A stretch of 63,521 bases of DNA, counting the filler, from Lenisia limosa (Eukaryota; Protista; Breviatea): NCBI GenBank assembly GCA_001655205.1. It is 10 parts of 10 records of this genome, joined end to end, with 100 filler letters (N's around TTAATTAATTAA, not from the genome) between each part and the next. Parts side by side here need not be neighbours in the genome. Positions count along the whole stretch, not along the records: positions 27,959 to 37,091 come from LPNZ01005768.1; 9 more parts are not named here. One strand, given 5' to 3'. Of this stretch, positions 1 through 63,521 are shown one piece after another. A program made the translations under genes and the position numbers. Positions within the stretch are counted from its first letter, which is position 1. Each line of letters opens with the position of its first letter. The notes under the pieces are model-generated. The model ran no database searches. It had not been told where the DNA came from and was given only the letters and a program-made list of their open reading frames with translations.

Positions 1-154
1 TAGGTGACAGCACACGAGGATTGCCCAGGCAAGTCGCTTCTGCAGCACTGCATCCCATCACTCCAGCGTTGTGAACAACAAAATAAACAACGCCCAGGTG
101 AAACGGAACATATATAAAAAACAATTGGGGAGGGTGAGACGAAGGTGCTCTCAC

Positions 155-3100
155 CTGCAATGAACCAAGTACGGAATTGTCCTTGTTTTCTGGTGAGGGA
201 GCGGGCAAGGATTCTTCAAAGCCAGTGTCAGCTTTCACGGGGTCCACGCCAATAATTCTAAAACGTGAGAAATATGGAGTGTTTTGGCTTTCAAATCCAA
301 CTTTGGATCCACCTTAAATCCCCTTTTCTCCTCTGAAAATGCAAAAGCACCCTTTTGACAGGCTTCTGATACGAGGGAACAGCATCGTTCGCATACCTCA
401 TCATATCCGCAGCAGACTCGCCTTTCACGAGGTTCACAGACAGGTTTTTGACAGAAATGCTCTTGGGGTTTGCCGGGGCATTATCAACAGTCACAACCGC
501 AACATCTGGTGTGCCAAAGAGATTGTGAAGGTCACCAAGGATTTCCTATTGCGTGAGGTGGTAGAAACAAGTTGGCACTGCTTCTTAAAAAAAAAAGTAG
601 TTCACAATTGTGAAAAAGGATAAGTTACTCCTAATAAGGCGAACACGAAAGCCTCAAACCTGATAAGCGCCAACAAGGAAGGTTGCAATCAAATAGGGGT
701 TACGAGGGTCCCACTTCGGTACCGGCAGTGTGGGTTGAAGGGTTGGCCCATTGACATAGGACTGTGGGATGGTAAGTAATATGCTTAGAATAATCTGTGC
801 GCTGTGAGATGGTATTTATACTCTTAGATGTAGAAATGAGAAATAAAACAAGGTAGAACTGACCGAAGCCATCCACTCCATCACACTTAAGAGCTATTGG
901 ATTCTTATTGTACTAATTCCCCCGATTGTAGGTGATTCCTAAGGACAAAGGCAACCCTGTACTCTATGCACGCAAACCTGAATTGTCCCGTCACTATCGC
1001 ACGTGATGTCAGCGATGATTCCATCGTTGACAAGAGGCTCGGATGTCAACGGAACTATCGGGAAGATCTGAGGGGGTTGGTTGTGAGCAAACCGAAACTC
1101 CTAATGTCAATGGATTCTCTGTTCATAACTAGGACTATGTTAAATAATTATTTTGTGAAAATTATGAAATTGCCAGCCCTACCTGCTCAATGCCCCAAAT
1201 GTCGGGAAGGGACTTGAAGAGAGAGAAGTTTGCAAGTACCTGAGGCGATCAAATAAGACGCGATAACGCCATAAAAAAAGTACGCCCAATTTGCTTTATT
1301 TACCTTATCAGCCATCAACGGGAGGATTTCACTATAGAGAACAGATTCTTCTTCTGAGAGACTATGGCCCAATTTGACCTGGTCCCGGAACTTCAATGCG
1401 ACCTTAGTTTGGACTGTAATTGCTGCTGACTCTGCCCATGCACGCTAAATCGTAAAAATAATAATTCTAAACAACATGGTCTCATGTCTGTATTCTGTCC
1501 TGTGGTGCCTATATGTGTACCTTGTTCAAATTGATGAGATATGCAAAGTAAACATGTAATACAGGCAGCCATGTACAACAGCTCAAGAAAATTGAACGGA
1601 CAACGCCAAAGAGATTTGCCTACTTCTTGCATGTTGAGTTGGTTGTTTTGGAAGGCTTGTTCGCCTTGTGAGCCCAGTGATTGCGCGAGTTTGCATTGCT
1701 CAATCATGGTCACTGTAAAGTTAAGTGGCGGAGGACTCATATCCTNNNNNNNNNNNNNNNNNNNNNNNNNNNNNNNNNNNNNNNNNNNNNNNNNNNNNNN
1801 NNNNNNNNNNNNNNNNNNNNNNNNNNNNNNNNNNNNNNNNNNNNNNNNNNNNNNNNNNNNNNNNNNNNNNNNNNNGTCACAAACTAGCATATTTTCTTGC
1901 TCCAGAACAGCAATAAAAATACACAAACAAAATAGTTTTCATAGAACGATTCAAGATGGCATGAAGCGCGTACAAGATGAGTGTTCACAAAGTAGTTGGT
2001 GGAGTTCGTTCAAAGGATGCTTGAGAGAAGGGGGCTATGTGGTAAGTGTCAGCTTAAGGGGTTTCTAAACAAGAGATACAATTACAAAAGAAGGGGTGCA
2101 AAGCAATAAGGAAATAATAATAAAAAAAGGTGATCTATGTAGCCCCCCTCCCCCTCACAGGTCCCTGGCACGACTTATCCGCCTGTTCAACGCAAAGAAC
2201 GTTTGTCACCAAAACCGCATGGTGGGCAGTCATAAACCGACCGCTTTCGGAAATCAGTGTTGGTGGGTGGATGCTTAGGTCACGTGACATTTGCGAAAAG
2301 GTCTCAACTACTGCTCTACAAAGATAAAGGACAAATGAACTTATGATCCTCTGAGGAGATGCTGAATGGAGTTGTAACAGGTAGGAATGGGTGAAATACT
2401 GCTATAATAAATGCTGGCAACACAATGGGGGGGGGGGGNNNNNNNNNNNNNNNNNNNNNNNNNNNNNNNNNNNNNNNNNNNNNNNNNNNNNNNNNNNNNN
2501 NNNNNNNNNNNNNNNNNNNNNNNNNNNNNNNNNNNNNNNNNNNNNNNNNNNNNNNNNNNCCCCTTTTTTAAGCTATAATAGCTCAGAAACAGCCCCTTTA
2601 CCCCTCCTCCCAACCTGGCATAGTCATTGACGTCATAATTACGCGAACAAGGGTCCCTGTTTCCGGCACCCTAAAATGATCAACAGAGCTCGAATAAGAC
2701 TTATAAAAATCCGAGGATATGCATCAAGCTTAGTCAAAAAAGAATAAAAAAAAACTAATCAAAATTATCTCCTCCCTTCTTAATGAAGTATTAGGCACTA
2801 CCCCCCCCCCCCCNNNNNNNNNNNNNNNNNNNNNNNNNNNNNNNNNNNNNNNNNNNNNNNNNNNNNNNNNNNNNNNNNNNNNNNNNNNNNNNNNNNNNNN
2901 NNNNNNNNNNNNNNNNNNNNNNNNNNNNNNNNNNNNNNNNNNNTGAAAGAATGACTCAGCTCCATACCTGGTAGTCAACAGCAAGGCCGCCGCCAACATC
3001 CATATACAGCAAGTTGCCACCCATGCTGCATATTTCGGTCATGACTCTGCCTGCTTCATTGAGGCCGCTGCGAAGGTCGGCTAAGGTGGTTGCCTAATAT

Positions 3101-5847
3101 GGTAATGGGAAGTTCTGGGTGGTTAACCTAATATGGTAATCAGAAATACGGCTTTCGGAAAAGAGAAATGGAAAATATTAGACAATAGATTTGGTGAAAC
3201 TCAACAATTAATCAAGGGTTTGGGCCATTCACCCACCTGTGAGCCGAGGTGACAATGGAGGAGCTGGAGGCAGTGCATCTTGTCTTCAGCTTTCAGAATG
3301 TCAATTGCGGTCAAAATCTGTTCAAATGTGAGACAGATATTGTTATTTGTTTATTTATTACAATAAGAGAGAATAATAGTAATTCTATTATATAATAATT
3401 CTATTATATAATAATTATATCATATGATCATATTCGATCACACTTGTTTTGAGGAAAGACCAAACTTCGAAAGAGCCCCTCCACTCGACTGCCAGTTTCC
3501 AGAAACCTAAATGATCAAATAGGTCCATAATTTGTTTTAAGAAGAAGAAAGAAGAAAGAAGAAAGGCAAAAACAAAATAATGACGGTGCTTCGAATGAGA
3601 AAGAGAGCTCAATTATTACTCTGACCACCACCCACTTGGGAATGAAGCTTTGCACGGATGCCAATTCTGGGCGTAATATTGAGCCGCTTTGCTTCCTCTA
3701 AAGAATGTCATTTAAGCTGGTTTGACTGATATGTAATAGTAACAGAAGCGAATGGTATTGTTATTTAATGTTATCATAGTATTAACTATTATCTTCTAAA
3801 TATGGCACATCGAGTAGTACATATTGCATTACATACATTCTATGTAGCTCATTGAAATATTTTGAAATTCCATGTCATTGTTGAACCAAGTGCAGCTGTC
3901 TTTATATTTCAATATGTGTCAAGAAGTGAAGCACGTGTTCGTACCAAGAACAAGTGGAAGTTCATGGGGTTTCTCTATGACAATGAAGACCTGGGGTGTA
4001 AGGTACTATATAGGTGGGAGGGAAACATATATATACATATTACTATATGAATGTGTTATACACCTTATGATATACTATGCAATTGAGCCCCTTTGCCTAA
4101 AAATAAAGGAAAAGCAGAGAATTAGAGGAAGAGCGATTAAAACAGCTAAAGTGAAAGAAGCCAAATGCTAATATGATTATCTACTATGATTAAACACTAA
4201 TATGTGATTTGTACCCCCGCAACCTTGAAGCCCAGTTTCTCGCCAAGTAATGCCGTTTGGATATATGCCTTGTCTTTAAAGCCATTACAAACCTGGGGGG
4301 TAAGACCCAAAATCAACTATGTAGACTTAACATATGAAAGCACACTAGCATATCGGACATTAAAAAAGTGAATCCACAGAAATGAGACACCGGGTCCACC
4401 ATCTACCCACAATGACGCCACACGAGAGTTTAGCCATGTGGAGAACAGTTAATAATTCGGCCCTACTACCAGCTTCTAAACCAACCTGGCTCGGTAAAAA
4501 AAAAAAAAGCGAAGTTGAATATGAAATAAAAAAGAGAAAAAAGCTGATCCACAAGAAGCCCTTCGTCTTATCACGTGCATATTACAGGGTAGCAAGTTGC
4601 TGGAACATTGTCTCAAGGATGGGTCACTGTTACCAAGGAAATGCTCTTACTTTGGTGTTTTCGTCGTTTGCTTCAAGAAGTGAAGAAAGGACTTGGTGTT
4701 GTTGGTTCACCTAGTGTTATAAGGGAGCTGTGGCCAAAACAACAATCCCAGAATCAATCATATGTATGTACATTATGGGGAGTGTGTATTGGAGTGGAAT
4801 AGTTCAGAAATATAAAGCGATACATTTCCTTGGAACTACTTTTTATCTTCATAATAATTCTACAAAAAAAAAACCCCAAGCAAACTCACTTTGATCGGGT
4901 AGATTGCTACGTAGTCGCTAGGGTAGTTGCATGCCTCTCGGGCGTGTCTAAACGCCTCTACCAGCTCCCGTGCACGTTTGGTGAGAAGATGGGGGAACCG
5001 AATGAGCATTGGGAACTGTCCGCCTTGTGCCTTGATTTCAGATACGACGTCATGTAGCGGCAGAGTACTAGGGGAGGGGGAGGTAATTTTTTATTTTGGT
5101 AACTCCGTTGGATAAATCTTTGAGAAGAGGTAAAAATGGAAATACATTATGAAGAAAAAATGCGCGCGGGGGTAGGAACTGTTATGGCAATAGTGTCAAA
5201 AAGGTTACAAATTAGGGGATAAAAACGCCAAAAGAGAAAACAAGCCCCTAACTATCAAAAGAGATATTCCTTTCGTCTCATCTGTATCCATGTCTATATG
5301 CCCCCGGACCTATTTCCGACATAAACATCAGTGCCTGCATGGCCGGGAACAAAGCAGCCATCTCCCCAGTTCTGGGTATTGAACGCGTCACCTGCTGTCA
5401 TGTGTGGGGTTCTGAAATGGATAAGGTGATGAGAACGGACGCTTGGTATGCAATGAGGTTTTAGTGATGTGAGTAAGCCAATGTAAAGTAAAAAAAAGCC
5501 ATTTGGAGCAATGTAAACTCAGAAAGTTGAGACAAATGAATTGACCACTTGAAGCAAAACAACAGCAAAACAACACATAATATACGTATACTCTTAAAGT
5601 GGATTTCCCATATACTTTTCCAAGAACGTCTCTTTTCAGTACTGATGCGTCTTTAGTTGAGGGATGTTAGCGGAAGGACTACAGCGCACGAGCAGATTAG
5701 GGGAGTGAACAGAGCAAAGCAAAACAACACGCTTTTTCATTAACCCACCTCTTTAAATGCGTTTCCAGGGACAGTATCGGAGGCAAAGACGAGATGGGGA
5801 AGCGAAGGAACTGAATTTGAGATCTTGAAAATAATTACACTTCGCAT
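155..5847 (-). CDS. ADC: Biosynthetic arginine decarboxylase (SpeA/plant ADC type), about 20 introns; 3' end runs past window start, start codon tentative
   Basis: Manually spliced GT-AG exons give SpeA motifs in the correct order: YVAIYPIK|VNQQ (PLP lysine), [93 protein letters not shown]|[22 protein letters not shown]|[11 protein letters not shown]. Confidence 0.93.
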
Positions 5848-6092
5848 ATGCTTTTATGTTGAGTACTTTAAGAAATAATCTGGAAATAATTATGTACTTT
5901 GACTCTTTAGATTAAAAAGGCTGAAAAATGATAAAAGTTATAAAGCAGGGTAGTTTCTGCGTTACCCTATATTTTAGTAATGTTCAAGTCATATATCGCT
6001 GAAGCGAAGTAATCGAATACATCGAAGTTATTGTATTTATTTGATAGATTACATTACTATTAAAAAGGAAAGACAAAAACCAAGTGCTCGAA

Positions 6093-9000
6093 ATGAGGCT
6101 TTTTGTGTGTTTACTGTTGGCACTGTCTTTAAATTTGGCATACTCAGCCGAATTCACTATTAATTGGGATGAGGTAAGCTAAACTTAGATTGTCTCACTT
6201 AAATTCAAGGTTGCCACATCCGCCACAGAGATCGCTTCTTCTGAAGGTATTGAATCCTTCTTGCTTGTCTAAATGATTGTTATAGATCTTGGCCCATGTA
6301 TCTGCGACTTAACTCCAAATGCCTGCGACTTCAACTGTAACTGTGACGACGATTGCACGGTTGGGTACAAGGCTGTTTCTTTGAAAGGGGGAAGCGAAAA
6401 ACCCTGTGCAATGATGATGGGGTTATAATAGATCTGCTTTTAATGCTGGTTTACTGGTCACTTTGTCACCAGTTTTGTGGCTCCAGAGTATCATAGCTCA
6501 TAACGGTTATTGTTCCTTGGTGACAAGGGAGGATACATATATCCAGGTGCTCTCCTGTGATAAATGTTTTGTTCAAGGAAAAGTGTGTTGAATTCATGGA
6601 GGTAAACAACCCTCCACCCTCATCTAAGCCCTCTAAGCTCCGTATGATTCACAGAAAACCCATTTCTTTTGTATTTTGCAACAAAGCAATTACATGATTT
6701 TCACCCATTATATAGGACACTGATAAGAATATCTTCCTTACTTCACTTAACGAGGGTCCTGTTGACAACTCAGTGAAGACTTGCAGGTTGGGTTAATTAA
6801 TTGGCTTACTTGCCATAGGATAGTGTGTATTGTATTTCCCTGTTCCCTTGATAACCAATTCCTCTGAACATTGCAGTTCTCTGGTGTCTCAGGTCAATGA
6901 TGATTCCTTTGACCCCTCATGGTCCCATAATCAACTCTGCGTAACGTCTAATAACAGTGGGCATGGCTGCGGCATGGATCTGTAATAGTTTCGGTAGCCC
7001 TCTTGAAATGTTGACTCATGGTTTTTTTTTTTCTTCTTCTTTATCCCTCCAGACCCCTCTGATGGCACGTTCTACACTGATGTTGATGACCTAAGCGATA
7101 TCGCCTCAGTAAATGACGCCTTCACTGCAAAAGAGTGGGCCATAGACTGATGTTTTTTCAAAATAATTTAATCAAACAAATGTTGCCCTACTCATGTTTC
7201 TCTCTTTCTACCTCATTATAGCGGTCTAATATCTCTTATAAGCATGATGTGGATGGCTTCGGTCAGATACTCCGTTGCGTGTATTTCATTTCTACATCTC
7301 ATATAATATAAATATAAAAAATGTATGAGGGTATCTAACCTCTTTAGTAACCCAGTTCCGCTTGTGATTGCAGCCGATTCTACTGCCTACTACCTCGTAT
7401 GTCTTTGCTTCTAATTTATTAAGCACATCATTCTTTTTTGCAGCAAAGTCTCCATTGAAACTAGGATCATAAAGATCCGGCGGTTGGTAGTTATATTAGA
7501 TTTGATTTAGGTACAGTTACCCTTCTCTTGATATTTATTACATCTTATTATTTTCCATTTTCACACCCAATCCAGCCCGGTGCCACAGTTCAGGCAAAAA
7601 TGCCTGTTGCCGCCGCCACATCACTATCGGCAGATTTTGCCCTTTTGGCCCCAGATACGGCCGGCCTGTGTAATGATCAAAGCGTCCTTGGTGAGGGGGG
7701 TCTGAATATTACCCATAACCTCCCCTGCCCAACCTTGTCGCAAATGCTGTTCCTAAGCTAGCCATTATTTGCTTTAATAAACGTGATGGTATAGATTGCT
7801 TGTTTCATGTAACCTGTAAATTAACGTATTTTTAGCATTTGATGAGGATCAGTCCCAGACATGCACGTTGTCATACGCTGACTTAGTGACCGAATGTACA
7901 ACTGGACAGCTGGCAATAGAGAAAATCAAAACAGTGACTTTCTTAAACGTGGGGGGTATGTTTGTTTAGCGATAATATGATGTGTTCTGAGGAGGCAGCT
8001 AGAGCCAAGAATTAGCTTTTTGTTATGGTTGAGTAAAAAAAAAAAATCATTTCATTCATTGGACTTATTATCTCAGGCACCTTCTGGCTCGGAATTGGAC
8101 ATAACCTTCGGTACACTACAATGCACTGATAACGTGGGAACTGTGACGGCCTGTACAGAGCAGGCCTCGGCCGTTGACGGTGGAAATAACTGTCTCCGCG
8201 CTGTAACTAATGTAAGTTGGAAGTATGAATATCAAGATGTGTTTTTTAAGAGTTTTTTTTGACGTTTAAGGTTGCTTATCAAATTACAACTGGAGCCGGG
8301 GGAATAATTTCTTCTGTTGTTGCGAATGTCGAAATGAACTACATCACCGCTGGTACTCTGACCGCTTCACGCACAACCACAGTCACGTTTTCAAGAGTGG
8401 GAGAGAAAAGTTGAGGATTTAAAATTATTTACTTTTTAGTCTGGTGAAACTGTCACTCGAGTTTACAGTGGTAACCCGGGGTATCTTCAAGGGTATCCGG
8501 TTGTTGCAGGAACCTTAACAACTAATGCTGAATTGTAAGAGGGATGGAAGTATACATAGCAACTATTGTAATAATACATATTGCAACAGAATATAAATTT
8601 TGAGCGCTATTCTAACGGTATAACTCCTATTAGAAACGCGATTGAACTCGAGACGTATCCAGGCGGATATCTGCGTATTGCAGGTCCCGGCGCTTTGGGT
8701 GTTTGTAGTGCCCAGGCCGTCCCATTTGGTGAAGAATCACAATCGGCTTGTTCATACGAAGTCAATCTTGCCGATCTTCAAGATAATGTGGGATGGTTTT
8801 GTTTTTTGAGAGCAATAAATTCATTCAATAGTATATTGGGATGCAAGAAAAATGTATGTTATACCATAAACCAAAATTGGTTTGTGAGTTCACCCCGTTT
8901 TTTTTAAAATGCCATGAAATATCGATGCTTTTGTGTCAGACCGAGTGAAGCCCAATATGTGATGGTAAAGAAGTTGACAAGAAATGATTGTATACCTTGA

Positions 9001-10453
9001 AGAAGGATAATGGGAATTCAGTCTTTTTTGGGTTCTGAATTGAAACAAGCGACTTACATTTTAGGACGATTGCAAAGCTTTAAGAACAACGGTTCAAAAC
9101 CTGGCTATTACTGACGCGTTCACACACGTCGGGATCTGGGGTAATGCCGATTATCAGGTCAGAGGGAGCTCACTGAACTTCCATTGGGACAGAATGTGAC
9201 AAAACATACCATCACCTTTTGCCCTTCTGTACTTTCCCCATTCTTTCTGACCCTATTTAGGATTCGTTCCAGTGGCTGCCGATTCTCACCAGTGATCCTG
9301 GAGTGGTGGGTGCTGTGTATATTATCGTATTCGTGTAGTCAGGTTATTATGCCATCTGTTGTGAACTTTGAAGTAATTTAAGCAAGCTCTTGCCCTTTCC
9401 TTGCACCCAATGCCACTAATTTTGCAACATAATATCTCATATTAATAAAACTACTGATATTATTTCTTATTCTGCTATATTTGCTATTCATGTGGCATTG
9501 TCATCTTATTGTTCTCAGACGGGAAGTGGCACTCTGGGATATTGTCCTGATGTTATCACTGGCGTGAACTACAAGATTGTTTATAACCAAGTGGTAAGCG
9601 GCATGTTGTGAGATATGAGGAGATATCGTACCAAGCCTTTCACCTTGAAATTTAAAATTTATCATGAACGGAAATGTTAATTTTTTTCCAGGGAGCAGAG
9701 GGAAACCCCCAGTCAAAGATTATTGGTATTATGCGAGAGTACCAACGAGGACATGTTTCCTTCAGGTTGGCCATCTTTGCTCTTAATGATATGTGATATG
9801 ATAGCTCTCAGCGAATGAATTCCCTCCCTCTATATTTTTTTATATTTTTTTTTCATATTTTTTTTCTTAAGAGAAGAAATCATTATCGAATCCCTATTTA
9901 CAATTGTTTTCGTTTTTTTGCACAGTCACATTGAAAAACCGACTTCACACTCCCCCCTCCAGCTGCTCAAGTAACAAATGTGTTGGTAATGCTGCCGCAG
10001 CCGAGAGTTTCTACATCACATCAACAGTCTCCTTTTTCATGTTCCCAGACCCCACTACTACCGAATCAATCCCCAGAGTGGGCCAGGGGGGTGATTTCTT
10101 CATGAGGTGATGTTTGTTCATATTGAGAATTTTTATGAATAGATAGTAAACTGACCATCCAGCCCCCCTCTCTGCTCCCCAAGCTTCCCTCCGATATTTT
10201 CTATCCCTTCGAAGTGGGAACATCTTCTCCAGCGTCAATACAAGGCCTGAGGTTTGTTTTTCGAGTATTACCGCCATATATAGTTGTTAGGGACTGGGGG
10301 AATTCAACTCAGTACTTCTGGAATACTACCCCGTTATTATTTCTCATTTCTACATAGTACCATGTCAAAATAGGGAGGAGGGATAAAAGCATTTATTCAC
10401 CTGATAGTTTGGCCGTCTTCGCAGCCTGTGCTGCTGCTCTTCTTCTTATTTAG
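6093..10453 (+). CDS. TCTN: Tectonic-family ciliary transition-zone protein, multi-exon
   Basis: Signal peptide MRLFVCLLLALSLNLAYS; Cys-rich DLGPCICDLTPNACDFNCNCDDDC (tectonic signature); later SGNPGYLQGYPVVAG; hydrophobic C-terminus LAVFAACAAALLLI ending at TAG 10451-10453. Confidence 0.85.
7441..7487. repeat. Dispersed repeat family D (second copy 63392-63438)
   Basis: CAG(C/T)AAAGTCTC(C/T)ATTGAAACTAGG(A/G)TCATA(A/G)AGATCCGGCGGTTG shared between different contigs. Confidence 0.8.
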
Positions 10454-10659
10454 GTATGGTATTTCTTGAATGTATTTTTAGTAATGTACATGTACAACAA
10501 TCATCATTTGTGGCTCTTGATATCAGCTTACTAATTTCAAATCAAAACGGTTGGTGAGAATGTCTGTAAGTTTTTAAGTTTTTACTTTATCACAGAAACC
10601 ATGGAGTGCCATACCTTATTCCATACATTAAACCTAAAAAACACCAACCATCAGACTTG

Positions 10660-12805
10660 GTTTTCTCACAGATTGCCTTCCCTTGACCTATAAATTGCAA
10701 TCAGGAACAGAGTCGAGACATCACACACCTTGGGGTAGTTATCTTCAATTGTCCATGATTGGGAACCTTGAGTTCTCTCTTTTGAAGGTGTAGAACTTAT
10801 AGGACTCTTCCCGTTGTCCTGTTAGGAAATTGCTTCGATACGAGTCGGCAACTTGGACCTATTTGGATGAGGGTTCAAAAAGAGTTAGGGCTCCGTGAGT
10901 GGGACATATTATAATGAGAACCCTATCCAGACACTATAATTGCTTATTTTGTCAATTAATTTAAAAATTAGCTGTACGGTCCCCTAAAACGAGTACATAA
11001 GGGCTGTCACCGATATATCATCTTGAAGGACCCTCCTTGCATATAATCAGTACGTAAAAATCACGGGAACAATAACCCCCCCCCCCCCNNNNNNNNNNNN
11101 NNNNNNNNNNNNNNNNNNNNNNNNNNNNNNNNNNNNNNNNNNNNNNNNNNNNNNNCAATACCTTGTCACATTTGAAGCCATACTTGCCAATTTCGTCAAT
11201 GAATTCCATCACACCCTGAGATATTACAGTGAAGTTTTAAAATGGTGTCTCTTTCCGTCAAGACTTGCGAAAAAACCATTAAACACAATAAAATCATTAA
11301 TCTAAATCAGATTTTTTTGCTAGTCTCCATTACTCTAATAAAAAACTCATTCCGCTCACATCTCGGTCGTCCGAAAGAAGTTCATAGAAAACCCCGTCAT
11401 CATTGAGGAGACGATCGACCACCTAAAGGCGTCAAATACATCAAGGCAGTCCTGGTATGGTCTCATCTGTTATGGCTCCCACTTCAACCACTAACACCTG
11501 ACAGTTCCAATAAAAACATAATAAGACTTGTTCTGAAGAACTTCTATTTCGACCTCAGCGAACCTTGGCCAGCGATTTAATGTTTAGAACTGAGTATGTC
11601 AGCTGAATAGGTAAGATAAAACGTCTTTAGAAGAATCGTCATTGGCTGGCATTGGAAACGATGGCTGTGTTAGAGAAAAACACCAATAATATTTTCAGAG
11701 CAAACAGAACAGTCATAAAGATACTAAAATATCATACTAATGATAATATACTATGTCCATGTCCATATGAAAACAAGTTCTATGACAGTCACGAAGTAAC
11801 AATACCCCTCCCCCACCTCAGATCCAATAATTATATCAACTTTCGGGTGTTGATCCTAAACAAATCATTAGAGAAAGTGTACAAAAAAAACAAAAACAAT
11901 CACATTCAAAAAAATAATAAAAAATAGAGTTTCAGTCCACCCCCCCCCCCAACNNNNNNNNNNNNNNNNNNNNNNNNNNNNNNNNNNNNNNNNNNNNNNN
12001 NNNNNNNNNNNNNNNNNNNNNNNNNNNNNNNNNNNNGCAGACGTCATGAGGTCCTCGCCCTCCCAGCCGCGGTTCGTCTGTGAGTCGTATTCGCAAAGGT
12101 TCGCTACTGCATTGTTCTCCAGGTTATACAGGAGATTATCACAGACCTAGGTGCTGTGAAATGGTGCAGAACAATACCATACAATATAATAAAAATAATT
12201 TATCATCATGAAAAACACTACCAAACTAACCGCTTCAGTGTAGTCCGACAGGACAATTGACTTGCAATAGTGGGCACAGAGAATTCCTGGGAGGCCTACT
12301 CCCGCGCCCAACTCGTGCACCGTGGCTCCTTCAAAAACACTTTGGTGGTTGAAAATCCATCTGAAGAAAATGAATGTTGTTTTAGGATTCATTTTCTTGA
12401 GACAATCTCATCATTAATTGTTTATTTATGAATGTAATATTTATTTAAAATCCTTAAAAATCATTGAAGTACAATTTGAAAAGCAAACAAACCTTCCCAA
12501 TATGATCGCAGCGTCCCATAAGCCTGAACCAAGTCCTCCGTCAACTATGGAGAGTTCGCGTATATAGACTTCAAATTCAAAATCTCTGAAGAAAAGATGA
12601 AACATTACAACTTAGATATGGAGAAGAGGACGATGTGTAAAAGACTACCTTTCTTTTTTGTCATATTTTCCAAATCCAACAGTTTTTCTTCTTTTTTTAC
12701 CAACACCAAGTGCAAAATCCTGCCAATTAATGTTGGGGGAGCCTAAAATTTATTAGTGAAAACTCGATAGTAACTATTCCAACCAAGTCGTTCTCTTTGG
12801 TACAT
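10660..12805 (-). CDS. METTL21/EEF2KMT-like protein-lysine methyltransferase (Methyltransf_16 family); 3' boundary approximate
   Basis: Exons encode GGLGSGLWDAAIILGR|WIFNHQSVFEGATVHELGAGVGLPGILCAHYCKSIVLSDY, matching the family's W-x-AA and ELGAGxGL motifs. Confidence 0.8.
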
Positions 12806-12968
12806 ATTTTAAAACTATATACCGTTTCTCGATGACACAAAAGAGAAAAAGGAAAAGAAATTGTGGGTAAAATTGGTTGAATTTCTTTGATATATTTTTT
12901 CGGAAAATGAACTGAACTGGTATAAAAAGAAATTCACGAAAAAAAATAGTGCTTCTTGATTTGTTAAA

Positions 12969-14402
12969 ATGATTCTTCTTGAGCATGAGAACCGCTGTGT
13001 CCAGGAGGCACTCACTCAGAGAGTTGAGAGGTATTTTCTCCATCTTCCTCAAATATTGTTAACCTGTTTAGCTTCAAGGCTACCCAGAAGGCTGAGACTA
13101 TTGAAATCTCTGTTGCTGACTTCGATGGTGTTCTTTTCAGATTGACCAACAAGGATTCCCGCACTAAGATTCTGGTTGGTACTTTTGCCAATATGAGTGT
13201 AACTAACTCTTAGATGTCCGCCAAGATGAAGTGCTACGAAGTTTGCTCCAAGCACGGTGCCGATGCTGTATGTGTCTCTGTATTTGAAGCAATAGTAACA
13301 ATCATAGGCTATTGATGCGGTTTTCCCTGGACTTCGTACTGAGACCGAATCTGGCTTCGATATTTCTCTTCTGATTGACCTTGAGAACCTTCCTGCTGAT
13401 ACTGGTATGGTTTTTTGAAGAATTTTTGAAAATGACTTGTTTCCACTCATCTTATGATTTTTTTTGTTGAATTTTCACGCAGCTTTTTGTCCTATTTTGT
13501 CATGTTTGTTAGATGCTATGGTCCAGAACCTCTCTAAGCTCAAGACCATCATCCTTTCTGCTCCTTTCATCTCCATGATTGAAGGAATGGAAGCTGGAAA
13601 GGCCCCTCCCATGAAGGTTTGAAGGATATTCATTGTTATGGAGGAATTATTTGGGTTATAATGAACTTTTTATTTGAGGATCTTCAACCACCTCACCTCC
13701 GTCTTCTCTCACCGCGCCATAGCCTCTTGAGATCCCCTACCGTGACGATGAGAGCATCTACCTCAAGCCTGAGGGTGATCGTCTCATGGTCTTCTTCTCT
13801 GTCAAGTTCCGCGATCCTGATGATTCCGTCTTCGCCAAGGTGTTCCTCCAAGAATTTGCTGATGCCCGTCGCTCTATCAGATCCGCTCCTACTGTGACTT
13901 ACAACGCCAAGGAGGCTCCCGCTGAGCTCAAGGTATTTTTCATTTTTATTTCTTTTGCTTGTTGCTTTTATTTTTTTTACATTCTAGGGACTCAACGTTA
14001 CCGAGGGTGAAAACATCGGCTTTGTTTCCTTCGTCCTCTTCTCCGCCCACATTGACAAGAAGAACCGCCACAAGTCTGTGGAGCTCATCATGACCTTCCG
14101 TGATTACCTCCACTACCACATCAAGGTTAGCCAGGGATCTTGTTCTGTCTCGTTCCCCAACTGTTTTCCCCGTTTAATTCGTTGTAGTGCTCCAAGGCTT
14201 ACATGCACACCCGTATGCGTTCTCGTGTTGAGTCTCTCCTTCTCATCCTCAACCGTGCCCGTCCCGAACCTTTCGCTGGCAAGGTTAGCTTGGGACTAAT
14301 ATTAACATTCTTGGCCCTTCAATCGCCTTCTTTCCTGCAAGCCACTATCTCATTTTTTAGGTCAAGAAGACCATGGGTGGCAAGACCTTCAAGCGCGACT
14401 AG
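12969..14402 (+). CDS. ARPC2: Arp2/3 complex subunit 2 (p34-Arc)
   Basis: Starts MILLEHENRCVQEAL; contains ISVADFDGVLFR, DDSVFAKVFLQEF, TFRDYLHYHIK|CSKAYMHTRMR; ends KTMGGKTFKRD* at 14400-14402. Confidence 0.96.
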
Positions 14403-14659
14403 GCCGCTGACTCTTTTATTTAATGGGGCTTTTTATGTAATTTAGTTTCTTGGGTGCGAGGCTGTGTTGTTTCGAATAGATAAATAATCAGCTTTCCAAA
14501 ATGGTGTGATAATTGGGTTGGTTTTATCAGTGCAGAATTATTCTAGAAATACCTATTTTTATTTCTCATCTTACATGACACCTACATGATATTCGAAACA
14601 TACATAATTCATATAATAATAAGACTAGCACATTACATAGCCCTAGTGGGGGGGTTGGT

Positions 14660-17608
14660 TCAGGTGTCTGGTTCTTTGACCATGTAGTTGACACCGTCAG
14701 CGGCCTATTGAAGGTTAGAATAAGTGTAAGCTTGGAAGAGTGTTTCCTAAAGTACCAAGCCATAAGAAAAAATAAACCTCCAAGGTACAAGCCAAATTTG
14801 ATGAATTGGAAAAGGGGGGGAGGGGTTAGTTCTTGGGTAAAAAGAACGATTGTCAGGGTTAATAATAATAATGCTGTTGTTCAAGGAACCCACCCCAAGA
14901 ACACCACCAGTATTGAAGCAGTTCAGGGTGAAGGATGTGGTTGTAACGGCAGTGAGACCTGAATGGTAAGTGTCCATCTTTTGTTTCTTGTTATTGTTTA
15001 TGTTATTAGATGGCTGTTGAAATAACACCAAAAATTCAAAAGCGAAATCACAACATACAGCAAGCTGCTTGCCCTGAAGAATTGATATCAAACGTAGTTA
15101 GAATAACTACTGGCGGACTGGCGAACGTTGTACCGAAATTGACTAGAGAAGTGACGAGAGGACACGGAGAAAGTTATACCAATTGAGTCGATGGAAAGAA
15201 CTAAATTGGGGTGATGTAGCATTACGGTCCGAAATCTATCATAATTTTAGCCTCTCCCACCAGTGGTTTGGGTAGCAACTGCAGAGTTGGTTCCACCTGA
15301 ATGGTAATTGAGAAACCAACAAGATTAAACAGATCGCCTTTTCTAGGATAGTATGAAATAATTTTCCATCGTTTGTGTAGAAAAGTGAAATAACTTTAAT
15401 ATTTGTATGGAGCCATAATCCTACCAAGTTGTCCAGCAATTGCTTTCGATGGTATCTTAACGAAATTCAAAATATCAATTCTGTCGATCATTGAACCTCT
15501 ATATGGTGAGACGTTGCGACTAAAACATACGCTGTGATTGTGGACGGGATGAAGTTGTAGCATTGAATGTCACCATCGCCTGTATTCATGCGGCACTAAA
15601 ACAGTTACAACTTGTCCCAGAAGATTCTTAATGCTTTTGGTTGGATTGATATGAGGCCAGTCAAACTATTCGAAACTCAAAATTTCCCTTGCTAAATCCA
15701 ATAATGAAATCTAATCATTAAATCTGGATTTATCAGCATACAAAGCGAGTTCCGTCGTCTGACCAAGGCTGGATGAACTTGTAGTATTGGTTCAAAGTCC
15801 CTTGGGTTACCGGGGCAGCTACATATTATATGGGTCTATGTAGAATATAAAAATAAAATTAGTCGAGGTCGTCCATATTGTCAACAAAAATAATGAAAGA
15901 GTCTGTACAAGGCAAAAGTTAATATGTCGAGTCAGTCAACTGGGATGGACAAAATTCCCTTACATTTAACAGGGTCAGTTACGGATAACAACTAAATAGT
16001 TAGAACAAAGGCACATAGCATTGTAAAAGAGACTCAGTTCACCCACCTGGGCAAAAGCAGTTGACTCAATGGATTCTTGCATTCCAAAAAACATAATGTT
16101 GAGGCGGTCAACTGTGATTCCAGTGTCCTTGAAAGTGAAATAAGGATCTTCATGTGCTCATGATATAATTCCATGTCCTTAAACGCTACAAAACCTAACT
16201 ACCGAGGTAGTGGCAGTTTTAAGGGTGACATGTGTGGCAGTAGAGCTGATAACAGTGCACACAGCCTGAAATGAGTAAATAAGGCATAAAGCCAAGTGGG
16301 GCGATTCCATTGATGGTCAGTGGATAGCATGTGTTATTATAGTATATAAGGTGGTATCTTGCCGAAGCGGTCGACATCATCACGCTTACAAAATATGTAC
16401 TATATGAGGTTCCTAATTCGCCAAAAGGTATGATGATTATGATAATACCCTATAGAAATTACATAAGAGTAACAAACGATTTATACTGTATTTCTCGAGA
16501 GACTGGAATCAATACACAACATTGGTTATCGAACCTTTCCTGTTGAGGAATGGACCTCAGGAGTCGCCACAAGGGACCAGCTGAAAGAGCTCTGAATTAT
16601 CGACGGAATCTCGACAACTATTGTCTCGGACGAGGGGATCTAAATGGTTAAGATCTAGCCACCAAAAAGAGAATGTGGGGAGTTTTATCCACGCTAGTTA
16701 ACTGTGTGTTAGAAAGTTGAACTTTATTCCTTCATACTTCACAGCATTCTATGGTCTATTAGATTATACTATCTGAATTACATATCGATACCATATTATT
16801 TGAATATGGTATTCAGTGCAGAAAGTATAATTACTTTTAAAAGTAAATTAAATATAGATTTCGACCGAAATAATCTCTGCCACATACGACTGCCACAGAG
16901 CTGATGATAAAAGGCTCATTGAGCAAGATTCGGAGTTCACTGAGGGTCTTGCCGTAGAGCTTCTCAAGATAGCCCTGGAACATTATGCAAGTACAGCGAA
17001 AAAACCATTCTTTCAAAGACAATTAATGTAAAGCCAATTCAGATCACGAAATCAAAAACCTACCTTTGTGACAGCCTGGTTGTCATGGGTGGGCTCTTCA
17101 AGGTTCATTTTGGCCTGGGTCACGGATGTATCCACTGAGTGTAAGCGAAAACAAGAAATAGAAACGAGCATGAGAAACAGATTCACCCACTAAGACTTGT
17201 TCCATTAAGAATCGCTTCTCCTTCAATGGTTCCGGAAACCCTGCAAAAATCAAACAACCATAAAGAAGCAATGTTTAACATTGCTGAAATCAAGAATAGT
17301 GTTCATTCGAAAGTACATATGATAGATTCCAATTCAAGTATGAAAAACGGATACTCAGTACTAAGAGGCATACCTACCATACCTACACCTCCCCTCCATA
17401 CCTCAAAGTGTCAACTTCAGTATAGCCGGGCTTTGTGACCAGAAAGCCCTACTGAGTTAAAAGTGTTGGTCCGATCACCTTTATCGAGTTATGAATATCA
17501 AACCAAAATAGATGGTCACTGCATATTGCTATGCCAAGACCCCCCACCTACAAATCCCAAATTTGTGGTCAGCAACAAGAAGCCAAGAACAGTCAAAAGT
17601 GATGACAT
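14660..17608 (-). CDS. Secreted multi-exon protein with a C-terminal H-type-lectin-like beta domain (uncharacterised)
   Basis: Signal-like start MSSLLTVLGFLLLTTNLGF; last exons VNFGTTFASPPVVILTTFDINSSGQAA|CLTAVTTTSFTLNCF...AADGVNYMVKEPDT*. The domain call rests on motif resemblance only. Confidence 0.5.
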
Positions 17609-17983
17609 TGTCAGCTTGAACAAGAGGACAATTGTCCTGACTGGTTTTCACCGTACGTCTCGGCCTGTTCTTCTAGTGTTGTATATTGGTGTATATTACA
17701 ATTTCGTGTTAGAGGAAGAGAGGAAGAGAGGGAGAGAGGATGGATGGAAGAGACTTTTTTATAATCGGCTGCTGTCGGAAAGTTCAGTTCAGCTCATTAA
17801 CTCTTTGATGAAAGTGGCGTTTCTTTGCTCCTTTACCATTCATCCATTCTTATAAATATTAATTGATTTCCTTTTAATAGCAATAAATAATAAGAATAGA
17901 AGTGGCATGGAATTAGAGTTTTCGTGTGATAGTAGTTTACAGCTTTCTTCATAGGACAACAGATCAGCTGTAGCAAGGCAAAC

Positions 17984-20900
17984 ATGCGTGCCTTTTATTT
18001 TCTATGTCTCTTCTTGGCTTCTGCATTTGCCATCAAGGTCTGTCTCAAATAATAACACATTGATTGTGTCTTCTGTGGGGATCTGAACATATTTTGTTTT
18101 CATCAGTCCTGACCGCGTAGCCTCTTGATGATGGAGAATGGGAAGTTGACCAACATCTTATCTCCAATACGCCAATTGACTACATCTTTGATATTACTAA
18201 GGTATGGGGGGGGGGGNNNNNNNNNNNNNNNNNNNNNNNNNNNNNNNNNNNNNNNNNNNNNNNNNNTTCATCGGAGGGTATTTTACTGATGATTCCATCT
18301 TGATCGTTGAGTGGAAGATATGTTGATTATGTAGGCCCCTGGCGCATCTCTGTCATCCGTAGTACTTGTGGCTGACGAAGGAAGTCGTGTTTCCCCTATT
18401 GGTGGGCAGCGGTTATCATATGCGCCATATCATCTGCAAATGTGCTGTATGCTGGGGAGGCACGCAGGAAGCTGTGTGCACAGAGTTGTAAGGCAAATGA
18501 TTGGGTNNNNNNNNNNNNNNNNNNNNNNNNNNNNNNNNNNNNNNNNNNNNNNNNNNNNNNNNNNNNNNNNNNNNNNNNNNNNNNNNNNNNNNNNNNNNNN
18601 NNNNNNNNNNNNNNNNNNNNNNNNNNNNNNNNNNNNACAACGGGTCATATGTGCCATAATTTTATAGCCTTCTTATAGTTTCGCCTCTGGTAGTAGTTTC
18701 ATATCAGCCTTGTTATCAAACATTTCTAAAAATAGACGCTTTCATTTGATTTCGTGTCCAACCTGGGTTTTTTATTCCTACATTCTACTGTTTGCCGCTC
18801 CACTCCCCTTGACCCCATTATAGAGGTGTGCGCTACAGACTACCAACTAGGCGCTACGGCCCCCTGCCCCGTGCCGCACATTACCCAAGGTAGGGTGCCA
18901 CAGAAGTACTGGCTCGGATAAACGAAAAATGTAACCAGAATCAGTACTTGACGTGTAATAATGGTACTTATTATTGACATGAGAGTGTTGTCTTAGTTCT
19001 ATTGGAAATTTTTTTTCTACAGGGGCGTTTTCTTTGTTTTTACTCTCTAGACGGTTTTGTGATTCTCCGAGCAGTTAACACTGGAAATCACAACTCTTGG
19101 TTTGGATGGCTTTGTATTTCAATTCTTTTCTGCTATGATAATATAGATAAGAAATTATCTATCAGGCTATTAAAATGCTACAAGGATGATTGATAGACAA
19201 TCCTATAAATTATGGCGTTTATGATCTTTTGTGTTAGTTTGGAGGTCTGTTGTAACTTTGAAGTTTTATTTAATGTCTTTTAATGCTCTCAAAAATGTTA
19301 AAACAGATGGGTCTAAAGTTTCATTTTTCCAGGTACATCCGTGTCCGTTCAAAGGACCCTGCAAGAAACCCAGTCTTCCAGATCAGGGCACTTCTGACCA
19401 ACCCTGTCGACCTCTCTTTTGCACAGGGTGAGGATTGTAGCGTAAAAGAGTAGATTCCCATGTTATTTTATTTGGAAGTAAAGACTCTACGTGTGGAATT
19501 TGAGAATGATGATTTAGCTTTATTCACGATACGACACCCAAATTTTCAAATATTCACTTGTTTCTTGTCTGTATGATGTTGCGTATACCTAGGGATTCCT
19601 TCTGGTTCGTAAAAGGCCTCATAATATCGATATTTATGGAGGATTTATCGAGAAATTCAGCCTTTTTTTTTGGGACCGAAGGGAAACCCAATGTATTGTT
19701 TTCCATCCAGTAACCTCATATTAAACAAACTCCCAGTGCTTATCCAATGCTGTACCTCATGCATAACATCTCTAGAGGTGACCACTGACATCACTCTGGT
19801 TGACAGTTTGGTCCGTCCCACGGCAGGAGCAGCCCCACCGACTGGCCCGTATAGAGGCATCCAGGTGGGTTTTGTCAGCAAGAAAGACATGAAATTTAAT
19901 TAAACCCAAGAATGCAAAGTAGTACATAGGGCTACCATAAAAAATAAATTACACCATACACCTGCGTTACCGTGCTTCTCTGACACAGATGTGACCCCCC
20001 CCCCCCCNNNNNNNNNNNNNNNNNNNNNNNNNNNNNNNNNNNNNNNNNNNNNNNNNNNNNNNNNNNNNNNNNNNNNNNNNNNNNNNNNNNNNNNNNNNNN
20101 NNNNNNNNNNNNNNNNNNNNNNNNNNNNNNNNNGCGGTGTTGTCTCAATGCAAACTCTTTTGTGCACGGTATGAGGGTAAAAAAATAATCAATGCTACTG
20201 TGAGGGTTTATAATACATTGTATAGTATATTTAAGAGTTAATAGGGGCAAATACATGTAGTATATGTTTTTACTTTGGTTTAAAAGGTATATAAACCAGT
20301 TAGGCGTGGGGCTTTCCTTCCACCCTTCAAAAAGACTGAATTATTTGGTCAATTCTCGATATATTATGATCTCTTTACCATTCTACTTTTGATACACATT
20401 ACCCTACCTTTCTTTGGGGTATTACTAATAATACCCCTTATATTGCAGCCGCCCCCTCCTCCGCCGAGCAACACTACACATGGTTGGACCCATGCCAATT
20501 TCCACGCACAACCAGACTTGAGTGTTCCGGTCTACTATGTAGTATGTTGGGGGTACTATATTATGGGTTTGAAATCATTTGTTGAACTGATTTGAACCCG
20601 GGGAGGGGGGGTCAAAGAACCTCTGCATTACAGCACAATTCCCCGTGATTCATTCTTCCTCTAAAACATTGACTGTGTCATTTTTACCTATATTCAGATG
20701 GGGAAGCCAGCAGCAAACATTCTGGGGTCGGATGCCGGAGCGTCCATTCAGTCCAAGTGGGAGGCGGCAGTCGATAATTCCGTTGCACCGTCCTCGCTTC
20801 TTCCAGGCGAAGTTGCCTATGTAACTTCCGCTGAGCTGCAGACTAACTGGGGTCTTGCCACTCTCACTGCATCCTGGGTTGGGGGGGGGGGGGGNNNNNN

Positions 20901-21540
20901 NNNNNNNNNNNNNNNNNNNNNNNNNNNNNNNNNNNNNNNNNNNNNNNNNNNNNNNNNNNNNNNNNNNNNNNNNNNNNNNNNNNNNNNNNNNNNNCAGCAC
21001 TATGAATATGATATTATTTGAGGTACATGTATCATTGTGAATTCATATTACTGTATATTTTTCAATTTGCCACTTATTAATACACTGGAATGGTATGCAA
21101 AAAGCTCTATGTTCGGAGGTGTTGTGCGGCAAATGGTTGGGTGAATTATTATCAGAGAGATCATCGAATATCTCCTACAAACGTGATAATGTGGCTGACT
21201 TCGAACAGACTCTCCTTGTTATATTATGCAAAATGCTACAGATATAATTCCACTTAGCAAGACGGCAAGACGGACCACACGGAGTGGGCCTTCACAGTGG
21301 AGTGTGTCCAGGAGCCAATGCATTCAAGAAAGGTTGGCGCTTCCTGGATTAAAATAAAAAAACTCAGTATCTCTCTTTTTGAGTTTTCATCATGTTATAT
21401 TACATGTGGCATTCTATTTTAGTTAGTTTTCAACTTATTTGAATGTATAATTTGTGTTACTTATCACAGAATATGAGCGAATTTGGATCTATAACCCCTG
21501 CTTAATTGACTGGTGTAGGTGGTCGTTGCTGGAACCGAGG
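17984..21540 (+). CDS. Secreted multi-exon hypothetical protein, 3' truncated by contig end
   Basis: Signal peptide MRAFYFLCLFLASAFAIK followed by open GT-AG exons (PLDDGEWEVDQHLISNTPIDYIFDITK; YIRVRSKDPARNPVFQIRALL; DGKPAANILGSDAGASIQSKWEAAV...). No family recognised. Confidence 0.55.
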
Positions 21541-21554
21541 TTCTTGATTTCCAA

Positions 21555-21654
21555 NNNNNNNNNNNNNNNNNNNNNNNNNNNNNNNNNNNNNNNNNNNNTT
21601 AATTAATTAANNNNNNNNNNNNNNNNNNNNNNNNNNNNNNNNNNNNNNNNNNNN
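21555..21654. other. Artificial contig-joining linker. Identical linkers at 27859-27958, 37092-37191, 38510-38609, 47723-47822, 50448-50547, 56129-56228, 58574-58673, 61832-61931
   Basis: Exactly 44 N + TTAATTAATTAA (stops in all six frames) + 44 N, nine times. Confidence 0.99.
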
Positions 21655-24600
21655 ACCCGCTCGCCAGTCAGGTTGCTAACGGACCAACTTATCGCAATAA
21701 CATCACCTCTGTGACAAGCCGCCCCTAGGTCCGCTAGATTGGTTAAGTCTATCGCGAGATTTGCTGGTTCGTAGCTGTCACGATTAGGGATTTTAAAGGT
21801 CCCCAAAAAGACTGGATTCCTTGATAAACCCTCAATAAATAGTGCTATTTTTACTGGTCTTATTGGGATCGTAGAGAAGCCCTTGTCATGATAAATATAT
21901 TACATGATTTACGATATCNNNNNNNNNNNNNNNNNNNNNNNNNNNNNNNNNNNNNNNNNNNNNNNNNNNNNNNNNNNNNNNNNNNNNNNNNNNNNNNNNN
22001 NNNNNNNNNNNNNNNNNNNNNNNNNNNNNNNNNNNNNNNNNNNNNNNNNNNNNNNNNNNNNNNNNNNNNNNNNNNNNNNNNNNNNNNNNNNNNNNNNNNN
22101 NNNNNNNTATCGATGTTTTATCACAAGTCATTGTTATCTGACCAAAGTGAAGTACCAATAAATAACAAAATATCAAAGGCATGATACCATGGGTTGCACT
22201 CCGATCCGAAACATGACTGTAATCAATATTGTACATGTATATTTTGATACTTTACCGATCTTATTCGTGAAGCCCTAATTACCATCCATCCCCNNNNNNN
22301 NNNNNNNNNNNNNNNNNNNNNNNNNNNNNNNNNNNNNNNNNNNNNNNNNNNNNNNNNNNNNNNNNNNNNNNNNNNNNNNNNNNNNNNNNNNNNNNNNNNN
22401 NNNNNNNNNNNNNNNNNNNNNNNNNNNNNNNNNNNNNNNNNTGAGTTGCCGCGTTTCTTTGAGTGCACTTAGTATGTATTTGGATTCAAAGCAAATACTA
22501 TTGCTATTTTAATCCCATGATTATTTAATAATTATCTTATTCTCAAACAAAAACAAACAATTACATTTGACATTTTTCCAAGTATTTTTGAGGCAGGCCT
22601 ACTCTTCGGCAATTAATCTGCCATTCGAATCAACTTCCCATTTGAAACCTTCATAACACCCCCCTCCCACCATGGAAAGTGGCAAACGCAACGAGGGACA
22701 TTTCTGAGGGGTGGAAGGCCAGGCAAGNNNNNNNNNNNNNNNNNNNNNNNNNNNNNNNNNNNNNNNNNNNNNNNNNNNNNNNNNNNNNNNNNNNNNNNNN
22801 NNNNNNNNNNNNNNNNNNNNNNNNNNNNNNNNNNNNNNNNNNNNNNNNNNNNNNNNNNGTGGAGGATTCTTATGATTATATCAACATGATTGTTTGTAAA
22901 CAATAAAAAAAAAAAAACAAGACCCGAAGCCACCCCCACCTTATCACTCTTGATATTTGGCCGGTCAATATTCCACCATACAATCCCGGACCGATGGGTG
23001 CACCACCCCGGGTGGTTCCGGGACCCCACCCTGAAGAGTCAGCGGGAAGTTGCAAACAGAAAATAAAAGCAGAGGATTTATATAAAACAGACATGGGGGT
23101 AATGGAAAGGAGGGAATATCAATCCCACACTGGGAGGCGGAGGGATAGTAACCTTCAATTCCCCAAAGAGGGGGGGGGACGAGGGAAATTTCGATGAAGA
23201 ATATTTGTAAAGGTACTGGTCATGAACCGAATAGTCTGAAACTCCAAAACAAAACAAGCAATAACAAACACGTGCAAGGTATTATGCAGCAACGCACCCT
23301 ACATTTCTTAAATATCATAAAACACTGTTCATATTCACAGCCCGAAATCTAAAAGGTTCACGTCCCCCATTTCTTGTTGTATCTTGGTTTAATAAGTTCA
23401 AAGTTCTCAGGCTTCAGTCGCCGTTAGTTTATTTTCCTCCACAATAACTACGACAACTGTTTTAAAACTAAAGTATGAACCTTTTATTTATTTTAATATC
23501 GGCATATCCTACACCTTAATAGTGGCATATCCGCCCCCTACGCCGCCGCTACCACGGATCCGGACGAGCTCCAACTGGTCGCTGTCAATGAACTGGGTGT
23601 TTCAGCAACCCTAGGGGAGGAGGTAAGGAGTGGGTGAGCATGAGAAATATGATACTAATTTGACTGTATTGACCGGGTAGCTGCTTGTCCATCCCAACCA
23701 GAGGTAATATTATAATAAAATATGAAATTACACACTTACTAAAATGTAGGAACATGCCCAATAACAGGTTCAAATAATTGACGATAAGTTCTGACACGAT
23801 TGACTGAAGAAAAAGCTCAATATCTGTGCCAGGACTTATCACAATCAGTGAACACATGTAGAAATGAGAAAATAAACAAGAATGTATCCGACCAAAGCCG
23901 TCATCGTGCTTAAAAGAGATACTGGAATACGGGATAAGATTAATTCACCCAACTATTTGAACTATATTATGTTGGGCTCCGTGAAATTAATTGAAAAAAT
24001 ATTTCTAAAATTGAAGTGGGACATTGTGCATTAATTTCCAATTTTTTCAAAAAATTTCTTCAAAAAATTACTTGCACCAAGCCCTGCTGATTTTACTAAA
24101 TGCAAAAGGTGAACCTGAGGAGTATACTTCAGACACAATAAAACAATGGTATTAAAGAAATCTATTCCATTCTTAGTGGCCCGCCCCTCTCACGTGTCTA
24201 GCGCATTAATATCTTGATTTGAGAGGCTTAACATTGGGTTGTTCCGGAGTCCAAACCTGAAATGTCAACAAAAGCAAGAAAAGTGAAAGCTTTTGCAAAA
24301 TGTTGACTTGGATATCTTTTGGTATTTTACAAAAAAAAAACACTACACAGTGCTTTATTTTGCTCAAAGAATGAGTATTAGTCTGTGTTTTATTATAAAG
24401 CTGAGTATAAAACTGAAAATAATAATAATAATAACAATAAATATCAATAAAAATGACAATTATATTAAATAACAACAATAATAATAAATAAAAGTATCAA
24501 TCAAAATAATAACAATAATAATAAATAGCAATAATGAATAAACAAAAACAATAATACAAACTTACAAGTCGCTCACTTATCTATAAATATATTGCAAACC

Positions 24601-25140
24601 CCCAACCAAACAACATTGTTCCTCATAATTGATTCGCGAATAATCACCACCCACTGATTAGCCACGTCAAGAGATTCGTCCTCCTTGGAAGCAACCGCCT
24701 GAGCGGCTCCAAGATCGACAACAACCTCAGTCTGTTGCCCTCCTTCTTCCCACTCAACAGTGTAGCCTAGTCAATAAATCAAGGCCCATCGTATGTTATC
24801 ACCTTACCTTTAAACGCTTCCGAGCTGTTGACATCTTCGATCTCATGAATCATAAGACTCCCTAAAGCAGAGATCGTTTTCTGGAGAGTTAGGGGAGGCC
24901 ATGCTTCTTCGTATTCGTCAGCTTCTTTGGTGTCAGTCTGAGTCTACACGAGTAAATATAATGACGGAAGGACGAAGGGGAACAAACCTCTGCTTCAGTT
25001 GGGGGTTCCGTTTGAATGGAAAACTCTTTCAACACTACCTCCCGTGTTTGCATACTACACGATGCTGTAGAAGCGTTTTTAACCTTTACATTACTTTTAA
25101 ACTCGCTGAATGAACTGTAATCTCCAAAATTACACTCCAT
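21655..25140 (-). CDS. WDR34: Cytoplasmic dynein-2 (IFT dynein) intermediate chain WDR34/DYNC2I2/FAP133, 3' truncated
   Basis: Exons SIQTEPP; SLMIHEIEDVNSSEAFKGYTVEWEE; TSWSSSGSVVAAA; GSRNHPGWCTHRSGI; CLAFHPSEMSLVAFATFHG; CHRGDVIAISW follow the WDR34 motif order ([46 protein letters not shown]). Confidence 0.85.
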
Positions 25141-25562
25141 CTTCCTCTTTTGCCTAATTTACTCAAATATATGACTTTAATATAGTAATACAAGCTTAGT
25201 AGAGGACATTTTTGGTGAAAACGCGGACAATTAAAATCGATTAGTACAGTATGTTAAAATCGATGACTGGTACTATTTAACCTGTTTAACATTTCTAACA
25301 GCTCATTTATTAAGTTAACGTTATTTATTAATATTTTATACTTAAAGATTGAACTAAATTGGGAATTTTCATTATGATGACTGATATTTGTTGAATAATA
25401 TGCTGTTTAAGACGATTTTCTGGATATTTGTAGGCGTTATTATTATATTTACAATGCATATTAACATTATGTAGGGCATCAGTCTTTTCTGTGTGCTGAA
25501 CGCGGAGTACCAATGTAATCACGACTCCCTTGCCCTCCCCCGTCTCCATTCTCCGCAGAAAT

Positions 25563-27640
25563 ATGACTCAAATATCCATTACTACTCACGACGAGCCGTC
25601 GATTCGAGTCCGTCAAAAAGTGGGCCTTGTTTATTGCAGTATCCCGATTTCAGTCAAACGTGTCGCATTCAGACTGCTATTCTTAGATTAATGTTTTTTT
25701 TTTGTTTTTTAAAAGTATATTGCTTTACTTAATATTTCAAATTTAGCCAAAAATCAATAATATAATATGTAATTCCTACGTTCCATTTTGACCTAAATCT
25801 TATCGAAGGCAGCAGAAAGCTGTGTGCAGTTGTAAGGCAAATGACTTGGCCAGATACTACTACCTATTATCCGTTGTCTTGCCATGCATTATCCTTACTA
25901 AAGCTGGATATCATCACACTTATAGATATTGAATATATTGCCTCGTCTACGGCTGGATGAAATTATTATCTCACCGTATATAGTTCACAGACGCGTATCC
26001 CCTGGCGTGTCCCCCCTGAGAATTTCGTTGGACCTCTCGTATCTATCCGAGGATGCAGCAGCTTGTAACGCCGCGGGGGATAGTGTCACTGTGGGGGGGG
26101 GTATTGTCCTTGTTGGAGGGATTATTAGGGCTTCACTAAAATATCGATAGTTTTCGAGGATTTATCGAGAAATTCAGTCTTTTTTCGAACCAAAGTGAAG
26201 CCCTAGATACTATAGGGGGGATAATGTCACGAATGGGGGACGTAACTGTGGGATATGTGTAGAACTCCCTGCAATTAATTTCTTCAAAAAATTAATTAGA
26301 GGGAGTATGTGTTACCACTCCGTTTCACTACCAAGGTTGACAGCCAAAGCTACACGTGTACCGAAGCCGATATTTTGACAGCTGGAAAGAAGGCCTACCT
26401 CAACCTGCTGCTTGACTCGTCAAAGGTGGGACTGTTGGGAATAGAAAATTGTTTTAGACAGATTTGTAAAAATTAGTACATCAGGTACAGTACGTCACCG
26501 TAATTTTGTGTTTGGATAGCACCTGCTTTAATATTTCAGGATCATATAGCTGAATTGCTCTATGTTACACCAGTTGTCGGCAATTTAATACTGGCTTCGA
26601 CTGTGTGTTCGCCTGGTGGGTATGGGCTGAGGTTGTGTGTTCGGCTGGTGGGTATGGGGCTGAGTTTTTTTTTTTTAAAAGAAAAAAATTCCTATTATTC
26701 TGAAGATAAATATCATACTACATTTATAAATGCATGTAGTAGATATGTTGGAATACTACATTTATATATGCATATAGTGGCTATCATACTACATTTATAA
26801 ATGCATGATATGTTGGAATACTACATTTATATATGCATATAGTGGCTATCATACTACATTTATAAATTCATGTAGTAGATATGTTGGAATACTACATTTA
26901 TATATGCATATAGTGGCTATCATACTACATTTATATATGCATGTAGTAGATATGTTGGAATACTACATTTATATATGCATATAGTGGCTATGTTGGAATA
27001 ACATAAGCAAGATTACCAAAACCACTAAATTATGGGTTTCTTTGCAGTAGTTCGCATACCATCTCATATATAATATATGCTGAAAAGCTGTGTGCACAGT
27101 GTTGTAAGGCAAATGATTGGGTGAATTAATATTATACTATAATCCAATATATCTTATAAGCGTGNNNNNNNNNNNNNNNNNNNNNNNNNNNNNNNNNNNN
27201 NNNNNNNNNNNNNNNNNNNNNNNNNNNNNNNNNNNNNNNNNNNNNNNNNNNNNNNNNNNNNNNNNNNNNNNNNNNNNNNNNNCTTTGAGGAATTCTTCTT
27301 ATTTCGACAGGGATTTCTTTTGGTACCAACTACACCACTACTGGGATCGACAACGTGAGGGGCGGATTTTCATTCTTAATTATCACATTTTACTTTTCAA
27401 CATGAGTGTTATTTCTTCGTACTATTGTGACGATCGTCTTAGTTAATGCTGTTTAGACTAATTTCTTTGATACCTCTGTTGTAGACTAGCATTTTAAGAC
27501 GATTAATTTGTTGACTTGCATATTATATGTGTGATTTTGTAGACCGATATTTTAATAGCGGTACTGGCGAGGGCAACACCAGAGGACGTTCTAGCTCAAG
27601 CTTCTTTCTGCCAACAGGATACTGTGGGGGTTGTTGATTT
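25563..27640 (+). CDS. Multi-exon hypothetical gene fragments
   Basis: GC-richer open blocks bounded by AG/GT, e.g. VDSQSYTCTEADILTAGKKAYLNLLLDSSK. No family recognised; structure uncertain. Confidence 0.3.
26126..26205. mobile_element. MITE-like family A, cleanest copy. Others at about 19589-19690, 21785-21852, 48055-48137, 48218-48302, 54978-55080, 60254-60320, 61565-61646, 62633-62721
   Basis: Perfect 12-bp terminal inverted repeat TAGGGCTTCACT/AGTGAAGCCCTA; shared core AATATCGATAGTTTTCGAGGATTTATCGAGAAATTCAGTCTTTTTT. Confidence 0.8.
26711..27000. repeat. Tandem minisatellite, unit about 71 bp, about 4 copies
   Basis: Unit TATCATACTACATTTATAAATGCATGTAGTAGATATGTTGGAATACTACATTTATATATGCATATAGTGGC starts at 26711, 26782, 26847 and 26918. 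Confidence 0.95.
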
Positions 27641-28028
27641 GAGGAAGATAGGTGTCATAGCTATCTGTGATATATTGATATACGTATCTAGTCAGATTTA
27701 TTTATGTATAAATGATATGATATAATATAATATTCATATTGTATATCATATGTATTATATCATATCATTTACATATATTACATGTATATAGCAATGAGAA
27801 ATAATAAATAAGGATGTATCTGGCCGAACTGTCCACACCATCACGATTATAAGAGATANNNNNNNNNNNNNNNNNNNNNNNNNNNNNNNNNNNNNNNNNN
27901 NNTTAATTAATTAANNNNNNNNNNNNNNNNNNNNNNNNNNNNNNNNNNNNNNNNNNNNGCAAATGAATCCCTTAAAAGAATATATTTGTTATTATATAAC
28001 GAGTTGTGCTTCAGCTAAAAAGAAACAG

Positions 28029-28193
28029 ATGAGCACAAAAATAAATTTAAGTACTGACGGATTAAATCAAAATGAGATTTTAAAACTTATATATTGCAAA
28101 CAGATTAATGAAATACACGAAAAAGGAGATATTAACAAATTAAAAGAAAGATTAGGAATGTTAGAGTTTATCAAAAATTTTCAACGACTCTAA
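28029..28193 (+). CDS. Small hypothetical protein (54 aa)
   Basis: ATG follows an upstream in-contig stop (TAA 28016-28018); open to TAA 28193. No motif. Confidence 0.35.
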   Translation: MSTKINLSTDGLNQNEILKLIYCKQINEIHEKGDINKLKERLGMLEFIKNFQRL

Positions 28194-28403
28194 AGTCCTC
28201 TTGTTACTTTCACGTAACATATCGGAATCAAATTCTTTTATGAACATTTCTACGGAATCAGTAACTAAATATCTTGACATTTCCTTAAACTCTTGATTTG
28301 GAAAATTTAAAGTTTCATATTCCAAAAGAATATTTTTGTAAATGGATTGAAGTTCTGACTTATCTTGGCAGTTCTGCAACTTATCTATTAATGGTGTAAT
28401 CAT
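28161..28403 (-). CDS. Small hypothetical helical protein (80 aa)
   Basis: ORF MITPLIDKLQNCQDKSELQSIYKNILLEYE... with bacterial-like composition; overlaps the 54-aa ORF convergently. Confidence 0.45.
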   Translation of the reverse strand: MITPLIDKLQNCQDKSELQSIYKNILLEYETLNFPNQEFKEMSRYLVTDSVEMFIKEFDSDMLRESNKRTLESLKIFDKL

Positions 28404-28475
28404 AATTATAATATTTTTGACTAAATTAACAAACTAAATCTGACTGACAAGCATAATGCAGAATAAAAGCCGAAA

Positions 28476-28604
28476 GCACAACACCGTATATAAAAAATAA
28501 CTAGAGAAGTGCCGACTCTAAAATTTTGGCGCACTAAAAAACACAACGTAAAACCGAAAAATAACGAATATTTGCACGTTACTTTTCATATACAAACACG
28601 TTGT
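28476..28604 (+). repeat. attC-like recombination site A (3' end runs into a gap)
   Basis: GCACAAC-ACC-GTATAT-A-AAAA-A-TAAC ... GTTA-C-TTTT-C-ATATAC-AAACAC-GTTGT: imperfect palindrome with an AAC...GTT core, 125 bp from inverse core to the core G at 28600. Confidence 0.75.
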
Positions 28605-28787
28605 NNNNNNNNNNNNNNNNNNNNNNNNNNNNNNNNNNNNNNNNNNNNNNNNNNNNNNNNNNNNNNNNNNNNNNNNNNNNNNNNNNNNNNNNNNNNNNNN
28701 NNNNNNNNNNNNNNNNNNNNNNNNNNNNNNNNNNNNNNNNNNNNNNNNNNNNNNNNNNNNNNNNNNNNNNNNNNNNNNNNNNNNNNT

Positions 28788-29921
28788 TCTGAAATGTTTA
28801 GTAAAAGAAAATCTATTGACTATAAATTCAGTGATGCATTAGAATTAGTTGACTATGATGAAAATCGAATTGACTTCCTAATACAAAGATCAGTAATAAG
28901 AGAAAATGGCGATACTTTAGAACTTGATGACTTGTTTTTAGAATTCTTTGAACAGGTTTTAGATGTTAATGAGGAAATCAACCTATCATATATTGACGAA
29001 AACATTAAAAACATAAAGGAAAACATTGATTATTTCTTAAATGAGAATAATGAAAACAGAAAATATGGGTATCTAAGATTCATTAAAAAAACGTTCAAAA
29101 AAATTGGGCTAATCACTCTAAGAAGCGTTGTTGATTTAAGGCGAAATATTGACAACACATTTAAAAACGAATCGAATTACAAAAACAAACAATTAAAGCT
29201 TGAAAACCTTGATGAAAAAAGAACAGTTATCAAAAACTTGATAATTCAAACATTAAAGATTTTAAACGAAGATGAAGTCACCTTTTTTAATAGAGCTTTA
29301 GATGAAGAGTTAAATAGAATTATTATTGACCTTAAACATCAACTCGGGGAATGTTCACACAATTTAATTGAGATTGAAAAACAGATAATTGACTATCTGA
29401 ATCAAATAAAAATTCACGGAAAATTTTTAGAAAAACTAAGAAAATTAAAATACCTAAAAGACCACTTCTTAATTGAAGCGGAAACCGATATTAAACAAAT
29501 TATATCAAACAACAACTCAGTAATTTTTGAACCAAGAACCAGCGAGCCTTTAAATCTATCCATAGATTTTTTAAGAGAAGACGAAAAGGCTTTTGAGGTA
29601 ATAAAAAGAATTGCGAAAAATCATAACGACCGCAAAGTCTTTAGGGCAGAATTGGCCGATAGCATTTCAGATGAATTTCTCGAAAACAGTATTGAAGAAG
29701 AAATAATGATAAATTACGAGGAAATCAAAAATAGTTTTCTTGCAACTAGTGATAACTTATTCAATTTTATTTTAAGTTATGACTTTTCAAAAACTGTTGA
29801 GTTTAATGAACGGGTTACAATCTTCTGCCAAGTTATTTCACTTTACGAGCAAGAATTAGACATAAAAAATAATTTTCAAACATCCAATGGTATAGAATAT
29901 GCTATTGTAACAGCAAGATAA
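28788..29921 (+). CDS. jetA: JetA/MksF-like kleisin subunit of a Wadjet/MksBEFG system; start codon lies in gap 28605-28787
   Basis: Open frame of at least 377 aa (SEMFSKRK...EFFEQVLDVNEEIN...) as first gene of an operon with an SMC ATPase and a Toprim protein. The role is assigned by position and size. Confidence 0.7.
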   Translation, partial: SEMFSKRKSIDYKFSDALELVDYDENRIDFLIQRSVIRENGDTLELDDLFLEFFEQVLDVNEEINLSYIDENIKNIKENIDYFLNENNENRKYGYLRFIKKTFKKIGLITLRSVVDLRRNIDNTFKNESNYKNKQLKLENLDEKRTVIKNLIIQTLKILNEDEVTFFNRALDEELNRIIIDLKHQLGECSHNLIEIEKQIIDYLNQIKIHGKFLEKLRKLKYLKDHFLIEAETDIKQIISNNNSVIFEPRTSEPLNLSIDFLREDEKAFEVIKRIAKNHNDRKVFRAELADSISDEFLENSIEEEIMINYEEIKNSFLATSDNLFNFILSYDFSKTVEFNERVTIFCQVISLYEQELDIKNNFQTSNGIEYAIVTAR

Positions 29922-29925
29922 ACCT

Positions 29926-30498
29926 ATGGTAACTAAATATACTTCAGACATATTTGATGTACTTCGTAGAGGACAATTTATCTGTTCAAACAGTCCAGAC
30001 GAACACATTCAAACACTCTACAAAGTCTTAGAAGATAGCGATACTTTTGAGGATTTGTACGAGTATTTTTATCAAATCAATTACATTTTAGAACAAGGTA
30101 ACGAATATTTTTACTTTTCTCGGAATGAAAGAAATGTAGATTTAGATAGAAAATTAGAAAAGGCATTTGGTTGGATTGATACGATAGATTTTTTCAAAAC
30201 GTTTGACTCGTCTTTTGATGTTGGCTACAGGTTTTCGCCTTCTGATGTCGTTAATCAGTTGAAAAATAATGCGGATTTAAAGTCTAAGTTAGATAATTTT
30301 AAAAAACTTAGTGGCGATAAAAAGAACTATTCAAATAGAGTAAAAAAAATAATTGAAAAGTTAGAAAAAGACAACTTTATAACATTAGAAAACGAAATTA
30401 CTGAATCCTATAAAGTACTCACTTCATTTAACTACCTTAAAGACATTATTTCAATTATAAATATTCCCGAAGAAATAGAAAATGAGATACCTGAGTAA
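29926..30498 (+). CDS. jetB: JetB/MksE-like KITE subunit (190 aa)
   Basis: Typical size; starts 4 bp after jetA and overlaps the SMC gene by 17 bp; predicted winged-helix-type composition (GRFICSNS-like N-terminus, YFYFSR). Confidence 0.75.
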   Translation: MVTKYTSDIFDVLRRGQFICSNSPDEHIQTLYKVLEDSDTFEDLYEYFYQINYILEQGNEYFYFSRNERNVDLDRKLEKAFGWIDTIDFFKTFDSSFDVGYRFSPSDVVNQLKNNADLKSKLDNFKKLSGDKKNYSNRVKKIIEKLEKDNFITLENEITESYKVLTSFNYLKDIISIINIPEEIENEIPE

Positions 30499-33400
30499 AA
30501 TAATCTTTATAAATAGTGCTTCGGTAAAGTATGCTGAAATTGAATTGGATGGTAATGTTCATTTAATTGGCACACAAGGTGTAGGAAAAAGTACTTTGCT
30601 TCGTGCTATTTTATTTTTTTACAATGCGAACAAAACGAAACTAGGGATTCCAAGAGAGAAAAAGGCATTTGATGATTACTATTTTGAATTTCAAAACTCA
30701 TACATTATTTACGAAATTGTAAAAGACGGACTTCCATTTTGCGTGTTAGCTTATAAATCCAATGGCAAAGTTGCTTTTAGGTTTTTTAATTCTGCATACA
30801 AAAGAGAGTTATTTATTGATGAAAATAATAGAGCTTTTGAAAGTTGGGACAAAATAAGAAATGCCTTGGGTAGAGAAATACATTACAGCCCTTTGGTAAC
30901 AAGTTATGAGGAATTTCGAAAGATAATTTACGGAGACAACAAAGGGCTAAAACCTAATTTCAGAAAATACGCACTCATTGAAAGTAAACAATTTCAAAAT
31001 ATCCCAAGAACGATTCAGAATGTATTTCTGAACTCAAATTTAGAAGCTAAATTTATTAAAGACACCATTATAAATTCGTTAAATGAAGTTGAATTTATTA
31101 TTGATATTGAGAATTATTCTAAAAACCACTTACGTGATTTTGAAACGCAAATAAACAATATTAAGATATGGTTTAAGGAAAATAAAAAAGGACAAATTAT
31201 AATAAGGAAGCAAGCTGAGAAAGTTATTGACAAATACAGAATACACAATTTAGTTAACCGTGAAAAGAAAGAACTTGCCATTGTCTTGGGCTCAAGAATT
31301 CAATATGTAGATAGAGAAAAACCAATTTTACTTTCCAGTTATTCCAGAGAAAATGAAGCATTAAGCAAACTGATTGACCAAAGAAATAAATTAGAAGAAA
31401 CCCAGAAAAAAAGAGAACAGAAAATAATTTCTGAAATTGATTATCTAAAAAAAGAACTCTCAAAAGCAAAAGATAAACAAGAGGAATACAATAAATTAAA
31501 CATTAATCAAATTATTCAAAAAGTGTCTCAAAAAGATGCTTTAACTAACAAGGTCAAAGCTTTAGAAGAAGAAAAACAACTTCTTACTTCAAAATTTTCT
31601 GAACTCAACCAAAAGTATGATGCCTTAATTACACAAGCTCAAAACCAAAACCAAGAATTCACGAATCAAAAGATCGCTGAAATCAATAACCTCAATAGTG
31701 AGTTTAGTGATAATAAAACCAAATTATTTAACAATTATCAAGAAATAATAAATCAAATTGGTAAGGACAACAAAGCTGAAAAAGAAAAGGCAATAAATAG
31801 TCTAAACACGATTTCTAATGGAGAAAACAAGGTTAAAAACAAAAAATCGGAATTAAAACACCAAACTTTTTATAGTGATGAAATTCAGCAATGCAAGGAT
31901 GAAAAGAAAAAACTTGAGGACGATATTTCAAATTCTAAAAGCACCATTTTAGATGCTAAAAACCAAATAGCAACCACTCGAAAAGAATGGGAATTTGAGA
32001 CGAAGGAAGTCGAAAGGAATTATCAAATAAGATTCGACCAAGAAACTGAAAAAACTCAAAAACTATCAGACAAAATACAAAGCATAGAAAACAAAATTAG
32101 CCAAAGTAAATCATCACTTTATGGTTGGCTAAACGAAAATTTTCCAAATTGGGAAAACAGTATAGGAAAAGTGATAGATGAAGAAAATGTACTTTTCAAC
32201 ACAGAATTAAACCCTAAAATAATTGATGAAAAAACAACCTCATTTTTTGGAGTTGAACTTAATTTAAGCTCATTAAGTAATCGAATTAAAACTGTTCAAG
32301 AATACAAACAAGAAATTTCTGATTATCAAGAACAGATTAAACAAGTCCAGAATAACATTAAGCAATTAAATTCTGAAAAGGAGAATAATCTACAAAAACT
32401 TAAAATCAAATTCGGTAAAAAAATCAACGCTCTTAAAGATTCAATTTCTGAAAATGAGTATGTCTCTTCACAAAGCGAAGAAAAATTAAAGAAAAACAAA
32501 GTTGAACTAGATGAATGGGTTGAAAAAGCCAAACAAACAAAAGCAACTTTATTGCAACAATTGGAAAATGATTTAGAAGAATTGGCTGCTAAAAAATTGA
32601 ACGCACAAAACAATCTTGACAATATTAAAAATGGAATAAAGAGGAAAATAACCTTAAAAGAGAACGAAAGAAATACTGAGTTAAAAAACTTAGAAGAAGT
32701 AAAAAATGAAAAGATTAATGTCTTGAATACTTCAATCTCAGAAAATAAAAAAGAAACTGACAAACGTATTCAAGAATTAAAAGCGAAGCAAACTAAAGAA
32801 CTCGATAATAAAGGTGCAGACACAAAAAGACTTTCTGTAATTGATGACAATTTAGAAGAAATTGAAAAGAACTTAGCATTTATTAAAAACAACGAACGTA
32901 TTGTAATTGAATATGAAAAAGATAAAAGAGAGCTTTTTGATAATGTACCAACTTTAAAAGCAAATAAAGTTAGTGAAGAAAAAAAACAAGAAGTAATCAC
33001 AGACGAGCATAAAGTTGAGATGAACAAAATGAACAATAGATGTTCTAAACAAGAAAGTGTTGTGAACACTTTAAAATCTCAAATTGATGAATTTGAAACT
33101 GACTTGAAAGCATTTGAAACGTTTAAACTATCAGACGCCTTTGCAACAATTCAAAAATATTTGCTTGATGAAATAAAAGAGTTTGAACATTCTAAAACTG
33201 CAACTTCCATTATTTCAGAAATAAATAGTAAGCATTGGAAAGGAATAGAAACTTTTAAAGAATTGCAGCAAGCTACCAATGCTTTTACAGGTAATTTTGA
33301 CGAACAGAATATTTTTAGTTTCAAGGTAAAACTAAATTCAGACAACGATTATTTAAACTTTGCGTCCGACTTAAAAGAATTCATCGAAGAAGACAAAATA

Positions 33401-34180
33401 GCTGAGTTTGAAAAAAGAGTAAACGAGCGTTTTGCAAACATCATCCATTTGATAGGAAGAGAAACTACCGAACTAAATTCTAAAGAAGCCGAAATAGAAA
33501 AAATAATCAAAAAAATAAATGATGATTTTGTAACTAAGAATTTTGTTCAAGCCATAAAGGAAATGGAAATGCGAACGAAAGAGAGCTCAAATCCAATAGT
33601 GAAACTGTTAGTCAGTATAAAAGAGTTTAATGATGAAAACAATTTAGAATTAGGCGAAACTAATCTATTTACATCTTCAGAGACTAACTCAAAAAATCAA
33701 AAGGCAATAGACTTATTAAAAAAATTGATTGAAGAAATTGAGAAAACAAAAAGTTCCACATTAACCTTATCCGAATCTTTTGATTTACAATTCAGAATAG
33801 TTGAAAATGATAATGATTCAGGTTGGGTTGAAAAACTTTCTAATGTAGGAAGTGAAGGAACAGATGTTTTGGTAAAAGCAATGATTAATATTCTACTATT
33901 AAATGTGTTTAAAGATAATGCTTCCAGAAACTTTAAAGACTTTAAGCTACACTGTATGATGGATGAAATAGGAAGACTTCACCCCAATAACGTAAAAGGA
34001 ATTTTGAGGTTTGCAAACGAACGGAACATATTATTAATTAATGGTTCGCCAACTAGTCAAAATGCGACCGATTATAAATACACTTACAAATTAGCAAAAG
34101 AACAATCTAAAACTGATGCAAAGAAATACATTACAAAAATCAACAGATTGGTAAAAGTAAACGCCAAAGTACTTAGCTAA
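30482..34180 (+). CDS. jetC: JetC/MksB-like SMC-family ABC ATPase (1232 aa)
   Basis: Walker A GTQGVGKST, long central coiled coil, degenerate signature LSNVGSEGT, Walker B/D-loop HCMMDEIGRLH, switch NGSP. Confidence 0.92.
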   Translation: MRYLSKIIFINSASVKYAEIELDGNVHLIGTQGVGKSTLLRAILFFYNANKTKLGIPREKKAFDDYYFEFQNSYIIYEIVKDGLPFCVLAYKSNGKVAFRFFNSAYKRELFIDENNRAFESWDKIRNALGREIHYSPLVTSYEEFRKIIYGDNKGLKPNFRKYALIESKQFQNIPRTIQNVFLNSNLEAKFIKDTIINSLNEVEFIIDIENYSKNHLRDFETQINNIKIWFKENKKGQIIIRKQAEKVIDKYRIHNLVNREKKELAIVLGSRIQYVDREKPILLSSYSRENEALSKLIDQRNKLEETQKKREQKIISEIDYLKKELSKAKDKQEEYNKLNINQIIQKVSQKDALTNKVKALEEEKQLLTSKFSELNQKYDALITQAQNQNQEFTNQKIAEINNLNSEFSDNKTKLFNNYQEIINQIGKDNKAEKEKAINSLNTISNGENKVKNKKSELKHQTFYSDEIQQCKDEKKKLEDDISNSKSTILDAKNQIATTRKEWEFETKEVERNYQIRFDQETEKTQKLSDKIQSIENKISQSKSSLYGWLNENFPNWENSIGKVIDEENVLFNTELNPKIIDEKTTSFFGVELNLSSLSNRIKTVQEYKQEISDYQEQIKQVQNNIKQLNSEKENNLQKLKIKFGKKINALKDSISENEYVSSQSEEKLKKNKVELDEWVEKAKQTKATLLQQLENDLEELAAKKLNAQNNLDNIKNGIKRKITLKENERNTELKNLEEVKNEKINVLNTSISENKKETDKRIQELKAKQTKELDNKGADTKRLSVIDDNLEEIEKNLAFIKNNERIVIEYEKDKRELFDNVPTLKANKVSEEKKQEVITDEHKVEMNKMNNRCSKQESVVNTLKSQIDEFETDLKAFETFKLSDAFATIQKYLLDEIKEFEHSKTATSIISEINSKHWKGIETFKELQQATNAFTGNFDEQNIFSFKVKLNSDNDYLNFASDLKEFIEEDKIAEFEKRVNERFANIIHLIGRETTELNSKEAEIEKIIKKINDDFVTKNFVQAIKEMEMRTKESSNPIVKLLVSIKEFNDENNLELGETNLFTSSETNSKNQKAIDLLKKLIEEIEKTKSSTLTLSESFDLQFRIVENDNDSGWVEKLSNVGSEGTDVLVKAMINILLLNVFKDNASRNFKDFKLHCMMDEIGRLHPNNVKGILRFANERNILLINGSPTSQNATDYKYTYKLAKEQSKTDAKKYITKINRLVKVNAKVLS

Positions 34181-35037
34181 TGAAATTATCTTTAAAAATA
34201 GCAAAAGTATTAGTGCGATTAATCAATGGCGAATCTGTTCCCAATAGTACTGCTAAAAGCCAAATTTTAGAAGAATTAATTGCCGAAAACATTTTATTCA
34301 GGAAAGGGAAACACAAAAAGCATCTAGAACTCATAAATGAAGAAGGACTTCTAATTTACTTGGCAAACCAATTACAAATTAACAATCTACACGATTATAT
34401 TTCTGCATTAGAAAATGAAGACTCTACTCGTGCGGAATTTGTAAAAATTACAACTGATTCTAAACACTCAAAAGAGCGAACATTTAAAGGCTTTTTAGTT
34501 AATAGTTATACAACGATAAAAGCAGAATTAAACGACCAAGAAATTATCATCAACCCCTCTAAAGGTAGCTTTATTTTTATCTATGACTATGAAACATTTA
34601 AAATACCTAAAGGAATAACAGTTGTTGGAGTTGAAAATCCAAGAAACTTTAGACACATTCAAGAACAGAAATATTTATTTGAAGATATCAATCCATTATT
34701 CATATCTCGTTATCCACAGAACCAAAATAAAGATTTTATTAAATGGATGAAGTCTATACCAAATAATTACCTACATTTTGGAGACTTTGATATCGCAGGA
34801 ATTGGAATATATGTAAATGAATATAAATGCTATTTATCAAATAAGTCATCATTTTATATTCCGAACAATATTGAAATGGATTTAAAGAAAAACGGTAATA
34901 GAAAACGATTTGACAACCAAAAAATAAACTTTGATATTAAAAAAATACAAGAAACTGCAATCAAAGATTTAATAAGAATAATTAACTCAGAAAAGAAAGG
35001 ACTTGACCAAGAGTATTACATTAAAGCCAATGCATAA
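34180..35037 (+). CDS. jetD: JetD/MksG-like Toprim-domain nuclease (285 aa)
   Basis: Toprim motifs VVGVENPRNF (catalytic E) and YLHFGDFDIAGIGIY (DxD); translationally coupled to jetC by a TAATG overlap. Confidence 0.85.
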   Translation: MKLSLKIAKVLVRLINGESVPNSTAKSQILEELIAENILFRKGKHKKHLELINEEGLLIYLANQLQINNLHDYISALENEDSTRAEFVKITTDSKHSKERTFKGFLVNSYTTIKAELNDQEIIINPSKGSFIFIYDYETFKIPKGITVVGVENPRNFRHIQEQKYLFEDINPLFISRYPQNQNKDFIKWMKSIPNNYLHFGDFDIAGIGIYVNEYKCYLSNKSSFYIPNNIEMDLKKNGNRKRFDNQKINFDIKKIQETAIKDLIRIINSEKKGLDQEYYIKANA

Positions 35038-35040
35038 AGC

Positions 35041-35099
35041 CATACACATTTGCAATTCGCACCAACCAACGCTAAAGCCAAAAATTGCAAAAGAGTATG
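35041..35099 (+). terminator. 17-bp stem-loop after jetD (possible terminator or RNA-stability element)
   Basis: CATACACATTTGCAATT (35041-35057) pairs with AATTGCAAAAGAGTATG (35083-35099) with 2 mismatches. There is no clear U-tract, so the function is uncertain. Confidence 0.4.
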
Positions 35100-35141
35100 T
35101 CTTTGCCAACGCTGACAGACGGACGAAAAAGAAGTACGACC

Positions 35142-35275
35142 GCACAACATTGTGTATAAGCAATAGCGGTTTAAGTGCAAACTTGAGCCGTTTTTTTGTT
35201 TTATTAAAGTATATTGTAATCCGAAAAGTGGCAGCCAAAAATCCGCTACTGCTCATACACGAAACCGTTATGTGC
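35142..35275 (+). repeat. attC-like recombination site B (complete)
   Basis: GCACAAC-ATT-GTGTAT-A-AGCA-A-TAGCGG ... CCGCTA-C-TGCT-C-ATACAC-GAAACC-GTTATGTGC; 126 bp from inverse core to the core G at 35267; same architecture as site A. Confidence 0.8.
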
Positions 35276-35300
35276 AAAACCAAATGAACTATAGTCTTTT

Positions 35301-36170
35301 ATGATTTCCGAACTGAATGAAAATAAATTTTTTAAAACTAAAGTTCATTTAAAAGTCATTTTAGAAGAAGGATTTAGAATAATTGATGAAAATAAATCTA
35401 ACTTCAATATTTATTATAGTCTTTTCAAAAGGTTTATTTATAGTTTTGAGTCATTAAGTTTACTTTTAAAGGATTACGACCAAAACAAAAGACATAGAGA
35501 ATTTCCAATATCTATAGTTTTAAGAGCTGGACTATTAGATTATTTAATAATCTTGTATCTCGCAACTTTTCAAGCCCAAAAGAAATCTAATCCTGAATTA
35601 ACCGAAACCTACGAGAAAGAAATTGATAAGTTAGTTTCGGAACAAATTAGAAGATTTATAAACATAGCTGAAAAAGACAAACAGTATAAACATTACAATC
35701 ATTCTGACCATCGTAAAGATGTTGATATGTTTACAAAATTATTCCCTGACCTTTTCGACCCCAAAATTCCTATTGACTATAACAAACCTGGAAAATCTTT
35801 ACGATATCAACAAAAGGATGATTTGACAACAAGAGTCATTAGAAAGTGGTTGGACAAAGTTTCAGATGGTTTAAAGAATATTCATTACCAAGATGTTTTT
35901 TATCTATATGATTTATATTCTAAATACGACCATTTTGGAACTGCATCCATGTTATTAGAGTATACAGATATAAACACTGTAAGCGCAAATATCTTTGGTT
36001 CAATTTTTCATATTTGTGAAGGAATTGGATTTTGTACAGATTTAATGAAGGAGGAAATGTTTTGTAAATCAGATTTTGAAAAACTTGATTATGAACTTGC
36101 AGTTTTAAGAGGAACTGTTAATACTAAAACTCTTTATTTAAGTCCTGAATATAAAAAAAGATATGAGTAA
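35301..36170 (+). CDS. Cassette-borne hypothetical protein (289 aa), HEPN/DUF5677-like motifs
   Basis: Intact ORF 25 bp after site B; SIVLRAGLLD and YDLYSKYDHF resemble the R-x3-E and Y-x3-S-x3-H motifs of DUF5677/HEPN-like proteins. Confidence 0.75.
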   Translation: MISELNENKFFKTKVHLKVILEEGFRIIDENKSNFNIYYSLFKRFIYSFESLSLLLKDYDQNKRHREFPISIVLRAGLLDYLIILYLATFQAQKKSNPELTETYEKEIDKLVSEQIRRFINIAEKDKQYKHYNHSDHRKDVDMFTKLFPDLFDPKIPIDYNKPGKSLRYQQKDDLTTRVIRKWLDKVSDGLKNIHYQDVFYLYDLYSKYDHFGTASMLLEYTDINTVSANIFGSIFHICEGIGFCTDLMKEEMFCKSDFEKLDYELAVLRGTVNTKTLYLSPEYKKRYE

Positions 36171-36175
36171 GTTCA

Positions 36176-36186
36176 GCACATAACAA
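36176..36186 (+). repeat. attC-like site C (5' inverse core only; remainder in the 112-N gap)
   Basis: GCACATAAC lies 5 bp after the stop codon and is the exact reverse complement of GTTATGTGC, which ends site B. Confidence 0.65.
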
Positions 36187-36329
36187 NNNNNNNNNNNNNN
36201 NNNNNNNNNNNNNNNNNNNNNNNNNNNNNNNNNNNNNNNNNNNNNNNNNNNNNNNNNNNNNNNNNNNNNNNNNNNNNNNNNNNNNNNNNNNNNNNNNNAA
36301 AAAGTATTGAATGAACAACTCAAGATTAA

Positions 36330-37067
36330 ATGAAATATAAATTGGAAAATAAAGATATCGTTGTTGTAGTTTTAATTATTGTTGCCGCACTTGTTGCTTG
36401 CGGATTATCAGTTTATCAATATTTAGAAGGAGTTAAAAAAGATAAAGAAGTACTACTTAATAACCTCAAATTAGAAAATGCAAATCTTGAATTAAAAGAC
36501 AAAACTAAACAATTATTAAAGTCTCAAAAAAAGTTGATCAAAATTCAAGGTGAAACAATTAAAAATATTGTAGGAGACGGTTTTGCAGAGGCTTCTCCCC
36601 AAATTAAAAACGACGAAATTAAATTAATTTTAAGAAGCAAATCTGAATATAATATTTATAATATTTTAGTTGAAGTTATTAATTTTGACAAAATGAAAAC
36701 TTGCGATTTTGAATTTAAGAATAATGAATATTATTTTCCCGAAAAATGTTATACAGAAAATGTCACAAAAAACAATATAACAACTCTCAATCCAAATACT
36801 TGGGTAGAGTTAAATTACAATTTGAAACCAAATTTTAAAAGTATTAACTTAATTGTAAAACAAATTTCTAACAATATTACTACACTTCAATATTTAATTA
36901 TAAACTACGAAGAGGGTCAAGATAAACATCCATATTTTTTTAGGATATTTGAGATTTCTCGAGCAAATAAGGAATATAAATTACTTTCTCAATCAAAAGA
37001 CAATATTCCTGAAGAAATATGGAAAGAAAGATTTCCATATAAAATGAATTTCAACATAATCAATTAA
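36330..37067 (+). CDS. Cassette-borne membrane-anchored hypothetical protein (245 aa)
   Basis: N-terminal hydrophobic helix IVVVVLIIVAALVACGLSVYQYL, then a coiled-coil-like stretch and a beta-rich domain. Confidence 0.8.
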   Translation: MKYKLENKDIVVVVLIIVAALVACGLSVYQYLEGVKKDKEVLLNNLKLENANLELKDKTKQLLKSQKKLIKIQGETIKNIVGDGFAEASPQIKNDEIKLILRSKSEYNIYNILVEVINFDKMKTCDFEFKNNEYYFPEKCYTENVTKNNITTLNPNTWVELNYNLKPNFKSINLIVKQISNNITTLQYLIINYEEGQDKHPYFFRIFEISRANKEYKLLSQSKDNIPEEIWKERFPYKMNFNIIN

Positions 37068-37077
37068 AGACACCTTT

Positions 37078-37091
37078 TGCTAACACCGGTA
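37078..37091 (+). repeat. attC-like site D (start only; truncated by contig end)
   Basis: TGCTAAC-ACC-GGTA begins 10 bp after the stop codon, mirroring the CAAC-ACC-GTA start of site A. Confidence 0.5.
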
Positions 37092-37507
37092 NNNNNNNNN
37101 NNNNNNNNNNNNNNNNNNNNNNNNNNNNNNNNNNNTTAATTAATTAANNNNNNNNNNNNNNNNNNNNNNNNNNNNNNNNNNNNNNNNNNNNTATTACCTG
37201 TAGCCATGATGGCGGGTGGAGAAGGCCTAGAAGGGCACTATGCGACACAAATTTGACGTTAAACGACCTTGTTCTTTGAAGTCTTCTTAATGGTTATTTA
37301 ACGAAAGTTAAGCCTTTTTAGAGGGCGTAAACACAAAACAGTCATATTCACGTAATTGATCGTTTTCTGGGGGTTTTATACCTTTCCTTTTTGCGGCAAA
37401 AATTGCTCGTAATTGCCTTTTAGACAGTGGCAAACAGAGTTACTTGGATATTGTTAGGTTTTAGCTTTTTTGAATACGTAGATTTGTTGAGTTGCATTGC
37501 AAAGACT

Positions 37508-38509
37508 ATGGCATCGCTCAAAACAAAGCGATATAACATCAAAGGAACTCATGTTGAGATTCCAGTCACCTATGACCCAATTGCCATCATTGGAAAGGGA
37601 GCTTATGGCCTTGTAATGTCAGCTAGCCGCCTTTCTCGCTCTTCCCCCCGCCTCCTCAATTCTTTTTACATTATTTAGCTCTTGCAAGCAAAAGTCGGAT
37701 GGTTCTCTTGTTGCAGTCAAGAGAATCGCCAAGCCCTACTCCATCAAAACCACAGATATGCTCCGCACTCTTCGAGAGATCAGGTTACTCAGAATGTTTA
37801 ACCATGAAAATGTGGGTTATTATTATTTGTGTTTCGGCGACAATCCATTCCCTACCATCTTTTCTTTTCTTTTTCCTGGTAAATCTTCTCTTTCATTTGT
37901 TTGGTTTTGGCGCTCTTTCGTTGTCCGGTGTCGAAATCACATTTCAGGTGATTTCCATCCACGATATCTTCCTAACTACGGACGCCAACAACTACAACGA
38001 TGTTTATATCGGTACTGGGGGTGTTCATGGCAGATTAATGCTGAATGCAATTCAAAAGAATTCTTTCAAAGCATGAAACTATATAACTTTTCTCGCTATT
38101 GTGCGTCATTACTCATTGTAATGTTACAGTCACCGAGCTCATGGACCTCGATTTGAGTCAAGTGATCAAGGTTGGCAAGTCCGTCTTTTCATGCCTCTTG
38201 AACTTCCTCCAATATGTGCCAATGCAGTAATATCATATAAGATACATAGCCGAGGAATTAGCCCCATTTAATTTTAAGATATGACAATCCCTCTCCTTTG
38301 CAGAAGAAAACGGGGGGGCAGAGTAGTATTTACTTTGTCTCAACGGATCAAAAAATTGTTCATACCAGCCCGAAGTGTCAGGCGTATAGCCTCTCATGTT
38401 GTAGCAAACTCGTGGCACACTGTCCACTGACCACTGTCGCTACTTCTTCTATCAGGTTTGTTTTGCATTTTGGGGACATCTAAAGGCTTGCTTACCGTAT
38501 TATTTTTTT
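37508..38509 (+). CDS. Mitogen-activated protein kinase (CMGC), 3' truncated
   Basis: MASLKTKRYNIKGTHVEIPVTYDPIAIIGKGAYGLV|ISC...VAVKRI...RTLREIRLLRMFNHEN|VISIHDIF...NDVYI|VTELMDLDL. Confidence 0.92.
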
Positions 38510-38879
38510 NNNNNNNNNNNNNNNNNNNNNNNNNNNNNNNNNNNNNNNNNNNNTTAATTAATTAANNNNNNNNNNNNNNNNNNNNNNNNNNNNNNNNNNN
38601 NNNNNNNNNTCACAGGAAGAAGTTCAGTAACAAGAAGTCATACGAGCAGCATATTGCCTCAGCCAAACAGGCTAACGAGTCCAAAGCAACTAAAGTATCT
38701 TCTCCTGGTGGGTGGGGGGTTCTATGATATCATATGATTATGTAATTCCATATCATATGGTGTTACAACCTTGTTTTATATAATATATATTTTTTTCTCA
38801 ATTCAATTATATACAACGGTAGGTGTAATATACTCATTTTTCTTACCACTCCCACATAATAGATTTAGACGCCCCCCGC

Positions 38880-39380
38880 GATAGGAACGGGTGCTACGGT
38901 CTCTCAGCCGTGGTGGAGAGACCGTAGCACCCGTTCCTATCAAGATCACGAAGTGCGGAGCCAGGTACAATGATGAGCTCTCCAAGTGGTATACAGATAA
39001 TCCAGACCACATCACCCCCACGCTTTACGCTCCATCCCCAACCATGGTCTCCAAAGCCCAAGAAAATAACGTATTTTGCCTTGGTGTAAATAAGAGCTCC
39101 TTTTACTCTACAATGTCGGTGATAAGCTATCTCTTTCAGTTCGCTAAATTTGTCAACGCCTCGCCAGAGAACCACAAGCTGGTGGTTTTGGATGGTGCAA
39201 AAGTCCACATCTCCGTCGAGGTAAGACATTTAGGAATATTTTTTTTGAAGTGATTATCTTACGCCGATTGTCATTTGTTTGAAAAGTTAACTCCTCAGGT
39301 CCACAGCGTGTGATACCTGGCACTGGGGCTGATAATTGTGATTGCGCCTCCCTTTACCTCCCACTTCCTCCAAGTTTGAT
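38880..39380 (+). pseudogene. Decayed DDE_1 (pogo/Tigger-like) transposase fragment
   Basis: HKLVVLDGAKVHISVE then GLIIVIAPPFTSHFLQV* matches LLILDGHxSH...LPPHTSHLLQPLD; in-frame TGA stops present. Confidence 0.6.
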
Positions 39381-39649
39381 GGTTTAATATTGTGACATCT
39401 TAATCTTTACTATTTTTTTAAATACTTGCGTTGGTTGGTGACATATAGATTGGAGAAACTCAGACTACGTAATAAAGAGGCATAGTAAGGTCAATGCCAA
39501 GGCTGCTCCTGACGTTATCATAAAGTACATATAATATACAGTAAACATATCACATCATATCATATGTATTATAGTTATAAGTTCTTCTTTTGGTATGCTT
39601 TTCATCATGGCAATTGATAGTTCTTTCATTATTTTGGTTATATCTCTCC

Positions 39650-40606
39650 CCAGGTCTGCGGAGCAATCGAGCTTGCTTGTCAAGAGGTCGGGCTTCCAAT
39701 CATCACCTCCGCTTCTGACGGGTAAGTTCCAGTTAAGTTGTTTCATTGAGAAGACAGTTTCGATTTAATTGGTTCAGTGACGCCTCATCCCTTGCGTTCC
39801 AGCAATCCACGATGAAGCAGATGACAGCAGCAATCCAGCGAGATCTCGGCCTCTCTCCCCAACATCATCTTGTCGCCTTCAAGGCAGAGCTCCCATTCCG
39901 ATTCCAAGTCTGAATACGACAAAATATACTCTCATTATTAAATATTCAGGATTTCCACCACTCATACCTCAAGTTTCACACCCGAACAGTTGGTGTTGAA
40001 GCTTTACTGGTTGGTTACTACAGCAAAGCATTGGCTGTTGTAGTTTGATATTCTTTGTTACAGTTTGGTAAAGTTTGGTTGACTCGGGACATCCTGGTAC
40101 CTTTCCTAAACAAGGTCGAGTATCCCTTCATCAGGCTTCGCCAGTTCGACTTGATCTCTGCTGCCAACCAATGAGCTTTGATGGAGCGCTTTCTGTTATG
40201 TTGTTACAATGGATAAGTGCCACTTTCCAATCTTTGACATTTGTTTAGGAACTATTCTTCACTCATGAAGCTCATGAACCGCCCTCTCGTGGACAGCCTT
40301 GCCGCCGCCGATACCCCTGAAACTCTCGCGTTCGCTGCTGCCATTGAGGTCGTCCGTTTCCAGGCAGCTTTGTTCATCGGCCTCCATCTTGAGGGCTACA
40401 ACTTGACTCCCCGCCACCTTCCTTCCTACACCCCCGAGGATGCTTTTACATGGGCCGATCGTATCGAGGCCATGTCACAGGCGGCTACTATCCTGCGGCT
40501 GATTACGAAGGCCTGTGAGAATCCCCGGACTCAAGCAAGTTCATCGACCCTGAAAACAGTCTGGCGCCAAGCTGGACTATCGATTCTACACTGCCAACTT
40601 CATTAA
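39650..40606 (+). pseudogene. Degenerate coding remnants, possibly transposon-derived
   Basis: GC-richer blocks (...LMNRPLVDSLAAADTPE...) interrupted by stop codons. No firm family assignment. Confidence 0.3.
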
Positions 40607-42139
40607 GGTAAATGAAAGGCTATATTTCATCAGATAGTTTTTTTATTCATTAAGATTCGTTTTTCGATTCCCAATGTAGCATTTCTCTTCAACTTGTGTA
40701 GGGTGTTGAGCTCAACGCGGCTTCTCTGATATCATTCTGTGTTTACATATATACCAACTTCCCCAATACCGATATTGACACCGAGTCTATCACAAGCCAT
40801 GTTTGAAAAAAGAGGCATCTGCTTTCTTACAAATCAATTGAGTTCAAATGATACAACAGCATTAGTGAGACCATCATATTTCCCTTTAATATCATTATAA
40901 AAACATGATAGCATCACCCAGTGCGAGTACCTGAATTTGTGTTGAAATTTTGGAACTGTTTATTCATAGTGCTTATTCTCACCTTTTTTCTTTAATAAAA
41001 CAATAGAATTTTATTATTCCGTTGTTTTATTAAAGAGTAAATGTCATAACTATCGATAAACAATGTATAAGATATACTACATATAGGTTGGTGGTTAAAA
41101 CCGCAAACATGATTAAAACCGCACAAGGACATAAAAACACCCTTTTTAGTGTGAAATTCGGCAGTTTTGAGTACTATACTATCAATAACATCAAAACAAA
41201 GAAATTATGAGCAAAAAGAAGAAACAAAAGAGGAGATAAAAAAATCGAAAAAAAAAGATCTTTTGATCAGAATCGACCCGGCCGGNNNNNNNNNNTTATC
41301 AAAGTGCCCCACTATAGAAACGCAGATTTTTAAGGAGAATTCGAATCTGAAGTCCATTTTTGGAGAAAATGTAGTGGTTTTGAGGTATTTAAGTCAACTT
41401 TTGTAACGGTTTTTTCAAGAATTTTCCTTGTTCAGTCTCTATAATAGAGCCAATAGACAGTATATACTGCGTCAATAACCCATTTACCGTTCTGGTACGG
41501 CACAAAACGTAAGAGTCAAATTCGCTTGATTTATTACCATCTTCTATCATATTTTCGCCCATTTTTGGGTAATTTACGCTCATTTTGTGCCCAATTTGTC
41601 TCGTATTCTCTACTTAACTGCTTCTAGGTTACTCAAGAGTGAAAAAAAATCAAATCTGATGGTGCAAGAACGTCTTCACTTTATCGCAGGGACAATTCTA
41701 GGCCATAATCAGTGTTTTTAATGTATTTCGCATGAACACAATTGCATACCGTCACAGTTTTGGTAAGGTGTCCGTTGAGGAGGATGAGGAGGATGACGAG
41801 ACGCTCGTTCAAGACGGCGCAGCTGAGGCCTCAGAATGAAAACACGACAATGTTGGGCTTCATAACAACTATCGGTAGAACTTATTTATTTTATCCTGTA
41901 ATACGTGATATGATATGGATTATTAAAGATTAAGACTTAATACGGTCAAAATATATAGATATTAAATGTGGTCGTTATTCTTAATTCCATTGCAGTAACT
42001 TTTTCTTATTTTCACTCATAACATTGTTTTTACCTCCCCTCTCCCGTAGTTGATTCGGATAACACAAAGCCACCCAATTCGAACAGCAACACTAGTCGAT
42101 ACTGTCAATTGTATTACTAGGACTGTTATCATATAAATG

Positions 42140-42880
42140 ATCTTATTTGCAGTTGTTGTAAGAGTGAACAACGTTGATGTTCCGTGTGATATTATTTCGT
42201 CTTGGAGGACAAAATCCGGTCTTAGGCACATTTATTCTTGGAGTACTTGTATCGCAGCGTTTTGTCATACGGTACTGTCGTGTTCTCACCTCTGCCACGG
42301 GATTGGATCTGATTGTGCTGGGTATGCATGACACGTCAGACTCAGTCACTTGAGTCAAGAAGTTTCCTGTGGGCACTCTTGTGGCCCCATTTTTCCAATA
42401 CACTGCTCAGAAGTGCTCCTTGATCAGCTTTTCGAAAGTGTTCAAGACTAAGAACATGGTCTGTCATGCTTGTACACAGCTCTCTAAGTGCTTTTCGGCT
42501 CGTGTACCAATCCGAAGCGAAAGGTTGAAACCGGCCGATGTTTCATCAATGAGTTCGCCCATGATGAGAGATATTGCTTTCCAAAGGCTTCCGCTTCAGT
42601 GGAGATAGAGGTTTGTCAGAATCGGTCACACCAGGAACCAGGGCAACGCTTGGGTAGAACTGACAGTCTAATCGCAACACGTGGGTCATCAGAAGTAGTG
42701 TATTAGCAAAGATCCCCGCACGCTCAAAAGCACTCTGAACAGAAATCGGGTCCAAAACCTGCGTAAGTGCGGAGAGACCGGCTGCAAGAAGCAGAACACG
42801 CAGCCCCAAAGACTTGCTGAGAGGAATTCAAGAAAAAAACCCACCATGGGGATTAAAATCACATTTCCGGGACAGTGGGT
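42140..42880 (-). pseudogene. Second decayed DDE/pogo-like transposase C-terminal fragment
   Basis: LSALTQVLDPISVQSAFERAGIF resembles the pogo-type C-terminal NIxSAFxKTGIxP motif; multiple stops and frameshifts follow. Confidence 0.4.
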
Positions 42881-44499
42881 CATTTTTGTTTCCTGTTGAC
42901 AGCTTTAGAGAGGTTAAATGAGTGGTTGAATGAAAGAAGTTAAACTTTTTGTTCAAGGGCTTTGTTTTTGTGTTGTAATGCCAAATGAAGGACACCTTAA
43001 TAACAATGCTGTAAAAAAACTTTTTTATTAACTTTTAAAGGGAGTTTTCTTCAAAAAGACTAAAAGGCAATTGGGTGACCACGTAGTTCAGTTCAAAATT
43101 AGTCTCTAAAATTTTTTATTCCTCTTCGGATTGCCTCTTCGGAAATTATAATATTTTAGACAATTGTCGTTTTTTATTAGGAAATTTTATTGAATTGTTG
43201 TCGATATAAGAATTTTTGCATCACAAGTAGGCAGCTCTGTGATCGCACTCACACTGGTAATCGCACTCAGACCGGGGGACTTATATACTACATAATCCGT
43301 GCAATTATTTGTTTAAAGAAATTAATGACATAGTTTGAAATTAAAGTGTCTGAAATGAAGTTCCCACAATATGGCTCACTTCAAATTTTGCAATTAATTT
43401 TTTAATTATTTGCACGGAGTCCTAATAGTATATATATAATATAGTCATATTGAATATACAGTATATGTGCTATCTCTCCTCCAGTCGTCGATTGCTTATA
43501 CCATATTTTCTCAAGATTGCGTCACCAAATGATGTTCACCAATATTGACAGCGACACGATGGTTACTTTTATAAGGAAATGTCGGATACGACAAAGTTGA
43601 TAGGAAGGTCTAGATGAGTTGTGGTGATTATGCACTATGTTCATATGGTCTTGTCACGAAACAGGTTGAAGTCTGGACAGCAGATGGACAACGTCTGGCC
43701 TACCCCACTCCCGAGGAAGTTGACACTTTCTTGAACTTTACTGGCGGTGTTAACCGCCTTCGCTCCCCGCATCTTCTTTTACTTCCTCAATGACAAGCCA
43801 CCCACTCCTGAGTGCTTGAAAGTTAGCTGAAGTGTTCTACACATTTCATATGTATGTAGCATATGATATTATCAATTACACTGTTAAAACACATAAACAT
43901 ATACATTACACTGTTAAAGCGGGGTAACGGACATTTTTTACGCACCTTTTTAAATGCTATACTGACGTTTAAGCTAGTTTAATCATTAGAATTTAAGTAA
44001 ATTGGATTAAACTTAAGGGACTTTGCATTAAAAGAGAACTAAATCCTCCAGCATCCAAACTCAACGATATGGGCATTAAGCCTTATGGTACTTTGGTGTC
44101 CTCGCATGGCTTCATAAACGCTGTCAAAAAGATTATTGGGTTATAGGGTTATATTTCTCAATATCTTTACTTGGAGTCATTATGCACATACTATCATCCG
44201 TATCATCTGCGTCACTGCCATTCCTGTTAATTTTTGAATTATTGTGATATAAACAATGGAAAGGGTCAGTGACCAAGGTCACTAACTTTGCCAGTAACTG
44301 TTTTACCAGGTTTCATTTGTTTTTAGAGAAGGAAAATGTCCACAATGCAACCACTACCACCAACCATTATCACCAATCCCCAAACGGGACTGGCAATAAA
44401 AGCAGAAGGAGGTTGAAATACAATAGTAGGGGAAAATAAAAATAAACAATGACAAACAGAGCAAGCAAACCATTTGAAAACAAACAGTAACAACAATCT

Positions 44500-45300
44500 C
44501 TTTGTTTTGTCAGAATAATATCAGCATTTCTAAGGCATTTCATAGTGAGTATTCTGAATACAGCACCTTCTAAATCACCTAAGGTGAACCTGGTTACACC
44601 AACAGAACTTGTTAACACTGCTTTCAAAAAAAGATCCCTAATAGTCAAAGGATGAATAACAAACAATAAATTGAATGGAACCAATAACAAAACAACAGAA
44701 AAAAGAATCCGCTTCCCAAACGAACCTAAATCAATCAATAAGACTATGCTATATACTATTTTTACAACATATCGTATGGTATGCTAAGTTACTCTAACCT
44801 TCTCCAACGCCAAAACTGAATCCGAATAGGCTTCAACTGCTCTCGAAATCACATGCTGGAACGGCAACAGCTTTGATTTCTTCTCAGGCTCCTTGAAATC
44901 GCCTGGACAGGGTTTACCACTCTTTATTGCTTCCTCTTCCTCATACTTGTGGCAATTTGCCAGAATAACGCTGACTGCCTCAACTAGAACAATATAGACA
45001 CCATTGGTACATTAGGAGTCTGATGTAGTGTCTTTACGTAATACTTTGGGGAAGAATTGTTCCAAAAATGGGGGTTGACTCCCCCATACTTTATCCTCCT
45101 GCAGGTGTGCAGCATTTGTGTGCGCACACATGATTTTGGTGAATTGTTAATATTGTTGGTTGATTGGTTTGTTCGTTTGTGATTTGAGTTGGAGTCTCCC
45201 TATTACCCTATTACCCTGTTACATGCTCTCAATGAATATTGCAAATGAAGTGCCTTGTCATGGCAAAGTTTTTTCTTTTTTTAAACTAGTCCGTAACTGC
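44500..45300 (-). CDS. Multi-exon hypothetical protein fragments
   Basis: Open AG/GT-bounded exon EAVSVILANCHKYEEEEAIKSGKPCPGDFKEPEKKSKLLPFQHVISRAVEAYSDSVLALEK. No family recognised. Confidence 0.35.
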
Positions 45301-45344
45301 TCTATCAGTATTTCCAATGGGAATTTTATCAGGAAGCCTTGATA

Positions 45345-46420
45345 ATGAGGTTTGCCATCTTTCACCAACATTCACAGTTTTTTTATTCTTATCACAAGTT
45401 GAATTATCGATTAGAACCAGTTTCTGGAAGTTCAGTCACAAATATTGCTTATAATCGATCTAAAGATTGTTTTGCTGTTGGTACGTTTGATTCTTCACTT
45501 CCCATTTTTCGCCAAGATGGGTCAAAATTGTGTGAGTTTCCAAGGGGAGACAGATATTTGTATCAACTGAAACACACTAAGTGCTGCTTTTTTATTAAAT
45601 TAGAGGGCACACTGGCTCTATTACTCAAGTAAAATGGAACCAGAATAATTCTGAGATCCTCTTTTCAGCGTCAGAAGATAAAACGATTCGAAAGTTCACA
45701 ACTTCTAATCCCAAATCTCATAGTGATATATTTGACTGCAGAAGACTGGCAGAAGGCTATCCTGCAACGTTTGATTTGAATGAAAATCAATTAATTGCTG
45801 GATTTAGTTCAGGAGAACTTATTTCGTTTGACTCAAGAGCAAGCCGTGTTAAATCATCCATTGTAAAGGTTTTGGCCATTTCTTATCAGACTTTTAATCC
45901 AATTACAAATCTTCAAGTTGGTCCATGTAAGTCTGTAGTTTACTCCCTTTCAGGTCTGGATTTACTTTTTTATTTGAAAGCGAATGTGTTCTTTTTGATA
46001 TTAGGAATTTTAAAAAGCCAATTCATTCTTTCGAGTTTTTCACTTCTTGTAAGTCAATTGGATTTTCAGAAGATGGAAGATCATTTATTATTGCAAAAAC
46101 TTCTCCAAAGATGACAGAAGTCAATTATATTGACTGTTTTTCATTTGCAACATCGAATCACTATTGTTTTGTATTTATTTTTTTATATAGCTTTAAGCAG
46201 ATCAGTAACTGTTTTTGAACTTGGGAATGAAAATAACTCCCTTTTCTTTGGTGATAAACTGGGTAATATTGGGCAATTATCTAATAATCCCAATATTAAA
46301 CAAAAATTATTAACACAACCCGGAAGGGTTGATTCCATTATGTCAATTAAGTATTTGTTTTTACTGACCAAAGCCCTGTACCTTATCATCCTGAAGATGA
46401 AAGACCAAACACTCTGAAAG
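45345..46420 (+). CDS. WD40-repeat protein, multi-exon
   Basis: SVTNIAYNRSKDCFAVGTFDSSL; GHTGSITQVKWNQNNSEILFSASEDKTIRKF; LIAGFSSGELISFDSR. Confidence 0.75.
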
Positions 46421-47026
46421 CGATTCCTGACAAGTGGAATGAAGTAATACAAAAATGGGTTTGTGACTCCTCTTCATTATTGAATCTTCTTCTTTTTTAT
46501 CTTTTTTTTATTCGCCATTTTGCGTAAATGAGAAAGGAGGTAGAGAATTATAATGGTGGGTTACACACATAGGAATCTGAGGAGGGGGGATAAAACCATA
46601 TTGTGAAGGAATAGGAGGCTGACCATAGCCATAGTACTGGTTAGGAGGAGGTTGATGAACGTAAGGTGAGTAATTGGGTGGAGAAGATGTTAACTGAGGG
46701 GGATAAAAAACCTGTTCAGGCTTTTCATCCACAGGCTTTTTATTCAACTTTGTCTTGCTGTCAATTAAGTAGAAATGTGAAAGGTACCAGCCTTTGGCTT
46801 ACGCTTCAGGAAACACAGGATATTTTTTAAAAATACTACTGCATTTAAGCATATCTCACAGTATATTCTACCAGCACGAACCAAAAACAAAGATCAGGGT
46901 TGCGTCAATTCCTATTCTTTGGTAGGCACAAAGTTGTTTTTTTTCAGCTGACATTTTTCCCCCTTCCCTCCTCTAGTAAAGTATCAGTGTTTTTTAAGGT
47001 TATTTGAGGTGCGGCTACAGTTTTAT

Positions 47027-47502
47027 AGAAAGGAGGAGATTGCCAATGCTTTATCAGCCCTACGCTGGGGAGCTACTCAGGAGAAGGAACTACCCAAAGA
47101 AGGTTTGTAAATATACTCTTTGTATGTATATTGCTACTGGGTCATTTGTGGTGAGAGCTAGTCCGTCTAATGTCTTTTAGAGAGAATTAAGAAGGCCCTT
47201 GACCTACTATCTGCTCCTCTCCATGAACCATTTGAAAGCATAAGGGACGATATTTACCACAGAATTGACCTTGAACTCAAAGACGAACTGAACAGTGTTA
47301 CAGACGTTATCAAGGTTAACATCTCAAAGTCTGCGATCCTTCTTAAGAAGATGCGAGTATTATCTCTGGTCAACCACGATGTCACACCCAATGAAGAGGT
47401 AGACCCAAATCGCATCCTTTTTGGAGATGAAATTGCGTTCATGGGCGCTTTCTTCGGAGAGATGCCTGGCTTCCCTCGCTCGGAAATTCTGCACGTTTTA
47501 TA
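47027..47502 (+). CDS. Hypothetical gene, two exons visible
   Basis: KEEIANALSALRWGATQEKELPKE|ERIKKALDLLSAPLHEPFESIRDDIYHRID...EILHVYR: an open exon of about 107 codons with canonical splice sites that is absent from the ORF track. Confidence 0.5.
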
Positions 47503-47919
47503 GGGGTTTACCTTATACCATATGTTGTCCCACCTATTCGAAATAATCGAATTTATCTTCCAAAATCAAACGAGTGGATATGAGGATCATATCCCTGCGT
47601 GGAAACTGATAGTTTAGTTGTGTGAAAGTACCCAAAAGGCCATGCATGAATACATAGTATGATATATGCGATATATTTTGTGTTTGTCTCGCAAAATTAG
47701 AAGTAAAATGATCTTGACTTTGNNNNNNNNNNNNNNNNNNNNNNNNNNNNNNNNNNNNNNNNNNNNTTAATTAATTAANNNNNNNNNNNNNNNNNNNNNN
47801 NNNNNNNNNNNNNNNNNNNNNNTAGCTATATTATGTACATATATAAAATACATATGATCATGATATATTTTGGAGCAATCACGGGAGCGTGAGCAGTGAT
47901 ATTGATGCCCCAGATTGAA

Positions 47920-49935
47920 ATGGCCTCCAAAGATTCGCAATTGGCCGATATGGCGTCAATGGGGCGTCTGCGCCTCACAATCGCGCCGCTGACCAGCTTG
48001 CCAACTGTCGCTGGCGGCTATGACGGTATTGGGGGGGGGGTATAGCTAAGTATTTACTTTGGTTCGAAAAAAGACTGAATTTCTCGATAGCTCCTCGAAA
48101 ACTATCGATATTTTCCCGAACTGTAGTGGAGCCCTAGTTATAGCCATATTATGGGGTTAAGATGGTGGGGGTGACTAGGTATTCTACTTTGGCGGGAAGG
48201 GGGGGTGTGGTTGTAAATAGGGCTTCCCTACGGTCCGAAAAAGACCGTCAAAATATCGATATTCATCGACAAATTCAGTCCTTTAAGGGACCGTAGGGAA
48301 CCAGCTTTAAATAATATGACAGTGTAAATAGGGGTGGGGTGGGTTGAAGACCATGATTGTGATAGGTGTTTTATTTGTATCATTATTTATGCGTTTCGTT
48401 TTCCTTAATTCCCTTTGATGTCAATCAACCGACTCTCACATAGTACCATAAACTTCCCCAATATTGTATTGTCTATTCAATTTCTTGCATATATTGTATT
48501 TGGTAATTGGCGTAATATGCCTCTAGGAGGCTTCATTTGCTGGGTACTGGAGCACAAAACTGCCCAAACTGCCAACATTCTCCATGATGTAAGTTGGAAC
48601 ACTGTGTGCGTCTTTTGGCCATGATTCTTGAAAATGATGATGGTGTCCGTTTCAACTTGATACACCATCATTTCTAAAACCCCAAACCCCATTCGCTATT
48701 GGTGCTTCACATTCAATTCACGTCTTTGCACCATCCCATTTATGTCCAATAGGCACGGCGGGTGATTAAACCTGGCGGCTTGCTCTTTGTCACTGAGGTT
48801 TGCTGGCTTTTGGGGCACGGCTTCTGCCAGATACAACTGTGGCTTCTCTACAGATCTTGGAAATTTTAATGAGAAATTCCGTTATTTTTTGGAATCGTAC
48901 TGAATCCCTAGATACCAGCTTTACAATATTGTTATTACGTGATCTGGTGTAAATAATAGATACATCCTAGATAGTGTATACTGCAAGGTTGGTTTTTTTT
49001 TAATATATGTATCATATGATATACTGTTTTTTTTTATTGGAATATTTTGAATTTCCCCCCATGTTTTCGTGACCATTTCAGGTCTTCAATGCGTCACTCT
49101 ACTTCTACCCCCCATCGCCGTCAACAATCCACTTCCTCCAAGCCTACAACGCCTATCGAGTAGGCTGGACAGGTTCTTCAGCATTTTGGGACACATAAAA
49201 CTACATAGGGATAACAATACTTATTCTCTCTTCCACGTAAGTCTAACTCAAAGTAACTCCCCCCCCCCCCCNNNNNNNNNNNNNNNNNNNNNNNNNNNNN
49301 NNNNNNNNNNNNNNNNNNNNNNNNNNNNNNNNNNNNNNNNNNNNNNNNNNNNNNNNNNNNNNNNNNNNNNNNNNNNNNNNNNNNNNNNNNNNNNNNNNNN
49401 NNNNNNNNNNNNNNNNNGTCAATTTTGCCCAGAATCATACCCCAGCGATCCTGTGGAGGAGACCCTAACATCGGCATTCGACTTGGCACTACTCTGGCCC
49501 ATGCCGGGTTCAAACAAATCGAGTGAGGGGAGGGCGCAATGTGTAATTGATAAAGGGGGTGAAATTGAACTGATAGATTTTTCCAAAATAATTTGGATTT
49601 ACATCTAAGATCCGAAAAAGGCTAACCATGTAGGATCCGAACCTTGTCGACCCATTTGGACGGCCGAGAACCTGCAAGAAAGAAAGCCGTTATTGGTGAG
49701 AGCGGGGGGGGGGGGCAATTAAATANNNNNNNNNNNNNNNNNNNNNNNNNNNNNNNNNNNNNNNNNNNNNNNNNNNNNNNNNNNNNNNNNNNNNNNNNNN
49801 NNNNNNNNNNNNNNNNNNNNNNNNNNNNNNNNNNNNNNNNNNNNNNNNNNNNNNNNNNNNNNNNNNNNNNNNGATATGCTGAACCGTGGCATGATTTCCA
49901 AAGAAATTGTGGAGGGTATGGCCCGAGAATGCAGG
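47920..49935 (+). CDS. Class I SAM-dependent methyltransferase, multi-exon, partial
   Basis: GGFICWVLEH...NILHD|ARRVIKPGGLLFVTE|VFNASLYFYP...GGDPNIGIRLGTTLAHAGFKQIE|IRTLSTHLDGREPARKK...MLNRGMISKE. Confidence 0.75.
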
Positions 49936-50597
49936 TGAGCCGGGGCTGCCATGTATGACACTACGACACATCAACTTGGGATTTCCATTATTTTCATGGA
50001 AAAATTTTTCATAAGAAGCCAGCTGATTTATTCTTTTGATATCATGTTGAGCTTCTCTAAGACTGACTTTGATATCATGTTGAGCTTCTCTAAGACTGAA
50101 TTTGATATCATGGGCATTTTTATTCGAATACCAAAGCAAAATGAGTTTTGGTTTTACTTTATTGTCATAAATCCCAAATCCTCTCACCCTGAAAAGGTTT
50201 GTTGCCAGTTCCCCAGAGGGTGTTTTCTACTACGCAGCTTTCCAGGTGGGTGATTGGCTTTTCTTGTCTCCTAGATTCTCAATTTTTGCGCAGGGGCTTC
50301 TCTCGTTTCATGAATATTCTTTAATTGAGTACTTCTGGGTGTGGCTTCGGCGACAACCTTGTTTTTCTTTATCCTACAAATGAAATATCTTGCAATTCTC
50401 ACGGTCCAGGCATGTGCTGTATGTCCGGAGTGGACCAAATCTTCCCANNNNNNNNNNNNNNNNNNNNNNNNNNNNNNNNNNNNNNNNNNNNTTAATTAAT
50501 TAANNNNNNNNNNNNNNNNNNNNNNNNNNNNNNNNNNNNNNNNNNNNGGTTTTTTTAACAAAGGGGATAAAGATCCCAACTCCTCAACAGACATACA

Positions 50598-50667
50598 GTG
50601 ACCGGGATAAGTCTTGACCGATTTGCTATGATTTCCCAAGATAATCGGTCAAGGCTTATCCCGTTCA
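50598..50667. mobile_element. Hairpin/MITE-like family C. Others at 56649-56716 and about 60085-60150
   Basis: GTGACCGGGATAAGTCTTGACCGATT ... AATCGGTCAAGGCTTATCCCG inverted arms; near-identical arms in all three copies. Confidence 0.75.
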
Positions 50668-51627
50668 GATGAGAATTTTTTGGTTTTATTGGAGAAAAGT
50701 GAGCCATTATAATGTAACCGTCGTTCAGCTCACTGGACCCCCCCAATCTCCCCTGACACAAGTCTCTCGGAGTGTCCACCTTATCATACAGAGATATAGC
50801 AATGAGAAGAAAAAAAAAAAAGAAGGTTGTGTCTGCCCGAAGCCGTCCACACCATTACGCTGATAAGAGATATTAATTCACCCAATCATTTGCCTTCCTA
50901 GCATACGGATAGTGATGTTGTTAATAGACCGGTCTTCCGGCGGGTGCATCGGAANNNNNNNNNNNNNNNNNNNNNNNNNNNNNNNNNNNNNNNNNNNNNN
51001 NNNNNNNNNNNNNNNNNNNNNNNNNNNNNNNNACATTATCTAGAACTTCCTGGGGGATGCTGTAGTAGATGTAGTTCTGAAGTGGTGAAGGGTGAGGCTA
51101 ATACTCTGTACATCATATTCCAATATCTTTTTACCAAGATGATTGATGCTCATATACGCAGCAAAAATCTCTTGGGTTAACTTACCGGAGCATAGTAGGC
51201 TTCTTCTGGCAGAATGATTTTGCGAAGTTGTAAAGCCTCTTCATCCTACTGTGTCAATATCTCCATTTGTGTTCGTATTGTGCGAAATACACTTTAAATC
51301 ATGCTCATGATAGCGGATATTTAGCCACAAAAAATTCGGTAAAATATGAGAGTATATTCAAGAACTATCATTGTGGGCTCCATACAATTGAGAAATAAAT
51401 TAGAAGTGGGAACTATTGAAACGAGAACTCAGCTAATATCCTCAACAAAAAAGCTAGAATTCATCGGAGTTCGAAATTAATGCCTCTAATTATGTAGTCC
51501 TCGTGTATTACTTTATATCCTTCGATTTCATGAAGTCGTTTGAAATAGCAAACTGTTCACACTCAGGAAAGGGTGATTGGGTTCCTGAAATAGTAGCAAT
51601 ATCGAAAATCATAAGAATAAATTTACA

Positions 51628-53987
51628 TTAAAAATCACTTTCATTTCGTGCCCCCAGGCCGACCACATTGGAGTTCCGAACGCGTCTTTCATTGACCTTG
51701 AGGCCACACTGGTTGCAGAGGGCCATATCTTTGCTCCGGCGGCCGACTTGGCGCCAACATGGCGTCCGCGTCGTGGAGCAAATCGGGCACTTCTTGTGAG
51801 GTGGCTGAGGATGGTGAGGGAGGGATAAAGCGGGCGTGTTGTGTGATGAATATAACCTGCGATTTTTATCGAGGTTATCAGATTGATACATTACTTGGTA
51901 ACACTTTGAGGTAATTGACCTGGTCGAAGTTACACACCGTTATGCTTGAGATGGAAGTTACAGATCAATTTGATACAATGAATATTTCGTACCCTTGTTG
52001 AAGTGATGTAATTATTTTCATCAATCCAGGGATATGGGTAATAATCCTCATAAGATAGTATTGCCAGAGTATGCAGAAATGATAAATAGAGCAATATCGA
52101 TATCGCCCAATCACTTGCCTTATACTTCTATGATTACCCCCCTCTCTCTCTCGCGCTTACAGCGTCACCTGCCATAATAATGGAGCCTTTTCTGAAGGAC
52201 TTGCCACTAAAACAATTAAACAGATCACAAAGAGCAGAGTTACTGGGAAAATGAAGGATACTAGTACATACTACTCACGCAATGATAGCTGGTATGTCTT
52301 CTTTAATTGAACCTTTAACAACAGTCTTACGTAACCTTCATTGAAATAAACATGGTAATGTCTGGCCGAAGCCGTCCACACCACCACGCTTATAAGAGAT
52401 ATTGGATTACAGTATCATATTAATTCAACCAACCACTTGCCTTACAACTCTATACACAACTCCCCCCCCCCCCNNNNNNNNNNNNNNNNNNNNNNNNNNN
52501 NNNNNNNNNNNNNNNNNNNNNNNNNNNNNNNNNNNNNNNNNNNNNNNNNNNNNNNNNNNNNNNNNNNNNNNNNNNNNNNNNNNNNNNNNNNNNNAACCCC
52601 GCAGAGCAAACATCGCCGCATTGGGCCCTAATAATCCGTTATTGACGGACACACTCATGTTAATCTTCATTTCGACATATTATAGTGTTGGTAAGACCTG
52701 CTTCCTTAACAGAATAAATTTGGAACAAACCAACACTAAGATTTAAAAATACAAAGTAATATACCATATTCTACAGAAATGATATTGAAGAACAATAGAA
52801 TGTTTTGTTGAAGCCACTAAAAGGATGAACGAAACATTCAATTTCCTTGAGAAGAAAGAAAAGCAGAGAATTATGATGATCAAGAGTACACAAGAAATAT
52901 AAGAACTCAAAGCTGAAAAAAAGGCGTAATACACAATATAAAACCAAAAAAGTAACCATTTGGGAGGAACTCATTATTCCAACGACCCACTGTTTTAAAG
53001 GCTGTGGCCTTGAGCCCTTCAAATTCTACCAATGCTGCCGATATCGGATCCTCGTTGACAAAGTCGTCTGACAGCGTGGGTTCCATCCCTGCTTCCTGAA
53101 CAATGTTACTTGAAGCTGAAAGCGGAAGTTGAAAGGACATTTTGTGAAAGTTAAATATGGCTGAATTGTTGATCTGACATCTCCAGGCAGACGCAACATA
53201 CCATTGACATATGCGGTAAATACGATTCAGCACTAATTGGGGTGGAAGAAAATTGGGAAAACTGCGTATCCGCTCGCATGAGCTCAGTTCGTGTATCACT
53301 TGGCTGAAAATGGGTAAGATGAATAGATAAATCATTATTTCTCAATGAATAAACAATGATAATGTCAATCCAATCCAATCCACCTGGGTATATGGGGTAC
53401 TGGCTTCGTCCTGTTCCCTGTTAGGTCCCAGTGGTCGTTTTGAGGGAGGCAGGACTGATTGGTAAGAAAAAAGGCAAATTTATTTCATGGAATTTCCACG
53501 AAAACTTTCACAAGAGCTTATACGGCTCCATAGTGAGCACATTCATTGAAATATGGGAAAAGGAGATCAACACAAAGCAAAGTCAATCACACTCTTTTCA
53601 TTTTGCTATTCAAAAAGCAACCAGTAAAATAATTGATATTCTCTCTCTACCCCCTCCAGCAAATTCCTTATTTCCAAAAATAGATTATATGGTCAAAAGC
53701 GACAGTTCAACTAGCTTCAGTCAAAACAACCAGAAGATCACCACCAGCACCAGCCAACCGTAGGAAACCGAACAGCTGGGGGGCGGTCCTGGAACGTTGT
53801 CAGTTGGCGCAATTGGAAGGGCAATATGCAGAGGAGAAGGCTCCACATCCTGGGTAACAAAGGGGATTCCAACGTGATCTGGCAGGTCGGCTAGGAGGTT
53901 CATTGAAGGGGTGATCAAGGCTGCACTATGAATAAGGGTTGAGGTCGGCGAGGGAGGCCGAACTCTGTAAGTTGTATTCATGGACAT
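51628..53987 (-). CDS. GATA zinc-finger transcription factor; boundaries approximate
   Basis: KKCPICSTTRTPCWRQVGRRSKDMALCNQCGLK, a C-x2-C-x20-C-x2-C finger with T-P-x-WR and LCNxCGL motifs. Linkage of the upstream open exons is inferred. Confidence 0.7.
52340..52460. repeat. Dispersed repeat family B (about 170 bp). Others at about 831-930, 18462-18506, 21120-21165, 23858-23960, 25812-25850, 27079-27164, 27785-27858, 50795-50900, 58880-58935, 63265-63330
   Basis: Consensus GAAATGAGAAAATAAACAAG..TCTGGCCGAAGCCGTCCACACCATCACGCTTATAAGAGATATTGGATT...ATTAATTCACCCAATCATTTGCCTTACAAC, found in both orientations. Confidence 0.85.
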
Positions 53988-54331
53988 GATTTATTTATTG
54001 TGTGTCTCGTTTAAAAGATAAGAAATCTCCAAGAAGGAGCTCTAGATTTTCTAATAACTGAAAATTAAATAACAATGCTCACATCTCATCCTAAAAACTG
54101 TTACTTCAAAGAATCGCAGTGTTCACTGCTTATCATAAAAGGACTTATTTGCAATTCAGCTGACTCTTGAGTTAGAAAAATTACTCGAAAAATATCGAAT
54201 TTTCTCGACTACAGAGTGAAACTGTTGAAAGTGTGAAAATAAGACCTTTGATACAAAAGGTGTTTGTTGTTTGGTGCGTACAATCATAGATCATCGAATT
54301 TCATAGGAAAGCTGCTCTGAGTAGATCAGCA

Positions 54332-56128
54332 ATGGTCGAACTAAAGCCCTTCCTGGTTCTCCAGGCGTACCATTTGAATGATTTTAGACTACCAGAAATA
54401 GAATCAATTGCTAGAGCGCTTCATATTCCCTTTGAGCAAGACCAGATTGACCCTGATCAACATGCCTTCCACACTATTCGAGTGCCCTCTGCAGCGGACG
54501 CTGGGAGGATTGTTGCCAGGTCCGTCTTATCAAGGTATGCTGAAATCCTAAATTTGGGATGTTTTCTTTGGGTTTTAAAAAGGGTTCATTTCTATTTCGG
54601 TCATCTTTTCGACCATGTGCACGTGTTTTTTTGCCTTTAGTTCCAAACAAACAGGCAAATATCGATATTTGTCGCATATTTTTCAAAAATATATAAAGTC
54701 TTGAAAAATATCTTGTGATATCTTTTGGCTAAAGATTCTCCAAGAATTGAAAATTGCCATAGCACTCATCTATGCTTCTGTGTGTACGAATATGTGTACG
54801 AATATCTAGTCCCTACTCTATTTAATCTTAGTAAACAATTTTTAATAATACAGGGCAGCACTGGAGGTTGTTGCCCGCGGCCCTACAATCGAAAGTTTGG
54901 AAAGTAACGTCAGGAAAGATATAAACCAATTCGTAGGTTGCGCCAGTGGGTCAATGTACCTCCTCAATGACCCTAATTAGAGATTCCCTACGGTCTGAAA
55001 AAAGACCTTTAAAATTTCGATGTTTAATGAGGATTTATCGAGAAATTCAGTCTTTTTTGGGGACCGTAGGGAAGCCCTAGCCCTAATAAATATAATTTTA
55101 TACAAATCAGTACTAACACAACCATCCTGTTCTATTTCTACACCGTCTAATGACTATTCAGAGGGAGGACTATTGCGGGGCTGGAGTTTCCTTCAAGTTC
55201 GTAGTCCACTCATTTGGCTGTAAAATGAACCAAAAATTAAGGGTTGAGATGATTAACAAGTGCAAGTATGTTACGGGGTACAAAGCTCTTTTTTGAATCC
55301 TGTATTTTTTCGTTTGGCCAAGTTGTAACCGGTTGTAGCCATCTCTGTTCTCATTTCTACCACCTAGATGGCTCGACAACAAAGGTGACGTTAACCTTGA
55401 CAACCCTGATCAGATCTTCTGGCTGATCTTTGATCATGGACCTGCAGAGGGATGCAAGAAGAATCTCGAACCTCGTGAAGTCATGATTTGTCGACAGGTG
55501 AAGACTACATTAAACATGTTTTCTCTTCTTACGTTTTAATTGTTGTTTGTACCCCAATAACTTGGTCTATTTTTGACTTTTTAGGTCGGGATCGGTGCCC
55601 GGCATCTTTGTGACGAATTCTCGTTAAAAGTTGGCTGTAATAGTCTTCTTTCTAAATATTTTTTTTTAAAAAAAAATCTCATACAGTTTTGCATGTTCTA
55701 ATACGTTTTAAAACAACTCAAAATAAATCCTCGATATATATCGATGTGTTACCGGCCTGGATCGTGCGCAAGCCTTACGAATTACACACAACACTGCTGG
55801 TGTTGTCTGCTAATGTACTATGTCACAATTATTTTTTCATTACTTGATTGAAGTAATATAAGTTACGCATTTCACGACTTAGAAAAGAGACTACCTCGGT
55901 ACCACCAGCATGGCAGCGGATCTTTCGTTCCTCGTCGCTAACCAAGGCAAGGTCTGTGCAGCAAACTGGGTGAATTTTTTTTTTCCCCCTCTTTTTTTTT
56001 TTTGTTTTATTTCCCCCTCTAGGTAACCCCCGGGAGCACCGTCTTTGACCCCTTTGCCGGCACGGGATCGATTTTGATTTCTGCGGCTCGGATGGGTGGC
56101 ATCTGCTTCGCCGGCGAACTCGACGGCA
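54332..56128 (+). CDS. TRM11: tRNA (guanine-10-N2)-methyltransferase TRM11, 3' truncated
   Basis: DFRLPEIESIA...RSVLSR; KRDYLGTTSMAADLSFLVANQG|KVTPGSTVFDPFAGTGSILISAA. Confidence 0.92.
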
Positions 56129-56302
56129 NNNNNNNNNNNNNNNNNNNNNNNNNNNNNNNNNNNNNNNNNNNNTTAATTAATTAANNNNNNNNNNNNNNNN
56201 NNNNNNNNNNNNNNNNNNNNNNNNNNNNCATCTAGAGGTTAAGAAAATAAAACAAAAAAAAAAAAAAAGATGAATTGGCCATGTTCAGGAAAGTAATAAA
56301 CA

Positions 56303-56433
56303 GGGCTCCGTGCAAATTAAAAAATGAGTTCAAAATTTGAAGTGCGACATATTTTAATGGAATCTCAATTTCTGACACTTTAATTTCAAATTTTGTCAAT
56401 TAATTTCTTCAAAAAACTAATTGCAAGGAGCCC
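56303..56433. mobile_element. MITE-like family H. Others at about 10886-10986, 23974-24084, 43290-43424
   Basis: Ends GGGCTCCGTGCAA...TTGCAAGGAGCCC; shared interior TTGAAGTG(G/C)GACATATT and GACACTTTAATT...TTTGTCAATTAATTT. Confidence 0.7.
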
Positions 56434-56459
56434 ATTGTATCACCCTTGGATTCAAGCCT

Positions 56460-58430
56460 ACCACAAAAGAGTTCTCCTCGTCAAACAGCTTGATAATCAC
56501 CTTCATAGCCGGCACGTTTTGCGACTTATAAGGGCCCTCAAAGCAGTACCCCGAAATAAAGTCACAAGATTTACTGTCCATGATGTTGCGCAGTTCATTT
56601 TGGATCCTAAAAAGTGATATATTCCTGTCTCCCCCGCCGGTATTTACAGTGACCGGGATAGTCTTGACCGATTTGCAATGTGATCAGGAAAATCGGTCAA
56701 CACTCATCCTGGTCACAATATATATTTTTGCAAGAAAATCCAGGAAAACAAAAAAGTACATTCCCCCCCACCCCAACCAACATGATCAGGAGGTTATAAT
56801 TTGATTTACATCCTTTAGAAAAGACGGAGATGTCAATATCACTGTTGAACATTTGAAGTCTGAAGAGATAAAAAGAGAAGATCACAAACCCAGTCTCGAA
56901 GGAGCCGTGGTATTCCCATTTTGAAAAGAAGGCTGGCCGTTGCAGCATCTTCATCAACAGACGTGATGTATGCACCATTTTCTTCCGCTGGAAGAGTTAA
57001 AATAGGAAGAAAAGAAAGGGGTTTCACTTTTTGTGTGGCCTTCTCGTGCAGAATTGTCATGTTTTTCTGATATATTCATGTAATTTTAAATACTAAAGTT
57101 TTATTTACCAGGTAGAGGGTTTGCATAGGGTTCAAGTGGTTCAAGCAAAACCTTACGTCACGCATACGCAAATTAGAGTGTTAGCAAGAACGCAACACTA
57201 TTTTTCAACCAGCAGATACGTCAGTCAGGGCGGTAGTATAGAACNNNNNNNNNNNNNNNNNNNNNNNNNNNNNNNNNNNNNNNNNNNNNNNNNNNNNNNN
57301 NNNNNNNNNNNNNNNNNNNNNNNNNNNNNNNNNNNNNNNNCATAGTGAACTCAGTTACTCAATTTGAACGAGGTATGCATCATCATATCAATGATATAAT
57401 ATAGAGAAATGAGAAATACACAATACATACGGTACATTCATATCATCACTTGCTCCGAGGAGAACTTGCGAAACTGTTGATTGAATACAACAAAAAGTAT
57501 ATGGATACTACAATGTAAATAAGTAAATAATGAATACTGATAAACCGAGAGATTTAGACTTAGAACTTCTTCAAGGCTGCTAACAAATGGCCATTTCCGT
57601 CAACAGCTTCGTAGACACCCGGAAGACTTGCAACAGAAGAGAGCTACACATGTGAGACTTTGTCGTTCCTTCAATTTGAGGACATATGGAACCATAATGT
57701 GTCTTTGTTTCCCTTGTCGTATTCAATACATATTGATTTTGTTTTATAATAATAATATAATAAAAAAAAGTCCTTGTCAAGTTGCGGAGGAATAGTCAAA
57801 CGCCTTATTCTAGGCAGTTCAAAATCAAATGTGCTAATTATTATTATTAGAAAGCTACAAAATACGATATGAGTACCAGTAGAAAATATGACATGTACGT
57901 GTGTCGGGTTTCCCTCTTGTCTATAAGCCCTATCTGGTTTCCATCGCGAAGAGAGACGTACAAAAAAAAAGCACAAATCTTCAGTGGATAATATCTTCAA
58001 AAACACTAGCGACTGAATATACAAATTTGTTTGAGAAGAATTATTACATGTTTTGGGAAAAGTTAAGATATACTCCCCACAAACCTGGAAAGTTGGTTCG
58101 GTTGAAGAGCACACCGACCCGGCTCCGTTTGACGCAATACCCATAACACCGGGGCAAGCTAAAATGTAAGTTGTTTCTTGCGCAATGAAGTTTATTTGCA
58201 AATTTAAATATCGGAAATGACGTTTTTGAAACACAATCTCAAACACAAAATTATTGGTAACTGGCGTTACTTCAAATGAACGGTTTGAACTATTATTCTC
58301 CATCCCTTCATAATGTATGTTATGACTCATCATATGAATGAGGTTTAAACCTGCTTCTTGAATCACCAAACGAGTATGAACCCGGCAAACTTCCATAAAA
58401 GGCAAGCGCATAGTAACTCTTGGCAACTTT
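56460..58430 (-). CDS. Multi-exon hypothetical protein fragments, possibly extracellular
   Basis: Short AG/GT-bounded open exons (ACPGVMGIASNGAGSVCSSTEPTFQ; LSSVASLPGVYEAVDGNGH; KSCDFISGYCFEGPY). No family recognised. Confidence 0.3.
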
Positions 58431-58673
58431 ATTTCTTGAAGTACCTGCTGAGCACCCGGAATTGAGAGCGGAACTTATCAACCGCTATAGGGGTGAATCT
58501 AGGAAAATATATACTATATATCATATGGACAGCTTGATATTACTCTTTTGATACTTGTAATATATATCATATANNNNNNNNNNNNNNNNNNNNNNNNNNN
58601 NNNNNNNNNNNNNNNNNTTAATTAATTAANNNNNNNNNNNNNNNNNNNNNNNNNNNNNNNNNNNNNNNNNNNN

Positions 58674-61600
58674 CAGCAACAATCCAGGACACTATAGCCC
58701 GGGCCGCGGGGTGGACTGCAGGAATAGCGGAGGGGGCAAAATCGACATGGCTTGTAATGAGCGCCACGCGGCTGCGCATTACACCAACCTGTTTAGGTAA
58801 GGTTATAAAATTTCCTTGGGTCATTTTAGGATATAACCTTGTTAGATTATACAGGGGCTGGGGAAGTAGAAAAAGAAAGTGGTGTCTAGAGATGAGACAT
58901 AAAAAAAGATTGTATCTGGCCAAAGCCGTCCGTCCATATCATTTGGATTTGTTTATACTAGGAGCTTTACCAACGGTTTTGAAAAAGACTACATATTACT
59001 CGATCACACACCCCTCATAAGCTATACCCGCCAACCACGGTGGTTGCGTCAAAAGTGAGTAAACTCTCGCGAAGCTGATTCTGAATTTATGTAAAAACAG
59101 TAAACAATACATACATTATAAAAGATGTTGAATTACAGTATAATATTTATTCAAATGAAAGAGCTGATTCACACCGGAGGAATGATAGGATAGATATTTA
59201 AAAATATATAAAAAAAGGGGGGGGGGTGCGGATGAGAATATTGTATGTGAAAACAGGAAAATGAATGAAAGAGCTCACAATGGGAAAAATATAACAAAAA
59301 AAGATTAAAATAAAAAATGGGGAGAAATGAAAAAAAAAAAAAAAAAANNNNNNNNNNNNNNNNNNNNNNNNNNNNNNNNNNNNNNNNNNNNNNNNNNNNN
59401 NNNNNNNNNNNNNNNNNCCCTCCCACAGGATTAGCCAAAAGAGCTTTTCCTTCTGAAAGAGTGGGACGTTTGTCGAAAATTGCAGCTAAAGCCTCAAGGG
59501 CGCGCGAGACCTGTTGCACGTCAAAATGTTACTATACCCTTTCCCCCGATTGAATTAAGACGTTAAAAGGTCAACATTTTACCAAAACACACCTAAACAA
59601 AAAAGAAAAAGGAAGGTTATGCCTTGATGTAAGCTTAGGATGTATTTAACTGGAGATAAATGACTAAAAATTTACCAATAACAGCTTTCACCTAAGTGAT
59701 AGCTGTTATGGTAAATTTCCGATGTATGTTCGCTGTATATCTATCTATCCGGCAGTCCAAGGGGGATAAACACCCATAAACACACATATAATACCGCTAT
59801 ACCTAAGCACACATATAATGCCGCTGTACCTAAACACACATATAATGCCCCCATACCTTGGGGTCATTTCCGCCATTCTCGCGGAGATACACCACCTCGT
59901 CCGGAGTGAGTGCGGTAATTTCGCGCCGCACACGTGACCAGGCCGGGGTCAGCCGGGCCCTGTCAGCCTGGAAAATTATTGGACCATTTATTTATTAATA
60001 TACTTTGTTATATGGTCTGGGTTTCATGTTTTCATGTGTTTTTGTTTGTGTGTGTGTGTAGGAGAGTAGATATGGAAATATTTAGGGACCAGGAAACCTC
60101 TTTTCCTTGGGAAATCACATAACAAATCGGTCAAGACTTATCCCGGTCACTATAAATATCATCTACTATGGGGGCTAACCCCCCTTCGCCCTCGATCCAC
60201 AAACCCCCCAACCCCCTCCCCCAACTAGGGCCAGGTAGAGGAAAAAAACAGTGAAAATATCGATAGATTTCGAGGATTTATTGAGAAATTCAGTCTTTTT
60301 TTGAACCCAAGTGAAGCCCCCAAACCTTATTTTTCTCGTCATCTTGTGTGAGTGCCACGGTCATTCTCTTGACCTCTTGTTGGGCCGATAGGATCTCCTC
60401 TGTGAAACCGGCCACCTGCAGAGGTAAAGTACCATGTTATTACATAGGAAATGTGTCAAAAACGTGTAAGTGAGGTGCGGTGAGGAAAATACACTGTCTA
60501 TCTTAGCTTACACGTCCGCACACATTTCCGAGCAAACAACCCGGCAAATCCCGCCTACATCCATTCTGGTGCGTGCTAGGGAGGCTACTAGGCCATTTAA
60601 GTCGTCCGTGAGTTGCTCCACTTCGGGTCCCAGAGCCCTGAGGGGGGGGGGGNNNNNNNNNNNNNNNNNNNNNNNNNNNNNNNNNNNNNNNNNNNNNNNN
60701 NNNNNNNNAAACTCTGTTGGCTGACAATACACGAGGGTTGGTAACAAAAAAACAAACAAAGCCCAAGCCAGTCGCTTCTGCAGCACAGCATCCCAAAAGG
60801 GAAATGGAAAAAAAAGAGGCGAGAGGGAGAGGTAATAATCATGAATTAGTGCATCCATGTAGTATCTATTTGTAAAAAAGAACAAAGAAAACCGTCTGTT
60901 GTTATGTAACCCCCCCCCCCCACTTGATTTCCCGGTCAATTCCTTGGAGAATGTCGCGCGAGGCTGAGGTGAGACGTAGGGATGCCTGAACTCCTAAAAC
61001 ATAATTAATGAACAATGTTAATGAATGAACAATATTTTTAATGAGCAGGAGGACCCAAAATCAACTCTGTTGGCTGACACATGAGGGTTGAACAAACCAA
61101 CCATCATGCTTAAGATATTGAATAATAATAAAACATTAATTTACCCAATCATTCGCCTAATAATTCAGCTTTCTGCGTGCCTCCCCCCAGCAGACGTTAC
61201 AAAAAATTATCATATTTTCCACAATCTCACCAGTCAGCAGTTTTTCAACGTCATCTTGGCGTTCCTTGTGGATCCTAGCGTGGGTCTACGGGGGGAGGGG
61301 AGGGTAAAAGAGCAGTAGCTTAAATTGGTATTGTTTCTAGGACGCCTATGAAGACGGGATACCAGTGGGTGAGGTAAGATTAAAAGATAAGAAAAAAACC
61401 TATCAAAAACAGTAAATTTATTAATACTCTAAAAACGCGAGTCTTCTAAGGGGCAAACCTCCAAGAATTTTCTGTACATTACGTCTGGGGAGCCGTCAAC
61501 AGCGCGTAATGGCACCTGCGATCCCCTAAGGCCGGACCTGGGAAATGATGGAGATGGTTGTATGCGAAAAAAACCGTTTGAATATCGACAGTTTTCGAGG

Positions 61601-61810
61601 ATTTATCGCGAATTCAGTATTTTTTGGGACCGTAGGGAAGCCCTAGATATTCAGATGATATAATTATACACCCCACCCCCCAACCGTGGAGGCGGCACAT
61701 AGGCTGGGAGGTGTTCAGAGCCCGGCATGGGACATGCGGCAGCCACGTGCTCATTACGCCAGGCGCTGACGCCAAGATTGAAGATTTCGATAATGAGCTG
61801 TGAGAGGGAG
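58674..61810 (-). CDS. Divergent dynein heavy chain, stalk and microtubule-binding region (internal fragment)
   Basis: Exon order: coiled coil ASLRLTSASRDILQGIDREI|RALGPEVEQL; REITALTPDEVVYLRENGGNDPK|VSRALEALAAIFDKRPTLSEGKALLANP|LRESLLTFD; DFAPSAIPAVHPAARAIVSWIVA, comparable to the dynein MTBD consensus VxxVMEAVCIL..KP.W..AKKLL, FLxxLxxFD and F.PE.V..VS.AA..LC.WV.A. Confidence 0.65.
59780..59850. repeat. Short tandem repeat, about 28 bp x 3
   Basis: ACACATATAAT(A/G)CCGCT(A/G)TACCTAA repeated in an intron. Confidence 0.85.
60761..60794. repeat. Dispersed repeat family F (also at about 24-56)
   Basis: GCCCAAGCCAGTCGCTTCTGCAGCACAGCATCCC versus GCCCAGGCAAGTCGCTTCTGCAGCACTGCATCCC. Confidence 0.7.
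61057..61095. repeat. Dispersed repeat family E (also 60709-60750 and 62808-62850 reverse)
   Basis: AAAATCAACTCTGTTGGCTGACA..(A/C)GAGGGTTG in three places. Confidence 0.8.
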
Positions 61811-61958
61811 TGTTTAATGAGAGTGGGTAGGNNNNNNNNNNNNNNNNNNNNNNNNNNNNNNNNNNNNNNNNNNNNTTAATTAATTAANNNNNNNNNNNNN
61901 NNNNNNNNNNNNNNNNNNNNNNNNNNNNNNNCCCCCCCCCCCACAGTGCCCCTCCGTA

Positions 61959-62987
61959 GATCTCGAGATTGCTGTCAAGCCCTCCGATGAGGTTAAAGCC
62001 GAACAGCAAGTCTTCAAGTGCCCGGATGGCCAAAAGGTAGGGGGTATTTAAACAGTTCGGAATTATTATTTTAAGATACTATATGATGAGAGTAATCGGG
62101 ATTAGTATTAAAATACTAGCCAATAGAGGTGATTTTGTTATTGTTTTTTTGTCAATTTCCATTTTTGCTTTTTGCTTTGTTAGCACCTACTACATATTTA
62201 CTCATCCCCCCCCCCCCNNNNNNNNNNNNNNNNNNNNNNNNNNNNNNNNNNNNNNNNNNNNNNNNNNNNNNNNNNNNNNNNNNNNNNNNNNNNNNNNNNN
62301 NNNNNNNNNNNNNNNNNNNNNNNNNNNNNNNNNNNNNNNNNNNNNNNNNNNNNNNNNNNNNNNNNNNNNNNNNNNNNNNNNNNNNNNNNNNNNNNNNNNN
62401 NNNNNNNNNNNNNNNNNNNNNNNNNNNNNNNNNNNNNNNNNNNNNNNNNNNNNNNNNNNNNNNNNNNNNNNNNNNNNNNNNNNNNNNNNNNNNNNNNNNC
62501 ATTAGAAATCTTGGGGGAACAAATAAATACATAGGGAAACAAATGAAAAATGGAGGAGGTGATGCCATTCTCGATTTTTTTGATTCCTTCATTCATATTA
62601 TCATAGTCTTGCTCTCGATGTATGGGGGAGGGGGGGTGTCACTTCGGTTCTCAAAAAAGACCGAATTTCTCGATAAATCCTGGAAAACTATCGATATTTT
62701 CCCGAACCGAAATGAAGTCCTGGGAGAGTAGGAGGGGGGGTGTAGTTTTTGGTAGCAAGAGTTATATGACATGGTGTATTTCAAATTAGGAACAAATTTT
62801 TGTTTTGTTATCAACCCTCTTGTGTTGTCAGCCAACAGAGTTGATTTTGGCTTTTTATTGTTTTATTTAGTTTTCCAATTTTACCCACCCCCCCTCCAGG
62901 ACGCCTCGCCTGACGACTTCACAGTGGTCCATACCACCGCCGATGTTGCCACTTTAGCCAGTTACAAGTTCACTGTGCCTGTGGGTG
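61959..62987 (+). CDS. Hypothetical gene exon fragments
   Basis: AG/GT-bounded exons DLEIAVKPSDEVKAEQQVFKCPDGQK and DASPDDFTVVHTTADVATLASYKFTVP. Confidence 0.3.
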
Positions 62988-63521
62988 AAGTGTTATTGAT
63001 TGTTTTTGTTTTGCATGGTGTTTTTTTGGTTCCTGATTAGTCAAAAATTCCTTCGTTTCTCCTGTCACTCCCCCAATCTCCATTCTTTTCCCCATTGAAA
63101 AACGGTATTTCACTCCCTCCATTTGTTTCATAAATGTTTGCATTTTTGTGAAATTGAAAAACGGTCTTTGACCCCGCCCGCAGTCATCTTCGCCCCTTTG
63201 GCGTGTTTCCGCCTCAATTTCAGCCGACTTCCTTCTTGGGGGCAATATCGGGTATGATTGGGTCTCTTTTAAGCGTGATGGTGTGGACGGCTTCGGCTAG
63301 ATGCAACCTTGTTTTATTTCTCATTTGTAAATATCATATGATATAGCAGATTATAATCAACCAAATAATGTCTGGAAATGGCCCTTTTTTTGCAGTAAAG
63401 TCTCTATTGAAACTAGGGTCATAGAGATCCGGCGGTTGACTGTACACATAGTGGCGCACTAACATTTGTAGAGTCCTTCTCGAAACGGGAGAAAAGCAGG
63501 ACCTAACCGTTGTGCAGTGTG

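Follow-up and report, generated by a model that had tools for sequence, protein, structure and literature searches.

The window analysed here is a stretch of 63,521 nucleotides, filler included, joined from ten records of the Lenisia limosa genome, and one of its pieces (positions 27,959 to 37,091; LPNZ01005768.1) carries bacterial genes delimited by sites that resemble the attC sites of integrons. The question raised by this locus is what kind of element the sites delimit, and by which recombinase the genes between them were assembled. On the basis of sequence comparison, we put at roughly 0.85 the probability that the piece is the integrase-proximal end of a chromosomal cassette array of Xanthomarina gelatinilytica, belonging to a recombinase-driven, integron-like system that is represented here by a frozen relic. 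The system as a whole is apparently a large and undescribed one of marine Flavobacteriaceae.

Host of the piece and closure of its gaps

The Bacteroidota origin proposed in the first-pass annotation held, the host being X. gelatinilytica, a marine flavobacterium of the family Flavobacteriaceae. A gap-free public contig (ERZ3820729 NODE_17, referred to here as L008) is 100% identical to all three sequenced segments of the piece and fills both N gaps, and both fills recur identically in an independent assembly of another sample (L009, L002). Gap 1 comprises 178 nt and conceals the final 2 nt of site A, a leader of 114 nt and the initial 20.7 codons of jetA; gap 2 comprises 120 nt and conceals nearly the whole of site C. 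The gaps do fall in or beside sites, as had been noted, with gap 1 clipping A and gap 2 covering C, but they are no proof of the high copy number in the genome that had been read from them. L008 extends 50 nt beyond the end of the piece, at which point it too ends.

Sites and cassettes of the window

Four attC-like sites, all on the plus strand, are located where they were first annotated (28476, 35142, 36176 and 37078), and they are preceded by a fifth, attI-like site that had been overlooked. The array starts at 27959-28009 (plus strand) with a recombinase gene remnant and this attI-like site. Specifically, a truncated tyrosine-recombinase gene is represented by its final codons, ending in GGCAAATGA, at about 27959-27966 (plus strand), and the attI-like site, composed of TTATATAACGA followed by GTT and GTGC, lies at 27992-28009 (plus strand) with its GTT at 28003-28005. 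Cassette 1 (28004-28602, plus strand), delimited by the GTTs of the attI-like site and site A, contains only small ORFs: one of 54 aa when read from an internal ATG (28029-28193, plus strand), the listed 76-aa version of which begins upstream of the crossover, and a second of 80 aa on the minus strand (28161-28403). Neither matched a family in Pfam, PADLOC or NCBIfam, and a protein look-up for this cassette returned two contigs only, with the same context in both.

Site A (28476-28606, plus strand; ending in CACGTTGT at 28604 before the gap) is composed of R'' GCACAAC, spacer ACCG, L'' TATATAAAAAATAAC, L' GTTACTTTTCATATA, spacer CAAACAC and R' GTTGTGC. Cassette 2 (28603-35269, plus strand), whose gap-free copy measures 6,663 bp, is closed by site B (35142-35275, plus strand), running from GCACAAC to GTTATGTGC with an AAC-to-GTT core at 35146-35269. 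Cassette 3 carries an ORF of 289 aa (35301-36170, plus strand) and ends with site C (36176-36299, plus strand), of which R'' is GCACATAAC, the body lies in gap 2 and R' GTTAGCA ends at 36299. Cassette 4 carries an ORF of 245 aa whose N terminus includes a hydrophobic segment (36330-37067, plus strand), and is followed by the start of site D (37078-37091, plus strand; R'' TGCTAAC, spacer ACCG), which is clipped by the end of the piece and belongs to a second site subfamily with L'' GTAACCGTTGC. Searches of Pfam, PADLOC and NCBIfam placed neither the 289-aa nor the 245-aa protein in a known family. The distances from the preceding stop codon to sites B, C and D (104, 5 and 10 nt, respectively) agree with those first described.

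Against covariance model R1, built for the site family described below, site A scores 76.4 bits (E = 6e-14), site B 80.2 bits (E = 1e-14; 20 bits on the top strand) and site C, taken from its gap-free sequence at L008 11997-12128, 85.1 bits (E = 1e-15), all on the bottom strand; a DNA fold was also computed for site B. Such matches, with E values of about 1e-14 to 1e-16 on the bottom strand vs 9-20 bits on the top strand, are not due to chance.

The two ends of a site in this array complement the ends of its neighbors. As first reported, R'' of site B (GCACAAC) pairs with R' of site A (GTTGTGC), and R'' of site C is the exact reverse complement, over 9 nt, of the GTTATGTGC that ends site B. 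It had further been predicted, blind, that the gap after 36186 would hold a matching right arm with GTT. The filled gap contains CAAACAC GTTAGCA, the tail of which is the exact reverse complement of TGCTAAC in site D and not of the left arm of site C itself, and the outcome on which the first-pass annotation had staked its reading therefore went in its favor. Within the window this offset is informative at two junctions only, with a 9-nt match between B and C and a 7-nt match between C and D, the remaining junctions all being GCACAAC/GTTGTGC and hence uninformative.

A predicted Wadjet-like operon within one cassette

Wadjet (JetABCD) systems are encoded by a single operon and consist of a kleisin-like JetA, a KITE protein JetB, an SMC ATPase JetC and a Toprim protein JetD. 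Cassette 2 contains four plus-strand genes in the same order. The first, jetA, starts in gap 1 and ends at 29921; it encodes 398 aa in L008, and the 470-aa ORF seen in the piece is an artefact of reading through the N run. It is followed by jetB (29926-30498; Pfam MksE, E = 3e-43), jetC (30482-34180; a 1232-aa SMC-type ATPase with a full-length match to DUF3584, E = 8e-58) and a jetD-like gene (34180-35037; a short JetD-like protein, DUF7281, E = 2e-10), and a trailer repeat (35038-35141, plus strand) completes the cassette ahead of site B. The JetD-like assignment draws on DUF7281 together with protein-atlas neighbors, DUF7281 clusters sharing JetD_C and DUF2399. JetA has no detectable family in Pfam or NCBIfam, PADLOC yielded a weak match to the JetC N-terminus only, NCBIfam matched none of the cassette proteins of the window, and PDB sequence searches with JetC and JetD returned no matches to solved Jet structures.

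Taken together, gene order and domain content predict a Wadjet-like defence operon that is complete within one cassette. Its four-gene jetABCD order, MksE-like JetB, DUF3584 JetC and DUF7281 JetD-like protein are shared with the Wadjet/MksBEFG anti-plasmid systems, from which it differs in being very divergent and in being contained, as a whole, in one cassette of 6.7 kb, far over the 0.9-kb median of the family. Such a four-gene unit would be able to travel as a single cassette.

The site family across the Flavobacteriaceae

An exact-pattern scan of genomes found the same sites, of approximately 125 nt, at 120 loci distributed over more than 30 genera of Flavobacteriaceae. Each site reads N6-AAC, a 4-nt spacer, L'', L', a 7-nt spacer and GTT-N6, and alignments (A1, A2) together with the consensus fold reveal the architecture of attC, namely an imperfect R''-L''...L'-R' palindrome with AAC and GTT cores. 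All 312 sites (121 loci) keep one orientation per locus, cassettes have a median length of 897 bp with a median of 14 nt between stop codon and AAC, and the longest ORF points the same way as the sites in 157 cassettes and the other way in 5. None of the cassette proteins of the window has a homologue in the other 120 loci.

The signature of recombination at G/TT claimed for the piece is pervasive in the family as well. When the hexamer preceding AAC is compared with the hexamer that follows GTT in the previous site at 182 junctions (121 loci), pairing amounts to 79-88%, depending on the position, vs 32-56% for the right flank of the site itself (n = 182 for both); over 7 nt, the means are 5.6/7 for the previous site, 2.8/7 for the own flank and 2.6/7 for random pairing. 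Exactly this outcome is produced by a crossover within or beside the conserved GTT, after which the left arm of a site is complementary to the right flank of its predecessor. The data map the crossover to the invariant GTT plus spacer, the exact phosphodiester bond within GTT lying beyond their resolution. The comparison of related genomes that had been recommended points the same way: identical cassettes are found in different genomes, with differing neighbors and with homology that halts exactly at GTT (L051/L100, L047/L096, L087/L090). Similarly, metagenome contigs matching site B diverge at 35269/35270, a comparison of assembled contigs to which rare excision events are invisible.

The consensus stem comprises 17 pairs, 7 of which show compensatory changes. 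At two of the pairs G·T is invariant (81/81 sequences), and in 181 of 184 sites the bottom strand forms the more stable fold (Wilcoxon p = 1e-31), such that the sites are predicted, by folding models, to fold as bottom strand only. The L box holds no conserved extrahelical bases, the 17-bp stem being free of a conserved bulge, and one extra C occurs in a minority of sites.

The recombinase at the head of the arrays

In the nine loci in which the start of the array is visible, and on which the association is based, a tyrosine recombinase is the sole recurrent gene among arrays, always upstream and in the same orientation. Each complete platform begins with this gene (370-388 aa, co-oriented with the cassettes) and an attI-like site. 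Polaribacter sp. ALD11 provides a complete platform in which the integrase is followed by all 30 sites, spread along about 21.6 kb, and P. staleyi carries different cassettes at the same chromosomal locus. The attI-like motif, TATATAAC followed by N2 and GTT, lies just past the integrase stop codon in L104, L063, L040 and L136, and in platforms R'' of the first attC is complementary to the attI flank.

A classical array, in which a canonical integron integrase encoded elsewhere moves the cassettes of a CALIN, would account for the attC layout and the offset at G/TT, and reviews do list Bacteroidota among the phyla in which integrons have been detected. The enzyme itself argues otherwise. In 9/9 loci it is without the additional domain of IntI, presenting 23 aa (residues 256-278) opposite the 66-aa additional-domain region of VchIntIA (IntI4 179-244); it matches TIGR02249 in two stretches at 192-205 bits, vs a cutoff of 265, and scores 123-151 against the IntI1-type model, vs a cutoff of 435. 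The sites, as described above, are likewise without conserved extrahelical bases, and for Bacteroidetes the accessible text of the IntegronFinder 2.0 report gives only In0 elements and one Salinibacter integron. We accordingly regard a classical IntI as very unlikely to be the driver of these arrays. Judged from its sequence, the recombinase is a member of the Xer/IntI clade and not a classical IntI: its top NCBIfam model is NF040815, it has Xer-like NCBIfam scores, it aligns end to end with archaeal XerA, its closest folds are XerA and IntI4, and it possesses an extra N-terminal beta/alpha domain of approximately 90 aa.

The same Xer-like features could be taken to favor double-stranded modules of the pdif kind, in which host XerC/D, or the Xer-like enzyme of the array, would act on a short duplex GTT core. 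The junctions, however, hold no dif-like 11-6-11 duplex core, the sequence right of GTT being variable; complementarity is preserved between arms separated by approximately 125 nt; and the asymmetry of the two strands (G·T vs A·C) is hard to reconcile with a duplex substrate. The 28-bp XerC-spacer-XerD arrangement was rejected on the same variability and on orientation, pdif modules alternating whereas the present sites face one way at each locus, and we find this mode of movement scarcely credible. Weaker again is a reading of the sites as palindromes of the REP/MITE kind lying between genes, or as structured RNAs (either terminators or antisense sRNAs containing G·U pairs), to which we give next to no weight: although they are palindromic, intergenic and repeated, and G·U-compatible covariation would fit a bottom-strand transcript, it leaves unexplained the offset pairing with the previous site, the cassette homology ending exactly at GTT and the constant recombinase and attI-like site at array starts, Rfam has no family that matches, so that they are no known RNA motif, and insertion of REP or MITE elements is further rejected by the lack of target-site duplications, the proximity of stop codons and the co-orientation of ORFs.

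Loss of the integrase and a model for the array

The statement that no integrase is present on the contig was borne out, as no recombinase lies within the 13 kb of L008, where four sites occur within 9 kb. L008 3745-3834 aligns (A3) to the integrase 3' end and attI-like site of the Polaribacter and Tenacibaculum platforms, and upstream of the attI-like site tblastn and a six-frame profile search were negative for integrase beyond the last ~15 codons. From this alignment, the array of the window is judged to have formerly had a recombinase gene, of which the last ~15 codons and the attI-like site are left; with only these surviving, it is an integrase-less relic. Synteny with relatives shows a neighboring GNAT gene to be truncated. 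Unlike in Polaribacter, there is no tRNA gene at the array start.

The integron-like, CALIN-type reading first proposed is thus supported by the sites, the offset signature and the pattern across the family, and it suggests the following model. Each cassette would be a promoterless, co-oriented gene unit closed by an imperfect palindrome of ~125 nt. The recombinase would act on the folded bottom strand, as IntI does, with the two invariant G·T wobbles, and not extrahelical bases, presumably setting the choice of strand; it would excise cassettes as circles and insert them at the attI-like site, and the same cassette could thereby come to lie between different neighbors in different genomes. 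In this genome, a rearrangement probably deleted the recombinase gene except for its last ~15 codons and also truncated the GNAT gene, leaving an array that would be frozen, of CALIN type, unless a second copy of the recombinase acts in trans.

We give somewhat better than even odds to a broader proposal, that marine Flavobacteriaceae harbor a second, unrecognised integron lineage, with chromosomal platforms that hold as many as 30 cassettes or more and stock whole defence operons such as Wadjet, an Xer-like recombinase in which the IntI domain was either never present or lost, and a G·T-based choice of strand, missed by finders that require that domain. Our literature search found no paper that ties integrons to the genera carrying these sites. 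A widespread cassette system with a recombinase lacking the IntI domain and with another structural code would broaden both the definition and the host range of integrons, would offer a natural experiment on the recognition of single-strand, structure-specific recombination sites, and would open a large unmined pool of cassettes in abundant ocean bacteria, including defence, toxin-antitoxin and beta-lactamase-like genes.

Comparison with known systems

Integrons are defined by IntI and by its additional domain, through which extrahelical bases in the folded attC sites are read. They are regarded as mainly proteobacterial and almost absent from Bacteroidota. The integrons with an 'inverted integrase' in Treponema and Chlorobi, said to have been described by Boucher in 2007 and Cambray in 2010, reportedly have an integrase that shares the transcriptional direction of the cassettes and retains the IntI additional domain; they would thus share integrase co-orientation with the flavobacterial platforms and differ from them in that domain. 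The Xer enzymes (archaeal XerA, PDB 4a8e and 5hxy; XerC/D) provide the best sequence and fold matches of the flavobacterial recombinase, but they use short duplex dif sites and resolve dimers, and we know of none that heads arrays of folded 125-nt sites.

CALIN elements consist of two or more closely spaced attC sites that have no integron integrase in their vicinity. For these elements (2016, per PMC8618304), loss of intI by rearrangement is one proposed origin. The piece resembles them in its four attC-like sites without a recombinase gene and in the rearrangement by which it probably lost intI, and differs in the flavobacterial type of its sites and in the attI-like site and last integrase codons that are still attached.

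The system also resembles the sedentary chromosomal integrons, as exemplified by the Vibrio cholerae superintegron with its VchIntIA integrase and VCR sites. Common to both are a tyrosine recombinase, an attI site and tens of co-oriented, mostly promoterless cassettes; homogeneous palindromes of ~125 nt with AAC...GTT ends, a GTT crossover and predicted bottom-strand-specific folding; and hypervariable cassettes, including toxin-antitoxin and defence genes, at a fixed chromosomal locus. The flavobacterial system is set apart by its recombinase, with 23 aa in place of the 66 of VchIntIA and an extra N-terminal domain of ~90 aa, by two invariant G·T wobbles in place of conserved extrahelical bases, by an integrase co-oriented with its cassettes, and by its hosts, the Flavobacteriaceae.

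attC-Like Sites of the Window and Their Gap-Free Copy

The four attC-like sites of the bacterial piece (positions 27,959-37,091, LPNZ01005768.1), designated A, B, C, and D and starting on the + strand at 28476, 35142, 36176, and 37078, have the coordinates, ends, and distances from stop codons claimed for them in the first-pass annotation. Protein look-up placed the whole piece at the end of a 211-kb public contig (ENA ERZ3820729 NODE_17; loci L001 and L008), and comparison of the three read segments of the piece with this contig revealed zero differences. In the gap-free contig, gap 1 corresponds to 178 nt and gap 2 to 120 nt. The former covers the final 2 nt of site A, a leader of 114 nt, and the opening 20.7 codons of jetA; the latter covers nearly the whole of site C. 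An independent assembly from another sample (L009, L002) fills both gaps with exactly the same letters. A 470-aa ORF running across gap 1 is an artefact; the real jetA product in the gap-free copy is 398 aa long.

Site C, free of its gap, reads GCACATAAC / AACG / TGTATAGCTCATTGCGG ... CCGCAACGAGCCATACA / CAAACAC / GTTAGCA. The matching GTT-bearing right arm anticipated within the gap after 36186 is therefore present as the tail GTTAGCA, which, reverse-complemented, gives exactly the TGCTAAC at the start of site D and is not complementary to the left arm of site C itself. Similarly, the complementarity proposed between the end of site B (GTTATGTGC) and the start of site C (GCACATAAC) holds. Both informative junctions in the window (B to C and C to D) thus obey the cassette rule, in which a left arm pairs with the right flank of the previous site; the junctions from the attI-like first site to A and from A to B also fit, though uninformatively, because all read GTTGTGC/GCACAAC.

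Two peculiarities of individual sites deserve mention. Site A holds a second, inner motif resembling a left half (CACAAC GTAAAACC GAAAAATAACG; window 28541-28604) that pairs with the same right arm, so that a short inner hairpin, and not the full site, has the lowest folding energy; this motif could represent a partial duplication or a fused site. In addition, five short-read Logan contigs (L003-L007) all end 40 nt past the 289-aa gene, within a perfect small palindrome in site C (GAATTCC TAATC GGAATTC), and an assembler effect at this palindrome may also account for the gaps at sites in the window assembly.

A Site Family in Marine Flavobacteriaceae

Conserved segments of sites A, B, and C were combined into a search pattern and applied to one genome per species, and the matches listed comprise at least 120 loci. 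These belong to marine Flavobacteriaceae of over 30 genera, including Psychroserpens, Winogradskyella, Polaribacter, Tenacibaculum, Lacinutrix, Zobellia, Maribacter, Aequorivita, Algibacter, Mariniflexile, Olleya, Nonlabens, and Xanthomarina, as well as to a few MAGs bearing other labels. A profile search within these loci yielded 430 site hits, up to 10 per 8 kb and uniformly oriented within each locus; Rfam contains no family matching the sites. A second subfamily (L' ...CCGTAACTGACGGTTATAC, spacer, GTT), observed in loci L087 and L096 and probably including site D (window 37078-37091), is missed by both pattern and model, and the family is therefore larger than counted. Typical sites also occur in two MAGs labeled outside the Flavobacteriales, one as Arenicella sp. 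of the Gammaproteobacteria (L042) and one as Bacteroidales (L081), which could reflect mis-binning or inter-order transfer.

Offset pairing extends across the family. Over 7 flanking nt, an average of 5.6 left-arm positions can pair with the right flank of the preceding site, and all 7 can do so in 71 of 160 junctions, compared with means of 2.8 for the site's own right flank and 2.6 for random pairs; by position, complementarity at positions 1-6 is 0.79-0.88 to the previous site (n = 182) and 0.32-0.56 to the own site. Beyond the 6 variable nt that pair, all loci share a conserved motif at the cassette start, (A/C)A(T)TTG(A)G, at positions 7-10 after GTT and before AAC. At position 8, only 1% of junctions are complementary, which makes it a conserved mismatch closing the R stem.

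Several cassettes are common to two genomes at 87-94% identity amid unrelated neighbors, with homology beginning at the (C)GTT of the upstream site and ending at the GTT of the cassette's own site (locus pairs L051/L100, L047/L096, and L087/L090). Metagenome contigs matching site B likewise part from the window at 35269/35270, where the GTT of that site ends. The predicted GTT-precise presence/absence polymorphism is thus borne out, and these sequence comparisons show cassette units to be bounded at GTT and mobile between genomes.

The structure of the sites is bottom-strand-specific and displays covariation. A consensus fold of 81 bottom strands forms a 17-bp stem with compensatory changes in 7 pairs; two further features are a bulged C in a subset of sites and two stem pairs that are G·T in 81/81 bottom strands and A·C mismatches on the top strand. 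No conserved extrahelical base appears in this fold. When cassette sites were rebuilt, each from its own left arm and core plus the right flank of the site before it, and then folded, the bottom strand was the more stable in 181 of 184 (mean -23.7 vs. -20.2 kcal/mol, p = 1e-31). Sites A, B, and C score 76-85 bits against the bottom-strand covariance model, and 9-20 bits on the top strand.

In 157 of 184 cassettes, the longest ORF runs in the same orientation as the site; in 5 it runs the other way, and 22 cassettes have no ORF. Cassettes have a median length of 897 bp (95th percentile, 2.75 kb), with medians of 14 nt from stop codon to AAC and 39 nt from GTT to start codon. Gene content is hypervariable, the biggest cluster among 771 ORFs spanning only 7 loci, and includes a ParE toxin, a C5 DNA methylase, a beta-lactamase-fold protein, a sigma-70 factor, and a cation-efflux protein.

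The Recombinase and Complete Platforms

The only recurrent non-cassette gene encodes a 370-388-aa tyrosine recombinase (Pfam PF00589 and PF13495), found in L018, L032, L040, L063, and L104 and as a C-terminal fragment in L135, always upstream of the array and co-oriented with the cassettes. Source annotations call it XerD, integrase, or "site-specific tyrosine recombinase/integron integrase." Among NCBIfam models, NF040815 (XerA type) fits it best; the integron-integrase model TIGR02249 matches in two separate stretches at 192-205 bits (cutoff 265). Alignment to XerA is unbroken. Alignment to VchIntIA (PDB 2a3v) is split, residues 82-255 matching 5-178 and residues 279-351 matching 245-317, so that 23 residues stand in place of 66 in IntI and the IntI-specific additional domain is absent. 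In an AlphaFold model (pLDDT 80.6), ~75 aa at the N terminus form an additional beta/alpha domain, and no helix is inserted; the best structural matches are XerA, IntI4, and XerH.

Homologues of the recombinase also occur on finished chromosomes. In one of these, that of Polaribacter sp. ALD11 (CP025119), the recombinase gene, located just downstream of a tRNA-Met gene, is followed by 30 covariance-model hits in one orientation over ~21.6 kb, with zero hits in the 10 kb upstream. In P. staleyi (CP150665), the recombinase occupies this locus too, preceded by the genes that lie upstream of it in ALD11, and the cassettes are entirely different; IS elements (rve-family transposases) are inserted among them (L138 17348-20669). 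A conserved attI-like site, TATATAAC(N2)GTT, immediately follows the stop codon of the recombinase gene, and its right flank complements the first attC left arm (GTTGGGCAAC vs. GTTGCCCAAC in ALD11). Array heads thus carry a constant recombinase and an attI-like site.

Origin of the Window Array

The first site of the window (27992-28009, + strand; TTATATAACGA GTT GTGC) is of the same type as the platform attI-like sites, and the 45-60 nt preceding it can be aligned with the final ~15 codons of the recombinase gene in Polaribacter and Tenacibaculum platforms. Nothing else of the gene is present, in agreement with the earlier statement that the contig has no integrase. Assignment of the host to Bacteroidota is likewise upheld: the yjeF product falls in a 100%-identical cluster named Xanthomarina gelatinilytica, which, by sequence identity, is the organism of the piece.

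Two other Xanthomarina genomes have an intact 171-aa GNAT gene beside yjeF and no array. The genome of the piece retains only GNAT codons 1-43, followed by ~0.9 kb of non-coding DNA and the recombinase stump. Compared with the intact relatives, the truncated GNAT gene and the stump therefore indicate a rearrangement that fused the array to this locus and left the recombinase gene destroyed. Proposed routes to CALINs (attC clusters without a nearby integron integrase) include loss of recognizable intI and genomic rearrangement (quoted in PMC8618304), and the history of this array corresponds to both. The 0.9-kb stretch also contains, upstream of the piece, six tandem 11-nt units (TAYGGAGTANC; L008 3078-3143) and, ~270 nt downstream, an inverted, degenerate copy (about 3395-3450), which may be debris of the element behind the rearrangement.

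Cassettes of the Window

Cassette 1 contains small ORFs without assigned function. The listed 76-aa ORF (27963-28193) starts in the integrase stump and spans the attI crossover; a shorter ORF of 54 aa, whose ATG at 28029 lies 24 nt past GTT, better fits cassette anatomy and is convergent with, and overlaps, an opposite-strand 80-aa ORF. Cassette 2, at 6,663 bp far beyond the family's 95th percentile (2.75 kb), encodes JetA (398 aa), JetB (MksE match, E = 3e-43), JetC (full-length DUF3584 match, E = 8e-58), and a short JetD-like DUF7281 protein, and, judging from these matches, is probably a Wadjet-type defense operon carried as one cassette. Cassettes 3 and 4 hold ORFs of 289 and 245 aa, respectively, neither of which had a match in family searches, and the array extends past the contig end.

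Within cassette 2, the operon is flanked by two related ~85-110-nt elements, a leader (L008 4431-4545, in gap 1) and a trailer (window 35038-35141), both with CACATTTG ... AAAAGAG ... TTTGCCAACGCT. At ~90% identity, the leader recurs in L134 and L018 and the trailer in L086, L104, and L124, loci of other genera, at equal distance from attC sites and with different cargo. Contig word depth over 35022-35167 is about 25x and several hundred x that of the flanks in two metagenomes. Possible readings of the pair include a nested mobile unit, a promoter/terminator pair, and protein-binding sites.

Proposed Mechanism and Comparison with Integrons

The view that integrons are rarely reported in this phylum fits IntegronFinder 2.0, in which Bacteroidetes have only In0 elements and one complete integron, in Salinibacter ruber. 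Reviews name Bacteroidota only as a phylum where integrons were detected. Full-text literature, mostly that outside subscription journals, contained no paper tying integrons to these Flavobacteriaceae genera; an earlier description is possible.

We propose that the recombinase would excise cassettes and insert them by attI x attC recombination on the folded bottom strand, with the G·T wobbles replacing extrahelical bases as marks of strand and register. In IntI, the additional domain reads the extrahelical bases, as seen in the VchIntIA-VCR structure (PDB 2a3v); a marking role for the wobbles would be in keeping with the absence of this domain from the flavobacterial recombinase. The IntI domain and extrahelical bases are defining features of classical integrons, and the flavobacterial system has neither. 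Its organization is that of an integron in every comparative respect tested.

Follow-up and report, generated by a model that had tools for sequence, protein, structure and literature searches.

A divergent Wadjet/MksBEFG-type operon that probably spread among Bacteroidota as a single 6.66-kb integron-type cassette

The window that we analysed, a stretch of 63,521 nucleotides from the Lenisia limosa assembly GCA_001655205.1, includes at positions 27959 to 37091 a piece of record LPNZ01005768.1 with a divergent Wadjet/MksBEFG-type operon that, very probably, constitutes a single integron-type cassette of 6,663 bp and has been spread as a unit. The cassette (28601..35267, plus strand) would start directly behind the G in the R' box of the attC site before it and end with the G of its own 135-nt attC site, with a hairpin leader (U) upstream of the genes and a related hairpin trailer (D) downstream of them within the same cassette. 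Site-specific recombination at G|TT would then have distributed the unit among Flavobacteriales, Cytophagales and Chitinophagales. This reading draws on the gene content of the operon and its catalytic motifs, on the family and structure of the flanking sites, on exact breakpoints and on neighbours that differ from genome to genome. The array to which the cassette belongs is chromosomal, comprises at least four co-oriented cassettes and is part of the genome of a marine Xanthomarina.

Sequence comparison identified a contig (L001; ENA ERZ3820729 NODE_17, 211 kb) that is ungapped across the piece and 100% identical to it over 27959-28604, 28787-36186 and 36299-37091 (8,839 readable bases). The first assembly gap (28605..28786) contains 182 N for 178 real bases (L001 8684-8861), and an independent metagenome scaffold, L002, carries the identical 178 nt. 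These bases comprise the rest of the R' box, a non-coding hairpin leader of about 105 nt and the first 21 codons of jetA, and both edges of the filled gap are continuous with an intact reading frame. The first-pass annotation, made from the gapped sequence, had predicted that the gap would complete GTTGTGC and hold the jetA start; in fact it opens with GC, and an ATG at L001 8800 starts a 398-aa protein. The same annotation had placed the four genes in one cassette of 6,667 bp, of which the one-cassette span stood whereas the length had to be corrected to 6,663 bp (L001 8680-15342). In the second gap, 112 N stand for 120 nt that include most of attC site C.

The sites that delimit the cassettes form one attC-like family of 135 nt. 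In an alignment of 13 sites, 21 pairs were recognised, 13 of them with compensatory changes, and 87.9% of the cells were paired in comparison with 22-41% in slid controls. Their architecture is R''/L''/L'/R': the R boxes pair as AAC/GTT, the asymmetries of the L''/L' stem are conserved, and the loop varies. Site A (28474..28608, plus strand), which precedes the operon, has its R'' box GCACAAC at 28476-28482 and its crossover G at 28600, its final bases falling within the N run, and matched the covariance model with 99 bits (E about 1e-19 to 1e-21). Site B (35140..35275, plus strand), the own site of the Wadjet-like cassette, has R'' GCACAAC at 35142-35148 and the crossover G at 35267; it scored 114 bits and was also folded as an attC site. 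Site C (from 36177, plus strand), which belongs to cassette 3, starts with GCACATAAC, lies mostly within the second N run and reached 96 bits. All sites are co-oriented with the genes. The covariance model, run with filters off, detected only sites A, B and C, so that no extra attC was found in the gap or between the genes, and nothing in the cassette interior scored above 13.7 bits (E 0.078), these being partial matches. Furthermore, the cassette opens at its 5' end with bases that complement its own R'' box, as expected of a unit that can circularise, and among jet cassettes the two co-vary (TTGTGCGG/CCGCACAA, TTGGGCAA/TTGCCCAA and TTGTGCAT/ATGCACAA). The Wadjet-like cassette would be excised as a circle.

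At the left end of the array the junction GTTGTGC (28003..28009, plus strand) is preceded not by an attC site but by an attI-like TATATAAC-GA box. Homology of scaffold L002 to L001 begins exactly at the G of this junction (L001 8082), and in L002 the 3' half of an attC site lies before it. The first cassette (28004..28600, plus strand; 597 bp) contains two small convergent ORFs, of about 54 aa on the plus and 80 aa on the minus strand, neither of which had a family match. Cassette 3 (35268..36293, plus strand) starts with TTATGTGC and carries an ORF of 289 aa (35301-36170), also without family match; in metagenome contigs it occurs behind a different attC site as well, the break lying 5 nt from G|TT. 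Cassette 4 (36294..37091, plus strand) starts with TTAGCA within the N run and carries an ORF of 245 aa (36330-37067), and its own attC (from 37078, plus strand) starts with TGCTAAC and is incomplete, the piece ending within it. To the right the array runs off the contig, and contigs stop at the last cassette protein. No integrase was found within 8 kb upstream of this array in L001, and the 1.2 kb to its left are non-coding and free of integrase remnants. No Rfam family matched L001 6800-17224, a region that takes in the U and D elements as well as the non-coding DNA on the left. Having four or more attC sites but no integrase within 8 kb, the array resembles a CALIN (a cluster of attC sites without a nearby integrase), from which it differs in that its right end is cut and that related arrays are headed by a recombinase.

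The four genes of the operon, all on the plus strand, are coupled as initially described: jetA and jetB are separated by 4 nt, jetB and jetC overlap by 17 nt, and jetC and jetD overlap in TAATG. The jetA-like gene (28725..29921, its start within the N run) encodes a kleisin-like protein of 398 aa, and the jetB-like gene (29926..30498) a protein of 190 aa of the MksE family (PF21980, E 2.7e-43). The jetC-like gene (30482..34180) encodes an SMC-like ATPase of 1232 aa (DUF3584; PF12128, E 8e-58 over the full length) with intact Walker motifs (Walker A GTQGVGKS, Walker B CMMDE), and the jetD-like gene (34180..35037) a Toprim nuclease of 285 aa made up of a winged-helix-like N-terminal part and a Toprim domain (DUF7281). 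The catalytic E...DxD residues of JetD (E152, D202 and D204) are invariant in 94 sequences, and a search with its fold model (pLDDT 95) gave Z scores of 13.1 for MksG, 11.9 for Topo VI-A and 11.6 for JetD, against about 6 for generic Toprims. Values of dN/dS were 0.08-0.12 for jetA and 0.07-0.22 overall; the operon is under purifying selection.

JetA had no match in Pfam, NCBIfam or PDB. Because fold prediction failed (AlphaFold model with pLDDT 44, from a shallow alignment of 14 sequences, all at least 69% identical), its assignment relies only on gene order and on language-model features, which resemble those of a 'DUF3375' cluster (similarity 0.98) and of MukF, JetA and Pfam 'MksB' (PF28010) clusters (0.83-0.96). 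Sequence and profile searches of PDB with JetA, B, C and D returned nothing meaningful, and no solved JetABCD chain was matched. Likewise, the PADLOC models for Wadjet types I-III gave weak matches to the N-terminal part of JetC only (E 4e-6 and 4e-3), missing A, B and D, and a plasmid collection contained only distant JetD-like homologues (31-38% identity). The four-gene Wadjet/MksFEBG identity first proposed held, with a kleisin-like A, a PF21980 B, a PF12128 C and an MksG-like Toprim D, and the typing by PADLOC did not, the operon going unrecognised by its Wadjet models. Taken together, sequence and structure-model comparisons support a divergent Wadjet subtype that those models miss. In comparison with Wadjet/JetABCD (MksBEFG) systems such as those of C. 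glutamicum MksG (PDB 8b7f) and P. aeruginosa JetD (7til), the order of putative kleisin, KITE/MksE, SMC-like ATPase and Toprim nuclease is the same, as is the tight coupling of the genes, and the JetD-like Toprim domain aligns to both MksG and JetD with E...DxD kept; JetD is, in contrast, shorter here (285 aa, where the chains of solved structures have 365-374 residues). By analogy with Wadjet, the encoded system would act by DNA loop extrusion and cleave small circles, plasmids among them, and we infer an anti-plasmid activity for the jet operon on that analogy.

The Pfam names obtained are of condensin type (MksE), which together with the missing Wadjet call by PADLOC would fit a housekeeping MksBEF-type condensin that organises the chromosome rather than a defence system. 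We consider this highly improbable, given that the fourth gene encodes a JetD/MksG-type Toprim nuclease with invariant E...DxD, that the operon has a patchy distribution and is horizontally transferred, and that the array neighbours are defence genes, e.g. of restriction-modification, HEPN, OLD-type and TIR systems.

The defence operon was then followed across genomes, where the cassette occurs at 93-94% nucleotide identity in Roseivirga, Marixanthotalea and Edaphocola. Homology to these three starts at L001 8677-8679, i.e. at G|TT, with no relation between the flanks. At the other end it stops in R''/L'' (L001 15241-15256); against the cassette reading, the inner part of attC is not conserved between near-identical cassettes, which means that the sites were either exchanged or diverged faster than the cargo. 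A second lineage of about 74% identity (Nonlabens, Mesonia, Tamlana and Winogradskyella) is again a cassette, with neighbours that differ per genome. In 4 species attC sites flank the operon on both sides, and another 7 have a site on one side; as a point against the cassette reading, about 25 orthologous operons had no attC at all. The claim that the four genes make up one cassette, and the expectation that orthologous operons would repeatedly lie between such sites with different neighbours, were borne out: in other genera the orthologous cassettes begin at G|TT, each finishes with an attC of its own, and their neighbours differ, with sites on both sides in those 4 species.

The leader U (28601..28706, plus strand; in fact L001 8680-8785) lies almost entirely within the N run and follows the pattern TTGTGCGG...GCACAAAC...ACATTTGG-loop-CCAAAAGAG...TTTGCCAACGCT. 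The trailer D (35040..35120, plus strand) is a direct repeat of U with compensatory changes in the stem, and it is multi-copy in metagenomes, where the depth rises 3-17 fold at 34987-35186. In the plasmid collection, D-like hairpins were also observed on large replicons of Persicobacter and Flammeovirga; the Persicobacter hairpin has no attC around it. The conserved leader was found ahead of many unrelated cassettes, being about 91% identical across 52 metagenome contigs with at least 18 different cargos. It heads at least 17 other metagenomic cassettes of 3.2-6.8 kb, which, where checked, contained mostly multi-gene restriction or defence cargo. Of 17 large metagenomic cassettes, 15 have a 5' end that agrees with the own R'' at 9 of 9 positions, and 2 of 10,000 shuffles came up to the observed total. 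Hence the view of the jet operon as an unusually large single cassette needs qualifying: in size and gene number it goes well past earlier reports, and it is not a one-off, since other defence cassettes of 3-7 kb have the leader and trailer in common with it. The U and D modules may be accessory elements for recombination or expression and may permit cargo swaps.

A cassette of this length might conceivably be a fossil, captured once, now too long to be mobilised and persisting vertically or through transfer of larger segments. In V. cholerae, cassette recovery drops with size, and there was no recovery of a cassette whose attC sites are separated by 4 kb (bioRxiv 10.64898/2026.03.17.712381); the latter observation counts against mobilisation of the jet operon as one cassette. 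The dS between the closest jet copies is 0.1-0.3, which indicates that the transfers were not very recent, and no integrase adjoins the array in the Xanthomarina genome. Nevertheless, we regard the fossil scenario as quite improbable: copies in four genera and three orders share the cassette alone and no flanks, the second lineage was likewise found as a cassette among different neighbours, and the 17 other leader-bearing cassettes sit behind 38 different upstream contexts.

Spread of the operon as a single cassette calls for a recombinase, for which a candidate lies at the upstream end of six related metagenomic arrays, co-oriented with the cassettes. The distance from this IntI/XerA-like protein to the first G|TT is 46-154 nt in L075, L083 and L103 and about 110 nt in L108. 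Its match to TIGR02249, the integron integrase model, falls into two segments (7-181 and 240-315 of 315) and scored 214 bits, below the cut-off of 265; the cut-off was reached only for the XerA/integron-integrase model NF040815. The split match suggests that the IntI-specific insertion may be short or absent. It matches VchIntIA (2a3v, 4.9e-42) as well as it does XerA, and an enzyme of this kind would catalyse the recombination of the cassettes. In Marixanthotalea and Croceibacter, a 405-aa integrase with Arm-DNA-bind_5 and Phage_int_SAM_5 domains lies 177 nt away from the first attC. As array recombinase it was considered and rejected: its gene opens a conserved integrative-element module and is missing from the other arrays, and no attC occurs near the homologue in Polaribacter. 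This integrase probably belongs to a neighbouring element.

These recombinase properties, i.e. scores below the TIGR02249 cut-off, passing of NF040815 only and co-orientation with the cassettes, could also point to an integron-like platform specific to Bacteroidota, with a non-IntI tyrosine recombinase and with cargo exchanged mainly by homologous recombination between U and D. The high identity of the leader ahead of so many cargos and the differing attC cores of otherwise 94%-identical jet cassettes would fit such a platform, as would the report of Bacteroidota as almost integron-less (PMC9024848; bioRxiv 10.1101/2024.07.02.601686). This explanation appears unlikely, though less so than a fossil, because the sites show the full attC grammar, the breakpoints lie exactly at G|TT, the match of 5' end and own R'' in 15 of 17 cassettes is what attC x attC recombination predicts, and the recombinase matches VchIntIA no worse than XerA.

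Returning to an integron-type cassette, we compared it with those of class 1 and Vibrio chromosomal integrons. It shares with them an imperfect palindromic site with R''...AAC/GTT...R', a covarying L''/L' stem and a variable loop, as well as co-oriented arrays, a G|TT crossover and a 5' end complementary to the own R''. In contrast, the jet cassette has four ORFs in 6,663 bp instead of the usual one ORF in about 0.5-1 kb and possesses additional conserved leader and trailer hairpins, the recombinase of related arrays is co-oriented and apparently lacks the IntI-specific segment, and the host phylum, Bacteroidota, is regarded as nearly integron-free (PMC9024848; bioRxiv 10.1101/2024.07.02.601686). 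As in the streamlined cassettes with defence genes described for Vibrio chromosomal integrons (Darracq et al., bioRxiv 10.1101/2024.07.02.601686), the arrays store defence genes; there, however, the systems are small, with one or two genes, whereas full-size multi-gene systems are carried complete here (Wadjet-like, a Type I MTase with S and OLD genes, and a Type IIG gene with GmrSD). That study states that integron defence systems 'never exceed 2 components', with long loci such as BREX and CRISPR-Cas absent, and concludes that integron cassettes impose a tight size limit. The jet cassette clearly exceeds the size and gene number so far reported for integron defence cassettes. It widens the carrying range of integron-type platforms to a four-component SMC machine of 6.66 kb that moved between bacterial orders and has kin among the 3-7 kb defence cassettes of marine Bacteroidota.

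With somewhat less than even confidence, we propose that these arrays represent an unrecognised integron lineage of Flavobacteriia/Bacteroidota with a 135-nt attC, a co-oriented IntI/XerA-like integrase and routine multi-gene defence cargo of 3-7 kb. The integrase of that lineage would be without the classical IntI insertion, and its cargo would include Wadjet-like, Type I/IIG/III restriction-modification, OLD-type and TIR systems. By default, IntegronFinder clusters attC sites that are at most 4 kb apart, so that arrays with such large cassettes would be split, which indicates detection blind spots for integron-type arrays. The cassette also makes a compact, divergent Wadjet subtype available for mechanistic work, and long-cassette recombination becomes testable, as do the parts played in it by the hairpins of leader and trailer and by the unusual recombinase. 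Finally, a system that cuts circles and is itself carried on an excisable circle is, speculatively, a paradox: a cassette-borne Wadjet could cut excised double-stranded cassette circles and so dampen shuffling in its own array.

The three readable segments of the piece at window 27959-37091 were found with 100% identity in L001, an ungapped 211-kb contig (ENA ERZ3820729 NODE_17) that was retrieved via the exact JetB protein. The first gap, of 182 N, corresponds to 178 real bases (L001 8684-8861), which were identical in the independent metagenome scaffold L002 and were mostly spanned by four Logan contigs with 0 mismatches. As the first-pass annotation had predicted, this gap opens with GC, which completes the R′ box GTTGTGC, and contains the jetA start codon (L001 8800); the roughly 105 nt between the R′ box and this codon are non-coding and include a hairpin. 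The jetA product has 398 amino acids, in frame with the portion readable in the window. The second gap, of 112 N, stands for 120 real nucleotides and conceals most of the next attC, attC repeats underlying both gaps. For the unit between 28601 and 35267, the length is corrected from about 6.67 kb to 6,663 bp (L001 8680-15342).

The attC-like sites A, B and C, as well as the start of a fourth one at the end of the piece, shared one architecture, composed of an R″ box ending in AAC, a 3-nt spacer, a stem opening with GTRTATA, a variable loop, a return stem ending in CATAYAC, a 6-nt spacer and GTT. In an alignment of 13 such sites from five species, standard pairs occupied 87.9% of the pair cells, compared with 22-41% when the 3′ partner was slid, and compensatory changes were observed in 13 of the 21 pairs. 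A covariance model derived from this alignment gave 99 bits to site A, 114 bits to site B, the jet cassette's own site, and 96 bits to site C; run with filters off, it found no other site above 13.7 bits in L001 8000-17224. Hence there is no attC-like site between the jet genes, as had been noted before, nor in the filled first gap, where an additional one had been considered as an argument against a single cassette. The first bases after G|TT complement the R″ box of the cassette's own attC (TTATGTGC with GCACATAA; TTAGCA with TGCTAA), which is the signature of a unit able to circularise across one attC. Both partners co-vary: the window has TTGTGCGG/CCGCACAA, Marixanthotalea (L013) has TTGGGCAA/TTGCCCAA, and Nonlabens (L029) and locus L049 have TTGTGCAT/ATGCACAA.

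Clustering at 90% left over 1,800 relatives of the JetD-like protein, mainly in Flavobacteriia, and the operon was present in 40 species genomes, nearly all with the 398-190-1232-285 aa layout. BLASTN comparison of the operon loci of those species with L001 separated three classes. In the first one, formed by Roseivirga echinicomitans (L008), Marixanthotalea marina (L013) and an Edaphocola MAG (L014), an identity of 93-94% spans L001 8677/8679 to 15241/15256, i.e., from the exact G|TT to the R″/L″ of the downstream attC, with unrelated flanks. Operons of the second class (about 74% identity; Nonlabens, Mesonia, Tamlana, Winogradskyella, Lacinutrix, Wenyingzhuangia and Gillisia) are also flanked by attC, with neighbours differing genome by genome. 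About 25 loci of the third class have the coding region alone in common and lack attC; in Tenacibaculum maritimum, the operon adjoins McrBC genes and a tyrosine integrase.

Homology between L002 and L001 starts at the exact G of the array's first junction, with an attC half just before it. Cassette 3, which follows the jet cassette from 35268, was recovered on separate contigs of sponge and tidal-flat metagenomes at about 2x the depth of the jet genes, and there the sequence before 35262 differs, a break 5 nt from G|TT. Taken together, the breakpoints at G|TT, the differing neighbours and the co-variation of 5′ end and R″ indicate that the unit at 28601-35267 moved as a whole, in line with the proposal that the four genes form one cassette. 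The host of the window piece is a Xanthomarina, since its histidine ammonia-lyase shares 97-99% identity with the X. gelatinilytica enzyme, against only 76-89% with those of other Flavobacteriaceae genera. JetA is 97% identical across three orders, which, set against this divergence of the host gene, points to horizontal transfer. The attC inner stem and loop differ among otherwise 94%-identical cassettes, a site related to site B being kept only in the Edaphocola MAG, so that either the sites have been swapped or their divergence has outpaced that of the cargo. Two decayed operon copies were observed, at L040:9464-10864, where only the jetA start, the jetC end and jetD remain, and at L050:4620-5807, in a 37% identity lineage of a Bacteroidales MAG, with an in-frame stop in jetA. 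Operon copies with 62-82% protein identity also occur in L041, L045 and L051, whose labels are Bathymodiolus endosymbiont and Bacteriovoracaceae MAG; they reflect either cross-phylum transfer or binning contamination.

Concerning the gene products, gene B belongs to the MksE family (PF21980, 2.7e-43) and gene C encodes an SMC-like ATPase that matches DUF3584 over its full length (8e-58) and has GTQGVGKS as its Walker A and CMMDE as its Walker B motif. The sole family match of gene D was DUF7281; one of its relatives also matched PF09983, Pfam's family for the JetD C-terminus. Exhaustive search grouped the gene D relatives into 396 clusters at 50% identity, mostly of about 280-290 aa among the matches listed, and E152 (VVGVEN) and D202/D204 (HFGDFD), the Toprim E...DxD motif, were invariant in 94 aligned relatives. 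A Foldseek search with the AlphaFold model of gene D (pLDDT 95) retrieved Topo VI-A/Spo11, the MksG nuclease and JetD, and VIA-align of its residues 100-284 gave Z values of 13.1 for MksG, 11.9 for Topo VI-A and 11.6 for JetD, versus about 6 for generic Toprim domains. Gene A had no profile match; its language-model neighbours were clusters named DUF3375, MukF, JetA and Pfam 'MksB' (PF28010). Values of dN/dS (0.07-0.22) indicated purifying selection in all four genes. On the basis of these families, motifs and fold, the operon has the Wadjet/MksBEFG architecture first ascribed to it, and from its family we infer anti-plasmid activity. PADLOC typing, which had also been suggested, yielded weak N-terminal JetC matches to Wadjet profiles and nothing more, and no chain of the solved Wadjet complexes matched the jet proteins by sequence; the operon represents a divergent Wadjet subtype.

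The leader U, before jetA (L001:8680-8785, inside the window N run 28605-28786), and the trailer D, after jetD (window 35040-35120), are non-coding direct repeats of one hairpin family. Stem borders (ACATTTG and AAAGAG) and a TTTGCCAACGCT tail are conserved, compensatory changes affect 8 of the 13 predicted pairs, and both elements carry repeated GCCAACGCT boxes. D-like copies sit before the attC of other large cassettes. U and D may serve in expression, as promoter, 5′ UTR or terminator, or as accessory sites for recombination. A Persicobacter replicon carries a D-like copy after a three-gene operon, with no attC on the replicon. Over the D trailer (window 34987-35186), runs X5, X7 and X8 show a 3-17 fold increase in contig depth, with many loose ends leading upstream to other genes and downstream to other attC sites, one of the latter identical to the start of the Marixanthotalea jet attC.

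A metagenome scan for the junction together with the first bases of the leader matched 52 contigs; jet cassettes had been expected, and none of the 52 encodes JetA. The first 34 nt of the leader were about 91% identical across them, in 38 different upstream contexts and with at least 18 different downstream cargos, and a complete attC ended at the junction in 27 (counted from the match table). The 17 cassettes with both ends on the contig measured 3.16-6.77 kb; 15 of them matched their own R″ at the 5′ end at 9/9 positions, a total reached by 2 of 10,000 shuffles, and 12 had a D-like trailer. The cargo checked consisted mostly of restriction or other defence-type genes: a Type IIG enzyme with GmrSD, a C5 methylase with an SNF2 helicase and a NOV_C protein, a Type III-like set, an MmeI-like enzyme with an AAA_13 ATPase, a Type IIG enzyme with a TIR protein, a Type ISP enzyme and a further DUF3584 SMC-like set; a glycosyl-/methyltransferase protein (L087) was the exception. 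The Marixanthotalea array holds at least 14 co-oriented attC sites, and directly after its jet cassette lies one of about 5.8 kb (L013:11094-17023) with U-like and D-like ends, coding for an HTH protein, a Type I-like methylase of 763 aa that includes HSDR_N_2, a specificity subunit and an ATPase/Toprim protein of the OLD family. Upstream of jet, Nonlabens ulvanivorans has a cassette of 3.75 kb (L029:443-4392), also with U-like and D-like elements, in which an MvaI/BcnI restriction enzyme is combined with a C5 cytosine methylase whose N-terminus is of the Arm-DNA-bind_5 type. The Wadjet-like cassette is therefore no isolated oddity; it belongs to a recurring class, in which it is close to the largest. 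A further leader cassette of 5.5 kb (L104:1777-6949) codes for a DUF3584 SMC-like protein of 886 aa, with three more genes, and may be a second SMC-based system in cassette form.

Wadjet systems cut small double-stranded circles, and a paradox had been seen in their residing on an excisable circle. Integron cassettes recombine via folded single strands, replication resolves the junction, and the recipient cell is without the system until the cassette is inserted, so that on general integron biology this conflict is weaker than it looks. If a resident Wadjet did cut excised cassette circles, shuffling would be damped. A RefSeq-wide survey reported that integron defence systems 'never exceed 2 components', with long loci absent, and placed Bacteroidota among the integron-free clades (bioRxiv 10.1101/2024.07.02.601686). 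With IntegronFinder 2.0 (PMC9024848), Bacteroidetes had earlier yielded only In0 elements, and the newer survey gave one complete integron, that of Salinibacter ruber. In V. cholerae, recovery drops with size, and a cassette with attC sites 4 kb apart was not recovered (bioRxiv 10.64898/2026.03.17.712381). Full-text literature searches turned up no paper on a Wadjet cassette, none on DUF7281 and none on native attC arrays in Flavobacteriia. With four genes and 6,663 bp, the jet cassette exceeds the published integron defence cassettes, as the remark on its unusual size implied, and yet it is one of the 3.16-6.77 kb class. Altogether, the original observation is confirmed and its interpretation supported, with corrections as to length, divergent subtype and class membership.

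The 8 kb to the left of the array in the window contain no integrase, and at the right end of this array the contig stops inside an attC. The 1.2 kb of non-coding DNA between a yjeF-like gene and the array (L001:6867-8081) contains CTATGGAGTA-like repeats, three in tandem, as well as CCATAC-like boxes in an inverted set, with no Rfam match and no integrase remnant. The small first cassette (window 28004-28600) has two convergent overlapping ORFs of about 54 and 80 aa with no family match. In Marixanthotalea and Croceibacter (L053:5864-7393; L054:9688-11218), a Bacteroidota-type 405-aa Arm-DNA-bind_5/Phage_int_SAM_5 integrase lies 177 nt from the first attC and is followed by the same 198-aa ORF in both, with R″-box-like GGTACAAC repeats in between. 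It is probably a neighbouring element rather than the array recombinase, as it belongs to a conserved integrative-element module and is missing from the other arrays. The integrase is the first gene of this module, many carrier contigs being about 20 kb long, and the module may target attC arrays.

Another tyrosine recombinase, co-oriented with the cassettes and of 353-390 aa where complete, was found at the upstream end of the array in 6 of the 52 metagenomic contigs: L108:3422-4483 (-), L083:198-1370 (-), L075:28-468 (+), L103:8548-8712 (+) and the edges of L068 and L074. Its end is separated from a non-attC G|TT junction, of attI-like form ...ATATA..AC|GTT, by 46 nt in L075, 80 nt in L103, 154 nt in L083 and about 110 nt in L108, whose first cassette starts with GTTATCTGC and has GCAGATAAC as the R″ of its terminal attC. 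The protein has a Phage_int_SAM_4 N-terminal domain and attains the threshold score of NF040815, the NCBIfam model named 'tyrosine recombinase/integron integrase'; TIGR02249, the model for integron integrases, gave 214 bits against a cut-off of 265, the match being in two stretches with model positions 182-239 left out between them. Archaeal XerA (2.3e-43) and VchIntIA (4.9e-42) matched it far better than XerD. These matches suggest an integron-type integrase in which the classical IntI insertion is probably missing, and, being the upstream-end recombinase of related arrays, it is a plausible candidate for the window's array.
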